Part shown: one piece after another, positions 1-16,468 of the stretch
How positions within the stretch are numbered: the stretch's first letter is position 1
Layout of the letters: every line of letters starts with the position of its first letter
Virus record (IMG/VR): IMGVR_UViG_2690316184_000007
DNA: 16,468 nt
DNA from: a virus
Taxonomy: Duplodnaviria > Heunggongvirae > Uroviricota > Caudoviricetes
Reading direction: 5' to 3' (one strand)
Position numbers and translations under genes: made by a program
Notes under the pieces: model-generated
What the model was told of the DNA's origin: nothing
The model's input: the letters and a program-made list of their open reading frames with translations, nothing else
Databases searched by the model: none

Positions 1-288
1 TCAATGGTTGGCGTCATTATCTTTTTCTCTTTCTGAACGTGAATATTGCGGTGGACGGTTCATCAGCTGTGGGGCAAGACGTTTTGCCACCTGAAGAATA
101 ACCACCACCGCAGCGGGAAGCATGAGCAAAACACCGAGAAAAATCATCAGAATCTGCACTTCTGGCCGAGAAAATGGCTCAGGCAGCGACAGGGAGTCGC
201 TTACCGACAGCAGCGCCACCGCCAGTAGCATCATTCCGATAAATTCCAGTATCAACACGCCTTTAGGCAATTTACCGATCGCGCGCAT
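1..288 (-). CDS. ybjC: Small inner-membrane protein YbjC (DUF1418 family), 95 aa
   Basis: Complete 95-aa ORF with two hydrophobic segments (stop TGA at 1-3). Size and position, divergent from grxA, match the E. coli ybjC-grxA-ybjM-ybjL neighbourhood; recognised from memory, not searched. Confidence 0.75.
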   Translation of the reverse strand: MRAIGKLPKGVLILEFIGMMLLAVALLSVSDSLSLPEPFSRPEVQILMIFLGVLLMLPAAVVVILQVAKRLAPQLMNRPPQYSRSEREKDNDANH

Positions 289-447
289 ACGCTTCCCTCT
301 GCAAAGTGAGCCTTCAGTCTAAAACTTTTCACTGTATTGTGTTTAACAGTTATAGCTTTTAGCAATTAATGCAACAGGTTAAACCTACTTTCAGCGAATA
401 CATTTTAGCGTGATCATTACAGGCATAAATCTATGAGGAGAGAAATA
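289..447. promoter_or_regulatory. Divergent intergenic promoter region between ybjC and grxA
   Basis: 159-bp AT-rich gap between divergently oriented starts. grxA is known to be OxyR-regulated in E. coli, but I cannot delimit the binding site by eye. AGGAG Shine-Dalgarno lies just upstream of the grxA ATG at 448. Confidence 0.4.
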
Positions 448-705
448 ATGCAAACCGTTATTTTTGGTCGTTCGGGTTGCCCTTACTGTGTGCGTGCAAA
501 AGATCTGGCTGAGAAATTGAGCAATGAACGCGATGATTTTCAGTATCAGTATGTAGATATTCGTGCGGAAGGGATCACTAAAGAAGATCTACAACAAAAG
601 GCAGGTAAACCCGTAGAAACCGTGCCGCAGATTTTTGTCGATCAGCAACATATCGGCGGCTATACCGATTTTGCTGCATGGGTGAAAGAAAATCTGGACG
701 CCTGA
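448..705 (+). CDS. grxA: Glutaredoxin 1, 85 aa
   Basis: Translation MQTVIFGRSGCPYCVRAKDLAEKL... has the CPYC active site and the length of E. coli Grx1. The true start is the internal ATG at 448 (after AGGAG), not the ORF-track start at 433. Confidence 0.95.
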   Translation: MQTVIFGRSGCPYCVRAKDLAEKLSNERDDFQYQYVDIRAEGITKEDLQQKAGKPVETVPQIFVDQQHIGGYTDFAAWVKENLDA

Positions 706-715
706 TCGTCTGACA

Positions 716-750
716 AGCCCTCGCGTTGAGGGCTTTACTGATTTTTTCTG
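716..750 (+). terminator. Rho-independent terminator downstream of grxA
   Basis: Hairpin AGCCCTC-gcgtt-GAGGGCT at 716-734 followed by a T-rich tract (ttactgattttttctg) on the + strand; it abuts the ybjM stop on the other strand. Confidence 0.6.
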
Positions 751-1112
751 TGCTGTGGTTTAAACAAACTACTGATAAATAAGAAACACAGTGCCCCCAG
801 CGCACACCAGAACACCGCGCTTAGTAACCATGCCAGCTCTTGCCAGAATGAGCGCGTCGGTGAAAAAAACAGCCGCATAATGAGCATCGAACAGGGTGCC
901 GCCAGCATTGCGCCAAACAGAGGTTTCAGGACTTCTCTACGCTGTGAAAAGAAGCTGGCGACTGCTCCAGGAAGAATGAAAAATAGCAAGCCGATTTCAG
1001 GATGCCCGGCAGCCCGAAAAGCGCCTTTCATGTGCGTCGCCAGAAAAAGGCACACCACAATGAAGAGGACAAAACAGCAGATTGCCCCCGCCCAACGTTG
1101 TTTATGTTTCAC
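735..1112 (-). CDS. ybjM: Inner-membrane protein YbjM, 125 aa
   Basis: 125-aa ORF with four hydrophobic helices; size and position between grxA and ybjL match E. coli ybjM. Confidence 0.8.
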   Translation of the reverse strand: MKHKQRWAGAICCFVLFIVVCLFLATHMKGAFRAAGHPEIGLLFFILPGAVASFFSQRREVLKPLFGAMLAAPCSMLIMRLFFSPTRSFWQELAWLLSAVFWCALGALCFLFISSLFKPQHRKNQ

Positions 1113-1381
1113 TCGTTCCTCCTGACACTGCGTCTATCGAACACATTTTTCGCCAGTGTGGCGTTCAGTAAGATAAAGCCGCTTCGCATTCCATGCTAAT
1201 ATAGGCCAACGCAATTCATATAGCCGTTGATACCTAATGTGATTACACTAGTAAAATATATTGTTACTTTACTATCGTTTAGGTGCGCTGAATGAATCTG
1301 CGCCCTGAATTCTGGTAAAAAACATTATCGTAAATTACCATTTCTTTCAACAGCTTACTAGTAAACAAGAAGTTAGCCTCC

Positions 1382-3067
1382 GTGAATATAAACGTCGCCG
1401 AATTGTTAAATGGGAATTACATTCTGTTATTATTTGTGGTCCTCGCGCTTGGGCTATGTCTCGGAAAGTTACGACTTGGTTCGATCCAACTGGGTAATTC
1501 CATTGGCGTTTTAGTCGTATCGCTGTTATTAGGCCAACAACATTTCAGCATTAACACCGATGCGCTTAATCTTGGCTTTATGCTGTTTATTTTCTGCGTC
1601 GGGGTCGAAGCCGGACCGAACTTTTTTTCCATTTTTTTTCGCGATGGGAAAAATTACCTAATGTTAGCACTGGTGATGGTTGGCAGTGCGCTGGTGATCG
1701 CCTTAGGGTTAGGTAAGCTGTTTGGCTGGGATATTGGCCTGACGGCCGGTATGTTAGCAGGCTCTATGACGTCGACACCGGTTCTGGTCGGTGCTGGCGA
1801 TACACTGCGTCATTCCGGCATGGAAAGCAGGCAGCTCTCACTGGCACTGGATAATCTGAGCCTCGGGTATGCCTTAACCTATTTAATCGGTCTGGTGAGT
1901 TTGATTGTTGGTGCGCGTTACTTGCCGAAATTGCAGCATCAGGACTTACAGACCAGCGCCCAGCAAATCGCCCGCGAACGTGGCCTGGACACTGATGCCA
2001 ACCGTAAGGTTTATTTACCGGTGATCCGCGCCTATCGCGTCGGCCCGGAACTGGTGGCCTGGACCGACGGCAAAAATCTGCGTGAACTGGGTATTTATCG
2101 ACAAACCGGCTGCTACATTGAACGTATTCGACGTAACGGGATTCTGGCAAATCCAGACGGTGATGCCGTGCTACAAATGGGCGATGAAATAGCGTTGGTA
2201 GGCTATCCCGACGCCCATGCCCGACTCGATCCCAGCTTCCGTAACGGTAAAGAAGTTTTCGATCGTGACCTTCTCGACATGCGTATCGTCACTGAAGAAG
2301 TGGTCGTTAAAAACCATAACGCTGTAGGTAAACGTCTCGCACAACTGAAGTTGACCGATCACGGTTGCTTCCTTAACCGCGTCATTCGTAGCCAGATTGA
2401 GATGCCGATAGATGACAACGTCGTGCTTAACAAAGGTGACGTTTTACAAGTCAGCGGCGATGCCCGCCGCGTAAAAACCATCGCCGATCGCATCGGCTTT
2501 ATCTCGATTCACAGCCAGGTCACTGACCTGCTGGCATTCTGCGCCTTCTTTGTTATTGGGCTGATGATCGGGATGATCACCTTCCAGTTCAGCACATTCA
2601 GTTTCGGCATGGGGAACGCTGCCGGGTTGTTATTCGCCGGAATTATGCTGGGCTTTATGCGTGCTAACCACCCGACCTTCGGTTACATTCCGCAAGGTGC
2701 ATTAAGCATGGTGAAAGAGTTCGGCTTGATGGTGTTTATGGCAGGCGTTGGTCTGAGCGCCGGTAGCGGTATTAATAACGGCCTGGGCGCGATTGGCGGT
2801 CAGATGTTGATTGCCGGATTAATTGTCAGTCTTGTGCCCGTGGTTATCTGTTTCTTGTTCGGTGCTTATGTATTGCGAATGAACCGCGCACTGTTGTTCG
2901 GCGCAATGATGGGCGCACGCACCTGCGCGCCGGCAATGGAGATCATCAGTGATACAGCTCGCAGTAACATCCCTGCGCTGGGCTATGCGGGCACCTACGC
3001 AATCGCCAACGTCCTGCTGACGCTGGCAGGGACAATCATCGTCATGGTATGGCCAGGATTAGGATAA
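1382..3067 (+). CDS. ybjL: Putative transporter YbjL (AspT/YidE/YbjL family), 561 aa
   Basis: 561-aa ORF from a GTG start. N- and C-terminal hydrophobic halves flank a soluble central region (about residues 190-370), the architecture I recall for the YidE/YbjL family. Length matches E. coli YbjL. Confidence 0.85.
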
Positions 3068-3179
3068 AACTGAAGTTGCCCTGAAAATGAAATTTTTTTG
3101 CACAACCGCAGAACTTTTCCGCAGGGCATCAGTCTTAATTAGTGCCACTGCTTTTCTTTGATGTCCCCATTTTGTGGAG

Positions 3180-3222
3180 CCCATCAACCCCGCCATTTCG
3201 GTTCAAGGTTGATGGGTTTTTT
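3180..3222 (+). terminator. Hairpin plus T-run, possible ybjL terminator or part of the prophage attachment region
   Basis: Inverted repeat CCCATCAACC / GGTTGATGGG (10 bp each) around a 17-nt loop, then TTTTTTG on the + strand. The long loop and the ~110-bp distance from the ybjL stop make assignment uncertain. Confidence 0.4.
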
Positions 3223-3302
3223 GTTGCCTGAAATTTATGCCTTTTAAAATCATGATGTTAGAAGCACTGTTTTTTAACGATGGCGACAAAATGGCGGCAG
3301 CG

Positions 3303-3521
3303 TCAAAGAGAGAGCGCCACCTGTCCTGATTTCATTGGATGCGGCTGAACCGGATTTGACTCTTTTGGCGTTGCAATCGAACGAACAAAAGTTTCATGGG
3401 TAACAAAAGTATGGCTGCAGTTAATGTTCTGGCACTGGTTGTAACGCTCTTTGGTCAATGAAGATACCTGAAAACTGCTGCGAGTATGGGCGGCACTTCC
3501 ACACAGTGGGCAAATCATCAT
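3303..3521 (-). CDS. ogr: Ogr-type zinc-finger late-gene transcription activator, 72 aa
   Basis: MMICPLCGSAAHTRSS...KERYNQCQNINCSHTF... shows the Cys4 pattern (CPLC ... CQNxNC) and length of P2 Ogr and sits immediately downstream of D as in P2. Start taken at the internal ATG, not the ORF-track start at 3554. Confidence 0.85.
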   Translation of the reverse strand: MMICPLCGSAAHTRSSFQVSSLTKERYNQCQNINCSHTFVTHETFVRSIATPKESNPVQPHPMKSGQVALSL

Positions 3522-3611
3522 TTTTCGTGTTCTCCCCATTTTTGCTAAATTCACAATAATGATACCGCATTATTCCATTTTGCAAACTTAAAAGTTCTCC
3601 ATTGCGAAGAA

Positions 3612-4712
3612 TCATTCCATTTCGAAATCATCAATCCTCACTTCAAGCTCCAGACTGGTCGTAAAACCGTTATCCGGGCTGACGGTATGCGTCAGAGTCG
3701 TAATGGTCCATTCCGCATCATCTATCGGCTGTTTAAAGCCACTGACTTTCACTGGCATTTCCGTGTAGAGATCTGCCCGCCCTTCCGCCAGTTGTAGCGA
3801 GAATGATGCAACGCCGCGTTGCAGGCGTTCCCACTGCATTTTCGCTGCCCGTTCGGCGTTGCTCCGGTTGGCATAAGTGCGATTAAGTACCAGCACGTTT
3901 TCATCCGTACCCACCAGGTAATCGCCCTGCTTCGCTTCCGGCTCTTTCTTCTGCTTCTTAGTCCTGCGCTTACGCTTCACCGTGGTGCTTTCTTTCTTCG
4001 CGGGTTCGCGGGTATGCAACCAACTGGCAATTACGCCCGTGTAGGCTCCGCGATCTGCCAGGGTAAAGCGGTGACTGTCGCCGTCCTTACGTGTGATTGA
4101 GATCACCGGCAGTGGTTTACCGCTGGCGCTTTTGCCCTGTCCCTGCCGGATGAATAACAGATTGCCATTTTTCACCGACGCGATGGCACCGTACTGGCGC
4201 GCCAGCCGCATCAGAAAACTGCCGTCACTCTCATTAGTCTGGTCTATATGCTCCACGGGCTTATCCGACAGGTCTTTACCCAGTGCCATCTTCAGCTTAT
4301 GACGCGCGGCTATTTCCTTCACCAGTTCCCCGACAGTGGTCTTGTGCCACGATTTTTCACGGCGGGTATTCAGCGTTTCCCTAAAATCAGCACTTCGCGC
4401 CCGGATAGTCAGGCGATCCGGTGCGCCGGTGTGTTCAATCTCGTCCACCGTGAATGCCCCTTTCGGGAAAAGCGGCTGCCCCTTCCAGCCCAGCGCCAGC
4501 GTGATGACCGCACCACGGCGCGGCAGCACGATTTTTCCGTCGGCGTCGTCCAGCTCCAGATCAATCTGGTCTGCTTCAAAGCCCCGATTGTCCGTCAACG
4601 TCAGACTCATCAGGCGGTTATCCAGCACAGTGGTGATATCCTTCCCCTCAATACTGATGCTGAATGCGGGAGTTTTGTTGCCTTTGTTAAGCAGTTCAGA
4701 GCTGAAATTCAC
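3612..4712 (-). CDS. D: P2 gpD-like tail protein (late control gene D), 366 aa
   Basis: 366-aa ORF immediately downstream of U with an ATGA stop/start overlap (4709-4712) and upstream of ogr; translation recognised as the gpD family from memory. Confidence 0.85.
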   Translation of the reverse strand: MNFSSELLNKGNKTPAFSISIEGKDITTVLDNRLMSLTLTDNRGFEADQIDLELDDADGKIVLPRRGAVITLALGWKGQPLFPKGAFTVDEIEHTGAPDRLTIRARSADFRETLNTRREKSWHKTTVGELVKEIAARHKLKMALGKDLSDKPVEHIDQTNESDGSFLMRLARQYGAIASVKNGNLLFIRQGQGKSASGKPLPVISITRKDGDSHRFTLADRGAYTGVIASWLHTREPAKKESTTVKRKRRTKKQKKEPEAKQGDYLVGTDENVLVLNRTYANRSNAERAAKMQWERLQRGVASFSLQLAEGRADLYTEMPVKVSGFKQPIDDAEWTITTLTHTVSPDNGFTTSLELEVRIDDFEME

Positions 4713-5194
4713 GACAGCAGCCCTCCCACCGTTTTACTGATATCGCTTAAGGCAGACGTTGCCGTATCCTGCAAATTATTCAGCTGCGCACTGAGATCAC
4801 CGAACATATCGGACAGGGATTCATCCACCCGTTTGAGCGACAGGGTAAACTCAATCCGGCGCGGCATACCATCGCGGAAAAACTCCGTTTTAGTCTGATT
4901 CAGTCCCTCAATCACATACATGCCGTAAATCGTGCCGCTGCCTTCAATCAGAGGCCATGCTTTCCCCTGTTCTGCCATCTGCTCCAGTGCCAGCAACGAC
5001 AGCCTGCCGCCTGTTATCTCCGGCATAAGAACACCGGAAAGCGTCAGCATGTCGTTGTCCGGTCCCAGAAACTGCGTGGACGGACGACGATTTACCCGGC
5101 TGTTAGCCGCATGTCGCCAGCTGCGCTGATACTGCAGTTCCTGATACGGCACGGTGCGCAGCATAAACACGTACAATCCCAGCACCATCATCAT
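4709..5194 (-). CDS. U: P2 gpU-like tail protein, 161 aa
   Basis: 161-aa ORF between the T remnant and D with ATGA overlaps at both ends; size and position match P2 gpU. Confidence 0.8.
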   Translation of the reverse strand: MMMVLGLYVFMLRTVPYQELQYQRSWRHAANSRVNRRPSTQFLGPDNDMLTLSGVLMPEITGGRLSLLALEQMAEQGKAWPLIEGSGTIYGMYVIEGLNQTKTEFFRDGMPRRIEFTLSLKRVDESLSDMFGDLSAQLNNLQDTATSALSDISKTVGGLLS

Positions 5195-5646
5195 GCGTCG
5201 TATCCCCCCTGATCGCTGTAGTTACTCCTGGCTTTTGCCTTCAGCCTGCGTTCACGTTCATCAAGCTGGCGGGCCACCTCCCGCGCAATATCCTGCGCAC
5301 TTTGTCCTGGCTGCGTCTGAATAATGATCTGCGTCGGTGCCTCAATCCGTTGAGCGGGCGGCACAGTGGCTGCACGACTCACCATTGCTTCACCGCCTTT
5401 CGTGGGAAGTGCCAAAGGATGCAACGGTGGAAGCTCTGCTGGCGCGGCAGCAACACCCATCATTCCGGCAACAACGGCAGCCAGTGCAGCTGTATTTCTC
5501 CGGCTGGTCACATTTGCCGGGCCGTTAACAATTTCCGGCCCGTTTTCACCGACGATGCCAAACTGCCCGCGCGGGATATAGCCGCCGCTGTCATACATCC
5601 CCGCAAAGCCATATCCCCATGCCCGGTTATCTTTCTGCCATCCCAT
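5191..5646 (-). pseudogene. T: 3' remnant of the tail tape-measure gene T (C-terminal ~150 codons only)
   Basis: Reading frame overlaps the U start by ATGA as T does in P2, but an in-frame stop lies at 5656-5658 and the upstream DNA encodes a portal fragment on the opposite strand. Gly/Ala-rich C-terminal sequence is typical of tape-measure ends. Confidence 0.65.
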
Positions 5647-6122
5647 CCGCTTTGCTCAACGAGTCCGCCACGCTGTTCCGCCGCAAGTATTACATCAACG
5701 GCAGCCATGCAGGCTTCATCATGTATATGACCGATGCCGCGCAGAATCAGGAGGATGTGAACAATCTCCGCAATGCGATGAAAAGCGCCAAAGGCCCTGG
5801 CAACTTCCGCAACCTGTTTATGTACTCGCCTAACGGCAAAAAGGACGGGATTCAGATCATCCCGTTGTCAGAAGTCGCGGCGAAGGATGAGTTTCTGAAT
5901 ATCAAAAATGTCAGCCGCGATGACATGATGGCAGCGCATCGTGTGCCGCCGCAAATGATGGGGATTATGCCGAATAATGTTGGGGGGTTTGGGGATGTGG
6001 AGAAGGCAAGTAATGTATTTGTTCGTAACGAACTTATCCCCTTACAAAAACGTATCGAACAATTAAATCAATGGATAGGAAACACAATTATTAATTTTTT
6101 ACCATATTCTCTCCAAAGTTAA
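5619..6122 (+). pseudogene. Q: 3' fragment of the portal gene Q (C-terminal ~150 codons)
   Basis: Translation ...RVPPQMMGIMPNNVGGFGDVEKASNVFVRNELIPLQKRIEQLN... is recognised as the C-terminal region of P2-type portal proteins. The ORF is about half the full portal length and has no plausible upstream continuation. Confidence 0.65.
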
Positions 6123-6134
6123 AAAATAGCATAT

Positions 6135-6157
6135 GGGTGCATAATGTTTATGCACCC
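6135..6157. terminator. Bidirectional hairpin terminator between convergent Q' and the TIR gene
   Basis: Perfect 9-bp inverted repeat GGGTGCATA-atgtt-TATGCACCC in the 40-bp gap between the two convergent stops; T-rich tract on the minus-strand side (atatgctatttttt). Confidence 0.5.
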
Positions 6158-6162
6158 TCTTA

Positions 6163-6780
6163 TTACCAGTTAAAAATTGATGAGCTGCGAATTGCAGGAA
6201 CATCCGATGGATTTCGTTTAGCAGCTGGTTCCATCAACTTACGCTTATTAAATGCCTGATCAATATAATACTCAGGATTTTTAATAAAGACAGAGTATTT
6301 TACCAATGCACAATATACGTCAGAGTCATTATAATGGGGAACTGTTTTTTCATAAACATGATTCTTTCTAACCAGATAAGGCAAATAATAATCATATCCC
6401 AAACCTGGCGTTCTTAGACTTATAGAACATCCGCATGATGGATCTGCACATACTGCAGGAGTAAACACACTGTCGTAAATTTCATCTCTGATAACACCAA
6501 TTAGACCATTATAGTTTTCTCCCCAGAGTGATGCTTGAATTTCAGTGTTTACAAATGGACGATTTTTGGTTTCCGTTCCAATAAGAACGACAGTAACCGT
6601 TGAGTCTTTTAAAAAATCCTCACGAATAGTCCTCATTATTGTTTCATCAGTGTTAGTTGTACTAATGTCACCATCACTTACCGACTTATCAATAAACGAT
6701 TCTCCTCCGAATAAATCAATAATCTCATCTTTGAGATCTTGTTCGTTAGCATGATGATAACTAAGAAACGTCTTATGCAT
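6163..6780 (-). CDS. TIR-like domain protein, ThsB-like (DUF1863 / PF08937-type), 205 aa
   Basis: N-terminus MHKTFLSYHH... and the core STVTVVLIGTETKNRPFVNTEIQAS resemble the B. cereus ThsB pattern as I recall it (VFFSFHY ... VTCVLIGSQTFNRRWVRYEI), including a Glu at the expected catalytic position (E80). Start ATG overlaps the upstream gene's stop (TAATG). Strongly AT-rich relative to flanking prophage DNA. Confidence 0.7.
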   Translation of the reverse strand: MHKTFLSYHHANEQDLKDEIIDLFGGESFIDKSVSDGDISTTNTDETIMRTIREDFLKDSTVTVVLIGTETKNRPFVNTEIQASLWGENYNGLIGVIRDEIYDSVFTPAVCADPSCGCSISLRTPGLGYDYYLPYLVRKNHVYEKTVPHYNDSDVYCALVKYSVFIKNPEYYIDQAFNKRKLMEPAAKRNPSDVPAIRSSSIFNW

Positions 6781-7511
6781 TATTCACTCCATTTATCAAC
6801 ATTTATATCAAACTCTTTGACTACCTTATCATTGAAGAAATCGTTTACTTCTTTAAAACCTTCCAATACTTGACTAAAATGATAATAATGCTTTTGTATA
6901 ATACTTATAGGGGTTAAATGATACGGCAATGATATAAATTCGCCGTTAGGGTCTCTATCCTTTGTGGTCACTTTATCATGATCTGAAACATATTTATGCC
7001 ATCTCCGATAATTATTTTGATGTTTTGTTAAAAAAGAGTTTAAGGTTTTCAAAATTTCATTTGAAAGTAAATACAGTTTTTTATCTCTTTTTTTCTTCAC
7101 ATCTAGTAATTTCATTTCATCTCTAATGAATTTATAGCACTCATAATATGAGTTTAAAACTTCTTCAATTGAGTCATAATTCGGATCAAATTTAAATAAT
7201 GTTCGCTTCGTATCCAGATAATTTTTTACGCTCTTTTTAAAAAGAAGATCAGACTTATTTAGTAAAATATTAATACCACCAAAACTAAGTTGCTCCAATC
7301 TCAATGAATATCTTTGATGAAATGCACCGACCAGCAAGATATAAGCAACTAAAAATAGTATTAATACTGATAAAAAAGCACGAATTATGCTTACATTTGA
7401 CATGAAATTAACTATAAACCACCATTTTTCAAACGGTGAAAACGGAATGCTCCCCATGATAATAAGTAGAAGAACAAAGATACAACTCCATAAAACCCAC
7501 AATCTGTACAT
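6780..7511 (-). CDS. Membrane protein with two N-terminal transmembrane helices and a ~150-aa Lys/Tyr/Asn-rich C-terminal domain of unknown function; first gene of the TIR operon
   Basis: ORF-track frame extends to a TTG at 7556; I prefer the ATG at 7509-7511 (MYRLWVLWSCIFVLLLIIMGSI...), preceded by AAAAAGGA. Hydrophobic helices at about residues 4-22 and 50-75 of the ATG-start protein. The C-terminal domain has no Gly-rich Macro motif and no SIR2-like motif I can see. Confidence 0.6.
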   Translation of the reverse strand: MYRLWVLWSCIFVLLLIIMGSIPFSPFEKWWFIVNFMSNVSIIRAFLSVLILFLVAYILLVGAFHQRYSLRLEQLSFGGINILLNKSDLLFKKSVKNYLDTKRTLFKFDPNYDSIEEVLNSYYECYKFIRDEMKLLDVKKKRDKKLYLLSNEILKTLNSFLTKHQNNYRRWHKYVSDHDKVTTKDRDPNGEFISLPYHLTPISIIQKHYYHFSQVLEGFKEVNDFFNDKVVKEFDINVDKWSE

Positions 7512-7663
7512 AAGAAAGATCCTTTTTCTTTTTATAATACTGCAACTACACCTCAAGTCAAAACCCTCTTCTGATATTACCCTCTACTACAGTAACCCAT
7601 CACATGACCTCCGACTTATCAGAAGACTAGCCAAACTTTCTCAATCAAATCAGGTTGCGCGCG

Positions 7664-7682
7664 CTCGTATCCCCGCCACGCC
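7664..7682 (-). other. cos-like site (P2/186-type cohesive-end sequence)
   Basis: Minus strand reads GGCGTGGCGGGGATACGAG. The first 13 nt match the 19-nt cohesive end of phage 186 as I recall it (GGCGTGGCGGGGAAAGCAT; P2 GGCGAGGCGGGGAAAGCAC). Recalled from memory, not checked. Confidence 0.4.
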
Positions 7683-7731
7683 TGCCCGCTTTATGTAGTG
7701 GTTTTCATGCACCTGCATGATCTACGCAAAA

Positions 7732-7751
7732 GCCCGCCAGTTCTGGCGGGC
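7732..7751 (-). terminator. Rho-independent terminator ending the minus-strand small-ORF/DinI-like transcript
   Basis: GC-rich hairpin GCCCGCCAG / CTGGCGGGC with TTTTG immediately following on the minus strand, ~135 bp downstream of the DinI-like stop. Confidence 0.5.
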
Positions 7752-7886
7752 CTTAGCAAAAACGATCCTCAAACGATCATGCGATCTCATGCGGCATAGA
7801 CATGCACTACAGAGCTAACGCCTCGCAAGGGCTCGTTGTTCAACCTTGCTGACGCCAGAAACAAGTTCAGACGCCAGCAACGTTTC

Positions 7887-8120
7887 TTAATGCAGCCAGC
7901 TGTCGTCTTCCCACACCTTCTGCATAATTTTCATCACTCGTTTTCTTTCTTCGTCCAGTTGCAGTCCGGTCAGTTCCACACCGTTAGAGCTACCTTTGCG
8001 GATACGAATTACCGTTTTGGGATACAGGGGGCGCAGATTGCGGTAAAGCTCGGATTCAAGGGCGTCCAGGGTAGACTGGCTAATCTTCTGCTCTTTATCG
8101 ATCATTATTTCAATGCGCAT
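7887..8120 (-). CDS. DinI-family protein, 77 aa
   Basis: MRIEIMIDKEQKISQSTLDALESELYRNLRPLYPKTVIRIRKGSSNGVELTGLQ...VWEDDSWLH parallels E. coli DinI (MRIEVTIAKT...ALAGEL...) in length and pattern. Start taken at the internal ATG 8118-8120, preceded by GGTGA. Confidence 0.7.
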   Translation of the reverse strand: MRIEIMIDKEQKISQSTLDALESELYRNLRPLYPKTVIRIRKGSSNGVELTGLQLDEERKRVMKIMQKVWEDDSWLH

Positions 8121-8130
8121 AAAAGTCACC

Positions 8131-8319
8131 TCAATTGATGACATCCATTGAGCGGTTGTATTCGTGGGTTCTGATTTTTGCCATGAGTTCATCTGTCAGT
8201 TCAGAAACCCACTGCAGGGCCAGCCCCTTCTCTTCATCACTACACTCACTAGCCGCTACAAGCTTAAGAAAAAAATCAATGCGCTGGAGCTTCAAAGACT
8301 CCAAAAAATAGTCCTGCAT
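8131..8319 (-). CDS. Small acidic hypothetical protein (62 aa), first gene of the LexA-controlled operon; possible Tum-like antirepressor module
   Basis: Internal ATG at 8317-8319 preceded by a strong TAGGAGGAAAG Shine-Dalgarno; stop 10 nt upstream of the DinI-like start. No motif recognised. Confidence 0.5.
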   Translation of the reverse strand: MQDYFLESLKLQRIDFFLKLVAASECSDEEKGLALQWVSELTDELMAKIRTHEYNRSMDVIN

Positions 8320-8360
8320 CTTTCCTCCTATGACACCACAAGAAATACTGTACGTATAAC

Positions 8361-8380
8361 CACTGTTTATATTTACAGCA
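8361..8380 (-). promoter_or_regulatory. LexA operator (SOS box) upstream of the small-ORF/DinI-like operon
   Basis: Perfect CTGT-N8-ACAG (CTGTttatatttACAG at 8363-8378) in the AT-rich region ~45 bp upstream of the 8319 start, matching the LexA consensus TACTGTATATATATACAGTA in both half-sites. -35/-10 hexamers could not be placed confidently. Confidence 0.65.
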
Positions 8381-8472
8381 TATAATAATCTTACTGATGT
8401 AAAACGTTTTTTTACGTTCATCAGCCTGATATGCCTGGTATTATTAAGAGCACGAATTGTTAACCCGCGTAA

Positions 8473-10845
8473 TTAATACAGGTTCCGCCATTTATCATCT
8501 TCCTTCAGACGCTGGTTCCGATAGAAGATACGCAGGCCTGCTCCTGATGGAATACTGCCACCGCGAAGGAGCAAATCGACTTCTTTCTCGCTGCCATCAA
8601 ATCCTCTGGACTTCAGTTCATAGACGAGCTGCTGATGCTGATGATCTGTAATTCGCTGTTTGTAGTCTTTACACCTTTTCGGTTTAACCAGGCGCAACCT
8701 TACTGCCAGCTCCCGGCGATCTTTTTTGCTCATACTGTGCAGGTAATCGTGCAACTCCTTGTCATCCATGCGGGTAATGTCCGTTCTGGTGTCCCCATCA
8801 GCTGATTTATCTTTCTCCTGTTGGTTCAAATTTTCAGCAAGGGGACAGTTATTGCCACGAGTCCAAGGGGCGCAAGCGCCCTGGTCGGCTGCCGCCTCCT
8901 GAACATCAACGGCCTTACGAACCATTTTCCACTTCACGGCATGAGTGCAGATCTTGCCCTCTGCAATAGGTGACCAGATGCCATAAATACGAATGCCGTG
9001 ATCGCCATAGGCGGTCGGCTCTTCGTTGATTTCATAAGCGGTTCTGATGAGGTGATATTTGCGGGGAACCAGTACGCCGCCCTGCTTCATGATGTAGGTG
9101 GCAAAACAACCAGCATCAGCAGCAGCCAGGATGGCATCAAGGCGCGGGTTATCCAGTACCCGCGCACCTGCTTTTTTGTCCCCCTGTTGCCTTGCCGCCT
9201 GACCAGCCAGCAATCGCAGTTCACGGTAAGCCTGACGCCCCGGAATGCCAAAGAAGCGGAATTGCTGAACACGATGCAGAGACGCCCAGGCATTAACGTA
9301 TTCAGCATTATCACGCAGGGATTTCCCCGTTTCCTTGCTGATCTCGCCAGCCAGACCACGCCCGTCAATGTTCTTACTGATGTATTTCGCGATGTAGCTT
9401 GTTGGCGTACCTTTGCGCGGGTTAATCAACTCAGACTTAAAGCGCGGCCCAGTGTTATTGCCCAGTTCCTCGCGGTCTTCACGGATGGCAAACTTACGCA
9501 GTAATGCAGTGATGGCGCGGCGGTCTTTTTTGCGCATAAAACACAACAGGTGCCAGTGAACTGTACCGTCATGATGCGGCTCAGCCACCCGCACGCCATA
9601 CCACCGCAATCCGGCTTTGTGCATCGCCTTACGAAATGCAGCAAACATGCCGACCAGATAATCACTGCTTTGTCTTACCGTCGCATTTGTCCAAGTTGGG
9701 TTGGGCCTGCCATTATTTAGCGTGGAATGGAAACGTGACGGACAGGTGATGGTGTAGAAAACGGCGCAGTCACCGCGCATTTCCGCGATAAGCTCCAGGC
9801 CTTTAACACAGGCCATCATCTCATTGCGGCGATGCGCAGGGTTGCTGCTGCTGGCGTTTACCACATCCTCCATGTCCAGCGTGTCGCCGTCTTCGTTCAC
9901 CAGTTCATGAGAACGAAAAAACTCCAGCGACTTACGGCGCTGCTCACGTTTATGCATCACGGCTTCATAGCTGACATAGGGAGATGCTTTTTTGCTGACC
10001 AGGCAGACAGCACGCAACTGCTCTTCCCGCCATTCGCAACGCATCTTCCATAATTTCCGGTACCACCAGTCAGCGCACAACATACGCGCCAGCGAACCCG
10101 GAATGAGTTCATAGGGCACGGGTTTACGGCGGTTTCTTTTCCGGCGGAGTTGCTCAAACGCAGGCGGGATGACATCCAGATGCAGGGTTTCCGCTGCCAC
10201 CTTTTCCCATGTCTTGCGGATTTCTTCTGGCTTAACGTCATCGGTGACATACAAATCGCCACAAGCTGCATCAAGGCACATGCTCATATGCGCAGCTACC
10301 AGGGTGGACAGGCGTTTCACCTGATCCTGACTCATTTCAGGCAGGATCAGCAGGCCGTCCAGCCCTTCATGGCTTGCCATAAAGCGAAAAGAAGTGGATA
10401 GCTGACAGTCGCGTACATGCTCCAGCCGTTCCAGACATGGCTTAATCGTCTCACGCAAATAGCGGGAATAAGCCTTTGGCCTGCCCAGGCTGCTGAAGTA
10501 TTCAATACGTTGCATCAGCGGCTTGCTGATATGGGAAGGCTGGGCATTGACGTCCGCCAGAATGACCATATCTGGATTAAAACGCTGCTGCTCATGCGCC
10601 AGCTTTGCCCGACTAATGAGCTTATCCTGCTCCATTTCGCGCTGGACAGGATCACGGGATTCATTAAAGAAATAACGCTCCCAGACCTGATCACTCAGTG
10701 CCTCGCGGCGCAGCTGTTCCTGCTCGTTATCGGCAGCGTACAGAGCGATCAGGTTTGAAAGCGCAGAAACTGAAGATTGCTCTTCTGTCTCTACGTAAGG
10801 ATTGATTGCTTTTTTCTCAGCATTCCAGGAATAGCTGTAGTTCAT
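8473..10845 (-). CDS. A: P2 gpA-type rolling-circle replication initiator (HUH endonuclease), ~790 aa
   Basis: Contains the HUH motif ([11 protein letters not shown]) and the two-tyrosine active-site motif ([13 protein letters not shown]). Start preferred at the ATG 10843-10845 (MNYSYSWN...), which overlaps the upstream stop as TAATG; the ORF track extends to 10896. Confidence 0.85.
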
Positions 10846-11675
10846 TACGCAATCTCCAGTTCGAGCTGTGAAGGCTGCAAACCATTCGACAGCCAATCAG
10901 AAACTGAAGGTGGGCGAACAGCTTCAATTGCACCTTTTAAAATTGCGCAACGGTTTTTCAGAATGACAGCTTTCAGCTCCTTTTCCGTCAGATTGCGCGA
11001 ATACTCAGCCTCCTGAATAGCCCGCGTCAGCTCAGGATATTTGCTATTAAATTTGGGGACATTGCAGGCAAGATTTGTACTGTCGGCAGTCGCCAGTGGG
11101 TAATTTCCCAACACACGACCGTCAAGCATGCGCAAACCATGAACAGCTGTTTTGAAATTGTGTCGGCAATAAATTGCTTCAAAAGCGTCCTGCATACGAC
11201 GATGCCAGTGCGCAGTTCTGATAGCCGCATATTCACCAGACGATCCAAAGCAGACACGAGGCCATTCACGACATAGCTCGATAAGCCGATCGATTGACTC
11301 GTGCAGATGCCAGACGGGAGTTGCCTTCCCGTAGAACATTTTCGGAACTTCGTTTATCAGGGCATCATTGTCACGTTCACCTCCGTCCACAACATCAGGA
11401 ATGACAAAAAAAGCGACCTTAGGATGGTGGTAATAGTTCAGGAGCCATTTATAAAAATCACTCCAGTTAATTTTTAGCCCACGCACCCATGCAGAAAATG
11501 CGCCGTTATCAATGCCGACGACCTGAGCGTGCTGAATGGACGCCGCAATCTGATCTGGTCGTACATAGGAGACGAAAGCGCCAGCTCCGCTCACCGCAAT
11601 ACGATGAACGTCGCCAGCACTTCCCCAGACAGGCGTCCCATGGAAATGATGAATTCCGTGGTGCATTTCTTTCAC
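10845..11675 (-). CDS. Conserved prophage early-operon protein of unknown function, 273-276 aa, His-rich N-terminus
   Basis: Long ORF between dam and A, coupled to both (GTG overlapping the dam stop, or ATG at 11664-11666; TAATG with A). No motif I can assign with confidence. Confidence 0.55.
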
Positions 11676-12526
11676 ACTTGCACCCCGAAAATAACAGTAG
11701 AGTCACGTCCCCTACTAAAATCGGCACTAAACCAATTAGCAGATTTAGTGGCAATCATCTCTGTTGCAAATTTTCCCTCCCCCGCTGCAACGCCGATGCT
11801 GCGTTTCGCCCTGATGTAGTGGTGAGTGAAATTACGATAAAGGGACCGGGTCAAAGACGTGTTACTGTTAGAAACAATGACCGGATGTCCTTCTGATGAC
11901 CGATGTTCAAGAATGGATGCCAGGTGATACTGATCATCTTCAGTGAAACCATCAGTGTGATAGCCGGAAAACGTACCGTCATAAGGCGGATCGCAATACA
12001 CCACATCCCCCACCTTCAACATCGCCAGCGTTTCATCAAAGCTGGCGCAGATAAACGTTGCCCGCTGGGCTTTCTCTGCAAATGCGCGAATTTCTTTTTC
12101 AGGGAAATACGGATTTTTATAATTACCGTAGGGAATGTTGAAATGCCCGCTCTTGTTATAGCGACATAAACCACGGTAACCGTGACGATTGAGATACAGG
12201 AAATATACCGCTTTCATGAAATCAGTAATTTCAGTGGAGTAATTAAACTCCTGCCTTATGTTGTAATAAGCCACCTCCCTGTTTGCTTCCTCAAATAAAA
12301 CTCTGGCACGAGATATAAACGCCTCACAATCAGCAGCAACCTTTTTATAGAGGTTGATTAAATCAGGATTAATATCCGCAACAAGATAGCTGGGATAATC
12401 CGTCTCCATCATCACTGCACAGGAACCCGCGAAAGGTTCAACCAGTCGCGGGCCAGCAGGAAGATGCTTTTTCAGTTCGGACATTATGGCGGTTTTATTT
12501 CCTGCCCATTTCAGGATGGTGCTCAT
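11672..12526 (-). CDS. dam: DNA adenine methyltransferase (Dam-like, D12-class N6-adenine MTase), ~284 aa
   Basis: AdoMet-binding motif ([10 protein letters not shown]) followed by the catalytic DPPY motif ([12 protein letters not shown]), in the order typical of Dam-group enzymes. Start at the internal ATG 12524-12526 ([11 protein letters not shown]...), overlapping the upstream stop as ATGA. Confidence 0.85.
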
Positions 12527-12750
12527 ACAGCACCTCCGTTGTAATGTTTGCCTTTCAGCTCTGCGATTTCCTGACAGGTAATGCAAAGCTGCACACCCGG
12601 AATGGCACGGCGGCGTGCTGGCGGAATTGGCGCTTCACACTCAACGCAAAGCACGCGGGACACGCCCGGCGTTTTGGCACGGGCAGCACGGATATGGCGT
12701 TGGCGTTCTTCTTCAACGCGCTGCTGTACGAGATCCATTGCATCAGCCAT
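12523..12750 (-). CDS. TraR/DksA-family C4 zinc-finger protein, 75 aa
   Basis: C-terminal CVECEAPIPPARRRAIPGVQLCITCQ: two CxxC pairs spaced as in TraR/DksA-type phage zinc fingers. ATG overlaps the upstream stop (TGATG). Confidence 0.7.
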   Translation of the reverse strand: MADAMDLVQQRVEEERQRHIRAARAKTPGVSRVLCVECEAPIPPARRRAIPGVQLCITCQEIAELKGKHYNGGAV

Positions 12751-12983
12751 CAGTGGATCTCCTGCGCTTCGTTCTGGATTGCTTCAGCAGTCACACGCAG
12801 CAGTTCTGCCGCTTCGACGTGGTTTAGCTGGCGGGAGGTGATATGACACGCCAGGCTATCGAGGCGAGCAGCCATTGCTTCAGCCCTTGCCCGGCGTTCT
12901 TCCAGACGAGCCTCTGTCAGTAAAAGATTAAGACCTGCATCATCCGGTCCGGTTTTGGTCGTGAGGGTTTCAATATTACGCAT
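12750..12983 (-). CDS. Hypothetical early-operon protein, 77 aa
   Basis: ATG at 12981-12983 preceded by AGGAG; stop overlaps the TraR-like start. Predicted helical and acidic; no motif recognised. Confidence 0.45.
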   Translation of the reverse strand: MRNIETLTTKTGPDDAGLNLLLTEARLEERRARAEAMAARLDSLACHITSRQLNHVEAAELLRVTAEAIQNEAQEIH

Positions 12984-13050
12984 AAGCAATTCTCCTGAAT
13001 TTAGATAAAGGGATGCCCGGCGGGTTTACGCCATTAATTTCATTAGTTGG

Positions 13051-13392
13051 TTAATTCGGCATGGTTAGCCGTCTGGGAAATAAGCTCACCACTGCACGAA
13101 AATGATTCATTGCTTTAATCAACTCCCGCTTTTCGTCAGTGGTCAGCTCATTAATGCTGATGCTATGACGTTCAGCTGGAATTTTTGCCATAAAGAATAT
13201 GGCAGCCAGTGCCCGTTTATTTTGTTCATTATTGATATCCCGAGGATCACGCATATCTTTAATAAACCGCTCAAGCTCTGACTCAATATTCAAACCAAAA
13301 ACTTTCGCCCTTAACTCCGCAATATGATTAAGTCCATTCAGGCGTTCACCGGGTCTTAATGGAACAGTCGCCGCAGCGCCTTCAATAGCCAT
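13051..13392 (-). CDS. Hypothetical early-operon protein, 113 aa
   Basis: ATG at 13390-13392 preceded by GGGGGA; in-operon position. No motif recognised. Confidence 0.5.
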   Translation of the reverse strand: MAIEGAAATVPLRPGERLNGLNHIAELRAKVFGLNIESELERFIKDMRDPRDINNEQNKRALAAIFFMAKIPAERHSISINELTTDEKRELIKAMNHFRAVVSLFPRRLTMPN

Positions 13393-13556
13393 TTGTTCCC
13401 CCGTTTTTTCGTAGATAGTTCTGCCAGCAATTCATCTTGTGAACGGCACGGATGCCAGCGTTTACCATCCTCACCCATGATCCAGCCGTGACCGTAGTGC
13501 ATTGCCGGACTTTGTTTTACCAGCAGCGATGCAAATGATGGTTCTTTCGTCAGCAT
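13356..13556 (-). CDS. Hypothetical small protein, 66 aa, in the position 186 uses for fil/dhr
   Basis: ATG at 13554-13556 preceded by GAGGTG, 8 nt after the cII-like stop; its 3' end overlaps the next gene by 37 nt. Functional assignment is by position only. Confidence 0.4.
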   Translation of the reverse strand: MLTKEPSFASLLVKQSPAMHYGHGWIMGEDGKRWHPCRSQDELLAELSTKKRGNKWLLKALRRLFH

Positions 13557-13563
13557 AAGCACC

Positions 13564-14079
13564 TCACAGCAAACCGAATGAAGCACCGAGGCCAGTCACG
13601 GTATCAACTGCACTCGCCATCGCAGGATTAGCCTGTAAACGGGCCTGCAATGAAACAGCAGCCAGCGCCATCAGTCGTGTAACAGAGTTAATGCTGCTGA
13701 TCGCATCACGACGGCCTGCACTGGTTTTTACATCGCCAGAAACCGCACCTGCCGCGACACGCCCTATCTCTGCAGTTGCACTCATGACGTAATGCGGCAG
13801 TTTCTCTTTTGCCACCTCATTAATCGGTACACATGGCAGGCAGTGAATCTGTGCCAGAAAGCCATCTACCAGCGTTGAATCTTCAGTCAGATCGGTAAGC
13901 AACCAGATTTCTGGTGCGGTTAATAAATGAGGTTGAGCTGGGTTCAGCTTGTTCCGCAGAATCTGCACATTCATGCCTGCACGTTCTGCCAGTTGCACTA
14001 GGTTGTGGCGCAATGCGAATGCACGACAGGCTTCATCAAAATGTGGATGTTTGGAAACTTGGTAATCAAACATGGTCAA
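13564..14079 (-). CDS. cII: 186-type CII-like regulatory protein, 171 aa
   Basis: [26 protein letters not shown]... resembles the N-terminus of phage 186 CII as I recall it; size and position (second gene of the rightward early operon) fit. Confidence 0.65.
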
Positions 14080-14105
14080 TGCCTCTGATGTATTTCAGAA
14101 TCGAA

Positions 14106-14327
14106 CTAATTAAGGTTTAGATTGCATTCTGAAAGCGCATCAACGGTCATGGCTGCTATGTTGATCATCACTTTTTCACGTTTTTTATCTTTGCGCAGAC
14201 GGTGACGGATAAGGCGTCCGTCAGCCAACATGTCATTGATGGTATCGATGGACAGCCCTGTCAGCTCGCTATAGCGTTCAATAGTCACATGAGGCGTGGT
14301 AAGAGTGATTGAAATGTTAGGTCTCAT
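14106..14327 (-). CDS. apl: Apl/Cox-type small DNA-binding protein (excisionase/transcriptional repressor), 73 aa
   Basis: First gene of the early operon, divergent from cI; helix-turn-helix-like segment [21 protein letters not shown]; basic C-terminal region. Confidence 0.6.
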
Positions 14328-14446
14328 GATGCAACATTCCTCGTTTAATGATGATTAATCAGGACGAATACGGATCGTTTGTATTTTGTGAACACCATAA
14401 ACATACGATCGCACAGTGAAATCGTCAAGATAAAAGTTCACTTGGA
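14328..14446. promoter_or_regulatory. Lysis-lysogeny switch region (divergent promoters/operators between apl and cI)
   Basis: 119-bp gap between divergent starts. Contains inverted hexamers GTGAAC (14388-14393) and GTTCAC (14436-14441), and two GATC sites (14373-14376, 14407-14410) inside direct repeats ATACGGATCG / ATACGATCG. Confidence 0.5.
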
Positions 14447-15022
14447 GTGACCATGAATTTGGAGAAAGGCGGACGAGGCGCTATAGAGCGCATGGTAGAA
14501 GCTTATGGATTCAAAACTCGACAGGCGTTGTGCGATCATTTAGGAATCTCTAAAAGTACACTCGCCACACGCTACATGCGTGACTCATTCCCAGCAGAAT
14601 GGGTAATCCAGTGCGCCCTTGAAACGGGCACCTCGCTTAATTGGCTCACAACCGGACATGGTTCAAAGCAAACTTCAGGTAATACAAATACTATGGAAGT
14701 TGCTAAATATGTATTATCTGATGGTGCCTTGCGTGAAGACGGTTTTTATATTTTTGATAAGGGATTTCTACCCTCTACGTTTAAAAAACCTTTTGTCATC
14801 ACAGATAACAATTCTGAATTTATTTGTGATAAAGAATTTGATGATATACGTGACGGTAAATGGGTAATAAGTATTGATGGCGAAATAACAATCCGCGACA
14901 TTACTCGTTTACCCGGTGGAAGAATCTTCGTTGAAGGTGGAAACAGAGCCTTCGAGTGCAAGATAGAAGATGTTGAAATAATTGGGAAAATTATAAGTTT
15001 AACAATTAAGTACGTTAGGTAA
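14447..15022 (+). CDS. cI: CI-type immunity repressor (186-like), 191 aa
   Basis: N-terminal DNA-binding region (...FKTRQALCDHLGISKSTLATRYMRD...), length close to 186 CI, divergent from apl/cII and followed by int. Confidence 0.8.
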   Translation: MTMNLEKGGRGAIERMVEAYGFKTRQALCDHLGISKSTLATRYMRDSFPAEWVIQCALETGTSLNWLTTGHGSKQTSGNTNTMEVAKYVLSDGALREDGFYIFDKGFLPSTFKKPFVITDNNSEFICDKEFDDIRDGKWVISIDGEITIRDITRLPGGRIFVEGGNRAFECKIEDVEIIGKIISLTIKYVR

Positions 15023-15037
15023 TACCGGGAGGAAACT

Positions 15038-15229
15038 ATGCTTGGTAAGGTATTTTTTGTGGTTTTATCATGCTCTTTGTTATTAAACCCACTAACTACC
15101 TATGCTAAAAATTATCCTTGTTCTGGGAAAAAGGGAGGTGTCTCTCACTGTACCTCCGATGGAAAGTTCGTTTGCAATGATGGAACTATTAGTAAATCAA
15201 AAAAAATCTGTACTAAAAACTCGCGATAA
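15038..15229 (+). CDS. Small secreted Cys-rich, Lys-rich peptide (63-aa precursor, predicted signal peptide)
   Basis: Strong Shine-Dalgarno (GGGAGGAAACT-ATG); N-terminal [23 protein letters not shown] has signal-peptide character; mature ~40-aa part carries 4 Cys. AT-rich; not part of the canonical P2/186 backbone between the repressor and int. Confidence 0.5.
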
Positions 15230-15415
15230 ATTTTGCTTTTATATCTGCGCCTAATATAACAATGAGCCGCAGGCTAACCGCAAAAGTCACATACTCACAT
15301 AGCAAAAAATAGCCAACTTCATTATGGCTTCAGTGAGATGTATGGTCGCAGGATTTCATACATTGACACTGGTTATACATACAGTAAAAATGCTCTCTAT
15401 TGGAGGGCATTTTTT

Positions 15416-16468
15416 ATGGCAGTACGAAAACTCACCACAGGAAAATGGCTTTGCGAATGTTACCCCGCCGGACGTAGTGGGCGTCGTGTGCGTAAACAAT
15501 TCACCACCAAAGGCGAAGCTCTGGCTTTTGAGCGCCATACGATGGAAGAAACCGAAGCAAAGCCCTAGCTGGGAGAATCAGTGGATCGTCGAACACTGAA
15601 AGACGTGGTTGAGCTATGGTTCAAACTACATGGTAAATCTCTAACCGCTGGGCAGCATGTCTATGATAAATTGCTGTTGATGGTTGACGCTCTGGGCAAT
15701 CCCCTTGCAACCGATCTCACCTCTAAAATGTTTGCCCACTATCGAGATAAACGCCTGACAGGTGAGATCTACTTCAGCGAGAAATGGAAGAAAGGAGCAA
15801 GCCCGGTCACCATTAACCTGGAGCAAAGCTATCTAAGTAGTGTTTTTAGCGAACTATCCCGCCTGGGCGAATGGTCGTATCCAAACCCACTGGAGAACAT
15901 GCGAAAATTCACCATCGCAGAAAAAGAGATGGCATGGCTTACCCATGAGCAGATTGTTGAACTGCTGGCTGATTGCAAACGTCAGGACCCAATTCTGGCA
16001 CTGGTAGTCAAGATATGCTTAAGCACAGGCGCACGCTGGCGAGAAGCAATAAACCTTACCCGATCACAGGTGACTAAATACCGAATTACCTTTGTAAGAA
16101 CGAAGGGGAAGAAAAACAGAAGCATCCCTATCAGTAAAGAGCTTTATGAAGAGATCATGGCGCTTGATGGGTTCAATTTCTTCACAGACTGCTATTTTCA
16201 ATTTTTATCCGTGATGGAAAAAACGTCAATCGTGCTCCCTCGCGGTCAACTGACACACGTTCTGCGCCATACGTTTGCGGCGCATTTCATGATGTCGGGT
16301 GGAAATATCCTTGCTTTGCAAAAAATCCTCGGACATCACGATATAAAAATGACTATGCGTTACGCTCATCTGGCACCGGATCATCTGGAAACGGCGCTCC
16401 GTTTCAATCCTCTGGCAACGCTGCCAAGTGGCGACAAAGTGGCGGCAGCGGTTGGCATTACCCCGTAA
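15416..16468 (+). pseudogene. int: P2-type tyrosine integrase interrupted by an in-frame amber codon
   Basis: ATG at 15416 (after GGAGGG) opens MAVRKLTTGKW...RRVRKQFTTKGEALAFERH, matching the P2 Int N-terminal arm-binding region. TAG at 15566-15568 lies in the same frame as the downstream 295-codon ORF, which carries catalytic motifs (LSTGARWRE, HVLRHTFAAHF, MRYAHL). The stop TAA is the last three bases of the window. Confidence 0.8.

Follow-up and report, generated by a model that had tools for sequence, protein, structure and literature searches.

The attR junction of a 186/Fels-2-type P2-family prophage lies in the terminator tail of the small RNA gene rybB in Escherichia coli

The rybB insertion site is already known, having been described several times since 2011, and the mechanism considered here is not new. 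For three P2-type prophages, Rybb*W of E. coli W, Rybb*B of E. coli B, and Rybb*Cr of E. coli Crooks, the listed insertion site is the 'rybB ncRNA' (Archer et al., PMC3032704), a Felsduovirus was placed at defence hotspot #29, 'within the small RNA rybB' (PMC10121019), and Kpn38RybB is a Klebsiella prophage at rybB (PMC4048246). PhiECO1, PhiECO2, PhiECO3, and PhiSEN1 share one integration-site identity, the hosts of the first three being E. coli HS, ATCC 8739, and CFT073, respectively (Nilsson et al., PMC3448106). The published left coordinates of PhiECO1 (in HS) and PhiECO3 (in CFT073) were checked and lie immediately after rcdA. Searches for ybjL or ybjK together with attB returned no relevant literature; the literature on this site is indexed under rybB.

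Integration at the 3' end of RNA genes (tRNA and tmRNA) is a classical strategy of phages, and the same logic is followed at this locus. Phage 186 resembles the prophage described here in its arm-type consensus with sites on both arms and its Apl excisionase, and its core-flanking IHF sites may have a counterpart in the IHF-like motif of this prophage; in both, the lysogenic-operon terminator adjoins attP and the 3' end of a host RNA gene is carried by the phage, the gene being rebuilt upon integration. The target of 186, however, is the tRNA-Ile gene ileY at its 3' end and not an sRNA terminator, its common core is 36 bp as opposed to 14 bp here in E. coli, and the RNA-gene fragment, which runs from int towards ogr here, has the opposite orientation in 186. 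Fels-2 and SopEPhi, likewise of the P2 family, use the 3' end of a stable RNA gene as attB, namely, ssrA (tmRNA) (PMC3448106), and P2-type prophages listed at the cyaR sRNA locus use the 3' end of a regulatory RNA gene (PMC3032704, Table 2), but integrase specificity and core sequence in these elements differ from those of the rybB prophage. P2 itself has another type of arm site, tgTGGaCa. With the published rybB prophages and phages the element described here shares the rcdA-ybjL site, the core, an ogr-proximal attR, and a near-identical integrase (that of phage KP12); unlike the published rybB prophages, the copy analysed here is a remnant, reduced to 13.3 kb by deletion, whose int contains an amber codon. 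We consider it very probable (roughly 95%) that the locus as a whole consists of the rybB terminator on the host side, an attR core at positions 3212 to 3225, and the P' arm of a 186-type prophage beyond it.

The DNA analysed, referred to below as the window, is a stretch of 16,468 nucleotides of the E. coli chromosome that differs from strain ACN002 at 2 bases; about a dozen other isolates, mostly avian, match the window save for the same two bases. The interval under study, positions 3068 to 3302 (235 bp), is flanked by a host gene and a prophage gene and contains the junction between host and phage DNA, as follows.

1382 to 3067, plus strand: host gene ybjL, which encodes an aspartate:alanine antiporter and lies upstream of the site (ORF list; RefSeq annotation of the near-identical locus of strain ACN002)
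3212 to 3225, plus strand: att common core ATGGGTTTTTTGTT, 14 bp, identical in attB, attR, attL, and attP (five-way alignment)
3226 to 3238, plus strand: phage-derived extension of the core, GCCTGAAATTTAT, identical to E. coli attB ATCTAAAACTTAT at 9 of 13 positions
3303 to 3521, minus strand: ogr, encoding a late-gene activator with an Ogr/Delta zinc finger; no prophage gene lies closer to attR (Pfam PF04606, E = 5e-22; annotation)

In K-12 BW25113 the spacer between ybjL and rcdA is 174 bp long and free of prophage. Its sequence was identical to the window from ybjL through the GTT that ends at position 3225; to the right of 3225, K-12 reads ATCTAAAACTTAT up to the rcdA stop and the window reads GCCTGAAATTTAT, which agrees with the enterobacterial consensus after rybB. 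Because of the residual 9/13 similarity to the right of the core, megablast matches of empty sites extended to window position 3238 in most genomes. Host DNA ends at 3225 (or at 3238 when imperfect homology is included), so that the boundary lies between 3225 and 3226, in the tail of the rybB terminator. Positions 3068 to 3225 are host DNA holding a putative sigmaE-type promoter and the complete rybB gene, and positions 3226 to 3302 are the P' arm in the attachment site of a 186/Fels-2-type P2-family prophage. An initial annotation of this DNA had given the ybjL stop as 3067 and the end of ogr, on the minus strand, as 3303, both of which agree with the ORF list, and had placed the att site between them, where the core is indeed found. 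It had also taken host synteny to stop at the ybjL stop and the interval to be plain intergenic DNA; in fact, a further 158 bases of host sequence follow, and they include a putative promoter and a whole sRNA gene.

The features of this host segment are the following.

3110 to 3137, plus strand: putative sigmaE-type promoter of rybB, read from the sequence, with -35 AGAACTTTT at 3110 to 3118, -10 GTCTTA at 3132 to 3137, and +1 at 3144
3144 to 3222, plus strand: rybB, an intact gene for a sigmaE-dependent, Hfq-binding sRNA of 79 nt (Rfam RF00110; exact 79-nt sequence at 3144)
3178 to 3222, plus strand: RybB intrinsic terminator, with stem 3178 to 3189 / 3207 to 3218, a 17-nt loop, and T6 at 3217 to 3222

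The Rfam RybB model (RF00110) matched positions 3147 to 3225 on the plus strand over its entire length (model positions 1 to 79 of 79) with a score of 105.3 bits (E = 3e-21; gathering score, 40), and this was the single match above threshold when the whole window was scanned with Rfam. The gene is identical to the sequence at the empty site of K-12. It lies in the spacer between ybjK (rcdA) and ybjL, on the ybjL strand, in agreement with the published location of rybB (PMC1804206), and a sigmaE-dependent RNA of about 80 nt that ends in a T-run has already been published for E. coli and Salmonella. When compared with the published sigmaE motifs (-35, GGAACTTTT; -10, GTCAAA; the rybB promoter is described in PMC1804206), AGAACTTTT matched at 8 of 9 positions and GTCTTA at 4 of 6, and the spacing to position 3144 was correct; this sequence match suggests that positions 3110 to 3137 are the sigmaE promoter of rybB.

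At the 3' end of the gene, positions 3180 to 3189 and 3207 to 3216 form a perfect inverted repeat (10 nt per arm, 100% complementary, 17 nt apart). The corresponding RNA was folded into a 12-bp stem with a small inner stem of 3 bp (minimum free energy, -24.1 kcal/mol; z = -2.5 compared with dinucleotide shuffles), and the Rfam consensus structure of RybB has the same stem of 12 pairs and the same 17-nt loop, followed by a U-run. A simple terminator scan made no call at this hairpin because it accepted only loops of 3 to 8 nt. Hairpin and T-run are the Rho-independent terminator of rybB. The initial annotation had noted the 10-bp perfect inverted repeat with its T-run at 3180 to 3222, and these positions proved exact; its suggestion that the hairpin could be a host terminator overlapped by the att core was likewise correct, as the core takes in the last 5 bp of the descending arm together with the T-run. 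The description of the hairpin as unusual was wrong, since it is the ordinary conserved RybB terminator according to the Rfam consensus, and to read it as the terminator of ybjL was at best incomplete: it does act as a terminator, but one that belongs to rybB.

The common core ATGGGTTTTTTGTT comprises the last 5 bp of the terminator stem and the U-tail. The window contains a single copy (at 3212), as does the K-12 empty site; the full locus contains two, one at each end of the prophage. The second copy, at position 33944 of locus L001, corresponds to window position 16543, 75 bp past the window end. Since the final base of int is also the final base of the window, attL was read from the near-identical locus of ACN002, in which it reads ...cattaacccgtttacataaATGGGTTTTTTGTTatctaaaatttatcta... 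and is followed by rcdA. These two comparisons, with an empty site and with the direct repeat beyond int, were the ones proposed in the initial annotation, and they gave the core at 3212 to 3225. We also searched 5,426 complete E. coli genomes with an empty-site probe of 101 bp. A full-length match, indicating an uninterrupted site, was obtained in 4,224 genomes (~78%), and intact attB was thus missing in ~22%. Elsewhere the probe was split into attR-type pieces, whose last matching position was 52, and attL-type pieces, whose first was 39; the overlap of 14 bp corresponds to ATGGGTTTTTTGTT. The junction ybjL-rybB-ogr-D was present in 1,115 complete E. coli genomes (~21%).

The alleles flanking the core were also compared. 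Phage and host differ at four positions to the right of the core; attR has the phage allele at all four and attL the host allele. To the left of the core, attL carries phage sequence. This pattern places both strand exchanges inside positions 3212 to 3225, assuming that mismatches were not corrected, and the points of cleavage would accordingly fall within these 14 bp. Two other candidates were discarded. A C/T difference in the attL flank (AAAATTTAT in ACN002 and AAAACTTAT in K-12), considered as a marker of the crossover, is a host polymorphism, because an empty E. coli site (L073) also has the T. A 7-bp inverted repeat of attP, CATAAAT ... ATTTATG, was set aside as a pair of core-type sites, since its arms are 19 bp apart and the repeat is absent from attB.

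The uninterrupted attP was found in free phage. In Klebsiella phage KP12 (OM835953), a contiguous attP is located between int and ogr (L004, 1370 to 1600) and consists, in this order, of the int stop, two AACTTATTGTTTT repeats, the hairpin AACCCGTTTAcataTAAATGGGTT, the shared T-run, GTTGTCTGAAATTTATGCCG..., the arm repeats, and ogr. It equals the left of attL joined to the right of attR, base for base. The phage-side hairpin was folded with -9 kcal/mol, and its descending arm and U-tail are the core; therefore, rybB (at attR) and int (at attL) both keep complete terminators. The attR of Klebsiella phage 4LV2017 is annotated at the same bases, with a length of 19 bp; the identity between attP and attB is 14 bp in E. 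coli, as opposed to the 19 bp annotated in Klebsiella. The AACTTATTGTTTT direct repeats, which lie between the int stop and the phage hairpin (L001, 33893 to 33925, 40 to 70 bp beyond the window; L004, 1449 to 1483), are candidate Apl or IHF sites by analogy with 186, in which Apl sites flank attP.

Sequences resembling binding sites for integrase are found on both arms, and one resembling an IHF site is found on the P' arm, as follows.

3248 to 3260, plus strand: IHF-like site AATCATGATGTTA (WATCA-N5-TTR) of the P' arm, in the stretch between core and arm sites (motif match)
3278 to 3299, minus strand: P'-arm pair of tandem arm-type sites for a 186-type integrase, TGTCGCCATCG at 3278 to 3288 and TGCCGCCATTT at 3289 to 3299, forming a direct repeat
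16426 to 16447, minus strand: P-arm pair of tandem arm-type sites, TGTCGCCACTT and TGCCGCCACTT, within the int 3' end

In the record of phage 186 the arm-type consensus is YAYCGCCAYTY and such sites flank the core on both sides; the arm site of the 186-type group has been reported as tgccGCCActt (Nilsson et al., PMC3448106). We used YRYCGCCAYTY, a relaxed form of the 186 consensus, which occurred in the 16.5-kb window only at 3289 to 3299, 16426 to 16436, and 16437 to 16447; three occurrences were reached in none of the shuffled sequences (0/200). The copy at 3278 to 3288 is more degenerate and does not match YRYCGCCAYTY. The motif WATCA-N5-TTR had only 3 occurrences in the window, both strands included, and the IHF-like site differs at one position from the textbook IHF consensus, WATCAANNNNTTR. 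In phage 186, IHF footprints are present on both sides of the core of attP; positions 3248 to 3260 may likewise be bound by IHF, as judged from the motif.

The spacing of these sites was compared among genera by scanning for the rybB terminator in one genome per species, which yielded 93 enterobacterial rybB loci. Of these, 15 were clearly empty, with rcdA close by, and a further 6 (Klebsiella sp. R390, Shimwellia, Kluyvera, Serratia fonticola, Silvania, and Enterobacter chinensis) had a homologue of ogr no more than 600 nt away. The P' arms of these six rybB prophages are otherwise divergent, with Ogr identities of 56 to 90%. Arm sites were nevertheless located at +58 and +69 from the T-run in all six, and the IHF-like motif at +26 in five of the six, in each case as in the window. 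We also considered whether CCGCCATTT, a stretch of the terminator loop (3190 to 3198) that is perfectly complementary to the P'2 site (3289 to 3297), is a hidden arm-type site. This candidate was rejected and the complementarity was judged a coincidence, because few rybB loops contain CGCCAYT (21 of the 93 enterobacterial loops), the occupied loci from other genera included (2 of 6).

The genes for recombination are encoded at the other end of the prophage.

14106 to 14327, minus strand: Apl/Cox-like excisionase-repressor (PHROG 575, E = 6e-31)
15416 to 16468, plus strand: int, a 186-type tyrosine integrase gene, here a pseudogene (translation; TGG>TAG at codon 51, base 15567; A30T, base 15503)

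A CI repressor is also encoded in the prophage. Both changes in int (A30T and the amber codon at W51) are G>A compared with all 15 best-matching complete genomes. The product of the intact allele contains the Pfam domains Int_N and Phage_integrase and is identical to the KP12 integrase at 349 of 350 residues (99.7%) and to that of phage 186 at 56% of 334 residues. The initial annotation had asked which integrase specificity serves this locus; the answer, which is also in the literature, is a 186-type (Fels-2 group) integrase that targets the 3' end of rybB. Within the remnant, the tape-measure gene (T) has lost its N-terminal part and is fused to an oppositely oriented partial portal gene (Q), with the joint at about 5619 to 5622 (window, about 5191 to 6122); all head, lysis, baseplate, fibre, sheath, and tube genes, roughly 20 kb, are gone. 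Being both a deletion remnant and the carrier of an amber codon in int, the element cannot move by means of its own integrase. At least 80% of the whole window was found in only 73 genomes.

Other genes of the remnant were noted in passing. Beside the portal fragment, in the usual position of defence genes in P2, two cargo genes are located at 6166 to 6780 and 6780 to 7511, both on the minus strand. One of them encodes a ThsB-like TIR protein (Pfam PF08937, E = 1e-14; PADLOC ThsB); its partner encodes 243 amino acids with two N-terminal hydrophobic helices and had no match in Pfam, PADLOC, PHROGs, or NCBIfam. The pair could be a Thoeris-like system with an undescribed effector. Upstream of the gene for the replication endonuclease are a gene of the DinI family (Tum-like; 7887 to 8192, minus strand) and a small ORF. 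The SOS operon of 186 is arranged likewise, and by this analogy the arrangement suggests that the parent phage was SOS inducible. A different occupant of rybB was seen in E. coli EcPF15 (L003, 6001 to 12664), in which the P' arm breaks off at the point corresponding to window position 3263. Unrelated hypothetical genes come next and then capsid genes of the P2 type, and both ogr and D are missing; the element has the look of another occupant that has decayed or recombined.

Three other explanations of the locus were weighed. The most plausible among them, although still unlikely, is that the crossover takes place in 3226 to 3238 or that the functional core is a block of ~27 bp whose mismatches are tolerated in E. 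coli: phage GCCTGAAATTTAT resembles E. coli attB ATCTAAAACTTAT at 9/13 positions, it equals the host sequence after rybB in most other Enterobacterales, and the 19 bp annotated for the attR of 4LV2017 also exceed the 14-bp core. Against this, attR has the phage allele and attL the host allele at every differing position beyond 3225, which, barring mismatch correction, places both exchanges to the left of 3226, even though core-type binding of Int probably extends into 3226 to 3238. It is quite improbable that the hairpin is only the terminator of ybjL, in an otherwise plain spacer, and that the phage targets the terminator of a protein-coding gene. The hairpin does share its strand with ybjL, whose stop lies 111 nt upstream of it, and would be met by transcripts reading through from ybjL, but this explanation is at odds with the full-length covariance match to RybB (105 bits), with a putative sigmaE-type promoter at the right distance, and with the publication of rybB in the ybjK-ybjL spacer (PMC1804206). 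The two roles are compatible, and read-through from ybjL may also stop at the rybB terminator.

That the boundary arose by secondary rearrangement during decay of the prophage, and is not a site-specific att junction, is hardly credible. Such an origin would fit with a prophage that has been rearranged (the fusion at ~5619 to 5622) and whose int has been inactivated. The same junction, however, is found in 1,115 genomes, among them genomes with full-length prophages (PhiECO1 to PhiECO3), and it matches the attP of free phage base for base.

For site-specific integration into the rybB terminator, the following course is proposed. The attP of the phage carries the terminal 11 to 14 bases of rybB (ATGGGTTTTTTGTT, the 3' end of the stem plus the U-tail), and in the phage the same segment serves as the descending arm of the int terminator. 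Int would be positioned by the four arm-type sites, one pair in the 3' end of int and the other next to ogr, with the DNA bent at the IHF-like sites, and would exchange strands within the 14-bp block of identity. Integration thus restores the rybB sequence at attR, leaves int with its terminator at attL, and would be expected to have no effect on RybB.

The sequence following the terminator was conserved beyond E. coli. The 13 bases after the RybB T-run, RTTGCCTGAAATT (window region 3223 to 3238), were conserved in 54 of the 93 enterobacterial loci (for example, L014, L024, L029, L031, L050, L063, L095, and L115) and were present in empty sites of several genera. Loci with this block include some with different, co-varying terminator stems, and the spacer beyond the block could not be aligned. 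In the phage, RTTGCCTGAAATT makes up the core's right half. E. coli is an outlier that has GTTATCTAAAAYTTAT in its place, and for this reason the identity between attP and attB is limited to 14 bp in E. coli. One speculative explanation, which we regard as doubtful, is that RTTGCCTGAAATT is kept uniform by recurrent integration and loss of phages (exchange of core sequences between attL and attR) and not by a host function; the alternative is a host function that has gone unrecognised. If recurrent integration and loss were the cause, GTTATCTAAAAYTTAT of E. coli would be a partly escaped attB.

For the annotation of E. coli genomes, the value of these results is that an 'intergenic' interval of 235 bp holds the gene of a well-studied envelope-stress sRNA. 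The 14-bp core, in turn, allows precise delimitation of a very common prophage and defence-island site of E. coli.

Follow-up and report, generated by a model that had tools for sequence, protein, structure and literature searches.

The window, that is, the whole stretch of 16,468 nucleotides analysed here (IMG/VR record IMGVR_UViG_2690316184_000007, Caudoviricetes), consists of E. coli chromosome (ybjC-grxA-ybjM-ybjL) from position 1 to about 3200, and of P2/186-like prophage for the remainder, up to the window end. From left to right, the prophage contains attR, ogr, D, U (minus strand), a 3' fragment of the tape-measure gene T (T', minus strand), a 3' fragment of the portal gene Q ('Q, plus strand), a hairpin, a two-gene cargo, cos and the early region. 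The individual features are listed below.

3212-3225: core of attR, ATGGGTTTTTTGTT, a 14-bp direct repeat; right boundary of the prophage remnant
3303-3521, minus strand: intact ogr/delta-like late-gene activator (PF04606 on the called 72-aa gene; phrog_603; no RefSeq pseudogene flag)
3612-4712, minus strand: intact gpD tail/late-control gene (PF05954 Phage_GPD, E 9e-27)
4709-5194, minus strand: intact gpU tail gene (PF06995 Phage_P2_GpU, E 2e-44), whose start overlaps the T stop
5191-5621, minus strand: T', the 3' 431 nt (143 codons including the stop) of a 3078-nt tape-measure gene; DNA 100% identical to the NCTC9008 locus (L017) up to its position 7075
5620-5621: deletion junction, at a TG that occurs at each of the two parental breakpoints (three-way alignments with T and Q of 4LV2017, SC516 and NCTC9008)
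5620-6122, plus strand: 'Q, the 3' 503 nt of a 1032-nt portal gene, residues 177-343 (166/167 against the 343-aa NCTC9008 portal; PF04860; phrog_68 positions 175-340 of 344)
6135-6157, plus strand: terminator-like hairpin following 'Q, where phage 186 has tW (consensus scan, 10-pair stem)
6163-7511, minus strand: cargo cassette in the cos-proximal hotspot, 100% identical to the cassette of the intact NCTC9008 prophage
6163-6780, minus strand: ThsB-like TIR protein of the cassette (PF08937, E 1e-14; PADLOC ThsB models, best E 4e-12)
6780-7511, minus strand: 243-aa partner protein of the cassette, with a hydrophobic, TM-like N-terminus and no detectable family
7657-7748, minus strand: retained cos region, 77% identical over 93 nt to the circularised end junction of phage 186
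7887-16468: retained early half (Pfam gene calls on identical contigs, PHROG matches, no pseudogene flags in RefSeq)
15416-16468: integrase, part of the retained early half

The P2-type gene order int-CI / cII-...-A ... cos-Q ... T-U-D-ogr, as established by Pfam, PHROG and gene calls, places the element among the P2/186-like phages (Peduoviridae), and its DNA is 96-100% identical to annotated P2-like phages and prophages; the gpD protein even has the same accession, WP_001011758.1, as that of the intact prophage of E. coli NCTC9008. The early half contains genes for dinI-like, gpA replication endonuclease, TGT/DpdA-like, dam, traR, DUF2732, DUF5347, fil and cII products, an apl-position gene, and genes for the CI repressor, a ydcA-like protein and the integrase. 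The prophage is bounded by att direct repeats, one copy of which adjoins a tyrosine integrase, as expected for an integrated element. The position of attR in the window agrees with the attR annotated in Klebsiella phage 4LV2017, and the attL copy matching its core lies 75 nt past the window end, beside int. At the corresponding locus of APEC O78, the 14-bp repeat is present between ybjL and ogr and between int and rcdA, and the two copies are 13,331 bp apart, which gives the size of the remnant between the att cores (about 13.3 kb).

Within the element, T and Q are the only genes flagged as pseudogenes in RefSeq. None of the early, replication, immunity, integrase or cargo genes is flagged, in agreement with an earlier sequence-only reading of this DNA, according to which the regulatory, replication and cargo genes had been retained. 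The same reading had placed, between 5600 and 5690, a deletion junction at which a 3' fragment of T, on the minus strand and still coupled to U, abuts a 3' fragment of portal Q on the plus strand. Such a junction is indeed present, at window 5620/5621: in alignments to three intact P2-like genomes, the match passes from T to Q exactly here, and in a megablast search against phage genomes the T-side match stops at window 5621 and the Q-side match begins at 5620. The reading would have failed had the two fragments turned out not to derive from T and Q, but protein alignment, Pfam and PHROG all identify them as such. The ORF at 5191-5646 (minus strand) aligns with 142 of 143 identities to residues 883-1025 of the 1025-aa T protein of NCTC9008 and matches tape-measure PHROGs at their C-terminal ends, and the ORF at 5619-6122 (plus strand) scores above the gathering threshold of the Pfam Phage_portal family. 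The corresponding RefSeq labels are 'tail tape measure protein, incomplete, missing N-terminus' and 'phage portal protein, incomplete'. The predicted size of about 150 codons for each fragment was nearly right, the actual counts being 143 (T) and 167 (Q). The stop codon of T' overlaps the start codon of U (ATGA at 5194-5191), and T' is thus still coupled to U.

The intact parent reads ...CCCCATG/ACGG... in T and ...GGCCTG/CCCGG... in Q, and the window reads ...CCCCATGCCCGG... across the joint. On one side of the joint, the open frame of T' runs on to an ATG at 5646, and in this way acquires eight foreign codons that are antisense Q. On the other side, the A at 5619, which comes from the T side, changes the CTG codon of Q Leu177 to an in-frame ATG; no promoter-like site facing the ORF so initiated was found in a consensus scan. 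Alignment with NCTC9008 revealed no IS, long repeat, recombinase site, inserted DNA or mobile DNA at the joint. An inverted repeat of 10 nt terminates 2-4 nt short of the T breakpoint, and another, of 9 nt, begins at the Q breakpoint of the window; both are short and imperfect. Two arms collinear with one parent, an overlap of TG only, within the range of 0-10 nt taken for this class of event, and no mobile element are what is expected of illegitimate recombination.

A further boundary was noticed at the distal end of 'Q. In the interval 6092-6122, blastn homology to the portal genes of Klebsiella P2-like phages ends 23-30 nt before the Q stop and the sequence becomes AT-rich, whereas prophages with the same cargo are identical through the Q stop codon; therefore, the boundary of cargo swapping seems to fall within the 3' end of Q.

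Intact prophages at the same rcdA/ybjL att site were found among complete E. coli genomes in strains NCTC9008 (NZ_LR134236.1) and SC516 (NZ_CP025048.1). They share with the remnant the integration site, the gene order and the TIR cargo cassette but, unlike it, possess a complete 19.6-kb late region. Window 1-5621 aligns to positions 1455-7075 of the NCTC9008 locus (L017), and window 5620-7805 to positions 26683-28868. There are no mismatches over window 2999-5621 and 5620-7740: the 22 mismatches of the left arm all fall in the chromosomal flank (below 2999), and in the right arm mismatches begin only at 7741. The segments ogr-D-U-T' and 'Q-cargo are therefore 100% identical in DNA to the intact NCTC9008 prophage, and the deletion is collinear, removes 19,609 bp (L017 7076-26684) and has a 2-nt TG microhomology, which answers the question, raised with the sequence-only reading, of whether microhomology exists at the junction. 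The comparison with SC516 gave the same deleted length.

What has been lost corresponds, in P2 terms, to the 5' half of Q, P, O, N, M, L, X, the lysis genes, R, S, V, W, J, I, H, G, FI, FII, E and most of T. In the intact relative, the deleted interval contains the 5' half of Q, terminase P, scaffold O, capsid N, terminase M, L, X, holin, lysozyme and spanins, and also R, S, a 1.75-kb moron, V, W, J, I, the tail fibre genes, sheath, tube, E/E' and residues 1-882 of T. This fits the single deletion proposed from the P2 gene order, which was to have removed the 5' half of Q together with terminase, capsid, lysis and most tail genes. Since terminase, scaffold, capsid, head completion, holin, lysozyme, spanin, baseplate, fibre, sheath and tube genes are all missing, the element has the gene content of a defective prophage. 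To judge from this content, the production of particles would be impossible without a helper, and the earlier statement that the prophage cannot make particles agrees with the loss of the capsid, terminase, sheath, tube and lysis genes.

The chromosomal flank behaves differently from the prophage. Over window 1-2998 (ybjC to ybjL) there are 22 differences from NCTC9008 (0.7%), against 100% identity in the adjoining prophage arms, suggesting that this type of phage had recently arrived by horizontal transfer in different backgrounds, before the deletion.

The identical junction is present in 17 of 5,426 complete E. coli genomes, in which 600-bp and 1,414-bp segments spanning it are 100% identical, and also in an IMG/VR contig and in two metagenome contigs. 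The exact 167-aa product of 'Q is encoded on the NCBI chromosomes CP007491, CP004009 and HE964769 and on two metagenome contigs; where these five sequences overlap the window, their identity to it is 99.93-99.99%. That the joint might be an assembly artefact or a chimeric join was considered from the outset, but the same junction in 17 complete genomes, coming from different laboratories, hosts and countries, as well as in IMG/VR and metagenome contigs, leaves this explanation with practically no credibility, and as far as independent assemblies show, it is refuted. A search for the exact 40-mer of the junction in GTDB contigs, one genome per species, gave no match, from which nothing can be concluded, the deletion being confined to a single clone.

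Most of the carriers were isolated from poultry and a few from humans, in several countries. Those that have been typed belong to ST23 (E19057 and APEC O78) or ST369 (E123) (PMC10740950), so that the deletion is, as had been suspected, common to related strains. Carriers reported as O78:H4 were considered as a second host lineage, which would imply horizontal spread, but this was rejected: their flanks are near-identical, and the strains are typed ST23 or ST369 (PMC10740950). A comparison of E19057 with APEC O78 over 41 kb, of which 18 kb and 10 kb are chromosomal flank, gave 3 SNPs, and these two carriers are therefore clonal; between the window and carriers, 2-3 SNPs were counted in 16 kb. 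The absence of any divergence between the arms and the intact prophage indicates that the deletion is recent.

Beyond the directly observed breakpoints, microhomology, gene content and strain distribution, the origin of the remnant can be sketched with considerable confidence: it is very probably the scar of one recent internal deletion in a P2/186-like prophage, a single event in an ancestor of the ST23-complex O78 strains that has since been inherited vertically. The parental Peduoviridae prophage was integrated between ybjL and rcdA of E. coli. In the lysogen, an illegitimate, homology-independent joining with only the TG microhomology, possibly by slippage or by end joining after breakage, would then have linked T, 431 nt before its 3' end, to Q, 503 nt before its 3' end. 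The resulting loss of 19,609 bp took away all the head, packaging and lysis genes, nearly all the tail genes and all four late-promoter regions, and U and D were deprived of the late promoter region formerly upstream of FI. Because T and Q are transcribed in opposite directions, their 3' ends are now head-to-head. The product is a 13.3-kb cryptic prophage, presumably able neither to build particles nor to lyse its host, that keeps CI immunity, integration/excision, gpA replication, ogr, cII, cos and the cos-proximal cargo. The event is likely to have happened once, recently, in the ancestor of the ST23-complex avian-pathogenic O78 clone, with vertical inheritance since then, and the persistence of the remnant may be accounted for by the loss of the lethal lytic programme together with hitch-hiking. 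It should be noted that one step and several successive deletions would look the same here, since no intermediate was seen, and that a 2-nt microhomology would likewise not discriminate between replication slippage, end joining after breaks and topoisomerase-mediated exchange.

Related events were sought with a query composed of U, T' and 'Q, able to detect only deletions that end in the 3' part of T and in the 3' part of Q or P. Four further independent T-to-Q/P deletions were found in E. coli:

H2: att ssrA; T' of 431-433 nt; 'Q of 396 nt; microhomology ATGAC
PEC41: att ybjL; T' of 804 nt; 'P of 186 nt and the whole of Q; microhomology of about 2 nt
11PC: att ybjL; T' of 1,410 nt; 'Q of 395 nt; microhomology T
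ZH177: att ybjL; T' of 924 nt; 'Q of 255 nt; microhomology CAGA

All four have the same architecture as the window, with ogr-D-U-T' head-to-head with 'Q or 'P-Q, followed by cargo and early region. However, their breakpoints and cargo differ from those of the window, and each arose separately, on phage alleles that have diverged. Loss of the late region by deletion is therefore a recurrent fate of E. coli P2-like prophages, the shared architecture being partly imposed by the search. The Klebsiella phage record MK416012 (18 kb), which had been taken as a candidate for a further deletion, was discarded as a partial record.

Some of these breakpoints nearly coincide. The window and H2 have their T breakpoint in common within 2 nt, although 65 of 2,285 positions differ between the two T arms and the closest of these is 166 nt away from the joint; H2 and 11PC have their Q breakpoint in common within 1 nt, in Q alleles that are not the same. 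The sequence AT^GAC stands at both shared sites (window 5619-5621; L007 9296-9300; L012 10887). The alternative that the H2 junction is the window junction with a second deletion of 108 bp was rejected, in that the H2 arms differ to within 166 nt (T) and 12 nt (Q) of the joint. On a uniform model, the joint chance of the coincidences is about 1e-3, a rough and post hoc figure for five events. The near-coincidences of the window with H2 in T, and of H2 with 11PC in Q, thus hint at non-random sites, contrary to a model of purely random breaks.

One could then imagine that the T and Q breakpoints are hotspots, for topoisomerase/gyrase-type cleavage or for stalling beside short inverted repeats, which repeatedly give rise to T'/'Q deletions. 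Five independent events, with a T site common to the window and H2 and a Q site common to H2 and 11PC, speak in favour of site-preferred breakage, as do the 10-nt inverted repeat near the T breakpoint and the 9-nt one at the Q breakpoint of the window. On the other hand, each site is represented by just two events in a survey restricted to the 3' ends of T and of Q/P, inverted repeats this short are common by chance, and scans of IMG/VR and metagenomes gave no new event at either site. Specifically, the patterns run on IMG/VR for more events of this kind returned only the two known junction types; one Q-site pattern had no match, the other matched a natural C/T polymorphism, and all of the 80 loci returned were intact except the one of H2 type. 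The metagenome scan returned chance 19-mers and one intact T. Gyrase cleavage at the AT^GAC sites is a conjecture drawn from the consensus of the enzyme. On balance, we regard such hotspots as unlikely. Slightly more doubtful still is the general proposal that P2-like prophages may have preferred break sites in T (CCCCAT^GACGG) and in Q (TATAT^GACCG), which would offer a favoured, possibly topoisomerase-driven route to elements that are non-lytic but still carry immunity and defence cargo, along with cos and the genes for replication and integration. The coincidence of breakpoints is a possible weak hotspot, or chance.

The hairpin downstream of 'Q corresponds to the annotation of phage 186, in which tW is located between the portal gene and cos. 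In the retained cos region (window 7657-7748, minus strand), the equivalent of the cohesive-end 19-mer is found at approximately 7664-7682, where GGCGTGGCGGGGA matches at all of the first 13 positions of the annotated 19-nt 186 cos. A P2 cos 19-mer had given no match at three or fewer mismatches, and cos was then located by alignment to the annotated ends of phage 186. The cos region is on the dinI side of the cargo, and the cargo is thus between cos and the portal gene; in phage 186, by contrast, the accessory gene orf97 is on the other side of cos. The position of the cargo in the remnant is that of the known gpA-gpQ defence hotspot (PMC9122126).

As for the content of the cassette, the PADLOC ThsB models match only its TIR protein. 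The 243-aa partner gave no sequence match in Pfam, PADLOC, PHROG or PDB, and a search of the cargo proteins by sequence against solved structures returned nothing usable. A Thoeris system requires, besides the ThsB TIR protein found here, a ThsA effector (SIR2-SLOG, or Macro with TM helices), which sequence searches did not find; the cargo was therefore not typed as a Thoeris system. In chi7122 (HE964769), 1-nt deletions in T6 homopolymers at the positions corresponding to window 7222 and 15053 split the gene for the cargo partner and shorten the ydcA-like gene. This was considered as decay of the cargo and rejected: both indels are 1-nt losses in T6 runs, and the frameshift is probably a sequencing error.

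The sequence-only reading had gone on to suggest that the deleted prophage is a domesticated remnant, kept by selection for its cargo; more broadly, selection could act on the immunity repressor, on the TIR cassette or on both. In line with this idea, every non-structural gene is unflagged in RefSeq, the cargo is conserved at 99.9-100% across all 17 carriers, the cassette occupies a known gpA-gpQ defence hotspot, and a recent survey reports defective P2-like elements whose defence genes are near-identical to those of intact phages, domestication being left open there (PMC13586616). However, with arms undiverged from an intact prophage and 3 SNPs between two carriers over 41 kb, conservation is to be expected even without selection, and the clonality of these carriers means that it says nothing about selection. 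The typed carriers are all ST23 or ST369, and differences of 3 SNPs in 41 kb and 2-3 SNPs in 16 kb leave no statistical power. Moreover, the same cassette, present in 42 of the 5,426 complete E. coli genomes, is found in 25 that do not have the T'/'Q junction, and in the two of these that were examined (NCTC9008 and SC516) it belongs to intact prophages. Finally, of this putative defence cassette only the TIR half matches a known defence model. Domestication is therefore conceivable but rather doubtful, and the data are accounted for no less well by a recent clonal deletion.

The retention of cos, int, the apl-position gene, gpA/ori and ogr raises another prospect, namely that a co-infecting P2/186-like phage could package and spread the remnant as a helper-dependent satellite. 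Indeed, the cos region is present, int, CI, cII, gpA and ogr are intact, and Ogr is a homologue of P4 delta according to the annotation of phage 186. Yet the junction occurs at one att site only, with near-identical flanks where these were compared, and there are no capsid-size genes of the sid/psu type. In addition, by the established biology of P2/P4 packaging, 13.3 kb, or about 40% of the parental genome, would not be an integer fraction of a P2-size headful. Mobilisation by a helper is thus very improbable. Like the remnant, the P4-like satellites are small (11-13 kb) and integrated, and have a P2-type cos, an integrase, an activator of the Ogr/Delta family and a defence hotspot adjacent to cos. 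Nevertheless, the remnant cannot be classed with them, as its called genes include neither sid, psu, the psu-delta-sid module nor an alpha-primase/helicase, and its replication is by a P2-type gpA; all of its genes are P2/186 genes, and it differs from P4-like satellites in having arisen by deletion of a helper-type phage.

Parallels are also offered by decayed P2-like prophages. One from the E. coli B lineage, in strain C41(DE3) (NZ_CP010585.1, 868150-892451), occupies the same rcdA/ybjL site and has decayed by internal deletions, while keeping hotspot cargo beside the portal gene, as the remnant does. In contrast to the remnant, it has suffered several separate deletions (D, the lysozyme gene, gpA/cII and others), its portal and terminase genes are intact, and its cargo is a retron St85 system, not the TIR cassette. 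The defective P2-like elements surveyed in PMC13586616 (NAR 2026) likewise carry cos-proximal cargo of defence type, near-identical to that of intact phages, in the gpA-gpQ hotspot (PMC9122126). In that survey, the primase/replication gene is the core gene most often pseudogenised, whereas in the remnant it is the virion module alone that has been lost, with no flag on the replication and mobility genes.

A cryptic P2-like prophage with hotspot cargo is therefore of a known kind, and it is the precisely mapped scar that is new. The remnant is a case of ordinary, recent prophage decay, and knowledge of prophage decay is not changed by this scar. What it provides is a base-level record of the conversion of a P2/186-like prophage, in a poultry-pathogen clone of global distribution, into a cryptic element of 13.3 kb, for which an essentially identical intact phage of the progenitor type, the NCTC9008 prophage, has been identified. 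This is useful for annotation, RefSeq already flagging both pseudogenes, and the junction could serve as a clonal marker for the ST23-complex O78 lineage. The remnant is also a clean example bearing on the question whether chromosomal defence genes are stabilised by defective P2-like elements.

The early region (dinI to int) of the NCTC9008/SC516 type is only about 96-97% identical to that of the remnant. A 276-aa gene located between gpA and dam (window 10845-11675, minus strand) matches phrog_887 ('queuine tRNA-ribosyltransferase', TGT/DpdA-like). The gene is lacking in the NCTC9008/SC516 type, and the segment 10771-11750 is missing as a whole from these otherwise close prophages, which points to a second variable cargo site.

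Follow-up and report, generated by a model that had tools for sequence, protein, structure and literature searches.

The cos-proximal gpA-gpQ interval of P2-like phages has been defined as a hotspot of variable gene content (Rousset et al. 2022, PMC9122126) and is described also in a further report (PMC13586616). According to the former study, it accommodates hundreds of alternative gene arrangements, with anti-phage systems being enriched, and Table S5A includes precisely the arrangement of the locus analyzed here (WP_001154433 + WP_001217579 + WP_000286099 + WP_000549632, described as 'hypothetical + DinI + hypothetical + DUF1863'). The same study reports the '2TM + 1TM + TIR' system of phage AC1, validated against lambda, LF82_P8 and P2. 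A second described system concerns a gene pair of Escherichia coli ACN001, which was validated as type VI Thoeris in a preprint (Yirmiya et al. 2025, bioRxiv 10.64898/2025.12.03.692087): (i) the TIR protein ThsB forms 2'cADPR and (ii) ThsG, composed of transmembrane (TM) segments and DUF6650, represents the effector. As far as the accessible text of this preprint goes, the ACN001 system was active as a clone with its native promoter and defends E. coli MG1655, with T7 used as signalling trigger; toxicity of 2'cADPR was demonstrated with other type VI representatives, and three TIRs, unnamed in the text, are reported to form this compound.

The window studied here comprises 16,468 nucleotides of a viral sequence (IMG/VR record IMGVR_UViG_2690316184_000007). 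Its segment 6123–7760 very probably represents one half, namely the portal side, of the known hotspot adjoining cos in P2-like phages; it is located in a Fels-2-like E. coli prophage remnant of the APEC O78/ACN001 type and carries a type VI Thoeris system as cargo. Slot and cargo are both already published, so that the finding, though correct, is no new one.

Prophage remnant

The gene order is A, a small ORF, DinI, cos, thsG, thsB and a portal remnant. The gpA-like replication endonuclease gene (8473–10845, minus strand; RefSeq) forms the A-side anchor of the hotspot and has a homologous context in phages 813R9, Fels-2 and KP12, while, on this side, the DinI/Tum-like gene (7887–8120, minus strand; by annotation) is the backbone gene adjoining cos. 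The original prediction had placed the operon beside the 3' end of the portal gene. The portal reading frame indeed ends at 6122, but the gene itself is a pseudogene (gpQ-like; 5619–6122, plus strand; PF04860, E 1.3e-10; annotated 'incomplete') retaining the C-terminal 167 codons only, the last ~4–38 of which (from ~6007–6110) already belong to the variable segment. At ~5620 the portal remnant is fused to a tail tape-measure gene (5191–5622, minus strand; according to RefSeq for the identical APEC O78 locus), which lacks its N-terminus and marks the left side of an internal deletion. This junction is common to 18 complete E. coli genomes.

No terminase gene (gpP/gpM) was found in the element of ~13 kb, the region between tape-measure and portal remnants being deleted. 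Since the phage is dead on account of this deletion and the missing terminase, the slot is a fossil and the cassette acts as a fixed chromosomal defence pair. In the APEC O78/ACN001 lineage, decay of the carrier phage has left a ~13-kb remnant with the defence cassette retained. One may speculate that a P2-like helper phage could still mobilise this remnant, in which cos, int, cI and A are intact.

Cassette genes and their assignment to type VI Thoeris

The product of thsB (6163–6780, minus strand; 205 aa) is a ThsB-type TIR protein (PF08937, E 1e-14; PADLOC ThsB, E 4e-12). Its residue E80 is invariant in 19 homologues down to 32 % identity and, judging from its place in the FVNTEI motif, is probably the catalytic glutamate. 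Residues 1–174 are identical to the TIR sequence of IMG gene 2638504641 from E. coli ACN001 (Table S1 of the preprint bioRxiv 10.64898/2025.12.03.692087), which is listed there as 'DUF6650 - Type VI' with 'Yes' for defence. A comparison of ThsB with PDB sequences yielded no match at E ≤ 0.01.

The adjacent thsG (6780–7511, minus strand; RefSeq WP_000286099) encodes an effector of 243 aa, in which N-terminal TM helices precede a helical C-terminal domain (AlphaFold2 model with pLDDT of 82.8). Its start is the ATG at 7511, as backed by the family alignment, and its stop overlaps the start of thsB (TAATG). Searches of ThsG against Pfam and PADLOC gave nothing meaningful, and hmmscan produced no PF20355 match even at E ≤ 1. 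The predicted assignment to DUF6650 is based on precomputed PF20355 matches in 4 of 66 family members and on the preprint, where the effector 2638504642 appears as 'DUF6650 and TM' (bioRxiv 10.64898/2025.12.03.692087).

E. coli ACN001 carries the window segment 6100–7800 at 100 % identity. As judged by sequence, the cargo is the validated type VI Thoeris (ThsB + ThsG). The main text of a survey of E. coli TIR systems (Nat Commun 2024, PMC11350192) contains no matching accession.

The same cassette is present in the intact A14 prophage, which possesses a terminase and extra genes on the A side, and occupies the same slot in a P2-like prophage of Serratia with a variant cos. The pair also occurs outside phages, namely in a non-phage chromosomal context in Cedecea and in a TIR-rich island in Priestia. 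Among deposited phage genomes (tblastn), ThsG had no match and ThsB retrieved only Streptococcus and Enterococcus phage genes of 32–36 % identity; the cassette is therefore absent from the isolated phages of the searched collection. The 'plasmid' p13TMH22-1 was considered as an episomal phage carrying the cassette and rejected as most likely an assembly artefact, since its record shows numerous frameshifts as well as genes of the chromosome (ybjL, potFGHI).

The cos site

The minus strand of 7664–7682 reads GGCGTGGCGGGGATACGAG (plus strand, CTCGTATCCCCGCCACGCC), and had been proposed to match the conserved part of the cohesive end of 186 and P2. Comparison with the reference sites bears this out: the 19-mer GGCGTGGCGGGGATACGAG agrees with the cos of 186/PSP3 (GGCGTGGCGGGGAAAGCAT) at 15 of 19 positions, including the first 13 nt, and with cosL of P2 (GGCGAGGCGGGGAAAGCAC) at 14 of 19. 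This match count alone exceeds background to a modest degree only, since the best chance sites within the window reach 13/19, and allowing up to three mismatches to the 186 19-mer gave no match. In addition, the left-arm motif GGGGTGAAATGGTGAAAATCC, conserved in 'empty' loci, is absent from the window, and the prophage has no terminase. Such features would suit a chance or vestigial resemblance rather than a packaging site, with the true cos lying elsewhere or having been lost with the deletion. Yet this reading is highly improbable, because the wider context, i.e., composite motif, right-arm block, strand orientation and the annotation of phage SEN8, settles the assignment.

The composite motif GGCGWGGCGGGGA-N7-GCGCGC occurs once in the window versus 0 of 200 shuffles. 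The GCGCGC following the 19-mer is shared with P2 and 186, and the site as a whole fits the P2-family end type GGCG(A/T)GGCGGGGA... followed by GCGCGC. The ~30 nt preceding the 19-mer (GGTGCATGAAAACCACTACATAAAGCGGGCA) align with flanking sequence at the right end of both P2 and 186, and the block TGCAT.AAAACC...AAG.GGGC on the A side likewise aligns with the right ends of these phages. The strand reading GGCG faces the portal gene, an orientation shared with P2, 186 and PSP3, and the position relative to A and Q is likewise correct. Moreover, the annotated cos of Salmonella phage SEN8 is the same 19-mer, ggcgtggcggggatacgag, an entry apparently based on annotation and not on end sequencing (PMC5427200). 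The cos core of the window (7657–7682, minus strand), defined by motif, flank and the 26-mer of relatives, consists of the 19-nt putative cohesive end and CGCGCGC. This exact 26-mer was found in at least 120 IMG/VR viral contigs and in the isolated phages Fels-2, vB_EcoM-813R9 and KP12, from all three of which the left-arm motif is absent as well. The window 19-mer is taken as a putative P2-family cohesive end.

The core is preceded by a conserved right arm of ~115–140 nt (7683–7820, minus strand; from folding and alignment of relatives), which includes a hairpin at 7732–7751 facing the DinI/A operon. Relatives align with the window from 7800 down to ~7654. In most of 114 loci, the 115–140 nt ahead of the 19-mer are conserved without gaps, and 55 of them have the hairpin motif at the same distance. 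In Fels-2, 26-mer and right arm are identical to those of the window. However, the SEN8/Fels-2 group comprises complete phages with terminase, while the prophage of the window lacks this enzyme and has lost almost all structural genes.

Variability of the slot

Comparison was based on 88 loci, i.e., IMG/VR viral contigs in which the identical cos core is followed by a portal gene. Between cos and portal gene, the interval ranges from ~150 to ~3500 nt, lengths being approximate to ~10–20 nt, since the portal length of the window was assumed for all loci and portal C-termini differ by a few codons. Its content falls into 60 unrelated DNA clusters, 12 being 'empty'. Different genes are also present in each of Fels-2, vB_EcoM-813R9, KP12 and 500465-1 between the same cos and portal gene. 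Among 1277 E. coli genomes having the flanks, 42 contain the cassette, the GC content of which (23–40 %) forms a trough between flanks of 50–58 %. A variable slot with conserved flanks, as foreseen in the original prediction, is thereby confirmed.

These data also decide on the alternative that thsG and thsB are conserved backbone of a phage lineage and not exchangeable cargo. The cassette is nearly invariant in E. coli (at least 98 % identity in all 43 records), and the remnant common to 18 genomes, viewed alone, could resemble a fixed feature. Nevertheless, the rarity of the pair among flank-bearing genomes, the multitude of unrelated contents at the same position, the other genes of named relatives, the deviating GC content and the occurrence outside phages leave this alternative virtually no credibility, and on such comparative grounds it may be regarded as already refuted.

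Defence domains predominate in the slot contents, as found by scanning 87 cargo ORFs with PADLOC and Pfam; they include retron RT, TIR_2, SEFIR, DprA, AIPR, GmrSD, PIN, SieB, RelA_SpoT, KAP and AbiC. That defence cassettes are exchanged in such a slot, regarded in the original prediction as valuable if true, had already been established by PMC9122126 and PMC13586616. On the opposite side of cos, the distance to DinI varies from 205 to 3444 nt across loci. The window belongs to the 205–207 class; its gap of ~205 nt represents a second variable sub-slot at minimal length and without cargo.

Borders, terminators and cassette exchange

Divergence among loci begins directly after the 26-mer, just a few nt from CGCGCGC. 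The foreign DNA of the Fels-2 group sets in 7–9 nt past the 19-nt cohesive end and replaces the left-arm motif of 'empty' loci as well as the last portal codons. On the other side, the portal remnant is homologous to 86 other loci from 5620 up to 6007–6110. Junctions are spread across ~100 nt of the portal ORF, and portal tails co-vary with the cargo cluster.

The hairpin at 6135–6157 lies between the convergent portal and thsB genes in DNA not common to other loci, i.e., it is cassette-borne. It is stable on both strands (dG −15.0, z −3.0 on plus; dG −16.3, z −3.4 on minus), and was flagged as terminator-like on the plus strand, where the tail is weak, while a U6 tract follows the extended stem on the minus strand. 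This hairpin is likely a bidirectional intrinsic terminator, as predicted from folding. The hairpin of the right arm has a dG of −25.1 on the minus strand (z −4.2) and is followed by UUUUGCG; only four U's come after its stem, and a stricter terminator scan did not flag this hairpin. An identity with the 186 terminator t95b was considered and is unsupported, the aligned 186 hairpin lying at another coordinate than the annotated t95b. The original prediction viewed both hairpins as insulating the cassette. Both are indeed stable, but the one at 7732–7751 is part of the conserved right arm beyond cos. Since it lies in conserved backbone, the right border of the cassette is cos itself. A sigma-70-like promoter (TTGACT-16-TATTAT; 7534–7561, minus strand; 10/12 consensus match) is predicted upstream of thsG in cassette-specific DNA. 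Promoter and terminator functions are predictions only.

The very sharp border within a few nt of CGCGCGC, the hairpin at the portal-side end and an integron-like orientation bias (83 of 87 cargo ORFs directed from cos to portal) might indicate site-specific, integron-like capture of cassettes, with the flanking hairpins serving as recombination sites instead of terminators. Against this speak cassette starts sharing no motif beyond the cos core, the spread of portal-side junctions, hairpin sequences differing between cassettes and the absence of an adjacent dedicated recombinase gene; furthermore, selection for an intact cos explains the sharp cos-side border equally well. Integron-like capture is accordingly rated very unlikely.

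The boundary positions suggest an exchange of cassettes between co-resident P2-like genomes, which would proceed by recombination within the conserved flanks. The layout runs from a right arm of ~140 nt via the 19-nt end and CGCGCGC immediately into foreign low-GC DNA, which contains a predicted promoter of its own, thsG, thsB and a predicted hairpin terminator of its own and extends into the last few portal codons. The cargo could be expressed autonomously in the lysogen, with the backbone hairpin stopping read-through out of the DinI/A operon and the cassette hairpin ending thsB and portal transcripts alike. Judging by the literature on the identical ACN001 system and type VI relatives of it, infection would cause ThsB to form 2'cADPR, which would activate ThsG, modelled in the literature as hexameric, membrane-anchored tube, and lead to growth arrest.

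A further-reaching reading, that the A-Q hotspot consists of two sub-slots abutting a minimal cos core of ~165 bp with a dispensable left arm and that turnover is tied to cos, is considered unlikely. If true, cassette turnover would be coupled to cos, e.g., via recombination primed at terminase-cut ends as opposed to ordinary flank recombination, and the replacement of the left-arm motif by foreign DNA would mean that the cos left arm is dispensable for packaging.

Comparison with known systems

In P2-like prophages, the DNA adjoining the packaging site serves as an exchangeable bay for anti-phage systems, occupied in the present case by a TIR-signalling (Thoeris) system. The value of the present finding is confirmatory, the literature of 2022–2026 covering all but the fine structure of the slot borders. 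The ACN001 type VI Thoeris gains a specific mobile context: in E. coli as well as Serratia, it is seen in the cos slot on the portal side of Fels-2-like phages. At the sequence level, there is no difference between this system and the window; the text of the preprint, as accessible, does not mention the prophage or cos context (0 occurrences of 'prophage').

The published hotspot and the window concern the same locus, flanked by replication gene A and portal gene Q and adjoining cos. As far as the available text of the hotspot papers (PMC9122126, PMC13586616) goes, the A-Q interval is treated as one hotspot, whereas the window resolves two sub-slots flanking a cos core of ~165 bp, with the cargo on the portal side and a minimal A side. 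The AC1 system of Rousset et al. (2022) resides at the same P2 hotspot and likewise has membrane partners for its TIR protein. An identity of the cassette with the AC1 system was rejected, the 315-aa TIR protein of AC1 being unrelated to ThsB of the window (BLASTP E 0.16); it is also ruled out by gene number (three in AC1 vs. two in the window).

The old and tin genes of P2 had been invoked as precedent. They resemble the cargo of the window in being non-essential anti-phage genes adjoining cos, with an own promoter and transcribed away from cos. However, they are unrelated to the genes of the window and map to the right end of P2, opposite to the cargo of the window with respect to cos (A side instead of portal side). 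The portal side is 'empty' in P2, 186 and PSP3, where cos and the portal stop are ~165–180 nt apart (P2, ~165 nt).

Identification of the cos site

The original prediction had read the minus strand of positions 7664–7682 as the conserved part of the P2/186 cohesive end. According to the reference records, this 19-mer (GGCGTGGCGGGGATACGAG as reverse complement) agrees with P2 cosL (GGCGAGGCGGGGAAAGCAC) at 14 of 19 positions and with the cos of 186 and PSP3 (GGCGTGGCGGGGAAAGCAT) at 15 of 19, the first 13 nt being the same as in 186. The mismatch count by itself is weak evidence, since the best chance sites within the window reach up to 13/19 and a search of the window for the 186 19-mer with at most three mismatches retrieved no site. 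Judged from the sequence, it is the context that is decisive for the assignment: (i) the composite GGCGWGGCGGGGA-N7-GCGCGC occurs once in the window and in none of 200 shuffles, (ii) the right-end flanks of both P2 and 186 can be aligned to the ~30 nt directly upstream of the 19-mer (TGCAT.AAAACC...AAG.GGGC), (iii) the strand reading GGCG is directed towards the portal gene, which is also the arrangement in P2, 186 and PSP3, and (iv) the 19-mer extended by CGCGCGC recurs as an identical 26-mer in phages Fels-2, vB_EcoM-813R9 and KP12 and in at least 120 IMG/VR viral contigs. Salmonella phage SEN8 has the same 19-mer annotated as its cos site (PMC5427200). One IMG/VR locus (L073, IMGVR_UViG_3300011853_000021) carries two inverted cos 26-mers at 6704–6729 (+) and 3440–3465 (−), about 3.2 kb apart.

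Variable content between cos and the portal gene

Phages with the same cos hold different genes in the interval from cos to portal: vB_EcoM-813R9 has a Hypoth_Ymh-domain gene, Fels-2 STM2723.1, KP12 three ORFs, 4LV2017 a retron and 500465-1 a TIR-domain gene (5215–5643) unrelated to that of the window. In phage 500465-1, IS100-type insertion fragments also lie within the A gene region.

When 120 listed IMG/VR loci were oriented on the cos 26-mer, a portal gene was found in 87, yielding 88 intervals together with the window. Among these listed matches, the intervals span about 150–3500 nt and fall into 60 clusters (≥80 % identity over ≥70 % of length); 12 loci are "empty", with 147–179 nt from cos to portal, and resemble P2, 186 and PSP3, in which cos lies about 165–180 nt from the portal stop. 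In 56 cluster representatives of the IMG/VR loci, 83 of 87 cargo ORFs run from cos towards the portal gene and are convergent with it, as in the window. Domains encoded by the 87 ORFs comprise retron RT, TIR_2, SEFIR, DprA, AIPR, GmrSD, PIN, SieB, RelA_SpoT, KAP NTPase, AbiC and dCTP-deaminase-like. The cassette of the window occurs in only 42 of the 1277 complete E. coli genomes that have the flanks, and its GC content drops to 23–40 % vs 50–58 % in the flanks. The interval is a variable slot with conserved flanks, and its exchangeable defence cargo, as originally proposed, is also borne out by the published hotspot at this position.

Borders of the cassette

On the cos side, divergence begins directly past the CGCGCGC that follows the 19-mer. 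"Empty" loci (e.g., L023, L034 and L059) keep a post-cos motif (GGGGTGAAATGGTGAAAATCC / CGCGCGCAACGGGGTGAAATGGTGAAAATCCGG) related to the left ends of P2 and 186; it is absent from the window (7620–7656), Fels-2, 813R9, KP12 and most occupied loci, which suggests that the left arm of cos is dispensable for packaging. On the portal side, homology of the window to 86 other loci extends from the deletion junction at 5620 to 6007–6110, i.e., into the final ~4–38 portal codons. Since the C-terminal tails of the portal proteins (...IGNTIINFLPYSLQS* in the window, ~6007–6122) lie outside the conserved region and co-vary with the cargo cluster, the portal C-terminus appears to be rewritten when a cassette is replaced. 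From these two borders, the predicted cassette span is about 6050 to 7656.

The cassette carries its own predicted promoter (TTGACT-16-TATTAT, 7561–7534, minus strand), the thsG–thsB pair, translationally coupled by a TAATG overlap at 6780, and a hairpin at 6135–6157. A mechanical ORF call starting thsG at TTG 7556 (258 aa) was overruled by RefSeq and an alignment of 25 homologues, both backing ATG 7511 (243 aa), which leaves space for the promoter.

The hairpins at 6135–6157 (−15.0 kcal/mol on the plus strand; −16.3 on the minus strand, with an extended stem followed by U6) and 7732–7751 (−25.1 kcal/mol on the minus strand, then UUUUGCG) had been proposed to insulate the cassette. Both fold stably, but only the former is cassette-borne; the latter belongs to the cos right arm, a stretch whose conservation reaches 115–140 nt upstream from the 19-mer in most loci. 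Since this hairpin is turned towards the DinI/A operon, and operon and cargo share one direction of transcription, it could plausibly block read-through into cos and cassette, a role that is predicted only.

A second variable interval, between DinI and the cos right arm, measures 205–3444 nt across loci (in three of the comparison loci it lies at positions 4154–5000 of L008 and of L009 and at positions 8382–9999 of L131). In the window it holds no cargo (~205 nt; 7683–7886); an orf97-like gene fills it in Fels-2 and KP12, and two ORFs in strain A14. The hotspot appears to resolve into two sub-slots around a cos core of ~165 bp, with portal-side cargo adjoining the cohesive-end sequence within 7–9 nt and replacing the final portal codons.

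Prophage context

E. coli APEC O78, ACN001/ACN002 and related isolates of avian and human origin share positions 6100–7800 of the window at 100 % identity. At the APEC O78 locus, RefSeq annotates a P2/Fels-2-like prophage between ybjL and rcdA, with ogr (3303–3521), D (3612–4712), U (4709–5194) and a tape-measure gene without N-terminus (5191–5622) on the minus strand, the portal gene, likewise without N-terminus, on the plus strand (5619–6122), and, again on the minus strand, the TIR-domain gene thsB (6163–6780), the "hypothetical" thsG (6780–7511), a DinI-family gene (7887–8120), a small ORF (8131–8319) and replication endonuclease A (8473–10845), followed by Dam, cII, cI and int. A deletion from tape-measure to portal gene (junction ~5619–5622) has removed terminase, capsid, lysis and most tail genes, leaving a ~13-kb prophage remnant with ogr, D, U, cos, A, Dam, cII, cI and int. 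The junction is common to 18 of the 42 complete cassette-bearing genomes (APEC O78/ACN001 group); in strain A14, the cassette lies within an apparently complete prophage. Cassette and P2-like prophage also occur on the 36-kb "plasmid" p13TMH22-1 (NZ_CP019257.1), but an episomal phage was rejected in favour of an assembly artefact as the most likely reading, since the record contains chromosomal genes (ybjL, grxA, nfsA, potFGHI) and many frameshifts.

The cargo as type VI Thoeris

ThsB (205 aa) is a ThsB-type TIR protein (PF08937, E 1e-14; PADLOC ThsB, E 4e-12), with E80 invariant among homologues down to 32 % identity. ThsG (243 aa) combines TM helices at its N-terminus with a helical C-terminal domain (AlphaFold2 pLDDT 82.8); it gave no direct match to Pfam or PADLOC and the structural search no informative neighbours, while 4 of 66 family members have a precomputed PF20355 (DUF6650) match. 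The pair is kept as a unit in Serratia (same slot of a P2-like prophage, adjoining the variant cos GGCGTGGCGGGGCTACGAT), Cedecea (non-phage chromosomal site) and Priestia (TIR-rich island).

TIR + DUF6650 systems constitute type VI Thoeris (Yirmiya et al. 2025, bioRxiv 10.64898/2025.12.03.692087). That study lists ACN001 genes 2638504641/2638504642 as "DUF6650 and TM", type VI, defence "Yes", with signalling triggered with T7; the tabulated TIR sequence is identical to residues 1–174 of the window ThsB. Type VI TIRs form 2'cADPR upon infection, and 2'cADPR causes growth arrest of cells with type VI systems; for ThsG, the authors model a hexameric tube and hypothesize that TM-bearing versions may breach the membrane (bioRxiv 10.64898/2025.12.03.692087). 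Identity with the AC1 "TIR + TM" system, validated at the hotspot by Rousset et al., was rejected, the two being different and unrelated.

Comparison with known hotspots

The cos-proximal gpA–gpQ region was surveyed in all E. coli genomes by Rousset et al. (2022), yielding 1,650 arrangements in 18,150 loci, several of them validated as anti-phage systems (PMC9122126). Table S5A of that study holds the exact arrangement of the window (WP_001154433 + WP_001217579 + WP_000286099 + WP_000549632), labelled "hypothetical + DinI + hypothetical + DUF1863". The hotspot was re-analysed in 1,511 P2-like prophages in 2026 (NAR; PMC13586616). Together with Yirmiya et al. (2025), these studies mean that slot, variability, defence content and cargo were all previously described; the two sub-slots, the 7–9 nt abutment, the near-uniform cargo orientation and the shared remnant vs the A14 prophage are left over as details. 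The original observation is confirmed, and its interpretation is supported, subject to correction on three points: the second hairpin (backbone rather than cassette), the pseudogene/remnant context and the side of cos. The last concerns the analogy to old and tin of P2, which holds for the cos neighbourhood but not for the side, since old and tin lie on the A side of cos and the cargo of the window on the portal side.

Follow-up and report, generated by a model that had tools for sequence, protein, structure and literature searches.

The window, by which we mean the whole 16,468-nucleotide stretch of DNA analyzed here (IMG/VR record IMGVR_UViG_2690316184_000007), is a defective P2-like prophage in Escherichia coli, adjoining ybjL. 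Its genes run in the order ogr, D, U, truncated tape-measure gene, truncated portal gene, TIR gene (thsB), thsG, DinI, a small ORF, and gpA, and past gpA come an unnamed ORF, Dam, and further genes as far as cI and the integrase. The features of the thsG-thsB unit and its borders are listed below by window position.

6135 to 6157, no strand assigned: terminator-like hairpin with a 10-bp stem, flanked by the 3′ ends of thsB and of the truncated portal gene (terminator scan)
6163 to 6780, minus strand: thsB, a ThsB-type TIR protein of 205 aa, WP_000549632 (PF08937, E 1e-14; PADLOC ThsB models)
6780 to 7511, minus strand: thsG, type VI Thoeris effector of 243 aa, WP_000286099 (ORF, RefSeq, homologues, TIR neighbor)
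6783 to 7262, minus strand: helical ("DUF6650"-type) domain of ThsG, residues 84-243 (AlphaFold2, invariant columns, hhalign)
7320 to 7394, minus strand: ThsG transmembrane (TM) helix 2, residues ~40-64 (Kyte-Doolittle up to 2.84; AlphaFold2 helix 40-64)
7446 to 7505, minus strand: ThsG TM helix 1, residues ~3-22 (Kyte-Doolittle windows above 2.0; AlphaFold2 helix 2-21)
7520 to 7524, minus strand: AAGGA, Shine-Dalgarno-like, 8 nt 5′ of ATG 7511 (read from the sequence)
7534 to 7561, minus strand: promoter-like TTGACT-16 nt-TATTAT directly upstream of thsG (10/12 match to a sigma-70-like consensus only)
7727 to 7752, minus strand: G+C-rich hairpin plus TTTT, located after the DinI gene, GCCCGCCAGAACTGGCGGGCTTTTG (read from the sequence)

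The minus-strand ORF beside the TIR gene ends with TAA at 6782-6780 and extends to 7556 if it starts at a TTG or to 7511 if it starts at an ATG. It is a genuine gene, as the first-pass annotation had assumed, with homologues in 39 clusters (identity 37 to 100%, lengths mostly 238 to 243 aa) and 214 representatives found at E ≤ 0.001 by a profile search. The ambiguity that the annotation had seen at the 5′ end can be settled, since several observations favor ATG 7511. RefSeq entry WP_000286099 gives 243 aa, matching this start; the equivalent Met begins the homologues, and in-frame sequence 5′ of it is either not conserved or interrupted by stops; and the AAGGA lies 8 nt before the ATG. The promoter-like site, the best of the region, overlaps TTG 7556, which would therefore fall outside the transcript, as far as a consensus match can indicate. 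On these grounds the TTG start was rejected. An antisense ORF of 103 aa (7387-7698, plus strand), which overlaps the 5′ end of thsG and the promoter region, looks like a by-product of AT-rich sequence.

The thsB start codon and the thsG stop codon have one base in common (6780, in TAATG), and the hairpin at 7727-7752 sets the two-gene unit apart from the upstream prophage genes; this hairpin is absent from the terminator scan list because it has a T-run of just 4 bases. The candidate catalytic Glu of ThsB is E80, judging from an alignment with relatives at their W-E-I motif. Past the TIR core, ThsB carries an extension of ~100 aa (residues ~100-205; 6163-6480, minus strand) in which Cys residues cluster (VCADPSCGCSISL). 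The homologue from E. coli S1 keeps this cluster (VCTDFRCNCGVSL), and the ThsB of the Gammaproteobacteria scaffold discussed below lacks it. The extension could serve to bind metal or to sense phage.

Hydropathy and an AlphaFold2 model agree on the two N-terminal TM helices that the annotation had described in ThsG. The model, a monomer built on 22 homologues, has a mean pLDDT of 83, and from residue 84 on most values exceed 90. It shows the two N-terminal helices, a low-confidence linker (residues 65-83), and, over residues 84-241, a helical bundle that includes a single beta-hairpin. The C-terminal domain had been predicted to be helical and ~150 aa long; its helical character is borne out by the model, and its size is nearer 160 to 175 aa. 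The C-terminal part is composed of K at 13%, L at 12%, D at 9%, N at 7.5%, and Y at 6%. Because an R/K-rich sequence follows TM helix 2, the positive-inside rule suggests an N-in/C-in topology and a cytoplasmic location of the helical domain. Conserved motifs are DTKRT (100-104), S121/Y122, R130, LNxFLTxHQNNYRRW (157-171), IQxxYY (205-210), and KW (240-241). Residues 84-243 are the presumed domain for signal binding and oligomerization, and the conserved K102/R103, R130, Q165, and R169/R170/W171 are candidate pocket residues. Five distant relatives of 290 to 312 aa (P0136, P0170, P0174, P0175, and P0179) carry the ThsG-like domain at the C terminus behind ~150 non-hydrophobic, uncharacterized N-terminal residues, and may be effector fusions.

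Standard domain libraries do not recognize this C-terminal domain, as had been anticipated: scans of ThsG and its relatives against Pfam, PADLOC 2.0, NCBIfam, and PHROG returned only sub-threshold noise (MRJP, KinB_sensor). No SIR2 or SLOG domain was detected by Pfam or PADLOC, no Macro domain by Pfam or fold, and no SLATT homology, in keeping with the view that the protein is neither a SIR2-SLOG nor a TM-Macro effector. The PDB held no specific fold match for the helical domain, and a profile search of PDB sequences was empty; no ThsG structure has been solved to date, judging from this search. With hmmscan at an E-value cutoff of 10, PF20355 (DUF6650) matched neither the window ThsG nor 21 relatives. 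The same model also misses two ThsGs from Bacillus scaffolds, so that its negative result for the window protein does not discriminate, and the label "DUF6650" given to these proteins must derive from some method of greater sensitivity. No Pfam match is on record for the Gammaproteobacteria-scaffold ThsG, and one relative (P0026) carries a precomputed PF20355 match.

The locus is one that has been described. Window positions 6100-7700 are 100% identical over 1,601 bp to NZ_CP007442.1 (E. coli ACN001). The same full identity over this 1.6-kb segment is seen in ACN002, in APEC O78, and in further genomes, of which many are of poultry origin; 42 of 5,426 complete E. coli genomes (about 0.8%) hold at least 80% of the segment. 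Yirmiya et al. (bioRxiv 10.64898/2025.12.03.692087, December 2025) define type VI Thoeris as a TIR protein with ThsG, a protein annotated DUF6650 (PF20355) that sometimes has N-terminal TM helices. Their Table S2 lists, for E. coli ACN001, TIR 2638504641 and, as the neighboring IMG gene, effector 2638504642 ("DUF6650 and TM") as type VI, tested in E. coli MG1655 with the outcome "Defense Yes" against T7; the system, cloned under its native promoter, is one of five type VI systems that they validated for defense. ThsB residues 1-173 are identical to all 173 residues shown for IMG 2638504641 in their Table S1, and therefore ORF 6780-7511 is the effector of the ACN001 system. This minus-strand ORF is thus ThsG of a type VI Thoeris system whose locus is not new, and the proposal that it fits no known Thoeris type does not hold. 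The pair was also catalogued as cargo of the P2 hotspot by Rousset et al. 2022 (PMC9122126), where it is not among the systems assayed. Their Table S5 gives the hotspot content WP_001154433+WP_001217579+WP_000286099+WP_000549632, in which WP_001217579 is DinI; the two accessions searched in that table occur 16 times each. A full-text literature search for the WP accessions gave no match, and they were found only in this supplementary table.

The window ThsG was compared with ThsGs from scaffolds for which 2′cADPR-induced arrest was shown or defense was validated in the same preprint (bioRxiv 10.64898/2025.12.03.692087). With hhalign, family profile A2 matched the ThsG of a Bacillus scaffold (L008:2718-3239, Ga0102589) at 96.7% (E 3.8e-10), and profile A1 matched that of the Gammaproteobacteria scaffold (L060:3561-4196, Ga0209396) at 95.8% (E 7.9e-9). 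BLASTP gave 25% identity to the latter (E 1e-10), and identity to the Bacillus-scaffold ThsGs is about 15%. In a small set of 366 ORFs, hmmsearch with A2 returned L008 (4e-13) and L011 (Ga0268252; 5e-12), and the same profile found a ThsG-like ORF in 25 of the 48 retrieved loci that surround Bacillus-type type VI TIR genes. The core positions common to the window and scaffold ThsGs are T101-K/R, S121, R130, an L-x-x-L-T-K-W/H/Y stretch, and W171. Judged by sequence, then, the window ThsG is homologous to the ThsGs of experimentally validated type VI systems. Measured against the annotation's own condition for refutation, a confident match to a known signal-binding domain, the novelty that it had claimed for the protein fails.

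As in the window, the gene immediately downstream of thsG is a ThsB_TIR (PF08937) gene in each of five relatives whose contigs were inspected, from Serratia, Priestia, Klebsiella, and two metagenomes; some of these lie outside prophages. The clade of ACN001 differs from the Gammaproteobacteria-scaffold system in having LNxFLT where the scaffold ThsG has LRPxLT, in a beta-hairpin insert (near residues 178-200) and the motifs FGGxN and QNNYRRW, all particular to the clade, and in gene order, the effector coming first in the ACN001 clade and the opposite order being found in the scaffold system. Three Firmicute type VI loci (L002 1953-3781, L003 2908-4700, and L006 1433-3510) have two different TIR genes for each TM-bearing ThsG, one of the Bacillus type and one PF08937 ThsB, in an order that varies by locus. 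A ThsG homologue of 42% identity, annotated "hypothetical protein," is encoded on 140 plasmid records (e.g., NZ_CP038792.1, 58601-59284) from Klebsiella, E. coli, Enterobacter, Citrobacter, and others, of which 60 are predicted to be conjugative, and a 36-kb E. coli record holds a 64%-identical thsG copy without an annotated feature.

The GC content of the thsG-thsB unit is 27 to 35%, versus about 50 to 58% in the flanks. The unit sits in the position of the gpA-to-portal variable hotspot of intact P2-like phages, and in the Serratia and JGI metagenomic loci the pair lies between gpA and the intact portal gene of such phages. It thus represents low-GC cargo that a P2-like prophage, now defective, carries in its gpA-to-portal hotspot; besides this Thoeris cargo, the prophage has kept gpA, the lysogeny genes, and the integrase. 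Of the tape-measure gene a C-terminal part remains (5191-5646, minus strand), and it meets, with a slight overlap, a likewise C-terminal remnant of the portal gene (5619-6122, plus strand). RefSeq treats both as pseudogenes (defective region within window 3612-6122); this junction implies that roughly all of the capsid, lysis, and tail genes have been deleted as a block. The ORF between the Dam methylase gene and gpA (10845-11675, minus strand, 276 aa) matches PHROG 887, "queuine tRNA-ribosyltransferase," at E 2e-96 and has no Pfam or NCBIfam match. Serratia P2-like relatives carry a PAPS-reductase-like gene or a C5 DNA methylase in the same slot, which may be a second variable site for DNA-modification or anti-restriction genes.

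We explain the locus as a two-gene type VI Thoeris system, carried as P2-hotspot cargo, in which ThsG is an effector gated by a TIR product and arrests growth at the membrane; for this explanation as a whole we estimate a probability of roughly 0.85. On infection, ThsB would make a cyclic ADPR signal, which the cytoplasmic helical domain of ThsG would bind through a basic pocket between ring protomers. Binding would then lead the two N-terminal TM helices to compromise the inner membrane, and growth would stop before the phage completes its cycle. The preprint (bioRxiv 10.64898/2025.12.03.692087) reports for other type VI members that the TIR expressed alone makes 2′cADPR only after infection and that external 2′cADPR, not 3′cADPR or cADPR, causes ThsG-dependent growth arrest; type VI defense is abolished by the sponges Tad1 and MoTad2 and by the hydrolase XopQ. 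The annotation's suggestion of a ligand-gated effector working with the ThsB TIR was of the right kind and close to the reading accepted here; its other suggestion, a new sensor, is disfavored, as the TIR alone yields the signal and externally added 2′cADPR triggers the effector-dependent arrest.

AlphaFold3 predicts ThsG to form a homo-hexameric tube with basic inter-protomer pockets, and the forms with TM helices may breach the membrane (bioRxiv 10.64898/2025.12.03.692087). According to the same source, ThsGs without TM helices from two Bacillus scaffolds also defend, one of them with 2′cADPR-dependent arrest, and how these forms exert toxicity is unclear to its authors. For this reason, membrane damage is no more than a plausible killing step for ThsG. 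Toxicity might instead reside in the conserved cytoplasmic ring or tube, for example via a cellular target, with the TM helices only anchoring or modulating it and no pore or disruption involved. The TM-less scaffold proteins fit that arrangement, as do the 20 relatives without a hydrophobic segment among 111 representatives of 160 aa or longer (some relatives have other N-terminal regions) and the conserved core that forms with and without TM helices have in common. Against it, two or three hydrophobic segments are kept in all 29 full-length members of the clade of the window ThsG, action on the membrane is reported or presumed for the TM effectors of CBASS and of Thoeris types II and VII, and the XopQ paper describes ThsG as membrane-spanning. 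We regard toxicity of the ring itself as possible but rather unlikely, and ThsG as probably arresting growth at the membrane.

The signal itself may vary within type VI. As given in the text of the preprint, three of the five type VI TIRs yielded detectable 2′cADPR; for the other two, which that text does not name, the authors allow for another signal or for weak production below the detection limit (bioRxiv 10.64898/2025.12.03.692087). The enterobacterial clade of ACN001 and S1 could thus be the same kind of system using a TIR product other than 2′cADPR, with a ThsG pocket tuned to that product. Such a reading would suit the fact that an effector response to 2′cADPR was shown for two effectors, from the Gammaproteobacteria and Bacillus scaffolds only. 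It would also suit the TIRs of ACN001 and S1, which are close relatives, both have the Cys-containing C-terminal extension that the scaffold TIR is without, and are 43% identical to the scaffold TIR over the first ~100 residues only; and the window ThsG, for its part, lacks the R of the LRP motif, at the 25% identity given above. However, weak production would also account for the two unnamed TIRs, the ACN001 TIR falls in the same cluster (2741407742) as the 2′cADPR-linked scaffold TIR, and the core T-K/R, S121, R130, and W171 are kept in the window ThsG. We find it doubtful that this clade relies on a different signal, and equally doubtful that it is one of the two type VI variants without detectable 2′cADPR. 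If it were, the ACN001/S1 clade would signal via another TIR product, which its ThsG would sense with a divergent pocket (LNxFLT...QNNYRRW instead of LRPxLT).

Two further explanations would remove thsG from type VI altogether, and we rejected both as highly improbable. Membership in the AC1 "2TM + 1TM + TIR" system of Rousset et al. 2022 (PMC9122126), which resembles the window unit in occupying the same P2 hotspot, in pairing a 2-TM protein with an adjoining TIR-like protein, and in its proposed nucleotide messenger, is contradicted by the three genes of AC1 and their unrelated products (WP_112924689+WP_000207842+WP_089587035), by its TIR, whose best match is PF10137 rather than the PF08937 of the window TIR, by the lack of a 1-TM ORF beside the window pair, and by a tblastn search of ThsG against 50,697 phage records that gave no match. 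An unrelated prophage membrane protein, holin-like or for superinfection exclusion, standing beside the TIR gene by chance would agree with a small 2-TM prophage protein that matches no library domain, but not with a ThsB pairing kept across Enterobacteria, Bacillota, and metagenomes and also outside prophages, with the overlap of the two coding sequences, with the homology to ThsGs of validated systems, or with the listing of the two-gene operon as a defending Thoeris system.

Read as a type VI effector, ThsG can be placed among the named Thoeris systems. Within type VI, the window locus is the ACN001 member itself, with identical locus DNA and TIR sequence and the effector listed as "DUF6650 and TM." The type II effector (TM plus Macro), which binds His-ADPR and forms a membrane pore, resembles ThsG in its N-terminal TM region and C-terminal cytoplasmic ligand-sensing domain, and the two systems have a ThsB-type TIR partner and abortive-infection logic in common; they differ in the Macro domain, and His-ADPR was not detectable for the TIRs of types V to XI (bioRxiv 10.64898/2025.12.03.692087). 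Type VII ThsH (SLATT) and the TM effectors of CBASS are membrane-spanning and, like ThsG, are thought to oligomerize on binding a nucleotide in basic inter-protomer pockets, but ThsH has the SLATT domain and responds to canonical cADPR. Type I ThsA is activated by a cyclic ADPR isomer made by ThsB, as proposed for ThsG, but is a soluble NADase built of SIR2 and SLOG, in contrast to the helical bundle of ThsG.

Type VI Thoeris is the system showing that the plant immune signal 2′cADPR is also in bacterial use. For its effector the gap in standard annotation is real: its RefSeq name is "hypothetical," and ThsG goes unrecognized by Pfam, PADLOC 2.0, NCBIfam, and PHROGs alike. The practical value of the present assignment accordingly lies in annotation, with about 0.8% of complete E. 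coli genomes and 140 plasmid records carrying an unlabeled thsG or a relative of it.

What the first reader, a model, noticed from the sequence alone, without database searches (positions are those of the whole stretch)
7887..8380. SOS-controlled operon with a perfect LexA box driving a small ORF plus a DinI-family gene (Tum-like antirepressor module)
CTGT-N8-ACAG at 8363-8378 lies just upstream of a strong-Shine-Dalgarno small ORF followed 10 nt later by a DinI-like gene. Phage 186 induces through a LexA-repressed antirepressor (Tum), and DinI proteins modulate RecA. Even though this prophage cannot produce virions, DNA damage would still trigger expression here, possibly derepressing the early operon (including dam and A) or modulating the host SOS response.
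Basis: partly seen in the sequence, partly recalled or inferred. Interest (0 to 1): 0.55.

Follow-up and report, generated by a model that had tools for sequence, protein, structure and literature searches.

The report
Split Tum antirepressor SOS operon
This is the already described DNA-damage switch of Fels-2/186-type phages (a LexA-repressed small antirepressor gene followed by a DinI-like gene), sitting intact in a crippled E. coli prophage; it is ordinary, although databases still label the key gene "hypothetical".

Summary
A CTGT-N8-ACAG LexA box (8378..8363, minus strand) precedes a 62-codon ORF with a strong Shine-Dalgarno (8319..8131). Ten nt later comes a 77-codon DinI-family gene (8120..7887).

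The small protein is 100% identical to Fels-2 STM2728. It is 97% identical to E. coli HS ECHS_RS04495, the "tum" gene whose deletion abolishes mitomycin C induction of prophage DuoHS (PMC12055606). A profile of the family aligns without gaps to residues 3-44 of the phage 186 Tum antirepressor (hhalign 94.9%). The DinI-like protein matches the C-terminal half of Tum (41% identity). The split tumA/tumB form is described for Fels-2 and PSP3 (PMC3121763).

What I added:
- The operator is a colicin-type double LexA box, 41/49 identical to the ColE1 cea operator.
- The operon ends at a terminator just before a retained cos site.
- One almost invariant TumA allele accompanies CI repressors that are only 37-100% identical.
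- The host element is a deletion derivative of a DuoHS-like phage and lacks head, tail and lysis genes.

What SOS induction does in this remnant is inferred, not shown. Low interest; already known.

The parts
8398..8403 (-). -35 element TTTACA of the tum promoter (counterpart of 186 p95)
   Evidence: Read from the sequence. Invariant in about 120 related contigs even though the search pattern did not constrain it. Position corresponds to the annotated p95 -35 TTCACA of 186. Not picked up by the generic scan.
8375..8382 (-). Candidate -10 region: TGCTGT (8380..8375, 17-nt spacer, counterpart of the 186 p95 -10 TACTGT) or TATGCT (8382..8377, 15-nt spacer). Includes the A->G polymorphism at 8379.
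   Evidence: By alignment to the annotated 186 p95. Relatives carry A at 8379 in 119 copies against G in 5 (the window's own genome plus 4 of 120 viral contigs, on different backgrounds). The transcription start is not mapped here.
8361..8380 (-). LexA box 1, TGCTGTAAATATAAACAGTG (core CTG-N10-CAG 8378..8363)
   Evidence: 16/20 to the consensus. Conserved in relatives.
8346..8365 (-). LexA box 2, CAGTGGTTATACGTACAGTA (GTG-N10-CAG 8363..8348), sharing G8363 with box 1; colicin-type overlapping operator
   Evidence: 41/49 identity to the ColE1 cea operator TGCTGTATATAAAACCAGTGGTTATATGTACAGTA. The arms are conserved while 3-4 spacer bases vary among 76 distinct relatives. [quoted passage not shown]
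8131..8319 (-). tumA: 62-aa antirepressor (N-terminal Tum domain), SD AGGAGG at 8329..8324
   Evidence: 100% identical to Fels-2 STM2728 and 97% to E. coli HS ECHS_RS04495 = 'tum'. hhalign to 186 Tum residues 3-44, probability 94.9%. Family of 66 representatives, W37 invariant. AF2 model is a two-helix hairpin, pLDDT 88.7.
8125..8142 (-). 6-bp hairpin GTCATC..GGTGAC spanning the tumA stop codon and the tumB Shine-Dalgarno (possible translational coupling)
   Evidence: The intergenic sequence TGAGGTGACTTTTATG is identical in 103 of the 124 copies of the module examined. The function is inferred.
7887..8120 (-). tumB: 77-aa DinI-family protein (C-terminal Tum domain)
   Evidence: Pfam PF06183 E 4.7e-23. 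41% identical to 186 Tum residues 71-145. Matches the E. coli DinI structure 1ghh, E 7e-7. Same length as the annotated internal-start 'truncated Tum' of 186 and as PSP3 TumB.
7727..7754 (-). Intrinsic terminator (11-bp G+C-rich stem, then CUUUUG) ending the tumA-tumB operon
   Evidence: Fold -25.1 kcal/mol, z -4.2. No ORF lies between tumB and this hairpin.
7664..7682 (-). cos-like cohesive-end site GGCGTGGCGGGGATACGAG, marking the right end of the phage genome just after the operon
   Evidence: Matches the 186 cos (GGCGTGGCGGGGAAAGCAT) and the flank ...CATAAAGYGGGCA before it.
14453..15022 (+). cI: 186-type immunity repressor, the presumed target of TumA
   Evidence: PF07022 + PF16452. 95% identical to DuoHS CI.

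Best explanation
This is the SOS induction operon of a Fels-2/DuoHS-type (Peduoviridae, 186-like) prophage, in its split tumA-tumB form.

In undamaged cells, LexA dimers occupy two overlapping boxes. These cover the -10 region and the start region of a promoter lying between replication gene A and cos, and they keep it shut.

DNA damage activates RecA and LexA cleaves itself. The promoter then fires and two small proteins are made from one transcript, which stops at the terminator at 7754..7727.
- TumA (62 aa, a two-helix hairpin) binds the 186-type CI repressor and stops it binding its operators. This derepresses the early lytic operon (apl, cII, fil, dam, A).
- TumB (77 aa, DinI-like) binds RecA filaments and tunes the SOS signal.

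Shown here: the anatomy, the homology, and the identity to genes tested by others.

Taken from the literature: LexA dependence and the requirement of the small gene for induction, in the 97%-identical DuoHS ortholog; antirepressor activity of 186 Tum and of the PSP3 upstream gene.

Inferred: that both boxes bind LexA here, that TumA binds this CI, and what follows in this remnant. The remnant lacks lysis and virion genes, so at most excision, replication and expression of early genes could follow.
For: - Anatomy.
- TumA is 100% identical to Fels-2 STM2728 and 97% to ECHS_RS04495.
- ECHS_RS04495 is the gene deleted as 'tum' in DuoHS. Both the tum deletion and lexA(Ind-) abolish MMC-induced lysis (PMC12055606).
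- DuoHS sits at the same rcdA/ybjL site and its CI is 95% identical.
- hhalign of the TumA family against 186 Tum: probability 94.9%, residues 3-44 to 3-44, no gaps.
- TumB against the Tum C-terminal half: 41% identity. DinI Pfam hit.
- The 186 record annotates p95, a LexA site and tum in the same position.
- PMC3121763 states that Fels-2 and PSP3 have tum split in two, with the upstream gene as the antirepressor.
- PMC7708051 describes the p95-tum module as sufficient for UV derepression of pR through inhibition of CI.
- Double operator 41/49 identical to ColE1 cea. Colicin double boxes bind two LexA dimers (PMC2994835).
- The CI is of the 186 type.
Against: - No experiment exists on this copy.
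- BLASTP of TumA against 186 Tum finds nothing. The link needs a profile, and PSP3 TumA aligns only weakly (E 0.004, probability 8.6%).
- The window carries G instead of the usual A at 8379. This is position 2 of the 20-mer box. It is also either -11 or -9 of the -10 hexamer, so it could weaken the promoter or LexA binding. The same G does occur in four viral contigs of about 24-36 kb, on other sequence backgrounds.
- Box 2 has GTG in place of CTG and matches the consensus at only 14/20.
- The role of TumB is known only by analogy with DinI and from a record annotation for 186.
Confidence: 0.85

Rival explanations
1. The module is present but functionally dead or decaying in this defective prophage. 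The A->G change at 8379 cripples the promoter, and the ORFs are intact only because the deletion is recent.
For: - G at 8379 is rare: 5 of 124 copies. With 17-nt spacing it replaces the A at -11 of the -10 hexamer that is homologous to the 186 p95 TACTGT.
- The element has lost about 20 kb of late genes, so selection for inducibility may be gone.
- Genomes carrying this exact remnant are essentially identical, which gives no evidence of purifying selection within the lineage.
Against: - Both ORFs, both Shine-Dalgarno sites, both LexA boxes, the -35 element and the terminator are intact.
- The G variant also occurs in four viral contigs of about 24-36 kb on different sequence backgrounds, so it is tolerated in other phages.
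- With a 15-nt spacer the change falls at the weakly conserved -9 position (TATACT to TATGCT).
Confidence: 0.12
2. The operon's main role here is to modulate the host SOS response through the DinI-like protein. On this view the small ORF is an accessory or leader peptide rather than an antirepressor.
For: - TumB is a clear DinI-family protein.
- Databases give no function for the small ORF: no Pfam or NCBIfam match, and PHROG 698 'unknown function'.
Against: - In-frame deletion of the 97%-identical small ORF alone abolishes DuoHS induction while the SOS reporter still fires (PMC12055606).
- The small ORF is homologous to the N-terminal half of 186 Tum.
- It forms a conserved family with an invariant Trp and a confident two-helix model.
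Confidence: 0.03
3. The LexA box is a chance palindrome in AT-rich intergenic DNA, and the operon is not SOS-controlled.
For: Within the window alone, 28 of 200 shuffles give at least one CTGT-N8-ACAG. The generic promoter scan finds no sigma-70 site here.
Against: - The box is conserved in more than 120 contigs.
- A second overlapping box is present.
- The operator is 41/49 identical to the LexA operator of ColE1.
- The position corresponds to the 186 p95 LexA site.
- lexA(Ind-) blocks induction of DuoHS, which has the same operator.
Confidence: 0.01

Closest known systems
Fels-2 STM2728 / STM2726.1 and E. coli HS DuoHS tum (ECHS_RS04495) / ECHS_RS04500
   Same: Same operon. TumA is 100% identical (Fels-2) and 97% identical (DuoHS). 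The double operator, intergenic spacer and DinI-like gene are the same, and so is the position after gene A. DuoHS also shares the integration site and has a 95%-identical CI. The DuoHS gene is experimentally required for MMC induction (PMC12055606).
   Different: The window has G rather than A at 8379. It has no cargo gene between tumB and the terminator, whereas Fels-2 has STM2726 and DuoHS has ECHS_RS25360 after tumB. The host prophage has lost its virion and lysis genes. Fels-2 CI is only 38% identical to this CI.
Phage 186 SOS operon (p95, LexA site, tum, orf97)
   Same: A LexA-repressed promoter between gene A and cos. The N-terminal Tum domain is homologous to TumA. The C-terminal DinI-like domain is homologous to TumB, and in 186 it is also annotated as made separately from an internal start, with the same 77 aa. 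The target is a 186-type CI.
   Different: In 186 the two halves are one 146-aa polypeptide; here they are two genes in different reading frames, separated by TGA plus 10 nt. 186 has a single LexA box and this operator has two overlapping ones. 186 has orf97 downstream, and there is no homologue here.
PSP3 tumA / tumB
   Same: Split arrangement with an upstream antirepressor gene and a downstream DinI homologue (PMC3121763).
   Different: PSP3 TumA is very divergent from this TumA (hhalign E 0.004). In PSP3 the two genes are in the same frame, separated by TAG plus one codon. PSP3 has a single LexA box.
Colicin E1 (cea) double SOS operator
   Same: Two overlapping LexA boxes that share one base. 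41/49 identical, including the non-consensus GTGGTTAT arm of box 2. Expected to give very tight repression with little basal expression (PMC2994835).
   Different: It controls a phage antirepressor rather than a bacteriocin and lysis operon. Upstream promoter sequences are unrelated. Whether the similarity reflects shared ancestry or convergence is undecided.
Gifsy/Fels-1 LexA-controlled antirepressors (GfoA, GftA, FsoA)
   Same: The same logic: a LexA-repressed operon encoding a small trans-acting antirepressor together with a dinI homologue (PMC3121763).
   Different: The gene order is reversed (dinI first). The repressors are lambdoid and of another family. I did not compare these proteins with TumA, so I cannot say whether they are related in sequence.

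Membership tests
186 Tum-type LexA-controlled antirepressor operon (split tumA/tumB form) | LexA operator overlapping the promoter of the operon | tested here: met
   Box 1 at 8380..8361 (core perfect, 16/20) and box 2 at 8365..8346 (14/20) overlap the -10 and start region downstream of TTTACA. The position matches the annotated 186 p95 LexA site.
186 Tum-type LexA-controlled antirepressor operon (split tumA/tumB form) | Product homologous to the N-terminal (antirepressor) half of Tum | tested here: met
   hhalign of a 28-sequence family profile against 186 Tum: probability 94.9%, E 4.5e-8, residues 3-44 aligned to 3-44 without gaps. Pairwise BLASTP fails.
186 Tum-type LexA-controlled antirepressor operon (split tumA/tumB form) | DinI-like second half or second gene | tested here: met
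   PF06183 at 81.7 bits. 41% identity to Tum residues 71-145.
186 Tum-type LexA-controlled antirepressor operon (split tumA/tumB form) | Location at the right end of a P2/186-like genome, between replication gene A and cos | tested here: met
   Gene A at 8473..10845, operon at 8403..7727, cos-like site at 7682..7664.
186 Tum-type LexA-controlled antirepressor operon (split tumA/tumB form) | Cognate 186-type CI repressor in the same element | tested here: met
   PF07022 (E 2.7e-33) and PF16452 (E 2e-28) at 14453..15019, and no other family at E <= 0.001.
186 Tum-type LexA-controlled antirepressor operon (split tumA/tumB form) | Protein binds CI and blocks its operator binding; damage induction depends on LexA cleavage and on the gene | not testable with these tools
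   Only indirect evidence: the tum deletion and lexA(Ind-) phenotypes of the 97%-identical DuoHS ortholog (PMC12055606), and statements on 186 and PSP3 (PMC3121763, PMC7708051).
DinI family (PF06183) | Match to the family model above the curated threshold | tested here: met
   81.7 bits against a cut-off of 24.2. Matches the DinI structure 1ghh, E 7e-7.
DinI family (PF06183) | Equivalence to chromosomal DinI (NCBIfam equivalog NF007893) | tested here: not met
   44.1 bits against a cut-off of 111. It is a DinI-like paralogue, not DinI itself.
DinI family (PF06183) | Binds RecA filaments and modulates co-protease activity | not testable with these tools
Inferred from family membership and from the 186 record note 'modulates SOS induction'.
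Colicin-type double (overlapping) SOS operator | Two 16-bp LexA-type boxes overlapping by one base | tested here: met
   CTG-N10-CAG at 8378..8363 and GTG-N10-CAG at 8363..8348. 41/49 identical to the ColE1 operator.
Colicin-type double (overlapping) SOS operator | Binding of two LexA dimers | not testable with these tools
   Needs a footprint or gel shift. Known for colicin operators (PMC2994835).

The most novel reading that the evidence does not exclude
TumA may be a 'master key' that inactivates CI repressors of many immunity types by binding their conserved N-terminal DNA-binding domain.

If so, this dead prophage, which keeps a tightly LexA-locked tumA next to a cos site, could still act in trans during SOS. 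It could induce co-resident or incoming Fels-2-like phages whatever their immunity, or block their lysogeny.

The basis is that the same TumA allele is found with CI proteins 37-100% identical. Their N-terminal domains stay 69-100% identical while the C-terminal domains fall to 24%.
Probability: 0.3. Interest if true: 0.45.

Novelty: already known. Interest (0 to 1): 0.17.

Why it matters
The switch itself is textbook material for phage 186 and has been tested genetically in a near-identical E. coli HS prophage, so finding it here adds little.

Three practical points remain:
- **Annotation gap.** The antirepressor gene is present in 1,125 of 5,426 complete E. coli genomes. RefSeq still labels it "hypothetical", PHROGs lists it as "unknown function", and Pfam and NCBIfam have no model for it. 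That gap can be closed.
- **Remnants that still respond to damage.** A prophage without lysis or virion genes but with an intact SOS switch, integrase, excisionase, replication gene and cos may still respond to DNA damage. That matters for genome stability and for cross-talk with other prophages.
- **One TumA, many CI types.** An invariant TumA paired with many CI types suggests cross-induction among heteroimmune P2-like prophages. This is cheap to test.

Tried and rejected
- **BLASTP of TumA against 186 Tum:** no alignment. Resolved with a family profile.
- **Fused TumA-DinI proteins among relatives:** none seen. All 66 representatives are short or carry the match at their C-terminal end.
- **Recoding to fuse TumA and TumB:** considered and rejected as a conserved feature. 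tumB is in the +1 frame here, with no prfB-like slippery site. In PSP3 the two genes are in frame across a TAG. There is no consistent signal, and it cannot be tested here.
- **The 243-aa gene downstream as an orf97 or STM2726 homologue:** all three are 243 aa, but there is no similarity.
- **PADLOC, NCBIfam and Pfam on TumA:** nothing. **PDB by sequence profile:** nothing. **Rfam on 7400..8600:** only a chance miRNA match.
- **P2 cos sequence:** no match at <=3 mismatches. The 186-type cos was then found by eye and confirmed against the ends of 186.
- **Literature:** a search for 'TumA/TumB' returned only unrelated papers. Bunny et al. 2002, the primary source on Fels-2 tum, is not held, so it is cited only through PMC3121763.
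- **Fold search of the two-helix TumA model:** not run, because such hairpins give non-specific matches.

Full report
**Where the window comes from.** The 16.5-kb window is 100% identical to the chromosome of E. coli APEC O78 and related poultry strains. It holds a P2/186-like prophage inserted between ybjL and rcdA. RefSeq annotates int, cI, an apl/cox-like gene, cII, fil, dam, a replication endonuclease (A), a "hypothetical protein", a "DinI family protein" and two cargo genes. Next come a portal pseudogene abutting a tape-measure pseudogene, followed by U, D and ogr. E. coli HS carries a complete 33-kb relative, DuoHS, at the same site, with all head, lysis and tail genes.

**The observation.** On the minus strand the elements are:
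- -35 TTTACA at 8403..8398.
- TGCTGTAAATATAAACAGTG at 8380..8361, with the core CTGT-N8-ACAG at 8378..8363.
- AGGAGG at 8329..8324, then ATG at 8319 opening a 62-codon ORF that ends with TGA at 8131.
- Ten nt further, ATG at 8120 opening a 77-codon ORF that ends at 7887.

The second product matches Pfam DinI (E 4.7e-23). The box alone is not significant within the window: 0.15 are expected, and 28 of 200 shuffles give at least one. It matches the 20-mer consensus at 16/20. Its significance comes from the context described below.

**What the two genes are.**
- The 62-aa protein is 100% identical to Fels-2 STM2728 and 97% identical to E. coli HS ECHS_RS04495.
- The Fels-2 record notes that the adjacent DinI-like gene is similar to TumB of PSP3. 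PSP3 annotates tumA ("similar to 5' end 186 tum; UV induction of prophage") and tumB ("similar to dinI and 3' end of 186 tum").
- Phage 186 annotates the LexA-controlled promoter p95, a LexA site and a 146-aa Tum, with internal starts that include a 77-aa DinI-like form.
- The window's DinI-like protein aligns to Tum residues 71-145 at 41% identity.
- The small protein gives no BLASTP alignment to Tum. A search of 1.84 billion representatives found a compact family of 66 short proteins. An alignment of 28 of them (32-73% identical, W37 invariant) aligns to Tum residues 3-44, position for position and without gaps (hhalign probability 94.9%, E 4.5e-8).

So the window carries 186 tum split into tumA (antirepressor half) and tumB (DinI half). 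AlphaFold models TumA as a two-helix hairpin with the conserved Cys at the turn (pLDDT 88.7). No relative has a solved structure.

**What is already known.** Lemire et al. 2011 (PMC3121763) make three relevant statements. First, 186 Tum looks like a fusion of an antirepressor and DinI. [quoted passage not shown] Third, in PSP3 the upstream gene carries the antirepressor activity; this rests on a personal communication cited in Bunny et al. 2002, a paper I could not open.

The Phollow paper (PMC12055606) deleted "tum (locus tag ECHS_RS04495)" in DuoHS. That locus tag is the 189-bp "hypothetical protein" directly upstream of the DinI-like gene. Both the tum deletion and lexA(Ind-) abolished mitomycin C-induced lysis and virion formation. 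The tum deletion strain still showed SOS reporter activity.

PMC7708051 uses the 186 p95-tum fragment as a self-contained UV-induction module that derepresses pR by inhibiting CI.

**Additions to the anatomy.**
1. *Double operator.* Box 1 (CTG-N10-CAG, 8378..8363) shares its last G with a second box (GTG-N10-CAG, 8363..8348). A search of plasmids with the 54-nt operator hit 842 records, including ColE1 itself. The ColE1 sequence upstream of the colicin E1 start codon reads TGCTGTATATAAAACCAGTGGTTATATGTACAGTATTT. It is 41/49 identical to the window, including the non-consensus left arm of box 2. [quoted passage not shown] Among 76 distinct relatives the arms of box 2 are conserved while three or four spacer bases vary freely. 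186 and PSP3 have a single box. By inference, the double lock delays antirepressor synthesis until damage is severe.
2. *The -10 element is not mapped.* By homology with 186 p95 it is T(A/G)CTGT at 17-nt spacing. TATRCT at 15-nt spacing is an alternative. The window has G at 8379, where 119 of 124 copies have A. The G recurs in four viral contigs of about 24-36 kb with different neighbouring polymorphisms. Its effect is unknown.
3. *Possible translational coupling.* A 6-bp hairpin pairs the end of tumA with the tumB Shine-Dalgarno. This suggests coupling, by inference only.
4. *End of the operon.* A strong terminator lies at 7754..7727 (-25.1 kcal/mol, z -4.2). Forty-five nt beyond it lies a cos-like site, GGCGTGGCGGGGATACGAG at 7682..7664, which matches the 186 cohesive end and its left flank. 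The operon thus occupies the extreme right end of the phage genome, as in 186, but without an orf97-like gene.

**TumA and CI diversity.** Sixty-eight related loci hold both genes. In 66 of them TumA is at least 95% identical to the window's copy, and in the other two it is 92-93% identical. CI ranges from 37% to 100% identity, in roughly ten classes. The few TumA tail variants do not track the CI class. Fels-2 has a 100%-identical TumA with a 38%-identical CI.

Across these CI classes the N-terminal helix-turn-helix domain stays 69-100% identical, while the C-terminal oligomerisation domain falls to 24%. The simplest inference is that TumA recognises the conserved N-terminal domain and is not specific to one immunity type. 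That would allow cross-induction among heteroimmune relatives, as shown for the Gifsy antirepressors (PMC3121763). I found no statement of this for the Fels-2 group, and it has not been tested.

**Likely behaviour in this remnant (inference).** cI, apl, cII, fil, dam, A, int, ogr and cos are all intact. SOS induction should therefore inactivate CI and turn on the early operon. Excision (Int plus Apl) and A-dependent replication could follow, along with Fil-mediated filamentation, but not lysis or particle production. TumB would modulate RecA. None of this can be checked with the tools available.

**Verdict.** The system is already known: the same genes are described in Fels-2 and PSP3, and the ortholog has been tested genetically in DuoHS. 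Residual interest lies in four points:
- the missing annotation of TumA, whose module occurs in 21% of complete E. coli genomes;
- the colicin-like double operator;
- the possibility that TumA acts across immunity types;
- the question of what an SOS-inducible but lysis-defective prophage does.

Noticed in passing
window 6163-7511 (minus strand), promoter-like site 7561-7534: Two cargo genes lie between cos and the portal remnant. One is a 243-aa protein with a hydrophobic N-terminal stretch that looks membrane-spanning (by eye) and no family match. The other is a 205-aa ThsB-like TIR protein (Pfam PF08937 E 1e-14; PADLOC ThsB E 4e-12). There is no recognisable ThsA, so this may be a Thoeris-like defence pair with an undescribed partner, sitting in the variable cargo slot of P2-like phages.
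   Followed up: partly
window 10845-11666 (minus strand): A 273-aa gene sits between dam and replication gene A. It is absent from the otherwise collinear DuoHS prophage. It matches PHROG 887 'queuine tRNA-ribosyltransferase' (E 7.5e-96, profile positions 10-311 of 509) but no Pfam, NCBIfam or PADLOC model. It could be a truncated or divergent Tgt/DpdA-like DNA-modification gene.
   Followed up: partly
window 7664-7682 (minus strand): A cos-like cohesive-end site, GGCGTGGCGGGGATACGAG, with a 186-like left flank is retained in the defective prophage. In principle the roughly 13-kb remnant could be packaged by a helper P2-like phage.
   Followed up: partly
window about 5619-5622: Deletion junction. 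A tape-measure pseudogene (5191-5622, minus strand) abuts a portal pseudogene (5619-6122, plus strand). About 20 kb of head, lysis and tail genes present in DuoHS are missing.
   Followed up: partly
window 8379: An A->G polymorphism lies inside LexA box 1 and the candidate -10 hexamer. G appears in only 5 of 124 copies examined, but on several different sequence backgrounds.
   Followed up: partly
window 7842-7884 (minus strand): A long hairpin (11-bp main stem, no U tract) starts a few nt after the tumB stop codon. The whole 176-nt tail up to the terminator folds unusually well (z -4.1). There is no Rfam match and the function is unknown. It may be a partial terminator, like t95a of 186.
   Followed up: partly
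relatives of the 62-aa ORF (e.g. P0015; Klebsiella phage ST340-VIM1phi10.2): Some database entries name TumA homologues 'levan regulatory protein' or 'levan regulatory domain protein'. This looks like a propagated name unrelated to the antirepressor role.
   Followed up: no
loci L054 and L083 (IMG/VR contigs): In two related phages the CI ORF is about 312 aa and appears to contain two tandem copies of the N-terminal CI helix-turn-helix domain. This could be a duplicated-domain repressor or two fused genes.
   Followed up: no

Follow-up and report, generated by a model that had tools for sequence, protein, structure and literature searches.

In the early operon of a P2/186-like Escherichia coli prophage, a minus-strand gene probably codes for a compact phage DpdA that lacks a zinc site. 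The protein would be a DNA-guanine transglycosylase, a member of the tRNA-guanine transglycosylase (TGT) superfamily, and would fall into the 'DpdA-only' singleton clade of gammaproteobacterial phages. The gene lies in a viral sequence of 16,468 nt (IMG/VR record IMGVR_UViG_2690316184_000007), hereafter termed the window, in which the prophage is defective. A first-pass annotation had noted a sizeable, conserved-looking but unassigned ORF of 276 amino acids at this position, suggested a DNA-modification role and named, as a speculation, a DpdA-like transglycosylase. The sequence itself and 4313 homologs (E ≤ 1e-5), which form 555 clusters at 50% identity, confirm the ORF and its conservation. 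The proposed role is supported by a match to PHROG 887, by identity to proteins of the phages SEN1 and MED16, by profile similarity to the DpdA of phage 9g and by invariant Asp and His residues.

Homology searches gave consistent phage matches. PHROG 887, labelled 'queuine tRNA-ribosyltransferase', was matched over residues 2-275 (E 2.4e-96), and tblastn matched 105 phage records, with identities of 75-76% for P2-like SI22 and SEN1 (SEN1 homolog YP_009217891, 75%), 54.7% for MED16 and 34% for phage 7-11. SEN1 (YP_009217891), 7-11, BTP1 and SfI are DpdA-only phages in Supplementary Data 1 of Hutinet 2019, where this is the largest DpdA group (76/182 viruses), and the MED16 paper (Simoliunas 2021) ranks SEN1 gp38 and SW9 gp39 closest to MED16 DpdA among viral homologs. 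In our literature search, DpdA of P2-like or temperate phages came up only through mentions of SEN1 and SW9. Among 5426 complete E. coli genomes, 102 carry a copy with at least 99% identity and 103 any match. RefSeq labels the gene 'hypothetical protein' in ~100 complete E. coli genomes and many Enterobacteriaceae, Pfam and NCBIfam scans returned a sole Pfam match, an 11-bit beta-propeller well below threshold, and PADLOC gave no match for the ORF. The term 'unassigned' was apt for RefSeq, Pfam and NCBIfam, but PHROGs and the literature already assign the gene.

Pfam and NCBIfam models also miss validated phage DpdAs. Searches of PDB sequences, using phmmer for the ORF and hmmsearch for the family profile, yielded only spurious weak matches to coat protein and GCN4 coiled coils and no TGT, and E. 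coli Tgt, compared by hhalign as a lone sequence with the family profile, showed no relationship (probability 0.7%). The 73-sequence family profile aligned with the validated 9g DpdA at a probability of 98.05% (E 1.4e-13). Because neither Pfam, NCBIfam and PDB sequences nor hhalign to E. coli Tgt provided a match, the link to TGT depends on structure and, by transitivity, on 9g DpdA. The AF2 model (pLDDT 93.9, pTM 0.90) contains eight beta strands in a TGT-like (beta/alpha)8 barrel, and its structure matches in BFVD are phage 'queuine tRNA-ribosyltransferases'. Profile comparison and structure prediction had been proposed as checks by the first-pass annotation, and both came out in favor of its DpdA suggestion.

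Residues D56, D94, H123, H179, D198 and S199 are invariant in 73/73 diverse relatives, and hhalign pairs D56, H123, H179 and D198 with Asp, His, H196 and D215 of 9g DpdA (Table 1). We predict D198 to be the catalytic nucleophile and H179 its partner, the latter equivalent to 9g H196, which has been named the conserved His of DpdA (Hutinet 2019); an analogous H226/D248 pair exists in Cap10 of type IV CBASS (PDB 9ntn). D56 is a predicted general acid/base that would also contact the base edge, and H123 a predicted base-binding residue. In bDpdA of the Salmonella Montevideo Dpd system (PDB 7ui4), the likely counterpart of D198 is D256, mutation of which abolishes exchange, and that of D56 is D95, as suggested by the D-x3-F motif (D95...F99 in bDpdA; PMC10164549). 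Residue order suggests that H123 corresponds to bDpdA H181 and Cap10 K154. Order and strand position would equate D94 with bDpdA D130 and Cap10 D122, a mapping against which it counts that hhalign puts the 9g Asp three residues off D94. Candidates are, thus, present for the Asp nucleophile, the general acid/base Asp, the base-recognition Asp and the conserved His, with D94 placed by order and strand position only. The His-rich N-terminus noted earlier exists in the letters, but only H12 (70/73) and H10 (49/73) are conserved, while the columns of H5 and H6 consist mostly of gaps and most relatives have Ile in place of H9.

Beyond the barrel, the protein ends in a helical extension that is specific to the enterobacterial clade and has conserved R242 and E251 (invariant in alignment A2); in most relatives, the conserved core stops near residue 207. 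Across the 73 sequences, 30-99 residues (median 58) follow the nucleophile Asp. The extension occupies the position at which TGT and bDpdA have a zinc-pinned insertion; the CxCxxC zinc motif occurs in 0/73 family members, which have no conserved Cys.

Table 1 Early-region features and predicted active-site codons of the dpdA-like gene (window coordinates)
Feature	Position	Strand	Basis
Gene A, P2-type rolling-circle replication endonuclease	8473..10845	-	PF05840 E 7e-128; RefSeq annotation
dpdA-like gene	10845..11675	-	Probable singleton-type phage DpdA, TGT-superfamily TIM barrel
C-terminal helical extension, residues ~209-276	10848..11051	-	Helices 214-222, 231-251, 258-263, 270-275 (AF2 model)
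D198 codon, ADST motif, end of beta-8	11082..11084	-	D198 and S199 invariant 73/73; aligned to 9g D215 in 'SCDSS'
H179 codon, HGLR motif, on beta-7	11139..11141	-	Invariant; aligned to 9g H196 (9g numbering by residue count)
H123 codon, PVWH motif, end of beta-5	11307..11309	-	Invariant 73/73; aligned to His of 9g 'PCFH'
D94 codon, IPD motif, after beta-4	11394..11396	-	Invariant 73/73
D56 codon, IDNGAF motif, end of beta-3	11508..11510	-	Invariant 73/73; aligned to Asp of 9g 'LDSGAFS'
dam, D12-class N6-adenine DNA methyltransferase, DPPY motif	11672..12526	-	PF02086 E 4.9e-76; RefSeq start maps to 12526
Promoter-like site TTGACG-17-TATGTT, upstream of first early gene	14400..14428	-	Consensus match only, 9/12
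186-type CI repressor	14447..15022	+	PF07022 and PF16452

The singleton phage DpdAs (SEN1 gp38, SW9 gp39, MED16 gp38 and 7-11 gp032; group 3 in Hutinet 2019; Simoliunas 2021) share with the prophage protein near full-length identity (SEN1 75%, MED16 55%, 7-11 34%), a common size class, the same invariant D/D/H/H/D residues and the lack of phage preQ0 genes. SEN1 is P2-like too and has its gene in front of the replication protein, and a Dam-type methylase is encoded by MED16 as well; unlike the genes of the virulent phages MED16 and 7-11, the present copy, hypothetical in RefSeq, belongs to a defective E. coli prophage element. With 9g DpdA (DpdA1; Queuovirinae), homology is detectable by hhalign and the Asp, His, His and Asp positions are the same; CxCxxC is absent from the 9g and CAjan enzymes as well. 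The C-terminal regions are unrelated, however, and 9g and CAjan carry folE, queD, queE and queC beside dpdA (with gat-queC in addition in 9g), while the prophage gene stands alone. Up to ~25-30% of G is modified in 9g and CAjan, in contrast to ≤0.13% in relatives of the prophage DpdA. bDpdA, with 413 residues, has insertions Ins1-3 and Ins8 and a CxCx2Cx22H zinc site, none of them found in the prophage protein, and it requires the DpdB ATPase, while DpdC turns dPreQ0 into dADG (PMC10164549). Neither partner accompanies the prophage gene, as dpdB (ParB-like ATPase), dpdC and dpdD-K are not adjacent and the neighbors are dam, traR, gene A and phage regulators. We, therefore, rejected membership in bDpdA on the missing CxCx2Cx22H site, Ins8 and dpd neighbors. 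That the protein has neither the zinc site nor the large insertion seen in bDpdA and TGT also counts against the assignment as a DpdA.

The gene is located directly downstream of dam, in the same operon, and directly upstream of gene A. Read from the GTG at 11675, it encodes 276 amino acids, and from the ATG at 11666, 273. The GTG (11675-11673) joins the dam stop TGA (11674-11672) as GTGA with a 4-nt overlap, whereas the ATG leaves a 5-nt gap after that stop. The NCBI annotation pipeline starts an identical gene at this codon-4 ATG (273 amino acids, 14001..14822 in locus L001). We mildly favor GTG as the putative start because homologs of 276 amino acids in other genera match this form in N-terminal length. 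On the other side, the stop TAA (10847-10845) and the gene A ATG (10845-10843) form TAATG with a 1-nt overlap, and RefSeq concurs, with gene A in L001 ending at 14001, where the ORF begins; the TTG at 10896 is only the mechanical start of a longest ORF. Overlapping codons on both flanks, as described by the first-pass annotation, accordingly hold at gene A and, at dam, only from the GTG. The stoichiometric co-expression read from them exceeds what overlapping codons can show; similar overlaps run along the whole early operon (in L001, 1 nt between the DUF2732 gene and TraR and 4 nt between TraR and dam) and are, therefore, nothing special to the dpdA-like gene. Shortly before the dpdA start, at 11717-11695, lies a terminator-like hairpin, which we did not take as a functional element, the region having 10 such sites versus 7.5 expected by chance.

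From early-operon gene order and family assignments, the promoter-like site in Table 1 is a candidate early promoter (Pe) for the apl-like gene, cII, fil, DUF5347, DUF2732, traR, dam, dpdA and A. By analogy to phage 186 biology, CI is expected to keep this operon, including dpdA, silent in the lysogen. As the window copy resides in a defective prophage, it may never be productively expressed here; an intact sister prophage is carried by, for example, strain RM10466 (NZ_CP028381).

DNA methyltransferases are the commonest neighbors in 37 related loci, gathered with a 15-sequence alignment: C5-methyltransferases account for seven proteins and N6/N4-methyltransferases for two. A QueD-like (PTPS) neighbor was found once among the 148 neighbor proteins of these loci. 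One Rosenbergiella genome encodes a DpdA-Dam fusion ORF. The linkage of dpdA to dam is frequent but not obligatory: dam is missing from five of the closest P2-like loci, which are arranged as TraR-DpdA-A in L004, L005, L007 and L012 and as DpdA-A in L006, and the idea of a fixed pair was rejected for this reason.

We infer the activity, substrate base, target motif, expression timing and biological benefit of the prophage DpdA from these data and from its relatives. During lytic growth, the early operon that CI represses would yield transcripts of dpdA together with dam and gene A. A guanine of double-stranded phage DNA would be flipped into the barrel pocket and read by D56, D94 and H123. Attack of D198, oriented by H179, on C1' would displace guanine and create a covalent enzyme-DNA intermediate, to be resolved by a 7-deazaguanine base, preQ0 or possibly its amide ADG. 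The window ORFs and the intact sister prophage of L001 (int to baseplate gene V) include no que or folE genes; the prophage must, therefore, draw on the host pool, so that the base would come from the host queuosine pathway (FolE, QueD, QueE and QueC). Such use of host preQ0 has precedent, as 9g DpdA on its own suffices in E. coli for the insertion of dPreQ0 into plasmid DNA (Hutinet 2019). Virion DNA of MED16, in which dpdA is the only such phage gene, contains dADG at 0.13% of G (Simoliunas 2021), and DNA of phage 7-11 at 0.02% (Hutinet 2019). By analogy, the outcome would be sparse, probably motif-specific dPreQ0 or dADG marks, amounting at these levels to ~3-22 sites for an assumed 33-kb genome of 51% GC. 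Together with Dam methylation, they may constitute a small DNA-modification cassette for anti-restriction or self-marking.

The same dADG data also count against the assignment, as levels are very low and the link to DpdA is correlative; dADG rather than dPreQ0 in phages without a DpdC-like hydratase is a further difficulty. A DNA-acting TGT-fold enzyme might, instead, serve a role other than restriction evasion by bulk modification. It could set few site-specific marks that act in regulation, in packaging or in self-identification (mimicry of host Dpd-type dADG being one example), carry out net base excision or be a nearly neutral passenger in E. coli. The tiny modification in the sole analyzed relatives would suit such a role, as would the cleavage of MED16 DNA by all G-containing enzymes not blocked by m6A, with no dADG-attributable protection from the restriction enzymes tested (Simoliunas 2021). 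The benefit is left open by the MED16 authors, the MED16 mark dADG is the end product of the bacterial Dpd system, and the gene is kept at an identity of at least 99% in a defective prophage in 34 genomes. However, a protective-modification cassette would agree with the consistent company of DNA methyltransferases and with the DpdA-Dam fusion, protection against restriction is known for related DpdAs that have full pathways (Hutinet 2019), and the mimicry variant has nothing direct in its favor. We regard such a non-bulk role as unlikely.

Substrates other than DNA appear far less plausible. The PHROG 887 label, shared by many GenBank phage records, and the TGT-superfamily fold would agree with a phage TGT that alters host or phage tRNA by hijacking the queuosine pathway. 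Yet, this label is inherited from distant homology, and the protein has neither a match to PF01702, even at E ≤ 1, nor a profile match to E. coli Tgt. With 276 residues versus 375 in E. coli Tgt, it is devoid of the zinc subdomain and of those insertions by which TGT holds the anticodon stem-loop; it is homologous to the DNA-acting 9g DpdA, and the host has its own Tgt. Membership among tRNA-acting TGTs was rejected on context and defining features, and we consider a tRNA function highly improbable. In type IV CBASS, Cap10 acts together with Cap9 and a CD-NTase on protein-linked 7-amido-7-deazaguanine (deazaguanylation) and not on DNA. The prophage protein has the remodeled TGT fold with a His/Asp catalytic pair that defines Cap10, but sequence identity is 12%, and Cap9 (QueC-like), CD-NTase and effector partners are absent from the window, L001 and the neighbor survey. 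On context and defining features, including the missing operon, membership was rejected here as well, leaving a very slim chance of a Cap10-like activity.

The DpdA family, whose members replace guanine in DNA with a 7-deazaguanine base made by the host, is already known, and the prophage gene adds one member to it. Its identification as a phage DpdA holds no surprise for specialists in the field, while it closes the annotation gap for a gene that RefSeq calls hypothetical. DpdA-only phages are the least understood DpdA group with regard to the inserted base, its sites, the origin of dADG and the gain for the phage. Frequent pairing with methyltransferases and the DpdA-Dam fusion suggest modular 'modification cassettes' in prophage early regions. 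One speculative extension, which we consider doubtful, is that the singleton clade may install ADG directly, or make dADG without a DpdC-like hydratase, at few long motifs, maybe as an obligate two-mark unit with the adjacent or fused methyltransferase as in Rosenbergiella, in order to counterfeit host Dpd-type 'self' marks or evade a specific defense. If true, P2-like E. coli prophages would lend themselves well to the study of host-dependent 7-deazaguanine DNA marking. A convenient system for work on the DpdA-only group would be an inducible prophage of this P2-like type with dam-dpdA-A, in an E. coli host whose que genetics are well defined.

The first-pass annotation had left the 276-aa product unassigned and offered a DpdA-like transglycosylase as a speculative guess, which independent sequence, profile, structural and literature evidence supports. 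Searches of the ORF against Pfam, NCBIfam, PADLOC and PDB sequences found nothing, and the same general profile libraries also miss the validated phage enzyme 9g DpdA and the MED16 and 7-11 proteins. PHROGs returned phrog_887 'queuine tRNA-ribosyltransferase' (E = 2.4e-96). By tblastn, 105 phage genome records matched, including the P2-like Salmonella phages SI22 and SEN1 (75–76% identity), Pantoea phage MED16 (54.7%) and Salmonella phage 7-11 (34%), with shorter matches (~71% of the query) in BTP1, SfI and SPN3UB. Hutinet et al. list SEN1, 7-11, BTP1 and SfI as DpdA-only phages. In the MED16 paper (PMC8306585), SEN1 gp38 and SW9 gp39 are named as the viral proteins most closely related to MED16 DpdA. 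Profile comparison, which had been proposed as a check together with structure prediction, related a 73-sequence family alignment to 9g DpdA with 98% probability (hhalign, E = 1.4e-13). The profile alignment maps D56 to the Asp of 9g 'LDSGAFS', H123 to the His of 'PCFH', H179 to H196, which Hutinet et al. highlight as the conserved His of DpdA, and D198 to D215; D94 is the exception, being offset three residues by hhalign.

AlphaFold2 yielded a confident barrel-type model (pLDDT 93.9, pTM 0.90) of eight strands alternating with helices. D56, D94, H123, H179, D198 and S199, invariant in 73 of 73 family sequences, map in the model to the C-terminal ends of strands beta-3, 4, 5, 7 and 8 or immediately beyond them, where TIM barrels have their active site. 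The residue order is that of D95/D130/H181/D256 in bDpdA, the bacterial DpdA of the Dpd system (PMC10164549), and of D73/D122/K154/H226/D248 in Cap10, a TGT-fold protein of type IV CBASS; for both we infer a residue-by-residue mapping from this order. In the N-terminus, described earlier as His-rich, H12 (70/73) and H10 (49/73) are conserved and form an H-x-H-G motif in modeled strand beta-1, while the remainder of the His content is mostly incidental.

A CxCxxC zinc motif occurs in 0 of 73 family members, no Cys is conserved and the tail after the nucleophile measures 30–99 residues (median 58); the zinc-pinned Ins8 of bDpdA and tRNA-guanine transglycosylase (TGT) is therefore absent. In its place the enterobacterial clade has a helical extension of ~70 residues, in which R242 and E251 are conserved. 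The motif is also missing from 9g DpdA, and absence of the zinc site argues against membership in bDpdA or TGT proper, not against a phage DpdA. A tRNA-TGT role, for which the inherited database label is the sole support, failed both the profile and the zinc-subdomain tests. Protein deazaguanylation in the manner of Cap10 would fit the top structural match, its sole support, but all required partners are missing. Genes dpdB, dpdC, cap9 and CD-NTase were found neither in the window nor in the int-to-V part of an intact sister prophage. The same two regions lack folE, queC, queD and queE. The evidence supports assignment of the ORF product as a host-dependent singleton phage DpdA, that is, one without phage-encoded preQ0 genes. 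The most serious alternative is a DNA-acting enzyme that does not serve generic restriction evasion but some different purpose, or is nearly neutral cargo; dADG in MED16 DNA gave no protection from the restriction enzymes tried (PMC8306585).

The window represents E. coli chromosome with a P2/186-like prophage, and its left end carries a Grx-like ORF and neighboring host ORFs.

Features of the prophage region, in order from the integrase
Feature	Position	Strand	Remark
Integrase	15581 to window end		
63-aa ORF	15038–15229	+	CI–int slot; N-terminus hydrophobic, signal-peptide-like
CI repressor	14447–15022		
apl-like, cII, fil, DUF5347 and DUF2732 genes		-	early genes
traR/dksA zinc-finger gene		-	early gene
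dam	11672–12526	-	early gene
Hairpin	11695–11717	-	8 bp, then TTATTTT; inside dam 3' end
dpdA-like ORF	10845–11675	-	early gene; 276 aa
Gene A	8473–10845	-	early gene
DinI-like gene		-	moron slot, then late genes U, D, ogr beyond
258-aa ORF	6780–7556	-	hydrophobic N-terminal segments; no family match
TIR gene	6163–6780	-	ThsB-like; Pfam ThsB_TIR E = 1e-14, PADLOC ThsB E = 4e-12
Portal-protein fragment	5619–6122	+	Pfam Phage_portal, partial
Tape-measure C-terminal fragment	5191–5646	-	

This prophage is defective; the tape-measure fragment directly adjoins the portal fragment, so that the entire head and tail module between them is lacking. An identical junction together with the TIR gene is shared by 34 complete E. 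coli genomes, many of them from poultry; APEC O78 and ACN001 are examples. Strain RM10466 (NZ_CP028381) harbors the intact sister prophage, in which the dam-ORF-A segment is the same. Of 5426 complete E. coli genomes, 103 contain the ORF, with at least 99% identity in 102 of these, and in 15 of the 15 records listed it is labeled 'hypothetical protein' and has dam and the replication endonuclease as its neighbors. The P2 'tin/old' moron slot, which separates the portal fragment from the DinI-like gene, holds the TIR gene directly after the 258-aa ORF with 1 nt shared; the pair could be a TIR defence cassette of two genes, either Thoeris-like or novel. The CI–int slot varies between the window and the RM10466 locus, where it holds an AAA ATPase and a DUF4276 protein (L001, 18178–19911), possibly a defence pair.

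The ORF lies exactly where it had been placed and starts at a GTG, and both overlaps claimed for it are present: the GTG (11675–11673) shares GTGA with the dam stop TGA (11674–11672), and the stop TAA (10847–10845) shares TAATG with the gene A ATG (10845–10843). RefSeq starts the identical gene at an ATG at codon 4 (273 aa), giving a 5-nt gap after dam and no overlap; N-termini of homologs from other genera match the 276-aa form. Since stop/start overlaps recur along the operon, at DUF2732 gene/traR and traR/dam (L001 coordinates), coupling is an operon-wide trait and not special to the ORF. The hairpin, which precedes the dpdA start by ~20 nt, could by its position affect dam-dpdA coupling, or may mean nothing, because hairpin-type sites in the region (10 found, 7.5 expected by chance) are no more frequent than chance.

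Clustering at 50% identity divides the family into 555 groups; prophage-like regions of Proteobacteria are its main setting, with further occurrences in Actinobacteria, Acidobacteria and Planctomycetes. At the closest P2-like loci, gene A always follows dpdA and dam is optional, with the orders traR-dpdA-A (L004, L005, L007 and L012), dam-dpdA-A (L009) and dpdA-A (L006, where traR and dam both went undetected). Among 148 proteins encoded within two genes either side at 37 related loci (within L004–L071), Pfam identified C5 cytosine DNA methylase as the commonest neighbor family (7/148), outnumbering every replication protein; next came gene A (4), N6/N4 methylase (2), PAPS-reductase-like proteins (2), integrases and recombination/replication proteins, and only one of the 148 was QueD-like. 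DpdA-like genes seem to move together with the methyltransferase of their prophage, whichever type that is. An uninterrupted 577-aa ORF, a putative DpdA-Dam fusion present in one assembly only, was found in Rosenbergiella metrosideri (NZ_JALBCV010000011; L011, 5977–7710, + strand), its DpdA domain 62% identical to the ORF product and its D12 Dam domain (PF02086) spanning residues 310–554. These neighbor and fusion associations support a DNA-modification cassette; of the two roles suggested earlier, they favor DNA modification and lend no support to a replication accessory.

In a Solirubrobacterales MAG, a 689-aa ORF (L060, 5644–7713, + strand) combines a DpdA domain with a PAPS-reductase-like PP-loop domain, and at two further loci a PAPS_reduct gene lies no more than two genes from dpdA. 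QueC belongs to the same PP-loop class, and such a partner could be an alternative 7-deazaguanine-activating protein in distant clades. Two chimeric database proteins probably arose by deletion in decaying prophages or through misassembly: P0011 (421 aa) joins Dam residues 1–193 to DpdA residues 48–276 (100% identical), and P0121 (399 aa) joins DpdA residues 4–187 to the gpD baseplate-hub C-terminus.

During lytic growth, the early operon, CI-repressed in the lysogen, would supply Dam, DpdA and A. In the proposed reaction, a guanine in double-stranded DNA would be flipped into the pocket of the DpdA barrel and displaced via a D198-linked covalent intermediate, with H179 and D56 assisting; a host-made 7-deazaguanine, presumably preQ0 from E. 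coli, would then resolve the intermediate. In E. coli, 9g DpdA alone uses the host preQ0 pool to generate dPreQ0 in DNA (Hutinet et al.). The inserted base, the origin of an amide without DpdC and the benefit to the phage we can only infer. Among the relatives, DNA base content is available for 7-11, with dADG at 0.02% of G, and MED16, with 0.13% plus dPreQ0 traces (PMC8306585). For an assumed 33-kb genome of 51% GC, these values correspond to ~3–22 sites, implying that the target motif is long or rare.

The close P2-like ortholog in SEN1 was already catalogued as DpdA; what is new is the unannotated E. coli member. The assignment is thus an annotation fix, and it makes E. coli and P2 a convenient model for singleton DpdA biochemistry and the recurrent DNA methyltransferase partnership.

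Follow-up and report, generated by a model that had tools for sequence, protein, structure and literature searches.

The stretch of DNA analysed here (the window, 16,468 nt, IMG/VR record IMGVR_UViG_2690316184_000007) carries a decayed prophage of the 186/P2 type, a remnant of about 13 kb without structural genes. The first-pass annotation had reasoned on the condition that the host is E. coli, and this condition holds, the DNA being 100% identical to APEC O78 and others. The locus of interest is a 284 amino acid open reading frame on the minus strand, found at exactly the coordinates first assigned to it (11672–12526). In this 186-like (Peduoviridae) prophage it occupies the variable "non-essential" position that is flanked by the TraR/DksA zinc-finger gene and replication gene A, and it lies in the early lytic operon, where it had been placed from the sequence. 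The features referred to below are as follows.

5191–6122, no strand assigned: deletion scar, where a truncated tape-measure gene abuts a truncated portal gene and the intervening structural genes are absent
5191–5646, minus strand: truncated tape-measure gene (RefSeq pseudogene)
5619–6122, plus strand: truncated portal gene (Pfam portal fragment; RefSeq pseudogene)
8131–8378, minus strand: small phrog_698 open reading frame (8131–8319 per RefSeq; phrog_698, 2.5e-37) together with a LexA box
8473–10845, minus strand: gene A, rolling-circle replication endonuclease (PF05840, 7e-128; RefSeq "replication endonuclease")
10845–11675, minus strand: dpdA-like open reading frame, overlapping with dam at GTGTGA (start on dam stop) and with gene A at TAATG (stop on gene A start)
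11672–12526, minus strand: dam, 284-aa Dam-family (D12 class) N6-adenine DNA methyltransferase, predicted to be GATC-specific
12523–12750, minus strand: TraR/DksA-type C4 zinc-finger gene (PF01258, 4e-11; phrog_54), overlapping the dam ATG with its stop (ATGA)
12750–14327, minus strand: upstream early operon (Pfam and PHROG matches), with the gene order of phage 186, made up of the next five genes
12750–12989, minus strand: DUF2732 (Pfam/PHROG)
13051–13392, minus strand: DUF5347 (Pfam/PHROG)
13356–13586, minus strand: fil (Pfam/PHROG)
13564–14079, minus strand: cII (Pfam/PHROG)
14106–14327, minus strand: cox/apl-like gene (Pfam/PHROG)
14400–14428, minus strand: putative early lytic promoter pR (−35 TTGACG, 17-nt spacer, −10 TATGTT)
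14447–15022, plus strand: CI immunity repressor of the 186 type (PF07022, 3e-33; PF16452, 2e-28)

The dam gene and its product

The dam open reading frame begins with ATG and has the sequence GGAGG 8 nt 5′ of the start. Its product had been called a Dam-type enzyme, and it is a full-length member of that family. It matches PF02086 over profile positions 1–253 of 253 (4e-76, 256.5 bits, cut-off 22) and scores above the curated cut-off of TIGR00571, the D12-class/alpha-group Dam family, over its full length (7e-95, 317.7 bits, cut-off 114.85). It also aligns end to end with the E. coli Dam structures 2G1P and 4GOL (E-value = 6e-73), and its identity to E. coli Dam is 47%. A RefSeq protein with 100% identity, WP_000104150.1, is named "DNA adenine methylase". 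The gene itself is thus ordinary and already correctly annotated, with no novelty when taken alone. The score against the housekeeping equivalog NF008152 (288.1 bits) is below its cut-off of 441, which points to a paralogous phage clade rather than an orthologue of the host dam gene.

Both an FxGxG and a DPPY motif had been reported for this sequence. The DPPY motif is present at residues 179–182 and aligns to D181–Y184 of E. coli Dam, which is the catalytic motif IV, (D/N/S)PP(Y/F). The FxGxG motif as such is not present: motif I reads FAGSC (FxGxC), with the F and the first G retained and a Cys at the last G, and this Cys is fixed across the whole phage Dam clade. Of the seven residues with which E. 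coli Dam reads GATC (for their roles see PMC4417163), six are kept in the phage protein (K9, Y119, L122, R124, P134 and Y138), and N120 is replaced by R, a change that is also clade-wide. The equivalent of R249 of the E. coli enzyme is conserved as well. With these residues in place the phage Dam is most likely GATC-specific, but the Cys for the third Gly of motif I and the N120R change mean that its activity or exact specificity could differ.

The E. coli housekeeping Dam (2G1P, 4GOL) shares the fold family, DPPY and the DNA-reading residues; it is constitutive, whereas the enzyme described here is phage-borne, is predicted to be under CI/pR control and has the N120R and motif I Gly-to-Cys changes. 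Dams deposited for other P2/186-family phages show 88%–91% protein identity (Salmonella RE2010, Klebsiella KP12 and 4LV2017) or 75% (SEN8), with the greatest divergence in the last ~25 residues. These also follow a DksA-like zinc-finger gene and have FAGSC/DPPY and N120R. Gene A comes immediately after dam in these four phages, whereas here the DpdA-like gene lies between the two. T4 Dam and P1 Dmt (37% identical to the phage Dam) are distant in sequence, but are likewise orphan Dam-family methylases expressed in lytic growth, with roles in packaging and protection. A pac-site or packaging link is not known for 186-like phages. A role of phage Dam in control of the replication cycle has been reviewed (PMC12707154).

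Search for a cognate nuclease

The neighbouring open reading frames display no restriction endonuclease or nuclease domain in Pfam, PADLOC and PHROG searches, in agreement with the first-pass annotation, and the same searches yielded no cognate restriction endonuclease among the open reading frames of the window, where the sole nuclease is the gpA replication nickase. The best PADLOC model for the dam product is an "orphan methyltransferase" (oMTase PDLC03729, 7e-110). The arrangement is not that of a Type II restriction-modification system, as dam is flanked by the TraR-like zinc-finger gene and the DpdA-like gene. The gene is therefore an orphan in the sense of having no restriction enzyme, but it does not stand alone as a modification gene, being coupled to a DpdA-type gene.

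Two candidates for a cognate nuclease were rejected: gpA, as a replication nickase, and a ThsB-like TIR gene with its 258-aa partner (the latter without a family match), which is situated 4 kb away, past gene A, and represents the cargo of another slot.

An orphan methylase without a nuclease would fit a purely protective function, in which Dam pre-methylates progeny DNA against MboI/DpnII-type enzymes of the next host and DpdA is unrelated cargo. The location in an early operon, with expression only on exit, agrees with this, as such timing is typical of phage protective methylases (EcoSal review, PMC12707154). The hosts of this phage group are Escherichia, Klebsiella, Salmonella and Enterobacter. 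All known ones are Dam-positive. A host of this kind cannot harbour a restriction enzyme directed at unmethylated GATC, and the DNA it releases is already largely methylated at GATC; both points weaken an anti-restriction function of the sort first proposed. The argument from two GATC sites in the switch fails as a count, but survives in the form of one site whose position in pR is conserved among Dam-carrying relatives (see below).

A DpdA-type open reading frame adjoins dam

The stop codon of dam shares nucleotides with the start of the DpdA-like open reading frame, a second DNA-modification gene that had been overlooked in the first-pass annotation. It encodes 276 aa, or 273 aa if started from the ATG at 11666, and by homology and fold it is predicted to be a singleton DpdA-type 7-deazaguanine DNA transglycosylase. 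The sequence matches phrog_887 (2.4e-96) and shows 54.7% identity to the DpdA of Pantoea phage MED16 (E-value = 3e-90), 35% to gp032 of Salmonella phage 7-11 (E-value = 2e-59) and 75% to SEN1 gp38. In the DNA of MED16 and 7-11 the modified base dADG has been found by LC-MS, and for the MED16 DpdA an HHpred match to TGT of 99.18% is published (PMC8306585, PMC6884629). In relatives, modified G amounts to only 0.02%–0.13% (same sources), which makes its protective value doubtful.

The AF2 model (pLDDT 85.6) displays a TIM barrel, (beta/alpha)8, with eight strand-helix units. A Foldseek search of the PDB with this model gives the TGT-like Cap10 as top match (E-value = 1e-4), and arcTGT at a probability of 0.98; in BFVD there are 29 matches, and every named one is a phage queuine tRNA-ribosyltransferase. 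The TM-scores of the structural matches are moderate (0.5–0.7). Among 76 diverse family members the residues D56 (>90%), D94, H123, H179 and D198 show little or no variation, and each lies at the C-terminal end of a predicted strand; they are candidates for the active-site residues, three aspartates (Asp95, Asp130 and Asp256 in DpdA) and a His. The structural zinc site CxCx2Cx22H has no counterpart in the family alignment, where no conserved Cys/His cluster is seen, and the open reading frame also does not have the large Ins8 insertion of bacterial DpdA. Both properties point to a minimal singleton type and not to bDpdA.

A link to TGT was not obtained at the sequence level. The open reading frame has no match in Pfam, NCBIfam or PADLOC, and its RefSeq name is "hypothetical protein"; none of the 76 family members matches any Pfam model, including TGT (PF01702); hhalign of shallow and deep family profiles against E. 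coli TGT gives a probability of 1% or less; and phmmer and a family HMM find no match among PDB sequences. The published HHpred value for MED16 DpdA was thus not reproduced in this sequence-profile analysis, and the assignment is based on homology with published DpdAs, the fold, and one family member (P0212) in which a QueD domain (PF01242) is fused to the DpdA-like domain.

Other singleton DpdAs of gamma-proteobacterial phages are those of MED16, 7-11 (gp032), SEN1 (gp38) and SW9 (gp39). These phages have no preQ0 synthesis genes and are thus host-dependent. The E. coli host carries the queuosine genes queA and tgt, a link to the preQ0 pathway beside the QueD fusion, and queCDE are present as well. 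SEN1 has its dpdA in the same slot before gene A, where the gene upstream is DUF5405 and not dam; the phages MED16 and 7-11 are either virulent or unrelated. If the assignment is correct, temperate P2-family phages, and not just virulent ones, may place 7-deazaguanines in their DNA by way of host preQ0-pathway intermediates.

Structure and transcription of the early operon

The ATGA, GTGTGA and TAATG overlaps, the last formed by the ATG of gene A at 10845 and the dpdA stop, link the four genes traR, dam, dpdA and A, which on this evidence form one translationally coupled run. The early operon of phage 186 (orf84 to A) has the same architecture, with a variable slot and transcription from pR, and coupling to A is also found there, as A requires translation through the preceding gene. 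In phage 186 this slot is filled by an exonuclease-like, a DUF5405 and a PAPS-reductase-like gene, and neither dam nor dpdA is present.

The predicted pR is the sole promoter-like site on the operon strand, and its position matches that of the annotated phage 186 pR. No internal promoter that would uncouple dam from pR was found on this strand, and terminator-like matches within the operon are not in excess over shuffled sequences. The traR-dam-dpdA-A run would thus be transcribed from a CI-repressed early lytic promoter, so that the lysogen would not express dam, and the enzyme would appear only upon derepression.

Derepression probably occurs through the SOS response. A LexA box without mismatches, CTGTTTATATTTACAG, is found at 8363–8378, 5′ of the phrog_698 open reading frame, and the homologous region in SEN1 is annotated as "UV induction of bacteriophage". 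By analogy with phage 186 this open reading frame is a candidate for an SOS-controlled, Tum-like antirepressor that derepresses pR.

Occurrence of dam, dpdA and the pair

Among P2-family prophages an orphan dam gene is nothing unusual. DNA similar to the dam region is present in 1242 of 5426 complete E. coli genomes; as the gene class is common and already annotated, a phage dam is of little surprise. The dpdA allele is far rarer. It is found in ~105 E. coli genomes (about 2% of the complete genomes), with dam adjoining in 102, so that these genomes, together with many Enterobacteriaceae prophages, carry a DpdA-type gene that is unannotated.

A scan of genome contigs gave only 10 loci, too few for statistics. 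Among 80 related viral loci the pair is present in 50 and DpdA occurs without Dam in 29, as it also does in SEN1 and in locus L004. Across the pair-bearing loci the Dam alleles are 67%–100% identical and the DpdA alleles 74%–100%. The pair is also found at an Atlantibacter locus (L009), and in Rosenbergiella (L011) DpdA and Dam are fused in a single open reading frame, the fused Dam having FAGGG as motif I. No mention of a direct dam-dpdA coupling was found in the literature searched.

Each of the two genes is also found alone in the same cargo slot, and their adjacency may reflect only this shared slot, as the protective reading with an unrelated DpdA would have it. The natural fusion, and the fact that the two genes are inherited together across diverged alleles, argue against a complete independence of dam and dpdA. 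With the methylation status of the hosts also taken into account, anti-restriction as the only function is unlikely. The stable linkage and occasional fusion lead to a testable hypothesis, that adenine methylation and guanine replacement cooperate.

Two further fusions were discarded. P0011, a 421-aa sequence with a Dam domain and DpdA, appeared to be a second example, but it joins Dam residues 1–193 to DpdA from position ~46 and therefore most likely arose by deletion. P0124, which joins DpdA to gpD, is also a deletion fusion.

State of the prophage

The truncated tape-measure and portal pseudogenes, which show the prophage to be a remnant, were not remarked upon in the first-pass annotation. 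Their junction is found in only 18 E. coli genomes of one lineage. This prophage cannot make virions, and for this copy a benefit to phage DNA is therefore moot.

Such decay, with the virion genes lost and the junction confined to one lineage, could mean that the methylase is a non-functional leftover without a present role. This is improbable in view of the genes themselves: the dam and dpdA open reading frames are intact, all catalytic motifs are retained in the dam product, and dpdA is 100% identical to copies on viral contigs of 34–38 kb that are apparently full-length. Intact copies of CI, gene A, pR and the LexA box are retained too, which leaves SOS-induced expression of the cassette possible. 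The dam-dpdA cassette in this copy is thus a relic, but a still-intact one.

Proposed role

The reading preferred here is that an intact Dam-family methylase, encoded in the CI-repressed traR-dam-dpdA-A run, modifies replicating phage DNA alongside a singleton DpdA, and this is probably the case. What a second GATC methylase adds in hosts that already have Dam is a matter of argument. The phage Dam would keep the fast-replicating genome fully methylated at GATC once host Dam becomes limiting. DpdA would draw on bases of the host-made preQ0 pathway and exchange a small fraction of guanine for 7-deazaguanine, as with the dADG of MED16 and 7-11. The progeny genomes would thus be released with two marks. 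Of this proposal, the identity of dam, the conservation of its residues, the structure of the operon, the recurrence of the pair and, by homology and fold, the identity of the neighbour are shown, whereas the GATC specificity, the timing of expression, the base put in by DpdA and the gain for the phage are inferred.

GATC sites and the early lytic promoter

Two GATC sites had been noted in the switch region. They are present, at 14373 and 14407 in the CI/cox intergenic region, but their number is at chance level (2 observed and 1.7 expected in the 119-nt switch), and the argument from the count was dropped. There is no GATC enrichment anywhere in the prophage (52 observed, 65 expected); the window has 69 (64–80 expected) and the dam gene itself 2 (5.5 expected).

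The position of one site is of more interest. GATC 14407–14410 corresponds to −17 to −14 of the predicted pR and falls within its spacer, and the layout TTGAC-N13-GATC-N-TAnnnT is conserved over 12 promoter families that are otherwise unrelated. Loci sampled via DpdA or cII were searched with the pattern TT[GT]AC-N12-14-GATC-N0-2-TAnnnT; a stricter pattern with TTGAC as −35 gave 0 of 70 dam-less loci and overstated the association, and was not used. The pR site is present in 106 of 120 Dam-encoding loci (88%) and in 19 of 98 dam-less loci (19%), and, when only distinct upstream sequences are counted, in 65 of 75 and 17 of 91 (odds ratio 28), kinship being ignored in both comparisons. Phage 186 has neither dam nor a GATC in the pR spacer.

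This raises the possibility that the phage Dam acts mainly on its own lysis-lysogeny switch. The site lies inside the CI-binding region of the 186 type, where methylation would tune pR activity or repressor binding, and Dam made from pR would in turn act on the switch, or label genomes that have been replicated. A passage in a review states that excision of SopEPhi, a P2-family prophage, is favoured by Dam methylation by a mechanism not known (PMC7380047), in line with such a role. Several observations run the other way. The association ignores shared ancestry and the samples were picked via DpdA or cII; 14 Dam-encoding loci are without the site, and three GATC-promoter families occur exclusively in dam-less phages; host Dam would already methylate the site in the lysogen; and pR in this phage is predicted, not mapped. 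Self-regulation as the main function is thus unlikely. A more elaborate form of the preferred reading, in which m6A at GATC and the 7-deazaguanine of the zinc-less DpdA make up one coupled two-mark unit, at times fused in a single polypeptide, with an epigenetic loop through the pR site in addition, is equally speculative.

If functional, the pR site would provide a simple model of methylation-sensitive control of lysis and lysogeny, and it could account for the Dam dependence of SopEPhi excision described in that review passage.

The dam gene and its product

The dam open reading frame encodes a complete Dam-family enzyme:

11672–12526 (-): dam, 284 aa, ATG start with GGAGG upstream

The product covers the entire Pfam MethyltransfD12 model (4e-76), matches the TIGR00571 "dam" model (7e-95), and at residues 4 to 260 aligns with E. 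coli Dam crystal structures (E-value = 6e-73), which bears out the Dam-type methylase proposed in the first-pass annotation. Identity to E. coli Dam is 47%. Of the two motifs cited there, DPPY is present as the catalytic motif (residues 179–182), but FxGxG is not: motif I reads FAGSC, with a cysteine in place of the third glycine that is fixed throughout the phage clade.

The GATC-reading residues of E. coli Dam have been described (PMC4417163). The equivalents of K9, Y119, L122, R124, P134, Y138 and R249 are all identical in the phage enzyme, and N120 is an arginine in every member of the phage clade. Because these residues are conserved save N120, GATC is the best prediction for the specificity of phage Dam. 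The score of 288 bits is below the NCBI housekeeping Dam equivalog cut-off (441 bits), and the protein is therefore a phage paralogue of Dam.

The dam gene itself is correctly recognised and ordinary. RefSeq already annotates it, Dam proteins of deposited phages are ~90% identical to it, and 1242 of 5426 complete E. coli genomes (roughly a quarter) hold DNA resembling the dam region. Modest novelty lies in an unannotated DpdA partner, its linkage and fusion with Dam, and a GATC in the predicted promoter.

A DpdA-like open reading frame adjacent to dam

The methylase had been described as an orphan. No restriction enzyme was found with Pfam, PADLOC or PHROGs, the only nuclease being the gpA replication nickase, and the top PADLOC model for phage Dam is "orphan methyltransferase". 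To this extent the description stands; dam is not, however, a lone modification gene, as a DpdA-like open reading frame touches it:

10845–11675 (-): dpdA-like open reading frame, 276 aa, directly downstream of dam

This sequence has no match in Pfam, NCBIfam or PADLOC and is labelled "hypothetical" in RefSeq. It is matched by phrog_887, "queuine tRNA-ribosyltransferase", at 2.4e-96, and its sequence identity is 75% with SEN1 gp38 (SEN1 being a P2-like Salmonella phage), 55% with MED16 DpdA (Pantoea phage) and 35% with 7-11 gp032 (Salmonella phage). MED16 and 7-11 have DpdA only, without preQ0 synthesis genes, and dADG measured by LC-MS/MS amounts to 0.13% of G in MED16 DNA and 0.02% in 7-11; HHpred of MED16 DpdA to TGT gave 99.18%, and the viral relatives reported as nearest to MED16 DpdA were SEN1 and SW9 (PMC8306585, PMC6884629).

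The AlphaFold model is an eight-stranded beta/alpha barrel (pLDDT 85.6). In the PDB it is matched best by Cap10, a TGT-like protein, while archaeosine TGT ranks lower, and every named match in a viral structure library is a phage queuine tRNA-ribosyltransferase. Residues D56, D94, H123, H179 and D198 are invariant or nearly so in 76 diverse members and lie at the C-terminal ends of the predicted barrel strands, as do the active-site aspartates of TGT/DpdA enzymes. Against this evidence, sequence-profile tests of the family never reached TGT. By homology and predicted fold, the open reading frame is filed as a putative minimal singleton phage DpdA, a 7-deazaguanine DNA transglycosylase. Assignment as a bacterial DpdA was rejected, the zinc motif of those enzymes being absent from the family. 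None of the >4300 family members in the protein database is named.

In one member (P0212, 335 aa) a QueD/PTPS domain (PF01242) is naturally fused to a DpdA-like domain. QueD is an enzyme of the preQ0 pathway, and the fusion links this unannotated family with preQ0 biosynthesis.

Linkage of dam and dpdA

Gene content varies in the slot that separates the zinc-finger gene from the replication nickase gene A. The slot holds dam alone in Klebsiella phages, DUF5405 and dpdA in SEN1, and an exonuclease-like gene, DUF5405 and a PAPS-reductase-like gene in phage 186. The last of these, orf84 (phage 186 locus L096, 4744–5748), is located just before A, the position of dpdA in the window; because the two share this position, the slot may be a general site for nucleic-acid-modifying enzymes.

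The 80 viral contigs with the most similar DpdA, a sample biased to close relatives, comprise 50 with dam-dpdA, 21 with DUF5405-dpdA, eight with dpdA alone and one with a different context. The dam-dpdA order is kept on viral contigs down to 67% Dam and 74% DpdA identity and is also found in an Atlantibacter genome. The dpdA allele of the window is present in about 105 of the 5426 complete E. coli genomes, with dam attached in 102; dam without dpdA is far more frequent than the pair. In Rosenbergiella metrosideri (locus L011, 3977–5710), outside any 186-like early operon, a single 577-aa open reading frame has a DpdA-like N-terminal region and a C-terminal Dam domain with FAGGG and DPPY. The two genes display stable linkage and one natural fusion, from which cooperation of their products can be hypothesised. 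The 7-deazaguanine literature searched yielded no mention of a Dam-DpdA link. GA or GGC is the target of known DpdA1 enzymes and CxGCxG that of bacterial DpdA; a target motif of the DpdA-like protein could conceivably overlap GATC.

The early operon and the prophage

Over a 2-kb region the sequence matches APEC O78, ACN002 and numerous isolates from poultry and humans at 100% identity; the window originates from E. coli, the host that had been considered. The site of insertion lies between ybjL and rcdA, and the prophage is 186-like (Peduoviridae). The minus strand carries, in order, cox/apl, cII, fil, DUF5347, DUF2732, a TraR/DksA zinc finger, dam, the 276-aa open reading frame and gene A, followed by a small open reading frame preceded by a LexA box and a DinI-like gene; CI and integrase are on the plus strand. 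Phage 186 has this gene order in its early lytic operon, with pR, CI operators and Apl sites annotated in its record, which supports the earlier placement of dam in a prophage early operon.

Stop and start codons overlap at traR/dam (ATGA), dam/276-aa open reading frame (GTGTGA) and 276-aa open reading frame/A (TAATG). The CI/cox switch contains the sole promoter-like site on the operon strand, and matches resembling terminators show no excess over shuffled sequence. These properties would tie Dam expression to the early lytic promoter pR, and, by analogy with 186, Dam should be made only once CI repression of pR is lifted.

8363–8378 (-): perfect LexA box (CTGTTTATATTTACAG), upstream of the small phrog_698 open reading frame
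8131–8319 (-): small phrog_698 open reading frame, adjoining the DinI-like gene
5191–6122: deletion scar, truncated tape-measure gene abutting truncated portal gene

The first two features mirror the LexA-controlled Tum antirepressor arrangement of phage 186, and because of this resemblance the prophage remnant may still be SOS-responsive. At the scar the whole virion module is missing, leaving ~13 kb between ybjL and rcdA, and RefSeq flags both truncated genes as pseudogenes. Just 18 complete E. coli genomes, of the APEC O78 type, share the scar junction. Identical dam-dpdA cassettes are found on 34–38 kb viral contigs, the size of whole P2-family genomes. The window therefore holds a relic copy of a module alive elsewhere. 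In this copy dam may be an inert relic, although the gene is intact.

A GATC site at the predicted pR

14400–14428 (-): predicted pR, TTGACG, 17-nt spacer, TATGTT

The two GATC sites reported in the switch are present (14373 and 14407), but as a count they are at chance level, 1.7 being expected in the 119-nt intergenic region. They lie 34 bp apart in similar contexts (CGATCGTATG and CGATCCGTAT), and the second is retained solely in close relatives.

The GATC at 14407–14410 is one base upstream of the predicted pR -10 hexamer and occupies -17 to -14. Alignment of 19 diverged switch regions, from phages with CI just 37%–55% identical and with unrelated spacers, shows the layout TTGAC-N13-GATC-N-TAnnnT retained in 16. 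A looser form of the layout, TT[GT]AC-N12-14-GATC-N0-2-TAnnnT, was also scored in 218 loci (L014–L256) from three samples, obtained via DpdA, the window cII and phage 186 cII. Of 120 Dam-encoding loci 106 (88%) have it, compared with 19 of 98 dam-less loci (19%), or, on distinct upstream sequences, 65 of 75 compared with 17 of 91 (odds ratio 28), both comparisons being uncorrected for shared ancestry. Twelve unrelated promoter families display it, three of them in dam-less phages only; phage 186 has neither dam nor the pR GATC. Because ancestry is uncorrected and the promoter is predicted, the association is a lead and not a result. A conserved pR GATC fits the finding, given in a review (PMC7380047), that Dam methylation favours excision of the P2-family prophage SopEPhi for reasons unknown. 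The conservation pattern is the one observation that points to a possible epigenetic control of the lysis-lysogeny switch by Dam.

In the best-supported account, a GATC methylase would be produced from pR upon derepression and would act on replicating phage DNA, in the window's lineage jointly with DpdA drawing on host preQ0-pathway bases. The identity, specificity and timing of Dam, taken together, are considered likely to be as described; the benefit to the phage is less certain. A pure anti-restriction role is weakened because all known hosts of this phage group are Dam-positive.

Other open reading frames

6163–7556 (-): TIR-domain gene, ThsB-like (205 aa; PF08937, PADLOC ThsB), followed by an overlapping 258-aa open reading frame
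15038–15229 (+): 63-aa open reading frame between CI and integrase, phrog_6000 (unknown function), annotated as hypothetical

The ThsB-like pair is flanked by the portal remnant and the DinI-like gene, 4 kb from dam and in a different cargo slot; its position resembles a cargo or defence slot of the prophage. The 258-aa sequence is without a family match, and no ThsA-like partner was seen. The 63-aa sequence has a hydrophobic N-terminus and several cysteines, and may be a moron for a small secreted protein or lipoprotein that is expressed from the lysogenic transcript.

What the first reader, a model, noticed from the sequence alone, without database searches (positions are those of the whole stretch)
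15038..15229. Moron-like gene for a small secreted Cys-rich, Lys-rich peptide between the repressor and the integrase
An AT-rich, strongly translated 63-codon ORF with signal-peptide features and four Cys in a ~40-aa mature region sits between cI and int. It would be expressed in the lysogen if read through from cI. Candidates include a periplasmic superinfection-exclusion factor, a toxin/bacteriocin-like peptide, or a host-interaction factor.
Basis: seen in the sequence. Interest (0 to 1): 0.5.

Follow-up and report, generated by a model that had tools for sequence, protein, structure and literature searches.

The report
Prophage copy of periplasmic YdcA mini-protein
The small open reading frame is a real, strongly conserved gene for a secreted 40-residue, disulfide-bonded, lysine-rich protein of the catalogued but functionally unknown YdcA family, carried as cargo just after the repressor gene of a decayed P2/186-like prophage of E. 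coli; it is ordinary as an object, and its function is still open.

Summary
Window 15038-15229 (+) is a 63-codon gene with a GGAGG ribosome-binding site. It encodes a Sec-type signal peptide (cleavage predicted A23/K24) and a 40-aa mature peptide with 4 Cys, 8 Lys and pI 9.6. It starts 15 nt after cI and lies upstream of int.

It is not new. It scores above the curated cut-off of NCBIfam NF007463, matches PHROG 6000 and Pfam PF27300 'YdcA', and RefSeq calls the identical protein 'YdcA family protein'. It is under strong purifying selection (10-11 synonymous against 1 non-synonymous change, omega about 0.02). It is present in about 590 of 5426 complete E. coli genomes.

The same cI-YdcA-int arrangement recurs in Yersinia prophages and, unannotated, in Haemophilus phage HP2. 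Buttiauxella shows cI-YdcA, with no int found in the 4-kb flank. Phage 186 lacks it, and relatives carry defence genes in the same slot.

New leads:
- The only solved relative is Dis2 of the Legionella Dot/Icm secretion machine.
- The domain is fused to three unrelated secreted nuclease families and is linked to type VI secretion genes.

Best reading (inferred): the protein is made in the lysogen, is periplasmic, and binds an envelope target. It probably serves exclusion or host fitness. Function is untested. A bacteriocin reading is unlikely.

The parts
15027..15033 (+). Shine-Dalgarno sequence GGGAGGA of the YdcA-like gene
   Evidence: Read directly from the sequence. There are 5 nt between the GGAGG core and the ATG.
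15038..15229 (+). YdcA-family gene (63 codons plus stop)
   Evidence: ORF list. NCBIfam NF007463 at 116.1 bits against cut-off 93. phrog_6000 at 4.6e-34. Precomputed Pfam PF27300 'YdcA' on homologues. RefSeq annotates the identical CDS as 'YdcA family protein' WP_001321204.1. Omega about 0.02.
15038..15106 (+). Predicted Sec signal peptide (residues 1-23, cleavage after T-Y-A)
   Evidence: K4 is followed by a hydrophobic core at residues 5-17. A23 is invariant, and position -3 is small or neutral in all 27 aligned homologues, while the rest of the leader is not conserved. AlphaFold models residues 3-15 as a helix. No SignalP run was possible.
15107..15226 (+). Mature YdcA domain (residues 24-63): [40 protein letters not shown]
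   Evidence: Invariant P27, C28, S29, K32, G33, G34, C38, F44, C46, D48, G49, S52, S54, K55, C58. Block pLDDT 89-92 for residues 31-50, with two short strands. pI 9.64. The only solved relative is Legionella Dis2.
14453..15022 (+). 186-type CI immunity repressor, first gene of the lysogenic transcript
   Evidence: PF07022 and PF16452. RefSeq coordinates taken from L002. The mechanical ORF list starts at GTG 14447.
15207..15327 (+). Variable junction: the point where relatives carry extra cargo (a KAP NTPase gene) after the YdcA gene
   Evidence: Window 15000-15206 aligns with L086 2521-2727, and window 15328-15450 aligns with L086 4078-4200. The intervening 1350 bp of L086 hold a KAP NTPase gene (PADLOC PDC-S20), and the window has 121 unrelated bases there instead.
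15386..15414 (+). 13-bp hairpin with an A-run 5' and a U-run 3'. Its 3' arm contains the int Shine-Dalgarno GGAGGG. It is the likely end of the cI-YdcA transcript and/or an occluder of int translation.
   Evidence: RNA fold -18.5 kcal/mol, z -6.3, 0 of 200 shuffles fold as well. The same architecture occurs with different stem sequences in the KAP-bearing E. coli type and in Yersinia prophages. The simple terminator scan did not flag it.
15416..16468 (+). P2-type tyrosine integrase, here interrupted by an in-frame amber codon at 15566-15568
   Evidence: PF24624 and PF00589. TAG in the window against TGG in the otherwise 99.9% identical locus L002.

Best explanation
SHOWN. The ORF is a real gene under strong purifying selection. 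It belongs to the YdcA family (Pfam PF27300). It encodes a Sec-type leader and a 40-residue, strongly basic domain with four invariant cysteines. It occupies the slot directly after the 186-type cI repressor gene in a decayed 13-kb prophage. The same slot position recurs in divergent P2-like prophages of Escherichia, Yersinia and Haemophilus.

INFERRED, fairly safe. The gene is transcribed with cI from the lysogenic promoter(s), so the protein is made in the lysogen. The transcript probably ends, or int translation is occluded, at the hairpin at 15386-15414. The leader is removed by signal peptidase I after A23. In the periplasm the four cysteines form two disulfides.

INFERRED, the mechanism I commit to. 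The mature mini-protein is a binding module, not an enzyme. It docks on an anionic or outer-membrane-proximal component of the cell envelope. Two things suggest this: its solved relative Dis2 sits on the outer-membrane cap of the Dot/Icm secretion machine, and the same domain is placed at the N-terminus of exported nucleases. In the lysogen this docking changes the envelope to the prophage's benefit. The most likely benefit is hindering entry of competing phage or other foreign DNA (an exclusion function), rather than killing other cells.

My probabilities: identity and export above 0.95; expression with cI about 0.8; envelope-docking module about 0.5; exclusion as the selected benefit about 0.3.
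For: Gene reality and family:
- Family scores.
- Omega about 0.02.
- All 80 best IMG/VR loci carry an intact 63-codon ORF, with only 3 protein variants.

Export:
- The leader is variable but always hydrophobic, with an invariant A at position -1.
- The mature part is nearly invariant.

Co-expression with cI:
- 15-nt gap and no terminator.
- In HP2 the ATG overlaps the cI stop.
- The 186 record annotates pL and pE as driving a 'lysogenic operon' that runs through cI and int to a terminator.
- A conserved hairpin lies before int.

Slot conservation and cargo nature:
- cI-YdcA-int is present in L001-L004, L007, L008, L021 and L083-L085; L005 shows cI-YdcA without a detected int.
- A second allele has the order cI-YdcA-KAP NTPase-int.
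- The same slot holds PD-Lambda-1 or PDC-S20 defence genes in relatives.
- The region between integrase and primase is listed as a minor P2 defence hotspot (PMC13586616).

Binding-module reading:
- Dis2 (Lpg0823) is the only PDB relative: profile E 1.3e-4 and 9.6e-6; Foldseek top hit with probability 0.94-0.97; hhalign E 1.2e-4 on a leaderless Dis2 homologue that itself carries PF27300.
- Dis2 lies near the outer membrane, contacts DotK, DotC and DotD, and has disulfide-pinned lobes (PMC8486379, PMC12716638).
- The domain is fused behind a leader to SNase, Endonuclease_NS (3 proteins) and PLD-type nuclease domains, to VasL, and to itself in tandem.
- A YdcA-domain gene lies inside a type VI secretion cluster.
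- Lys-rich tails occur in several relatives.
Against: - No experiment bears on this protein.
- There is no hit to any PADLOC defence model, and PHROG 6000 has no assigned function.
- A paralogue about 70% identical in the mature region (my hand alignment of the sequences) is a core chromosomal gene in 5416 of 5426 E. coli genomes. This fits a housekeeping or stress role better than phage exclusion.
- The only reported phenotypes of K-12 ydcA are acid induction and 3-hydroxypropionate sensitivity of the deletion (PMC7642389).
- Dis2 is dispensable for Dot/Icm function, and its own role is unknown.
- Most family members (about 70 of the 80 genome loci) are not next to a 186-type cI or int.
- Nuclease fusions are 5 of 149 representatives, so they are a hint and not a rule.
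Confidence: 0.4

Rival explanations
1. Host-fitness factor. The prophage supplies an extra, diverged copy of the host's own periplasmic YdcA. This raises tolerance of the lysogen to acid, organic-acid or other envelope stress. The module is kept because it benefits the host, with no role in phage exclusion.
For: - Chromosomal ydcA is core in E. coli and about 70% identical to this gene in the mature region (my hand alignment of the sequences).
- K-12 ydcA is reported to be acid-induced via YdcI, and its deletion makes E. coli W sensitive to 300 mM 3-hydroxypropionate (PMC7642389).
- The gene stays intact in independently decayed prophage remnants. Examples are this window (13 kb, no head genes, int amber) and ETEC4071.
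Against: - The stress phenotype is for the chromosomal gene, comes from a single study, and was fully overridden by deletion of yieP.
- The rival does not explain why the gene sits next to cI in distant P2-like phages.
- It does not explain why the slot otherwise holds defence genes.
- It does not explain the fusions to nucleases and secretion-system proteins.
Confidence: 0.3
2. Periplasmic or extracellular nucleic-acid binder. The basic, disulfide-stabilised domain binds DNA. As a free peptide it would coat or trap DNA in the periplasm or on the surface, affecting DNA uptake, incoming phage or plasmid DNA, or biofilm eDNA.
For: - Net charge about +7 in 40 residues, with invariant K32 and K55.
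- The domain sits at the N-terminus of three unrelated secreted nuclease families. Nucleases account for 5 of the 11 member-family Pfam matches among 149 representatives.
- Lys-rich repeat tails occur in relatives.
- Family members are present in phages and plasmids of naturally transformable genera: Haemophilus, Moraxella, Acinetobacter and Neisseria.
Against: - No similarity to any known DNA-binding fold.
- The solved relative Dis2 contacts proteins near the outer membrane, not DNA.
- Accessory domains of secreted nucleases can equally be anchoring modules.
- E. coli, Yersinia and Rhizobium, which also carry the family, are not classically competent.
Confidence: 0.15
3. Secreted antimicrobial or toxin peptide (bacteriocin-like) that the lysogen uses against competitors.
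For: It is small, cationic, rich in cysteine and exported. A 5.4-kb Psychrobacter plasmid carries a homologue in a three-gene cargo.
Against: - No immunity or dedicated export gene is adjacent; the neighbours are cI and int.
- The leader is of Sec type, not double-glycine.
- A Sec leader alone delivers the peptide only to the periplasm of a Gram-negative cell.
- A single-gene paralogue is core in E. coli.
- The domain serves as a structural part of larger proteins.
Confidence: 0.04
4. Neutral passenger: an ORF that hitch-hikes next to cI and has no function of its own.
For: No phenotype is known. The gene is absent from phage 186 and many relatives.
Against: - Omega about 0.02, while neighbouring cI has dS up to 0.63.
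- The mature peptide is nearly invariant from Escherichia to Haemophilus and Moraxella, while the leader drifts.
- The ORF is intact in 80 of 80 best viral contigs.
Confidence: 0.02

Closest known systems
E. coli K-12 YdcA (b1419) and the YdcA family (Pfam PF27300; NCBIfam NF007462/NF007463, PRK10040; PHROG 6000)
   Same: Same architecture: Sec leader ending in A-x-A, then PCSG-KGG-x-SHC...GKFVCNDG-x-S-x-SKK-x-C with four Cys. The window protein passes the curated cut-off of NF007463. It is about 70% identical to K-12 YdcA in the mature region (my hand alignment of the sequences).
   Different: - It is prophage-borne and sits in the lysogenic operon after cI, whereas K-12 ydcA lies next to hokB.
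- It has a different leader and a longer basic tail (TKNSR).
- It scores below the cut-off of the K-12 equivalog model NF007462 (68 against 118 bits), so it is a distinct subfamily.
- The function of the whole family is unknown.
[quoted passage not shown]
   Same: It is the only solved structure with detectable similarity. It is exported and disulfide-rich. It shares the pattern C-S-K-x-GG-I-x-x-C...G-x-x-V-C-N-x-G-x-x-S. A Dis2 homologue carries a PF27300 hit.
   Different: - Dis2 has two such lobes pinned by five disulfides and is a stoichiometric subunit of a secretion machine (PMC8486379).
- Dis2 is much less basic.
- The window protein is a single free domain with no secretion-system genes nearby.
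Lysogenic-conversion cargo of P2-like phages (old, tin, fun/Z; defence hotspots described by Rousset et al. 2022 and in PMC13586616)
   Same: It is an accessory gene at a variable position of a P2-like prophage and is expressed from the prophage. The same slot holds PD-Lambda-1 and PDC-S20 in relatives. 'Between integrase and primase' is listed as a minor P2 defence hotspot.
   Different: The known cargo proteins are cytoplasmic nucleases, NTPases and abortive-infection proteins. This one is a 4-kDa periplasmic peptide with no match to a defence model.
Envelope-located superinfection-exclusion proteins (T4 Sp and Imm, P1 Sim, T5 Llp, phi80 Cor, HK97 gp15); listed from my own knowledge
   Same: It is a small prophage- or phage-encoded protein exported to the envelope, and it would be made while the phage genome is resident.
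   Different: There is no sequence or fold similarity. It has no lipobox at a valid position and no membrane span after cleavage. An exclusion phenotype has not been tested.

Membership tests
YdcA family (PF27300 / NCBIfam NF007463) | Profile score above the curated family cut-off | tested here: met
   NF007463 scores 116.1 bits against a cut-off of 93, over residues 5-63. The local Pfam copy lacks PF27300, but the precomputed PF27300 hit is on the 97%-identical cluster representative P0001 and on nearly all homologues.
YdcA family (PF27300 / NCBIfam NF007463) | N-terminal Sec signal peptide with an A-x-A type cleavage site | tested here: met
   K4, hydrophobic residues 5-17, and T-Y-A at positions -3 to -1. 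A at -1 is invariant and position -3 is small in 27 of 27 sequences. This was judged from sequence rules only, with no SignalP.
YdcA family (PF27300 / NCBIfam NF007463) | Four conserved Cys and the PCSG-KGG / F-C-x-DG-x-x-S-x-SK motifs | tested here: met
   All invariant columns of alignments A1 and A2 are present in the window protein.
YdcA family (PF27300 / NCBIfam NF007463) | Periplasmic location and disulfide bonding | not testable with these tools
   RefSeq names the chromosomal paralogue 'periplasmic protein'. Disulfides are seen only in the Dis2 cryo-EM map.
Moron (autonomous extra gene in a phage genome, in the sense of Hendrix and colleagues) | Present in some and absent from other closely related phages at the same position | tested here: met
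   The gene is absent from 186, where cI and int abut. It is replaced by other cargo in L087, L104 and L105. It is found in tail modules of unrelated phages.
Moron (autonomous extra gene in a phage genome, in the sense of Hendrix and colleagues) | Own promoter and own terminator | tested here: not met
   No promoter-like site lies upstream; the only nearby one (15042-15071) is inside the ORF. A hairpin follows 157 nt downstream. The gene behaves as operon cargo behind cI.
Moron (autonomous extra gene in a phage genome, in the sense of Hendrix and colleagues) | Base composition different from the flanking phage genes | tested here: inconclusive
   GC is 0.349 against 0.474 for the window, but the adjacent C-terminal half of cI is 0.342.
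Known anti-phage defence or superinfection-exclusion systems | Similarity to a described defence or exclusion protein | tested here: not met
   No PADLOC model matches. PHROG 6000 has 'unknown function'. There are no significant PDB or BFVD matches other than Dis2.
Known anti-phage defence or superinfection-exclusion systems | Protection phenotype against phage | not testable with these tools
   This needs plating assays with and without the gene.
Bacterial lipoprotein | Lipobox [LVI][ASTVI][GAS]C at a suitable distance from the N-terminus, conserved in relatives | tested here: not met
   V-L-S-C at residues 9-12 has L at position -2, and the Cys is only 12 residues from the start. The Cys is absent, or preceded by I or V at position -1, in homologues.
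Bacteriocin / microcin | Adjacent immunity and export genes; double-glycine or other dedicated leader | tested here: not met
   The neighbours are cI and int. The leader is of Sec type.
Dis2-type subunit of Dot/Icm type IVB secretion systems | Two homologous lobes with five disulfides, encoded in a genome with Dot/Icm | tested here: not met
   The window protein is a single domain with four Cys, in a prophage of E. coli. Only domain-level homology to Dis2 is supported.
Phage communication peptide (arbitrium-like) | Short pro-peptide encoded next to its intracellular receptor and processed to a small signal | tested here: not met
   There is no receptor-like gene in the slot. The family is mostly non-phage and occurs as a domain of larger proteins.

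The most novel reading that the evidence does not exclude
The YdcA domain is a general periplasmic 'docking' or polyanion-binding module for machines and enzymes that move or cut nucleic acid across the envelope (type IV and type VI secretion systems, exported nucleases). The free copy that P2-like prophages place directly behind their repressor gene would then be a previously unrecognised kind of exclusion factor. It would be a 4-kDa soluble periplasmic peptide that blocks entry of competing phage or plasmid DNA by occupying an outer-membrane-proximal site or by binding the DNA in transit.
Probability: 0.15. Interest if true: 0.65.

Novelty: already known. Interest (0 to 1): 0.3.

Why it matters
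As an object it is ordinary. The identical protein is in RefSeq under a family name, and it occurs in about a tenth of complete E. coli genomes.

The value lies in the leads it gives for a core E. coli y-gene family with no known function:
- It has a fixed position behind the immunity repressor in distant P2-like prophages, including an unannotated gene in Haemophilus phage HP2.
- It has a domain-level link to Dis2, a structurally solved subunit of the Legionella secretion machine whose role is unknown and which was reported to have no structural relatives.
- It is repeatedly fused to three kinds of exported nuclease.

Together these make the function directly testable with a synthetic 40-residue peptide and simple lysogen genetics. 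If the exclusion reading held, it would add a soluble periplasmic peptide to the list of prophage-encoded barriers.

Tried and rejected
Searches that gave nothing useful:
- Local Pfam scan: only a sub-threshold chance hit (PF22906, E 0.068), because this copy lacks PF27300.
- Foldseek against BFVD viral structures: nothing below E = 1.
- AFDB50 fold search: library not available.
- PADLOC: no hit.
- Rfam on 13500-16468: only a chance CRISPR-repeat hit at E 0.71, so no RNA gene explains the region.
- Literature search for PRK10040, PF27300, phrog_6000 and b1419: nothing relevant.
- The 'ydcA' search mostly returned unrelated Bacillus or Neisseria genes of the same name.
- Promoter scan: no promoter upstream of the ORF. 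The terminator scan missed the hairpin before int, which was found through a self-complementary BLAST match.

Readings rejected:
- Lipoprotein: lipobox-like VLSC at residues 9-12, not conserved and too close to the N-terminus.
- Bacteriocin and arbitrium-like readings: see the membership tests.
- The UniRef name 'Conjugal transfer protein' for the cluster was not used as evidence, because its origin cannot be traced.
- A weak NCBIfam hit to lpg1681 (E 0.11) was treated as noise.

An untested recollection: a possible circular-permutation likeness to DUF3761 comes from my memory only. No hit supported it.
Full report
1. THE OBSERVATION

Window 15038-15229 (+) is an ATG-to-TAA ORF of 63 codons. 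GGGAGGA lies at 15027-15033, and the ATG is 15 nt after the TAA of the upstream gene.

The product is [23 protein letters not shown]|[40 protein letters not shown]. It has one basic residue, then a 13-residue hydrophobic core (mean Kyte-Doolittle 2.37), then T-Y-A. The following 40-residue part has 4 Cys, 8 Lys, 1 Arg, 2 Asp and pI 9.64.

GC is 0.349 against 0.474 for the window. The C-terminal half of cI (0.342) and the spacer before int (0.376) are just as AT-rich.

The neighbours are a 186-type CI repressor (PF07022, PF16452) upstream and a P2-type integrase (PF24624, PF00589) downstream. Apl/Cox and CII genes diverge on the other strand. Only 'strongly translated' remains an inference from the Shine-Dalgarno sequence.

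2. IT IS A REAL GENE

- The protein scores 116.1 bits on NCBIfam NF007463 (cut-off 93) and 4.6e-34 on phrog_6000.
- Homologues carry the precomputed Pfam family PF27300, whose name is 'YdcA'.
- RefSeq annotates the identical CDS as 'YdcA family protein'.
- The exact sequence is on at least 1000 contigs.
- I compared the window with three E. coli alleles whose cI genes differ at dS 0.24-0.63. The ORF has 10-11 synonymous changes and one conservative replacement (K24R), giving omega about 0.02. That is lower than cI (0.09-0.15) and similar to int.
- All 80 best IMG/VR loci have an intact 63-codon ORF, with only three protein variants.

3. WHERE THE WINDOW COMES FROM

The cI-ORF-int stretch is 100% identical to several E. 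coli chromosomes. It is found in 729 of 5426 complete genomes, 592 of them with at least 80% coverage.

The window runs from the host gene ybjL (1382-3067) to the stop codon of int. In other strains rcdA follows int.

A 22-nt direct repeat at 3281-3302 and 16429-16450 (one mismatch) probably marks attR and attL. Between the repeats lie only about 13 kb:
- gpD, gpU and a truncated tail gene;
- a ThsB-like TIR gene with a partner;
- a DinI-like gene, gpA and Dam;
- the switch region.

There are no head genes. The integrase also carries an in-frame amber codon (TAG 15566-15568; TGG in the 99.9% identical locus L002). This copy is therefore a grounded prophage remnant in which cI and the small gene are still intact. 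Full-length relatives of 33-39 kb also carry the gene.

4. THE SLOT

In phage 186 the cI stop and the int start abut. The record annotates pL and pE as driving a 'lysogenic operon' that ends at a terminator beyond int and orf69. In the window, 393 bp are intercalated between cI and int.

The same order, cI then YdcA gene then int, occurs in several places:
- other E. coli alleles;
- a second E. coli lineage with a different leader and a different cI, where a KAP NTPase gene follows the YdcA gene;
- Yersinia prophages whose cI is only distantly related, with phmmer E about 1e-30;
- Haemophilus phages HP2 and S2, where a 60-codon ORF (MKKLISTVLIASSFFMVANMADA|[37 protein letters not shown]) is not annotated and its ATG overlaps the cI stop.

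A Buttiauxella locus shows cI then the YdcA gene, but no int was detected within the 4-kb flank.

Alignment with the KAP-bearing relative shows that the variable junction lies just after the YdcA gene (window 15207-15327).

Other relatives have different contents in the slot:
- PD-Lambda-1 in vB_EcoM-813R9;
- a 349-aa unknown protein in Klebsiella phage 4LV2017;
- a second CI-like protein plus a P-loop NTPase in L087.

In Moraxella and Acinetobacter phages the homologue sits in the tail-gene module instead.

The gene is thus mobile cargo. In 186-type switches it has settled as the gene directly behind cI.

5. EXPRESSION (INFERRED)

No promoter-like site precedes the ORF, and no terminator separates it from cI.

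Downstream, at 15386-15414, there is a 13-bp hairpin (-18.5 kcal/mol, z -6.3) with an A-run on the 5' side and a U-run on the 3' side. Its 3' arm contains the int Shine-Dalgarno GGAGGG, and the int AUG starts two bases after the stem.

The KAP-bearing E. coli type and the Yersinia prophages have hairpins of different sequence but the same layout.

A promoter-like TTGACA-17-AAAAAT at 15363-15391 would start transcription inside the hairpin.

The simplest reading is this. cI and the YdcA gene form the lysogenic transcript. That transcript stops, or cannot translate int, at the hairpin. int is expressed in some other way. This needs a transcript map.

6. THE PROTEIN FAMILY

A profile of 27 homologues finds 437 cluster representatives at E of 1e-3 or better, out of 1.8 billion. 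Genome scans find the gene in Alpha-, Beta- and Gammaproteobacteria. It is also on plasmids of Acinetobacter, Rhizobium and others.

In the alignments the leader is not conserved in sequence. It always ends in small-x-A. The mature part is nearly invariant: P27, C28, S29, K32, G33, G34, C38, F44, C46, D48, G49, S52, S54, K55 and C58. This is the signature of a Sec-exported domain cleaved by signal peptidase I.

The lipobox-like VLSC at residues 9-12 is not conserved and lies too near the N-terminus.

The chromosomal ydcA next to hokB is in 5416 of 5426 E. coli genomes. Its mature part is about 70% identical to the prophage copy by my hand alignment of the sequences.

Reported data for K-12 ydcA are limited to acid induction through YdcI and 3-hydroxypropionate sensitivity of the deletion. 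That sensitivity was suppressed by deletion of yieP (PMC7642389).

7. STRUCTURE AND THE ONLY SOLVED RELATIVE

Sequence profiles hit one PDB molecule only, chain AN of 7MUC, 7MUD and related entries (E 1.3e-4; E 9.6e-6 with the broader profile). Foldseek independently ranks the same chains first, with probability 0.94-0.97, 38-39% identity over 37-38 columns, and E 0.12.

Part of the profile score comes from the leader. Two results show the domain itself matches. A leaderless Dis2 homologue still aligns by hhalign (E 1.2e-4, probability 54%), and that homologue carries a precomputed PF27300 hit.

I therefore regard the Dis2 lobes as distant YdcA domains. The window protein is not a Dis2 orthologue.

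8. DOMAIN FUSIONS AND NEIGHBOURHOODS

Among the 149 best representatives, the Pfam domains found beside the YdcA domain are:
- Endonuclease_NS (3 proteins), one of which also matches Endonuclea_NS_2;
- SNase (1);
- PLD-type nuclease (1);
- VasL (1);
- PBCV basic adaptor (2);
- DUF4124 (1);
- TerY_C (1).

In the nucleases the order is leader, YdcA domain, low-complexity linker, catalytic domain. Other relatives are tandem arrays of the domain or carry Lys-rich tails. On a Citrobacter plasmid a YdcA-domain gene lies inside a type VI secretion cluster, between tssE and a GIY-YIG nuclease gene.

These are hints that the domain is a binding or anchoring module. Its target could be a polyanion such as DNA, or an outer-membrane-proximal structure. 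They are not proof.

9. MECHANISM

My best-supported account has three parts.
- The lysogen makes the peptide with CI.
- The peptide is exported, cleaved after A23 and oxidised to two disulfides.
- It acts as a small docking module in the envelope.

Because the slot otherwise holds anti-phage genes, and because the gene rides on phages and plasmids, I rank exclusion of incoming phage or foreign DNA first (about 0.3). A host-fitness or stress role like that suggested for chromosomal ydcA follows closely (about 0.3). A direct DNA-binding role is third (about 0.15). Bacteriocin, signalling-peptide and neutral-passenger readings are disfavoured by the tests listed under membership and rivals.

10. 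NOVELTY AND VERDICT

The gene and its family are catalogued, and the function of the family is unknown.

I did not find three things described in the papers I could search:
- the conserved placement behind cI, including the unannotated HP2 gene;
- the link between the YdcA family and Dis2 (the precomputed PF27300 hit on a Dis2 homologue shows the Pfam model already reaches it);
- the nuclease fusions.

The finding is real but ordinary, so interest is low to moderate. Its worth is as a well-posed entry point to a core y-gene family.

Noticed in passing
window 15566-15568: The integrase has an in-frame amber codon (TAG). The 99.9% identical locus in strain CFSAN061772 has TGG (Trp) there. A second substitution is at 15503. 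This copy of int is probably inactive.
   Followed up: partly
window 3281-3302 and 16429-16450; whole window: A 22-nt direct repeat (1 mismatch) probably marks attR and attL. It bounds a prophage of only about 13.2 kb inserted between ybjL (1382-3067) and rcdA. The prophage has no head genes and only gpD, gpU and a truncated tail gene. It is a grounded remnant that still keeps cI and the YdcA gene intact.
   Followed up: partly
window 15386-15414 (also L086, L088, L007, L008, L021): A strong hairpin lies immediately before the int start codon. Its 3' arm holds the int Shine-Dalgarno sequence, and it has an A-run and a U-run on its flanks. Divergent prophages have different stem sequences with the same layout. 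This suggests a conserved terminator or translational occluder that uncouples int from the cI transcript. A promoter-like site at 15363-15391 would start transcription inside it.
   Followed up: partly
window 6163-6780 (-) and 6780-7556 (-): A ThsB-like TIR-domain gene (Pfam PF08937 at 1e-14; PADLOC ThsB at 4e-12) lies next to a 258-aa protein with no family hit. The pair sits where P2-like phages keep their main defence hotspot (between gpA and the deleted late region). It may be an uncharacterised two-gene TIR system.
   Followed up: partly
L001 3420-3602 (Haemophilus phage HP2, NC_003315 2489-2671 on the reverse strand; the same stretch in S2 is matched by tblastn): An unannotated 60-codon YdcA-family gene whose start codon overlaps the cI stop. 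The next gene, orf1(S), also begins with a signal-peptide-like sequence. The HP2 slot between cI and int therefore encodes two exported proteins.
   Followed up: partly
L086 2755-4086, L088 4198-5529, L104 1291-2967, L105 1851-2900, L087 2627-3550: The slot between cI and int of 186-type prophages is a cargo hotspot. It holds a KAP NTPase (PADLOC PDC-S20), PD-Lambda-1, an unknown 349-aa protein, or a second CI-like protein plus a P-loop NTPase. The KAP NTPase always follows a YdcA gene in the loci seen.
   Followed up: partly
L102 4926-5327 (Citrobacter plasmid NZ_CP053574): A 133-aa YdcA-domain protein is encoded inside a type VI secretion cluster, after tssJ and tssE and before a GIY-YIG nuclease gene, with a VasL-domain gene nearby. 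A separate protein (P0119) fuses the YdcA domain to VasL.
   Followed up: no
L101 2399-4091 (Psychrobacter plasmid pA40P1, 5.4 kb): A tiny Mob/Rep plasmid whose only cargo is a three-gene row: a lipoprotein, a YdcA homologue and a 319-aa unknown protein.
   Followed up: no
L002 6335-9121 (E. coli CFSAN061772): Directly after int lie ogr, gpD, gpU and a truncated tape-measure gene, 97.4% identical to window 3212-5621. The strain also has two copies of the cI-YdcA region. This suggests P2-like elements in tandem at the same attachment site.
   Followed up: no

Follow-up and report, generated by a model that had tools for sequence, protein, structure and literature searches.

A probable Dcm-hotspot amber mutation at Trp51 of the integrase gene in a defective P2-type prophage remnant at rybB of Escherichia coli

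The stretch of viral DNA analysed here (the window; 16,468 nt, IMG/VR record IMGVR_UViG_2690316184_000007) ends in an integrase reading frame, int, that is broken by a stop codon, and the locus raises the question of whether this gene is dead, makes a shortened enzyme or is expressed only under certain conditions. A sequence-only reading had reported a single in-frame TAG at codon 51 (15566-15568), with the arm-binding segment and the catalytic part in one frame, and had offered three explanations: a recent nonsense pseudogene that fixes the prophage in place, in line with a deletion of its structural genes; an N-terminally truncated protein made from a downstream GTG at 15581; or expression only in amber-suppressor backgrounds. 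It had also proposed that the codon be compared among closely related prophages. Rechecked on the sequence, the description of the frame is correct: int runs over 350 codons from ATG 15416 to TAA 16466-16468, the final bases of the window, it is interrupted once only, and the GTG at 15581 is in frame as codon 56. The reading that we favour, and hold with good confidence, is that of a genuine, heritable and recent Trp51 amber in the int gene of a defective rybB prophage, which arose at a Dcm hotspot and abolished excision. The features on which the argument draws are collected in Table 1.

To judge by its sequence, the int frame represents a true gene, as opposed to a chance ORF, since it differs by only 2 bases in 1169 nt from the gene for an intact 350-aa 'phage integrase' (WP_000290933.1) of E. 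coli APEC O78 and carries Pfam domains. Downstream of the stop, Int_N (PF24624, 1.9e-32; residues 57-165 of the intact protein) and Phage_integrase (PF00589, 4.4e-22) are both complete. Residues 169-334 of the intact protein align to the catalytic domain of HP1 integrase (1aih, 8.8e-58), with the motifs TGARW.EA, HvLRHTFA and GH..I.MTMRYAH identical in the alignment, and residues 49-334 align to an integrase fragment that comprises the core-binding and catalytic domains (5c6k, 3.1e-47). The gene thus encodes two of the parts that define the IntP2 subgroup, a catalytic domain and a core-binding domain N-terminal to it; the arm-binding domain, intact in relatives, is no longer in one polypeptide with them. 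The stop thus falls where the arm-binding domain meets the core-binding domain, given that 5c6k aligns from residue 49 and Int_N from residue 57. The 50-aa peptide of codons 1-50 matched no Pfam arm-binding model, even at E ≤ 10. The N-terminal domain of the P2 and 186 integrases binds arm sites (PMC3448106), and the peptide probably represents this domain, its fold being assigned solely from the literature. In a consensus scan, promoter-like sites in the int region were not above the shuffled expectation.

Table 1. Features of the prophage remnant and of its interrupted integrase gene (positions in the window).
Feature	Position	Strand	Basis and remarks
rybB sRNA gene; its 3' end is the attachment site, reconstituted intact	3147..3225	+	Rfam RybB, 105 bits; K-12 annotation
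att core ATGGGTTTTTTGTT, left junction	3212..3225	+	Perfect 14-nt repeat; alignment to the empty K-12 site
Two direct arm-type repeats, TGGCGACA and TGGCGGCA	3281..3299	+	Other prophage end, adjoining ogr; pattern search
Deletion junction: partial tape-measure gene abuts partial portal gene	5191..6122		PGAP pseudogene calls in APEC O78
73-aa ORF in apl/cox position	14106..14327	-	Between cI and cII; identity by position only; same in APEC O78
186-type CI repressor gene	14447..15022	+	Upstream of int; 'phage repressor protein CI' in APEC O78; Pfam Phage_CI_repr, Phage_CI_C
Promoter-like TTGACA-17-AAAAAT, 10/12 matches	15363..15391	+	Just 5' of int; consensus scan only
int codons 1-50, stand-alone 50-aa ORF (MAVRKL...EAKP)	15416..15565	+	Translation; precedes core-binding domain (starts at about residue 49-57)
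Second private change, G→A, GCC (Ala30) to ACC (Thr)	15503	+	Outside any Dcm site
Former Dcm site CCTGG, now CCTAG	15564..15568		Minus-strand inner C (methylated position) opposite 15567
Amber TAG, codon 51, from TGG (Trp) by G→A at 15567	15566..15568	+	
SD-like GGGAG (15571-15575), 5-nt spacer, GTG 15581	15571..15583	+	Candidate restart, 13 nt past the stop
Remainder of int, 295 codons, undamaged	15581..16468	+	Core-binding and tyrosine-recombinase catalytic domains
Two direct arm-type repeats, TGGCGACA and TGGCGGCA	16429..16447	+	In int 3' end; pattern search

The element that carries int is a defective 13-kb 186/P2-type prophage remnant at rybB. All 16,468 nt of the window align to APEC O78 and to 16 other complete E. 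coli genomes, and a base-by-base comparison with APEC O78 gives exactly two differences, at 15503 and 15567, both G→A and both in int. By the annotation of that otherwise identical genome, the chromosomal genes in the window are ybjC, grxA, ybjM and ybjL, and the prophage genes are, in order, ogr, D, a tail gene, the partial tape-measure and portal genes, a TIR-domain protein gene and its partner, a DinI-like gene, replication endonuclease A, dam, cII, the 73-aa gene in the apl position, cI, a 63-aa gene and int; rcdA follows int just beyond the window. The remnant is without any head or lysis genes and without most tail genes. The 73-aa ORF sits where 186 and P2 have apl/cox, their excision directionality factor; it gave no significant Pfam match in a search to E ≤ 10.

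The ends of the element were then defined by comparison with K-12, where annotation and alignment give the empty site as rcdA-rybB-ybjL; rybB is listed as an insertion site of P2-like prophages in E. coli W, B and Crooks (PMC3032704). A second copy of the ATGGGTTTTTTGTT core lies 75 nt past the int stop (TAA), just outside the window (L004, 18043). The pattern TGGCGRCA has 6 matches in the window against 1.56 expected, and the arm repeats fit, on the opposite strand, the 186-type consensus tgccGCCActt (consensus from PMC3448106). Cognate arm-type and core-type sites thus flank the element, as they do in the IntP2 subgroup. With both att cores and both arm-repeat pairs present, the DNA substrates for excision are intact.

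Before any meaning is given to the TAG, it has to be asked whether it is real. A sequencing or assembly artefact, for instance a systematic base-calling error at methylated CCWGG, deserves consideration because the change falls exactly on a Dcm motif, and methylated Dcm motifs are trouble spots for some long-read base-callers. However, the exact 50-aa product with Thr30 and the stop is called on 12-17 contigs from several independent runs (DRR791081, SRR27114672, SRR13089970/71, SRR13090003 and SRR13343764), the allele being the same down to the change at 15503; wherever the Thr30-stop loci compared overlap the window, their DNA is identical to it, and stop-51 alleles are also present in NCBI and ENA assemblies from many projects. 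Furthermore, the remaining 27 Dcm sites of the window are unchanged relative to APEC O78, which argues against a methylation-related base-calling error. Base-calling is thus a very unlikely cause of the TAG, and to a sequencing or assembly artefact as a whole we attach a negligible probability.

The position of the change suggests how it arose. The ancestral CCTGG at 15564-15568 is a Dcm site in which G15567 lies opposite the inner C of CCAGG on the minus strand, so that the observed plus-strand G→A is a C→T change at the inner C of CCWGG, the very base that defines a Dcm hotspot. Such sites are an established hotspot at which the methylated base undergoes G:C→A:T change, and Vsr counters this chiefly in stationary phase (PMC13250602, PMC2715241). 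The dcm-vsr genes are present in 5359-5368 of 5426 complete E. coli genomes, and the source strain's dcm lies outside the window. There are three Dcm sites in int, with six methylatable inner cytosines, and deamination of one of the six creates a stop while the other five changes are synonymous; seen from the side of the stops, 129 single-base substitutions in int can create one, 30 of them transitions, and a single one of these falls at such a 5-methylcytosine. CCCTGG is present in all 65 intact alleles examined, each of which reads TGG.

Taking into consideration the site and the base concerned, we propose that: (i) the host Dcm would methylate the inner C of CCWGG, including the minus-strand C opposite G15567, (ii) the 5-methylcytosine would deaminate spontaneously to thymine, with the resulting T:G mismatch escaping Vsr very-short-patch repair, and (iii) replication would fix the mismatch as G→A, converting TGG to TAG. 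At least six other E. coli lineages would have had this int family disabled independently through the same hotspot, with the allele staying below about 1%. In one of the stop-51 loci (L017) codon 51 is TGA, the product of a G→A change at the outer, unmethylated cytosine, which means that not every change at this codon needs Dcm.

The stop recurs on different backgrounds. The Ala30 form of the 50-aa product was found by exact-sequence look-up on 48 contigs (68 index blocks). At ten of these Ala30 places the DNA has a stop at codon 51, on int haplotypes that are 20-76 of 1053 positions apart; the stop-51 prophages vary in immunity regions, cargo and deletions, and their chromosomal flanks are up to 75 differences per 6 kb apart. 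The nearest intact TGG allele shows 0 differences outside codon 51 for L019 (APEC O78), L014 (phage vB_EcoM-813R9), L018 (L066) and L021/L022 (many complete genomes, 99.9% identity), 1 difference for L015 (L078) and L020 (L031), and 2 for L016 (L030). As each stop haplotype has its own intact sibling 0-2 bases away, the pattern speaks for recurrent mutation and not for one spreading allele, and independent mutation on at least six occasions would be the economical reading of these sequences.

As a control, the products of ten other nonsense transitions in int were looked up and found on 0-19 contigs. Raw contig counts in the controls are dominated by contig-end truncations, and only true stops were counted. 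For the three commonest controls (R110*, Q179* and R163*), 2-3 of 10 places were true stops, in 1-2 haplotype groups, the rest being contigs that end there; at equal sampling, W51* gave 10 true stops in 10 places and 7 haplotype groups. The amber at codon 51 thus recurs more often than comparable changes, although contig counts are uneven and clonal and its excess over other nonsense alleles is only semi-quantitative.

The same distribution could be read in another way, as a single ancient stop-51 spread by recombination, or as the outcome of selection for a locked-in prophage, with mutability not the main cause. The rybB P2-like prophages are mosaic, with int haplotypes and chromosomal flanks in reshuffled combinations, the remnant's TIR-domain gene pair could be worth keeping, and it has been proposed that recombinase mutations which ground prophages are favoured (PMC6379469). 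Spread, however, has to face the intact sibling of each stop allele, and to move the stop between the APEC-type and 813R9-type alleles without carrying the polymorphisms at gene positions 123 and 159 it would need a conversion tract of <36 nt. Selection would be served by any of the 129 stop-creating changes, or by frameshifts or deletions, and yet one base dominates. We consider it quite unlikely that spread or selection is the main cause, and retain recurrent mutation at the Dcm site as the explanation, to which selection for int loss could contribute.

How common the allele is was assessed with 33-mers, in which every 28-nt BLAST seed spans the tested base; longer 57-mers are haplotype-specific, owing to polymorphisms close by, A159T among them. 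Among complete E. coli genomes, codon 51 reads TAG in 1 and TGG in 732, and 3 carry the synonymous change that affects the opposite strand of this Dcm site. A 33-mer search of IMG/VR found TAG, TGA and the synonymous change in 0 contigs and TGG in at least 120, and the exact TAG 31-mer had no match among GTDB representatives, which hold one genome per species. In the comparison that the sequence-only reading had called for, relatives have TGG (Trp), and TAG is the derived state. The stop-51 allele is thus rare and short-lived, at a frequency similar to that of a neutral change at this hotspot. With the stop (1) no commoner than its synonymous sister change (3), these counts, small as they are, give no sign of positive selection for the stop, a point that also weighs against the selective account above. 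The proposal of a recent nonsense pseudogene is supported, in that a single transition separates the gene from intact alleles, its frame is otherwise undamaged, and the NCBI pipeline labels the equivalent case in a complete genome 'phage integrase, pseudogene, internal stop'.

The order of events in the window lineage can be approached through the second private change. Locus L019 has an APEC-type int with the stop alone, without Ala30Thr, and its 9.1-kb chromosomal flank is identical to that of the window lineage; an APEC-type allele with Thr30 and an intact Trp51 was not found among the loci compared. From these alleles, the lineage likely passed from an intact int to the Trp51 stop and then to Ala30Thr in an already dead gene. 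The structural-gene deletion is placed earlier than the stop, and independent of it, by the presence of an intact int on the identical deletion remnant in 17 complete genomes. The full series would thus be the structural-gene deletion, with int still intact, the Trp51 stop next and Ala30Thr last.

Recombination had also been considered on the grounds that all four combinations of Ala/Thr30 with Trp/stop51 exist, and was dropped: the proteins with Thr30 and an intact Trp51 are all on distant int haplotypes (L023-L027) and are uninformative for the window lineage. As a separate observation, Ala30Thr lies only 64 nt from the stop and is the sole other change in 16.5 kb, for which the chance is about 1%; this clustering is not accounted for by the Dcm mechanism. 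The changes at 15503 and 15567 are both C→T on the presumed lagging-strand template.

We then considered what the stop means for excision. For mobility, recombinases of this kind are described as requiring their arm-binding domain (PMC8138268). With the frame cut at the domain junction, the gene would yield no heterobivalent integrase to hold arm and core sites together, and Int-dependent excision would be lost in spite of unchanged att cores, arm repeats, cI and apl-position gene. Judging from the lambda, P2 and 186 integrases, we infer that the gene yields no Int proficient in recombination and that the remnant can no longer leave rybB. The suggestion that the stop fixes the prophage in place is upheld to this extent, as a probable consequence; its link to the structural-gene deletion is weaker, given the 17 genomes in which the same remnant has an intact int.

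Loss of function would not follow if translation resumed downstream of the stop and yielded a functional N-terminally truncated integrase of 295 aa from GTG 15581, alone or together with the 50-aa peptide as a split integrase. From work on lacI, E. coli is well known to restart translation downstream of early nonsense codons. Here, the SD-like GGGAG stands 5 nt before an in-frame GTG only 13 nt past the stop, with an anti-SD duplex of -7.3 kcal/mol vs -9.8 for the native ATG; a 295-aa ORF from the GTG is called by gene callers in every stop-bearing locus, and its codons are undamaged, with complete Int_N and catalytic domains. However, the recency of the stop explains the undamaged ORF equally well, and the SD-like element is haplotype-specific: other stop-bearing haplotypes have GGGTG instead (-3.7 kcal/mol), and GGGAG is on this account incidental and not an evolved feature. 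In this integrase class, moreover, the arm domain must be covalently linked to the rest of the protein to bridge arm and core sites, and mobility is described as depending on it (PMC8138268, PMC3448106). The stop allele behaves as a defect would, making up roughly 0.1% or less of alleles and being absent from the phage and viral collections examined. A truncated protein from this GTG is plausible, but it would be an arm-less core-binding and catalytic fragment that should not excise the element; that a functional integrase is made in this way is in our view unlikely.

Amber suppression or natural read-through would instead give a full-length integrase and make the gene conditional, not dead. 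In E. coli, termination is comparatively weak where a C follows TAG and, the rest of the frame being intact, a trace of full-length product is conceivable. On the other hand, ARAGORN found no tRNA genes in the window, and hence no element-encoded suppressor tRNA, and the stop is not conserved among relatives as recoding would lead one to expect, with 1 TAG against 732 TGG in complete genomes. Its origin at a mutational hotspot, in many different backgrounds, is unlike that of a recoding signal that is conserved, and the lineage with TGA at codon 51 has a stop that an amber suppressor does not read. We regard a full-length product as highly improbable, and the idea of expression only in amber-suppressor backgrounds, for a stop that is a rare derived state, finds no support.

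The favoured reading, a Dcm-hotspot amber that grounds the remnant, can be set beside several known systems. The classical Dcm amber hotspots of E. coli are those of lacI and lambda cI at CCAGG, countered by Vsr very-short-patch repair. The int mutation resembles them in the base concerned (the inner C of CCWGG), in the C→T change on the methylated strand, in the amber that is made and in its independent recurrence. It differs in that the amber comes from TGG (Trp) via the strand opposite CCTGG and not from CAG (Gln) in CCAGG, and in that it concerns a prophage gene in natural populations and not a laboratory reporter; here, the role of Dcm is read from sequence.

As regards the recombinase, the order of arm-binding, core-binding and catalytic domains is that of the heterobivalent integrases of the IntP2 subgroup (P2, 186 and HP1), and the 186-type arm repeats at both ends and the gene order cII, apl position, cI, int are likewise those of IntP2 systems, from which the remnant departs in that the stop cuts off the arm-binding domain and leaves int a pseudogene. 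Attachment is at the 3' end of the rybB sRNA gene, vs a tRNA gene for 186. In site and phage type, the remnant is like the P2-like rybB prophages of E. coli W, B and Crooks (Rybb*W, Rybb*B and Rybb*Cr; PMC3032704), but unlike these it has been reduced by deletion to a 13-kb remnant, carries TIR-domain cargo and has a nonsense int. Rybb*B carries the retron Ec86 (PMC3032704), and in related loci the same internal position is occupied by a retron or by other cargo for defence. The concept of the grounded or domesticated defective prophage has been described (PMC6379469); as in such elements, for example the cryptic prophages of E. coli K-12, the morphogenesis genes and the recombinase are lost and the repressor and cargo are kept. 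Unlike them, the inactivation is very young, a single base with no further decay, and has a traceable recurrent mechanism. Both the mechanism, a Dcm amber hotspot, and the outcome, a grounded prophage, are therefore already known kinds; what may be new is that one base of a widespread integrase family is now documented as repeatedly mutated in nature.

A more speculative role for this base can be imagined. Vsr has been reported to stimulate CTAGG-to-CCAGG changes (PMC2715241), and the Dcm site at the domain boundary might act as a slow, partly reversible host switch on mobility, or the two halves of the protein might form a split integrase with altered regulation. If this were true, deamination would turn int off (TGG to TAG), Vsr would bias reversion to TGG, and lysogen populations would carry a small standing fraction of locked prophages. 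We consider such a role a long shot.

Under the favoured reading of a Dcm-hotspot amber, the rybB remnant of the source genome is best treated as fixed, and its int should be annotated as a pseudogene. Codon 51, TGG or TAG, would offer a simple marker to predict the excision ability of P2-like prophages at the rybB site. More generally, the locus would be a natural example of a textbook laboratory phenomenon, in which host cytosine methylation repeatedly disables, at a single predictable base, the recombinase of a prophage family that is widespread, and it indicates that parallel pseudogenisation can reflect mutational bias and not selection.

Compared with the corresponding sequence of E. coli APEC O78, in which the integrase gene (int) is intact, the window differs at only two of its 16468 nucleotides, 15503 and 15567, both within int and 64 nt apart; such clustering would be expected by chance with a probability of about 1%. 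Read on the minus strand, which presumably serves as the template of the lagging strand, each change is a C-to-T transition. The change at 15567, which turns Trp51 (TGG) into TAG, lies opposite the methylated inner cytosine of a Dcm site (CCTGG), and position 15503 is outside any Dcm site.

The same codon was also found altered in other related loci. In L017, a single lineage with the int haplotype of APEC O78, codon 51 reads TGA rather than TAG (L017:10151-10153), the result of a G-to-A change that affects the codon-51 Dcm site at its outer cytosine, which is not methylated. Two loci that share the TAG, L016 and L020, carry in addition a synonymous G156A (at about position 10156 in each locus), 4 bases past the stop mutation, which yields the sequence CTAGCTAGG. 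The two remaining Dcm sites of int also show rare synonymous transitions at their methylated cytosines: at gene position 448 in L020 and, in IMG/VR, in one allele at position 405 and one at 448. These polymorphisms fit with Dcm-site mutability.

The label E. coli strain E3, from poultry, is attached to two complete genomes, NZ_CP104536.1 and NZ_CM130010.1, yet these are not alike. One holds a remnant of the window type with int intact, while in the other the remnant is minimal (ogr, partial cII, cI and int) and its int carries the TAG.

Shortened products of this integrase are not all nonsense alleles. Contig ends recur at int codons 110, 163 and 179 in many independent assemblies (L033-L039, L042-L049, L052-L059), and since contigs are broken at the same codons, "truncated integrases" recur in protein databases; those produced by such contig ends are assembly artefacts and not nonsense alleles. 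A stop allele at Trp208, with 207-aa products (P0003, P0004), was found in approximately 160 contigs bearing names from Shigella boydii and S. dysenteriae, and is probably a clonal pseudogene in these lineages.

Features of the attachment site and of the cargo slots in the window
Feature	Position	Strand	Remarks
rybB sRNA gene	3147-3225		reconstituted intact; its 3' end is the prophage insertion point
att core, 14 nt, ATGGGTTTTTTGTT	3212-3225		forms the end of the rybB terminator
ThsB-like TIR-domain protein (205 aa) and adjoining 243-258-aa protein	6163-7556	minus	
ORF of 63 aa, hydrophobic N-terminus	15038-15229	plus	YdcA-like on record; between cI and int

E. coli W, B and Crooks are strains in which rybB is already listed as an insertion site (PMC3032704). 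The TIR-domain pair occupies a variable cargo slot, with the portal remnant on one side and a DinI-like gene on the other, and in related rybB-site prophages this slot holds other defence-type cargo, namely a retron-type reverse transcriptase, GAPS4b, HEPN, AbiC or HNH. Other prophages of the family carry between cI and int a 558-aa SNIPE/T5orf172 protein, a KAP NTPase or an OLD-like ATPase, and this interval looks like a second cargo hotspot.
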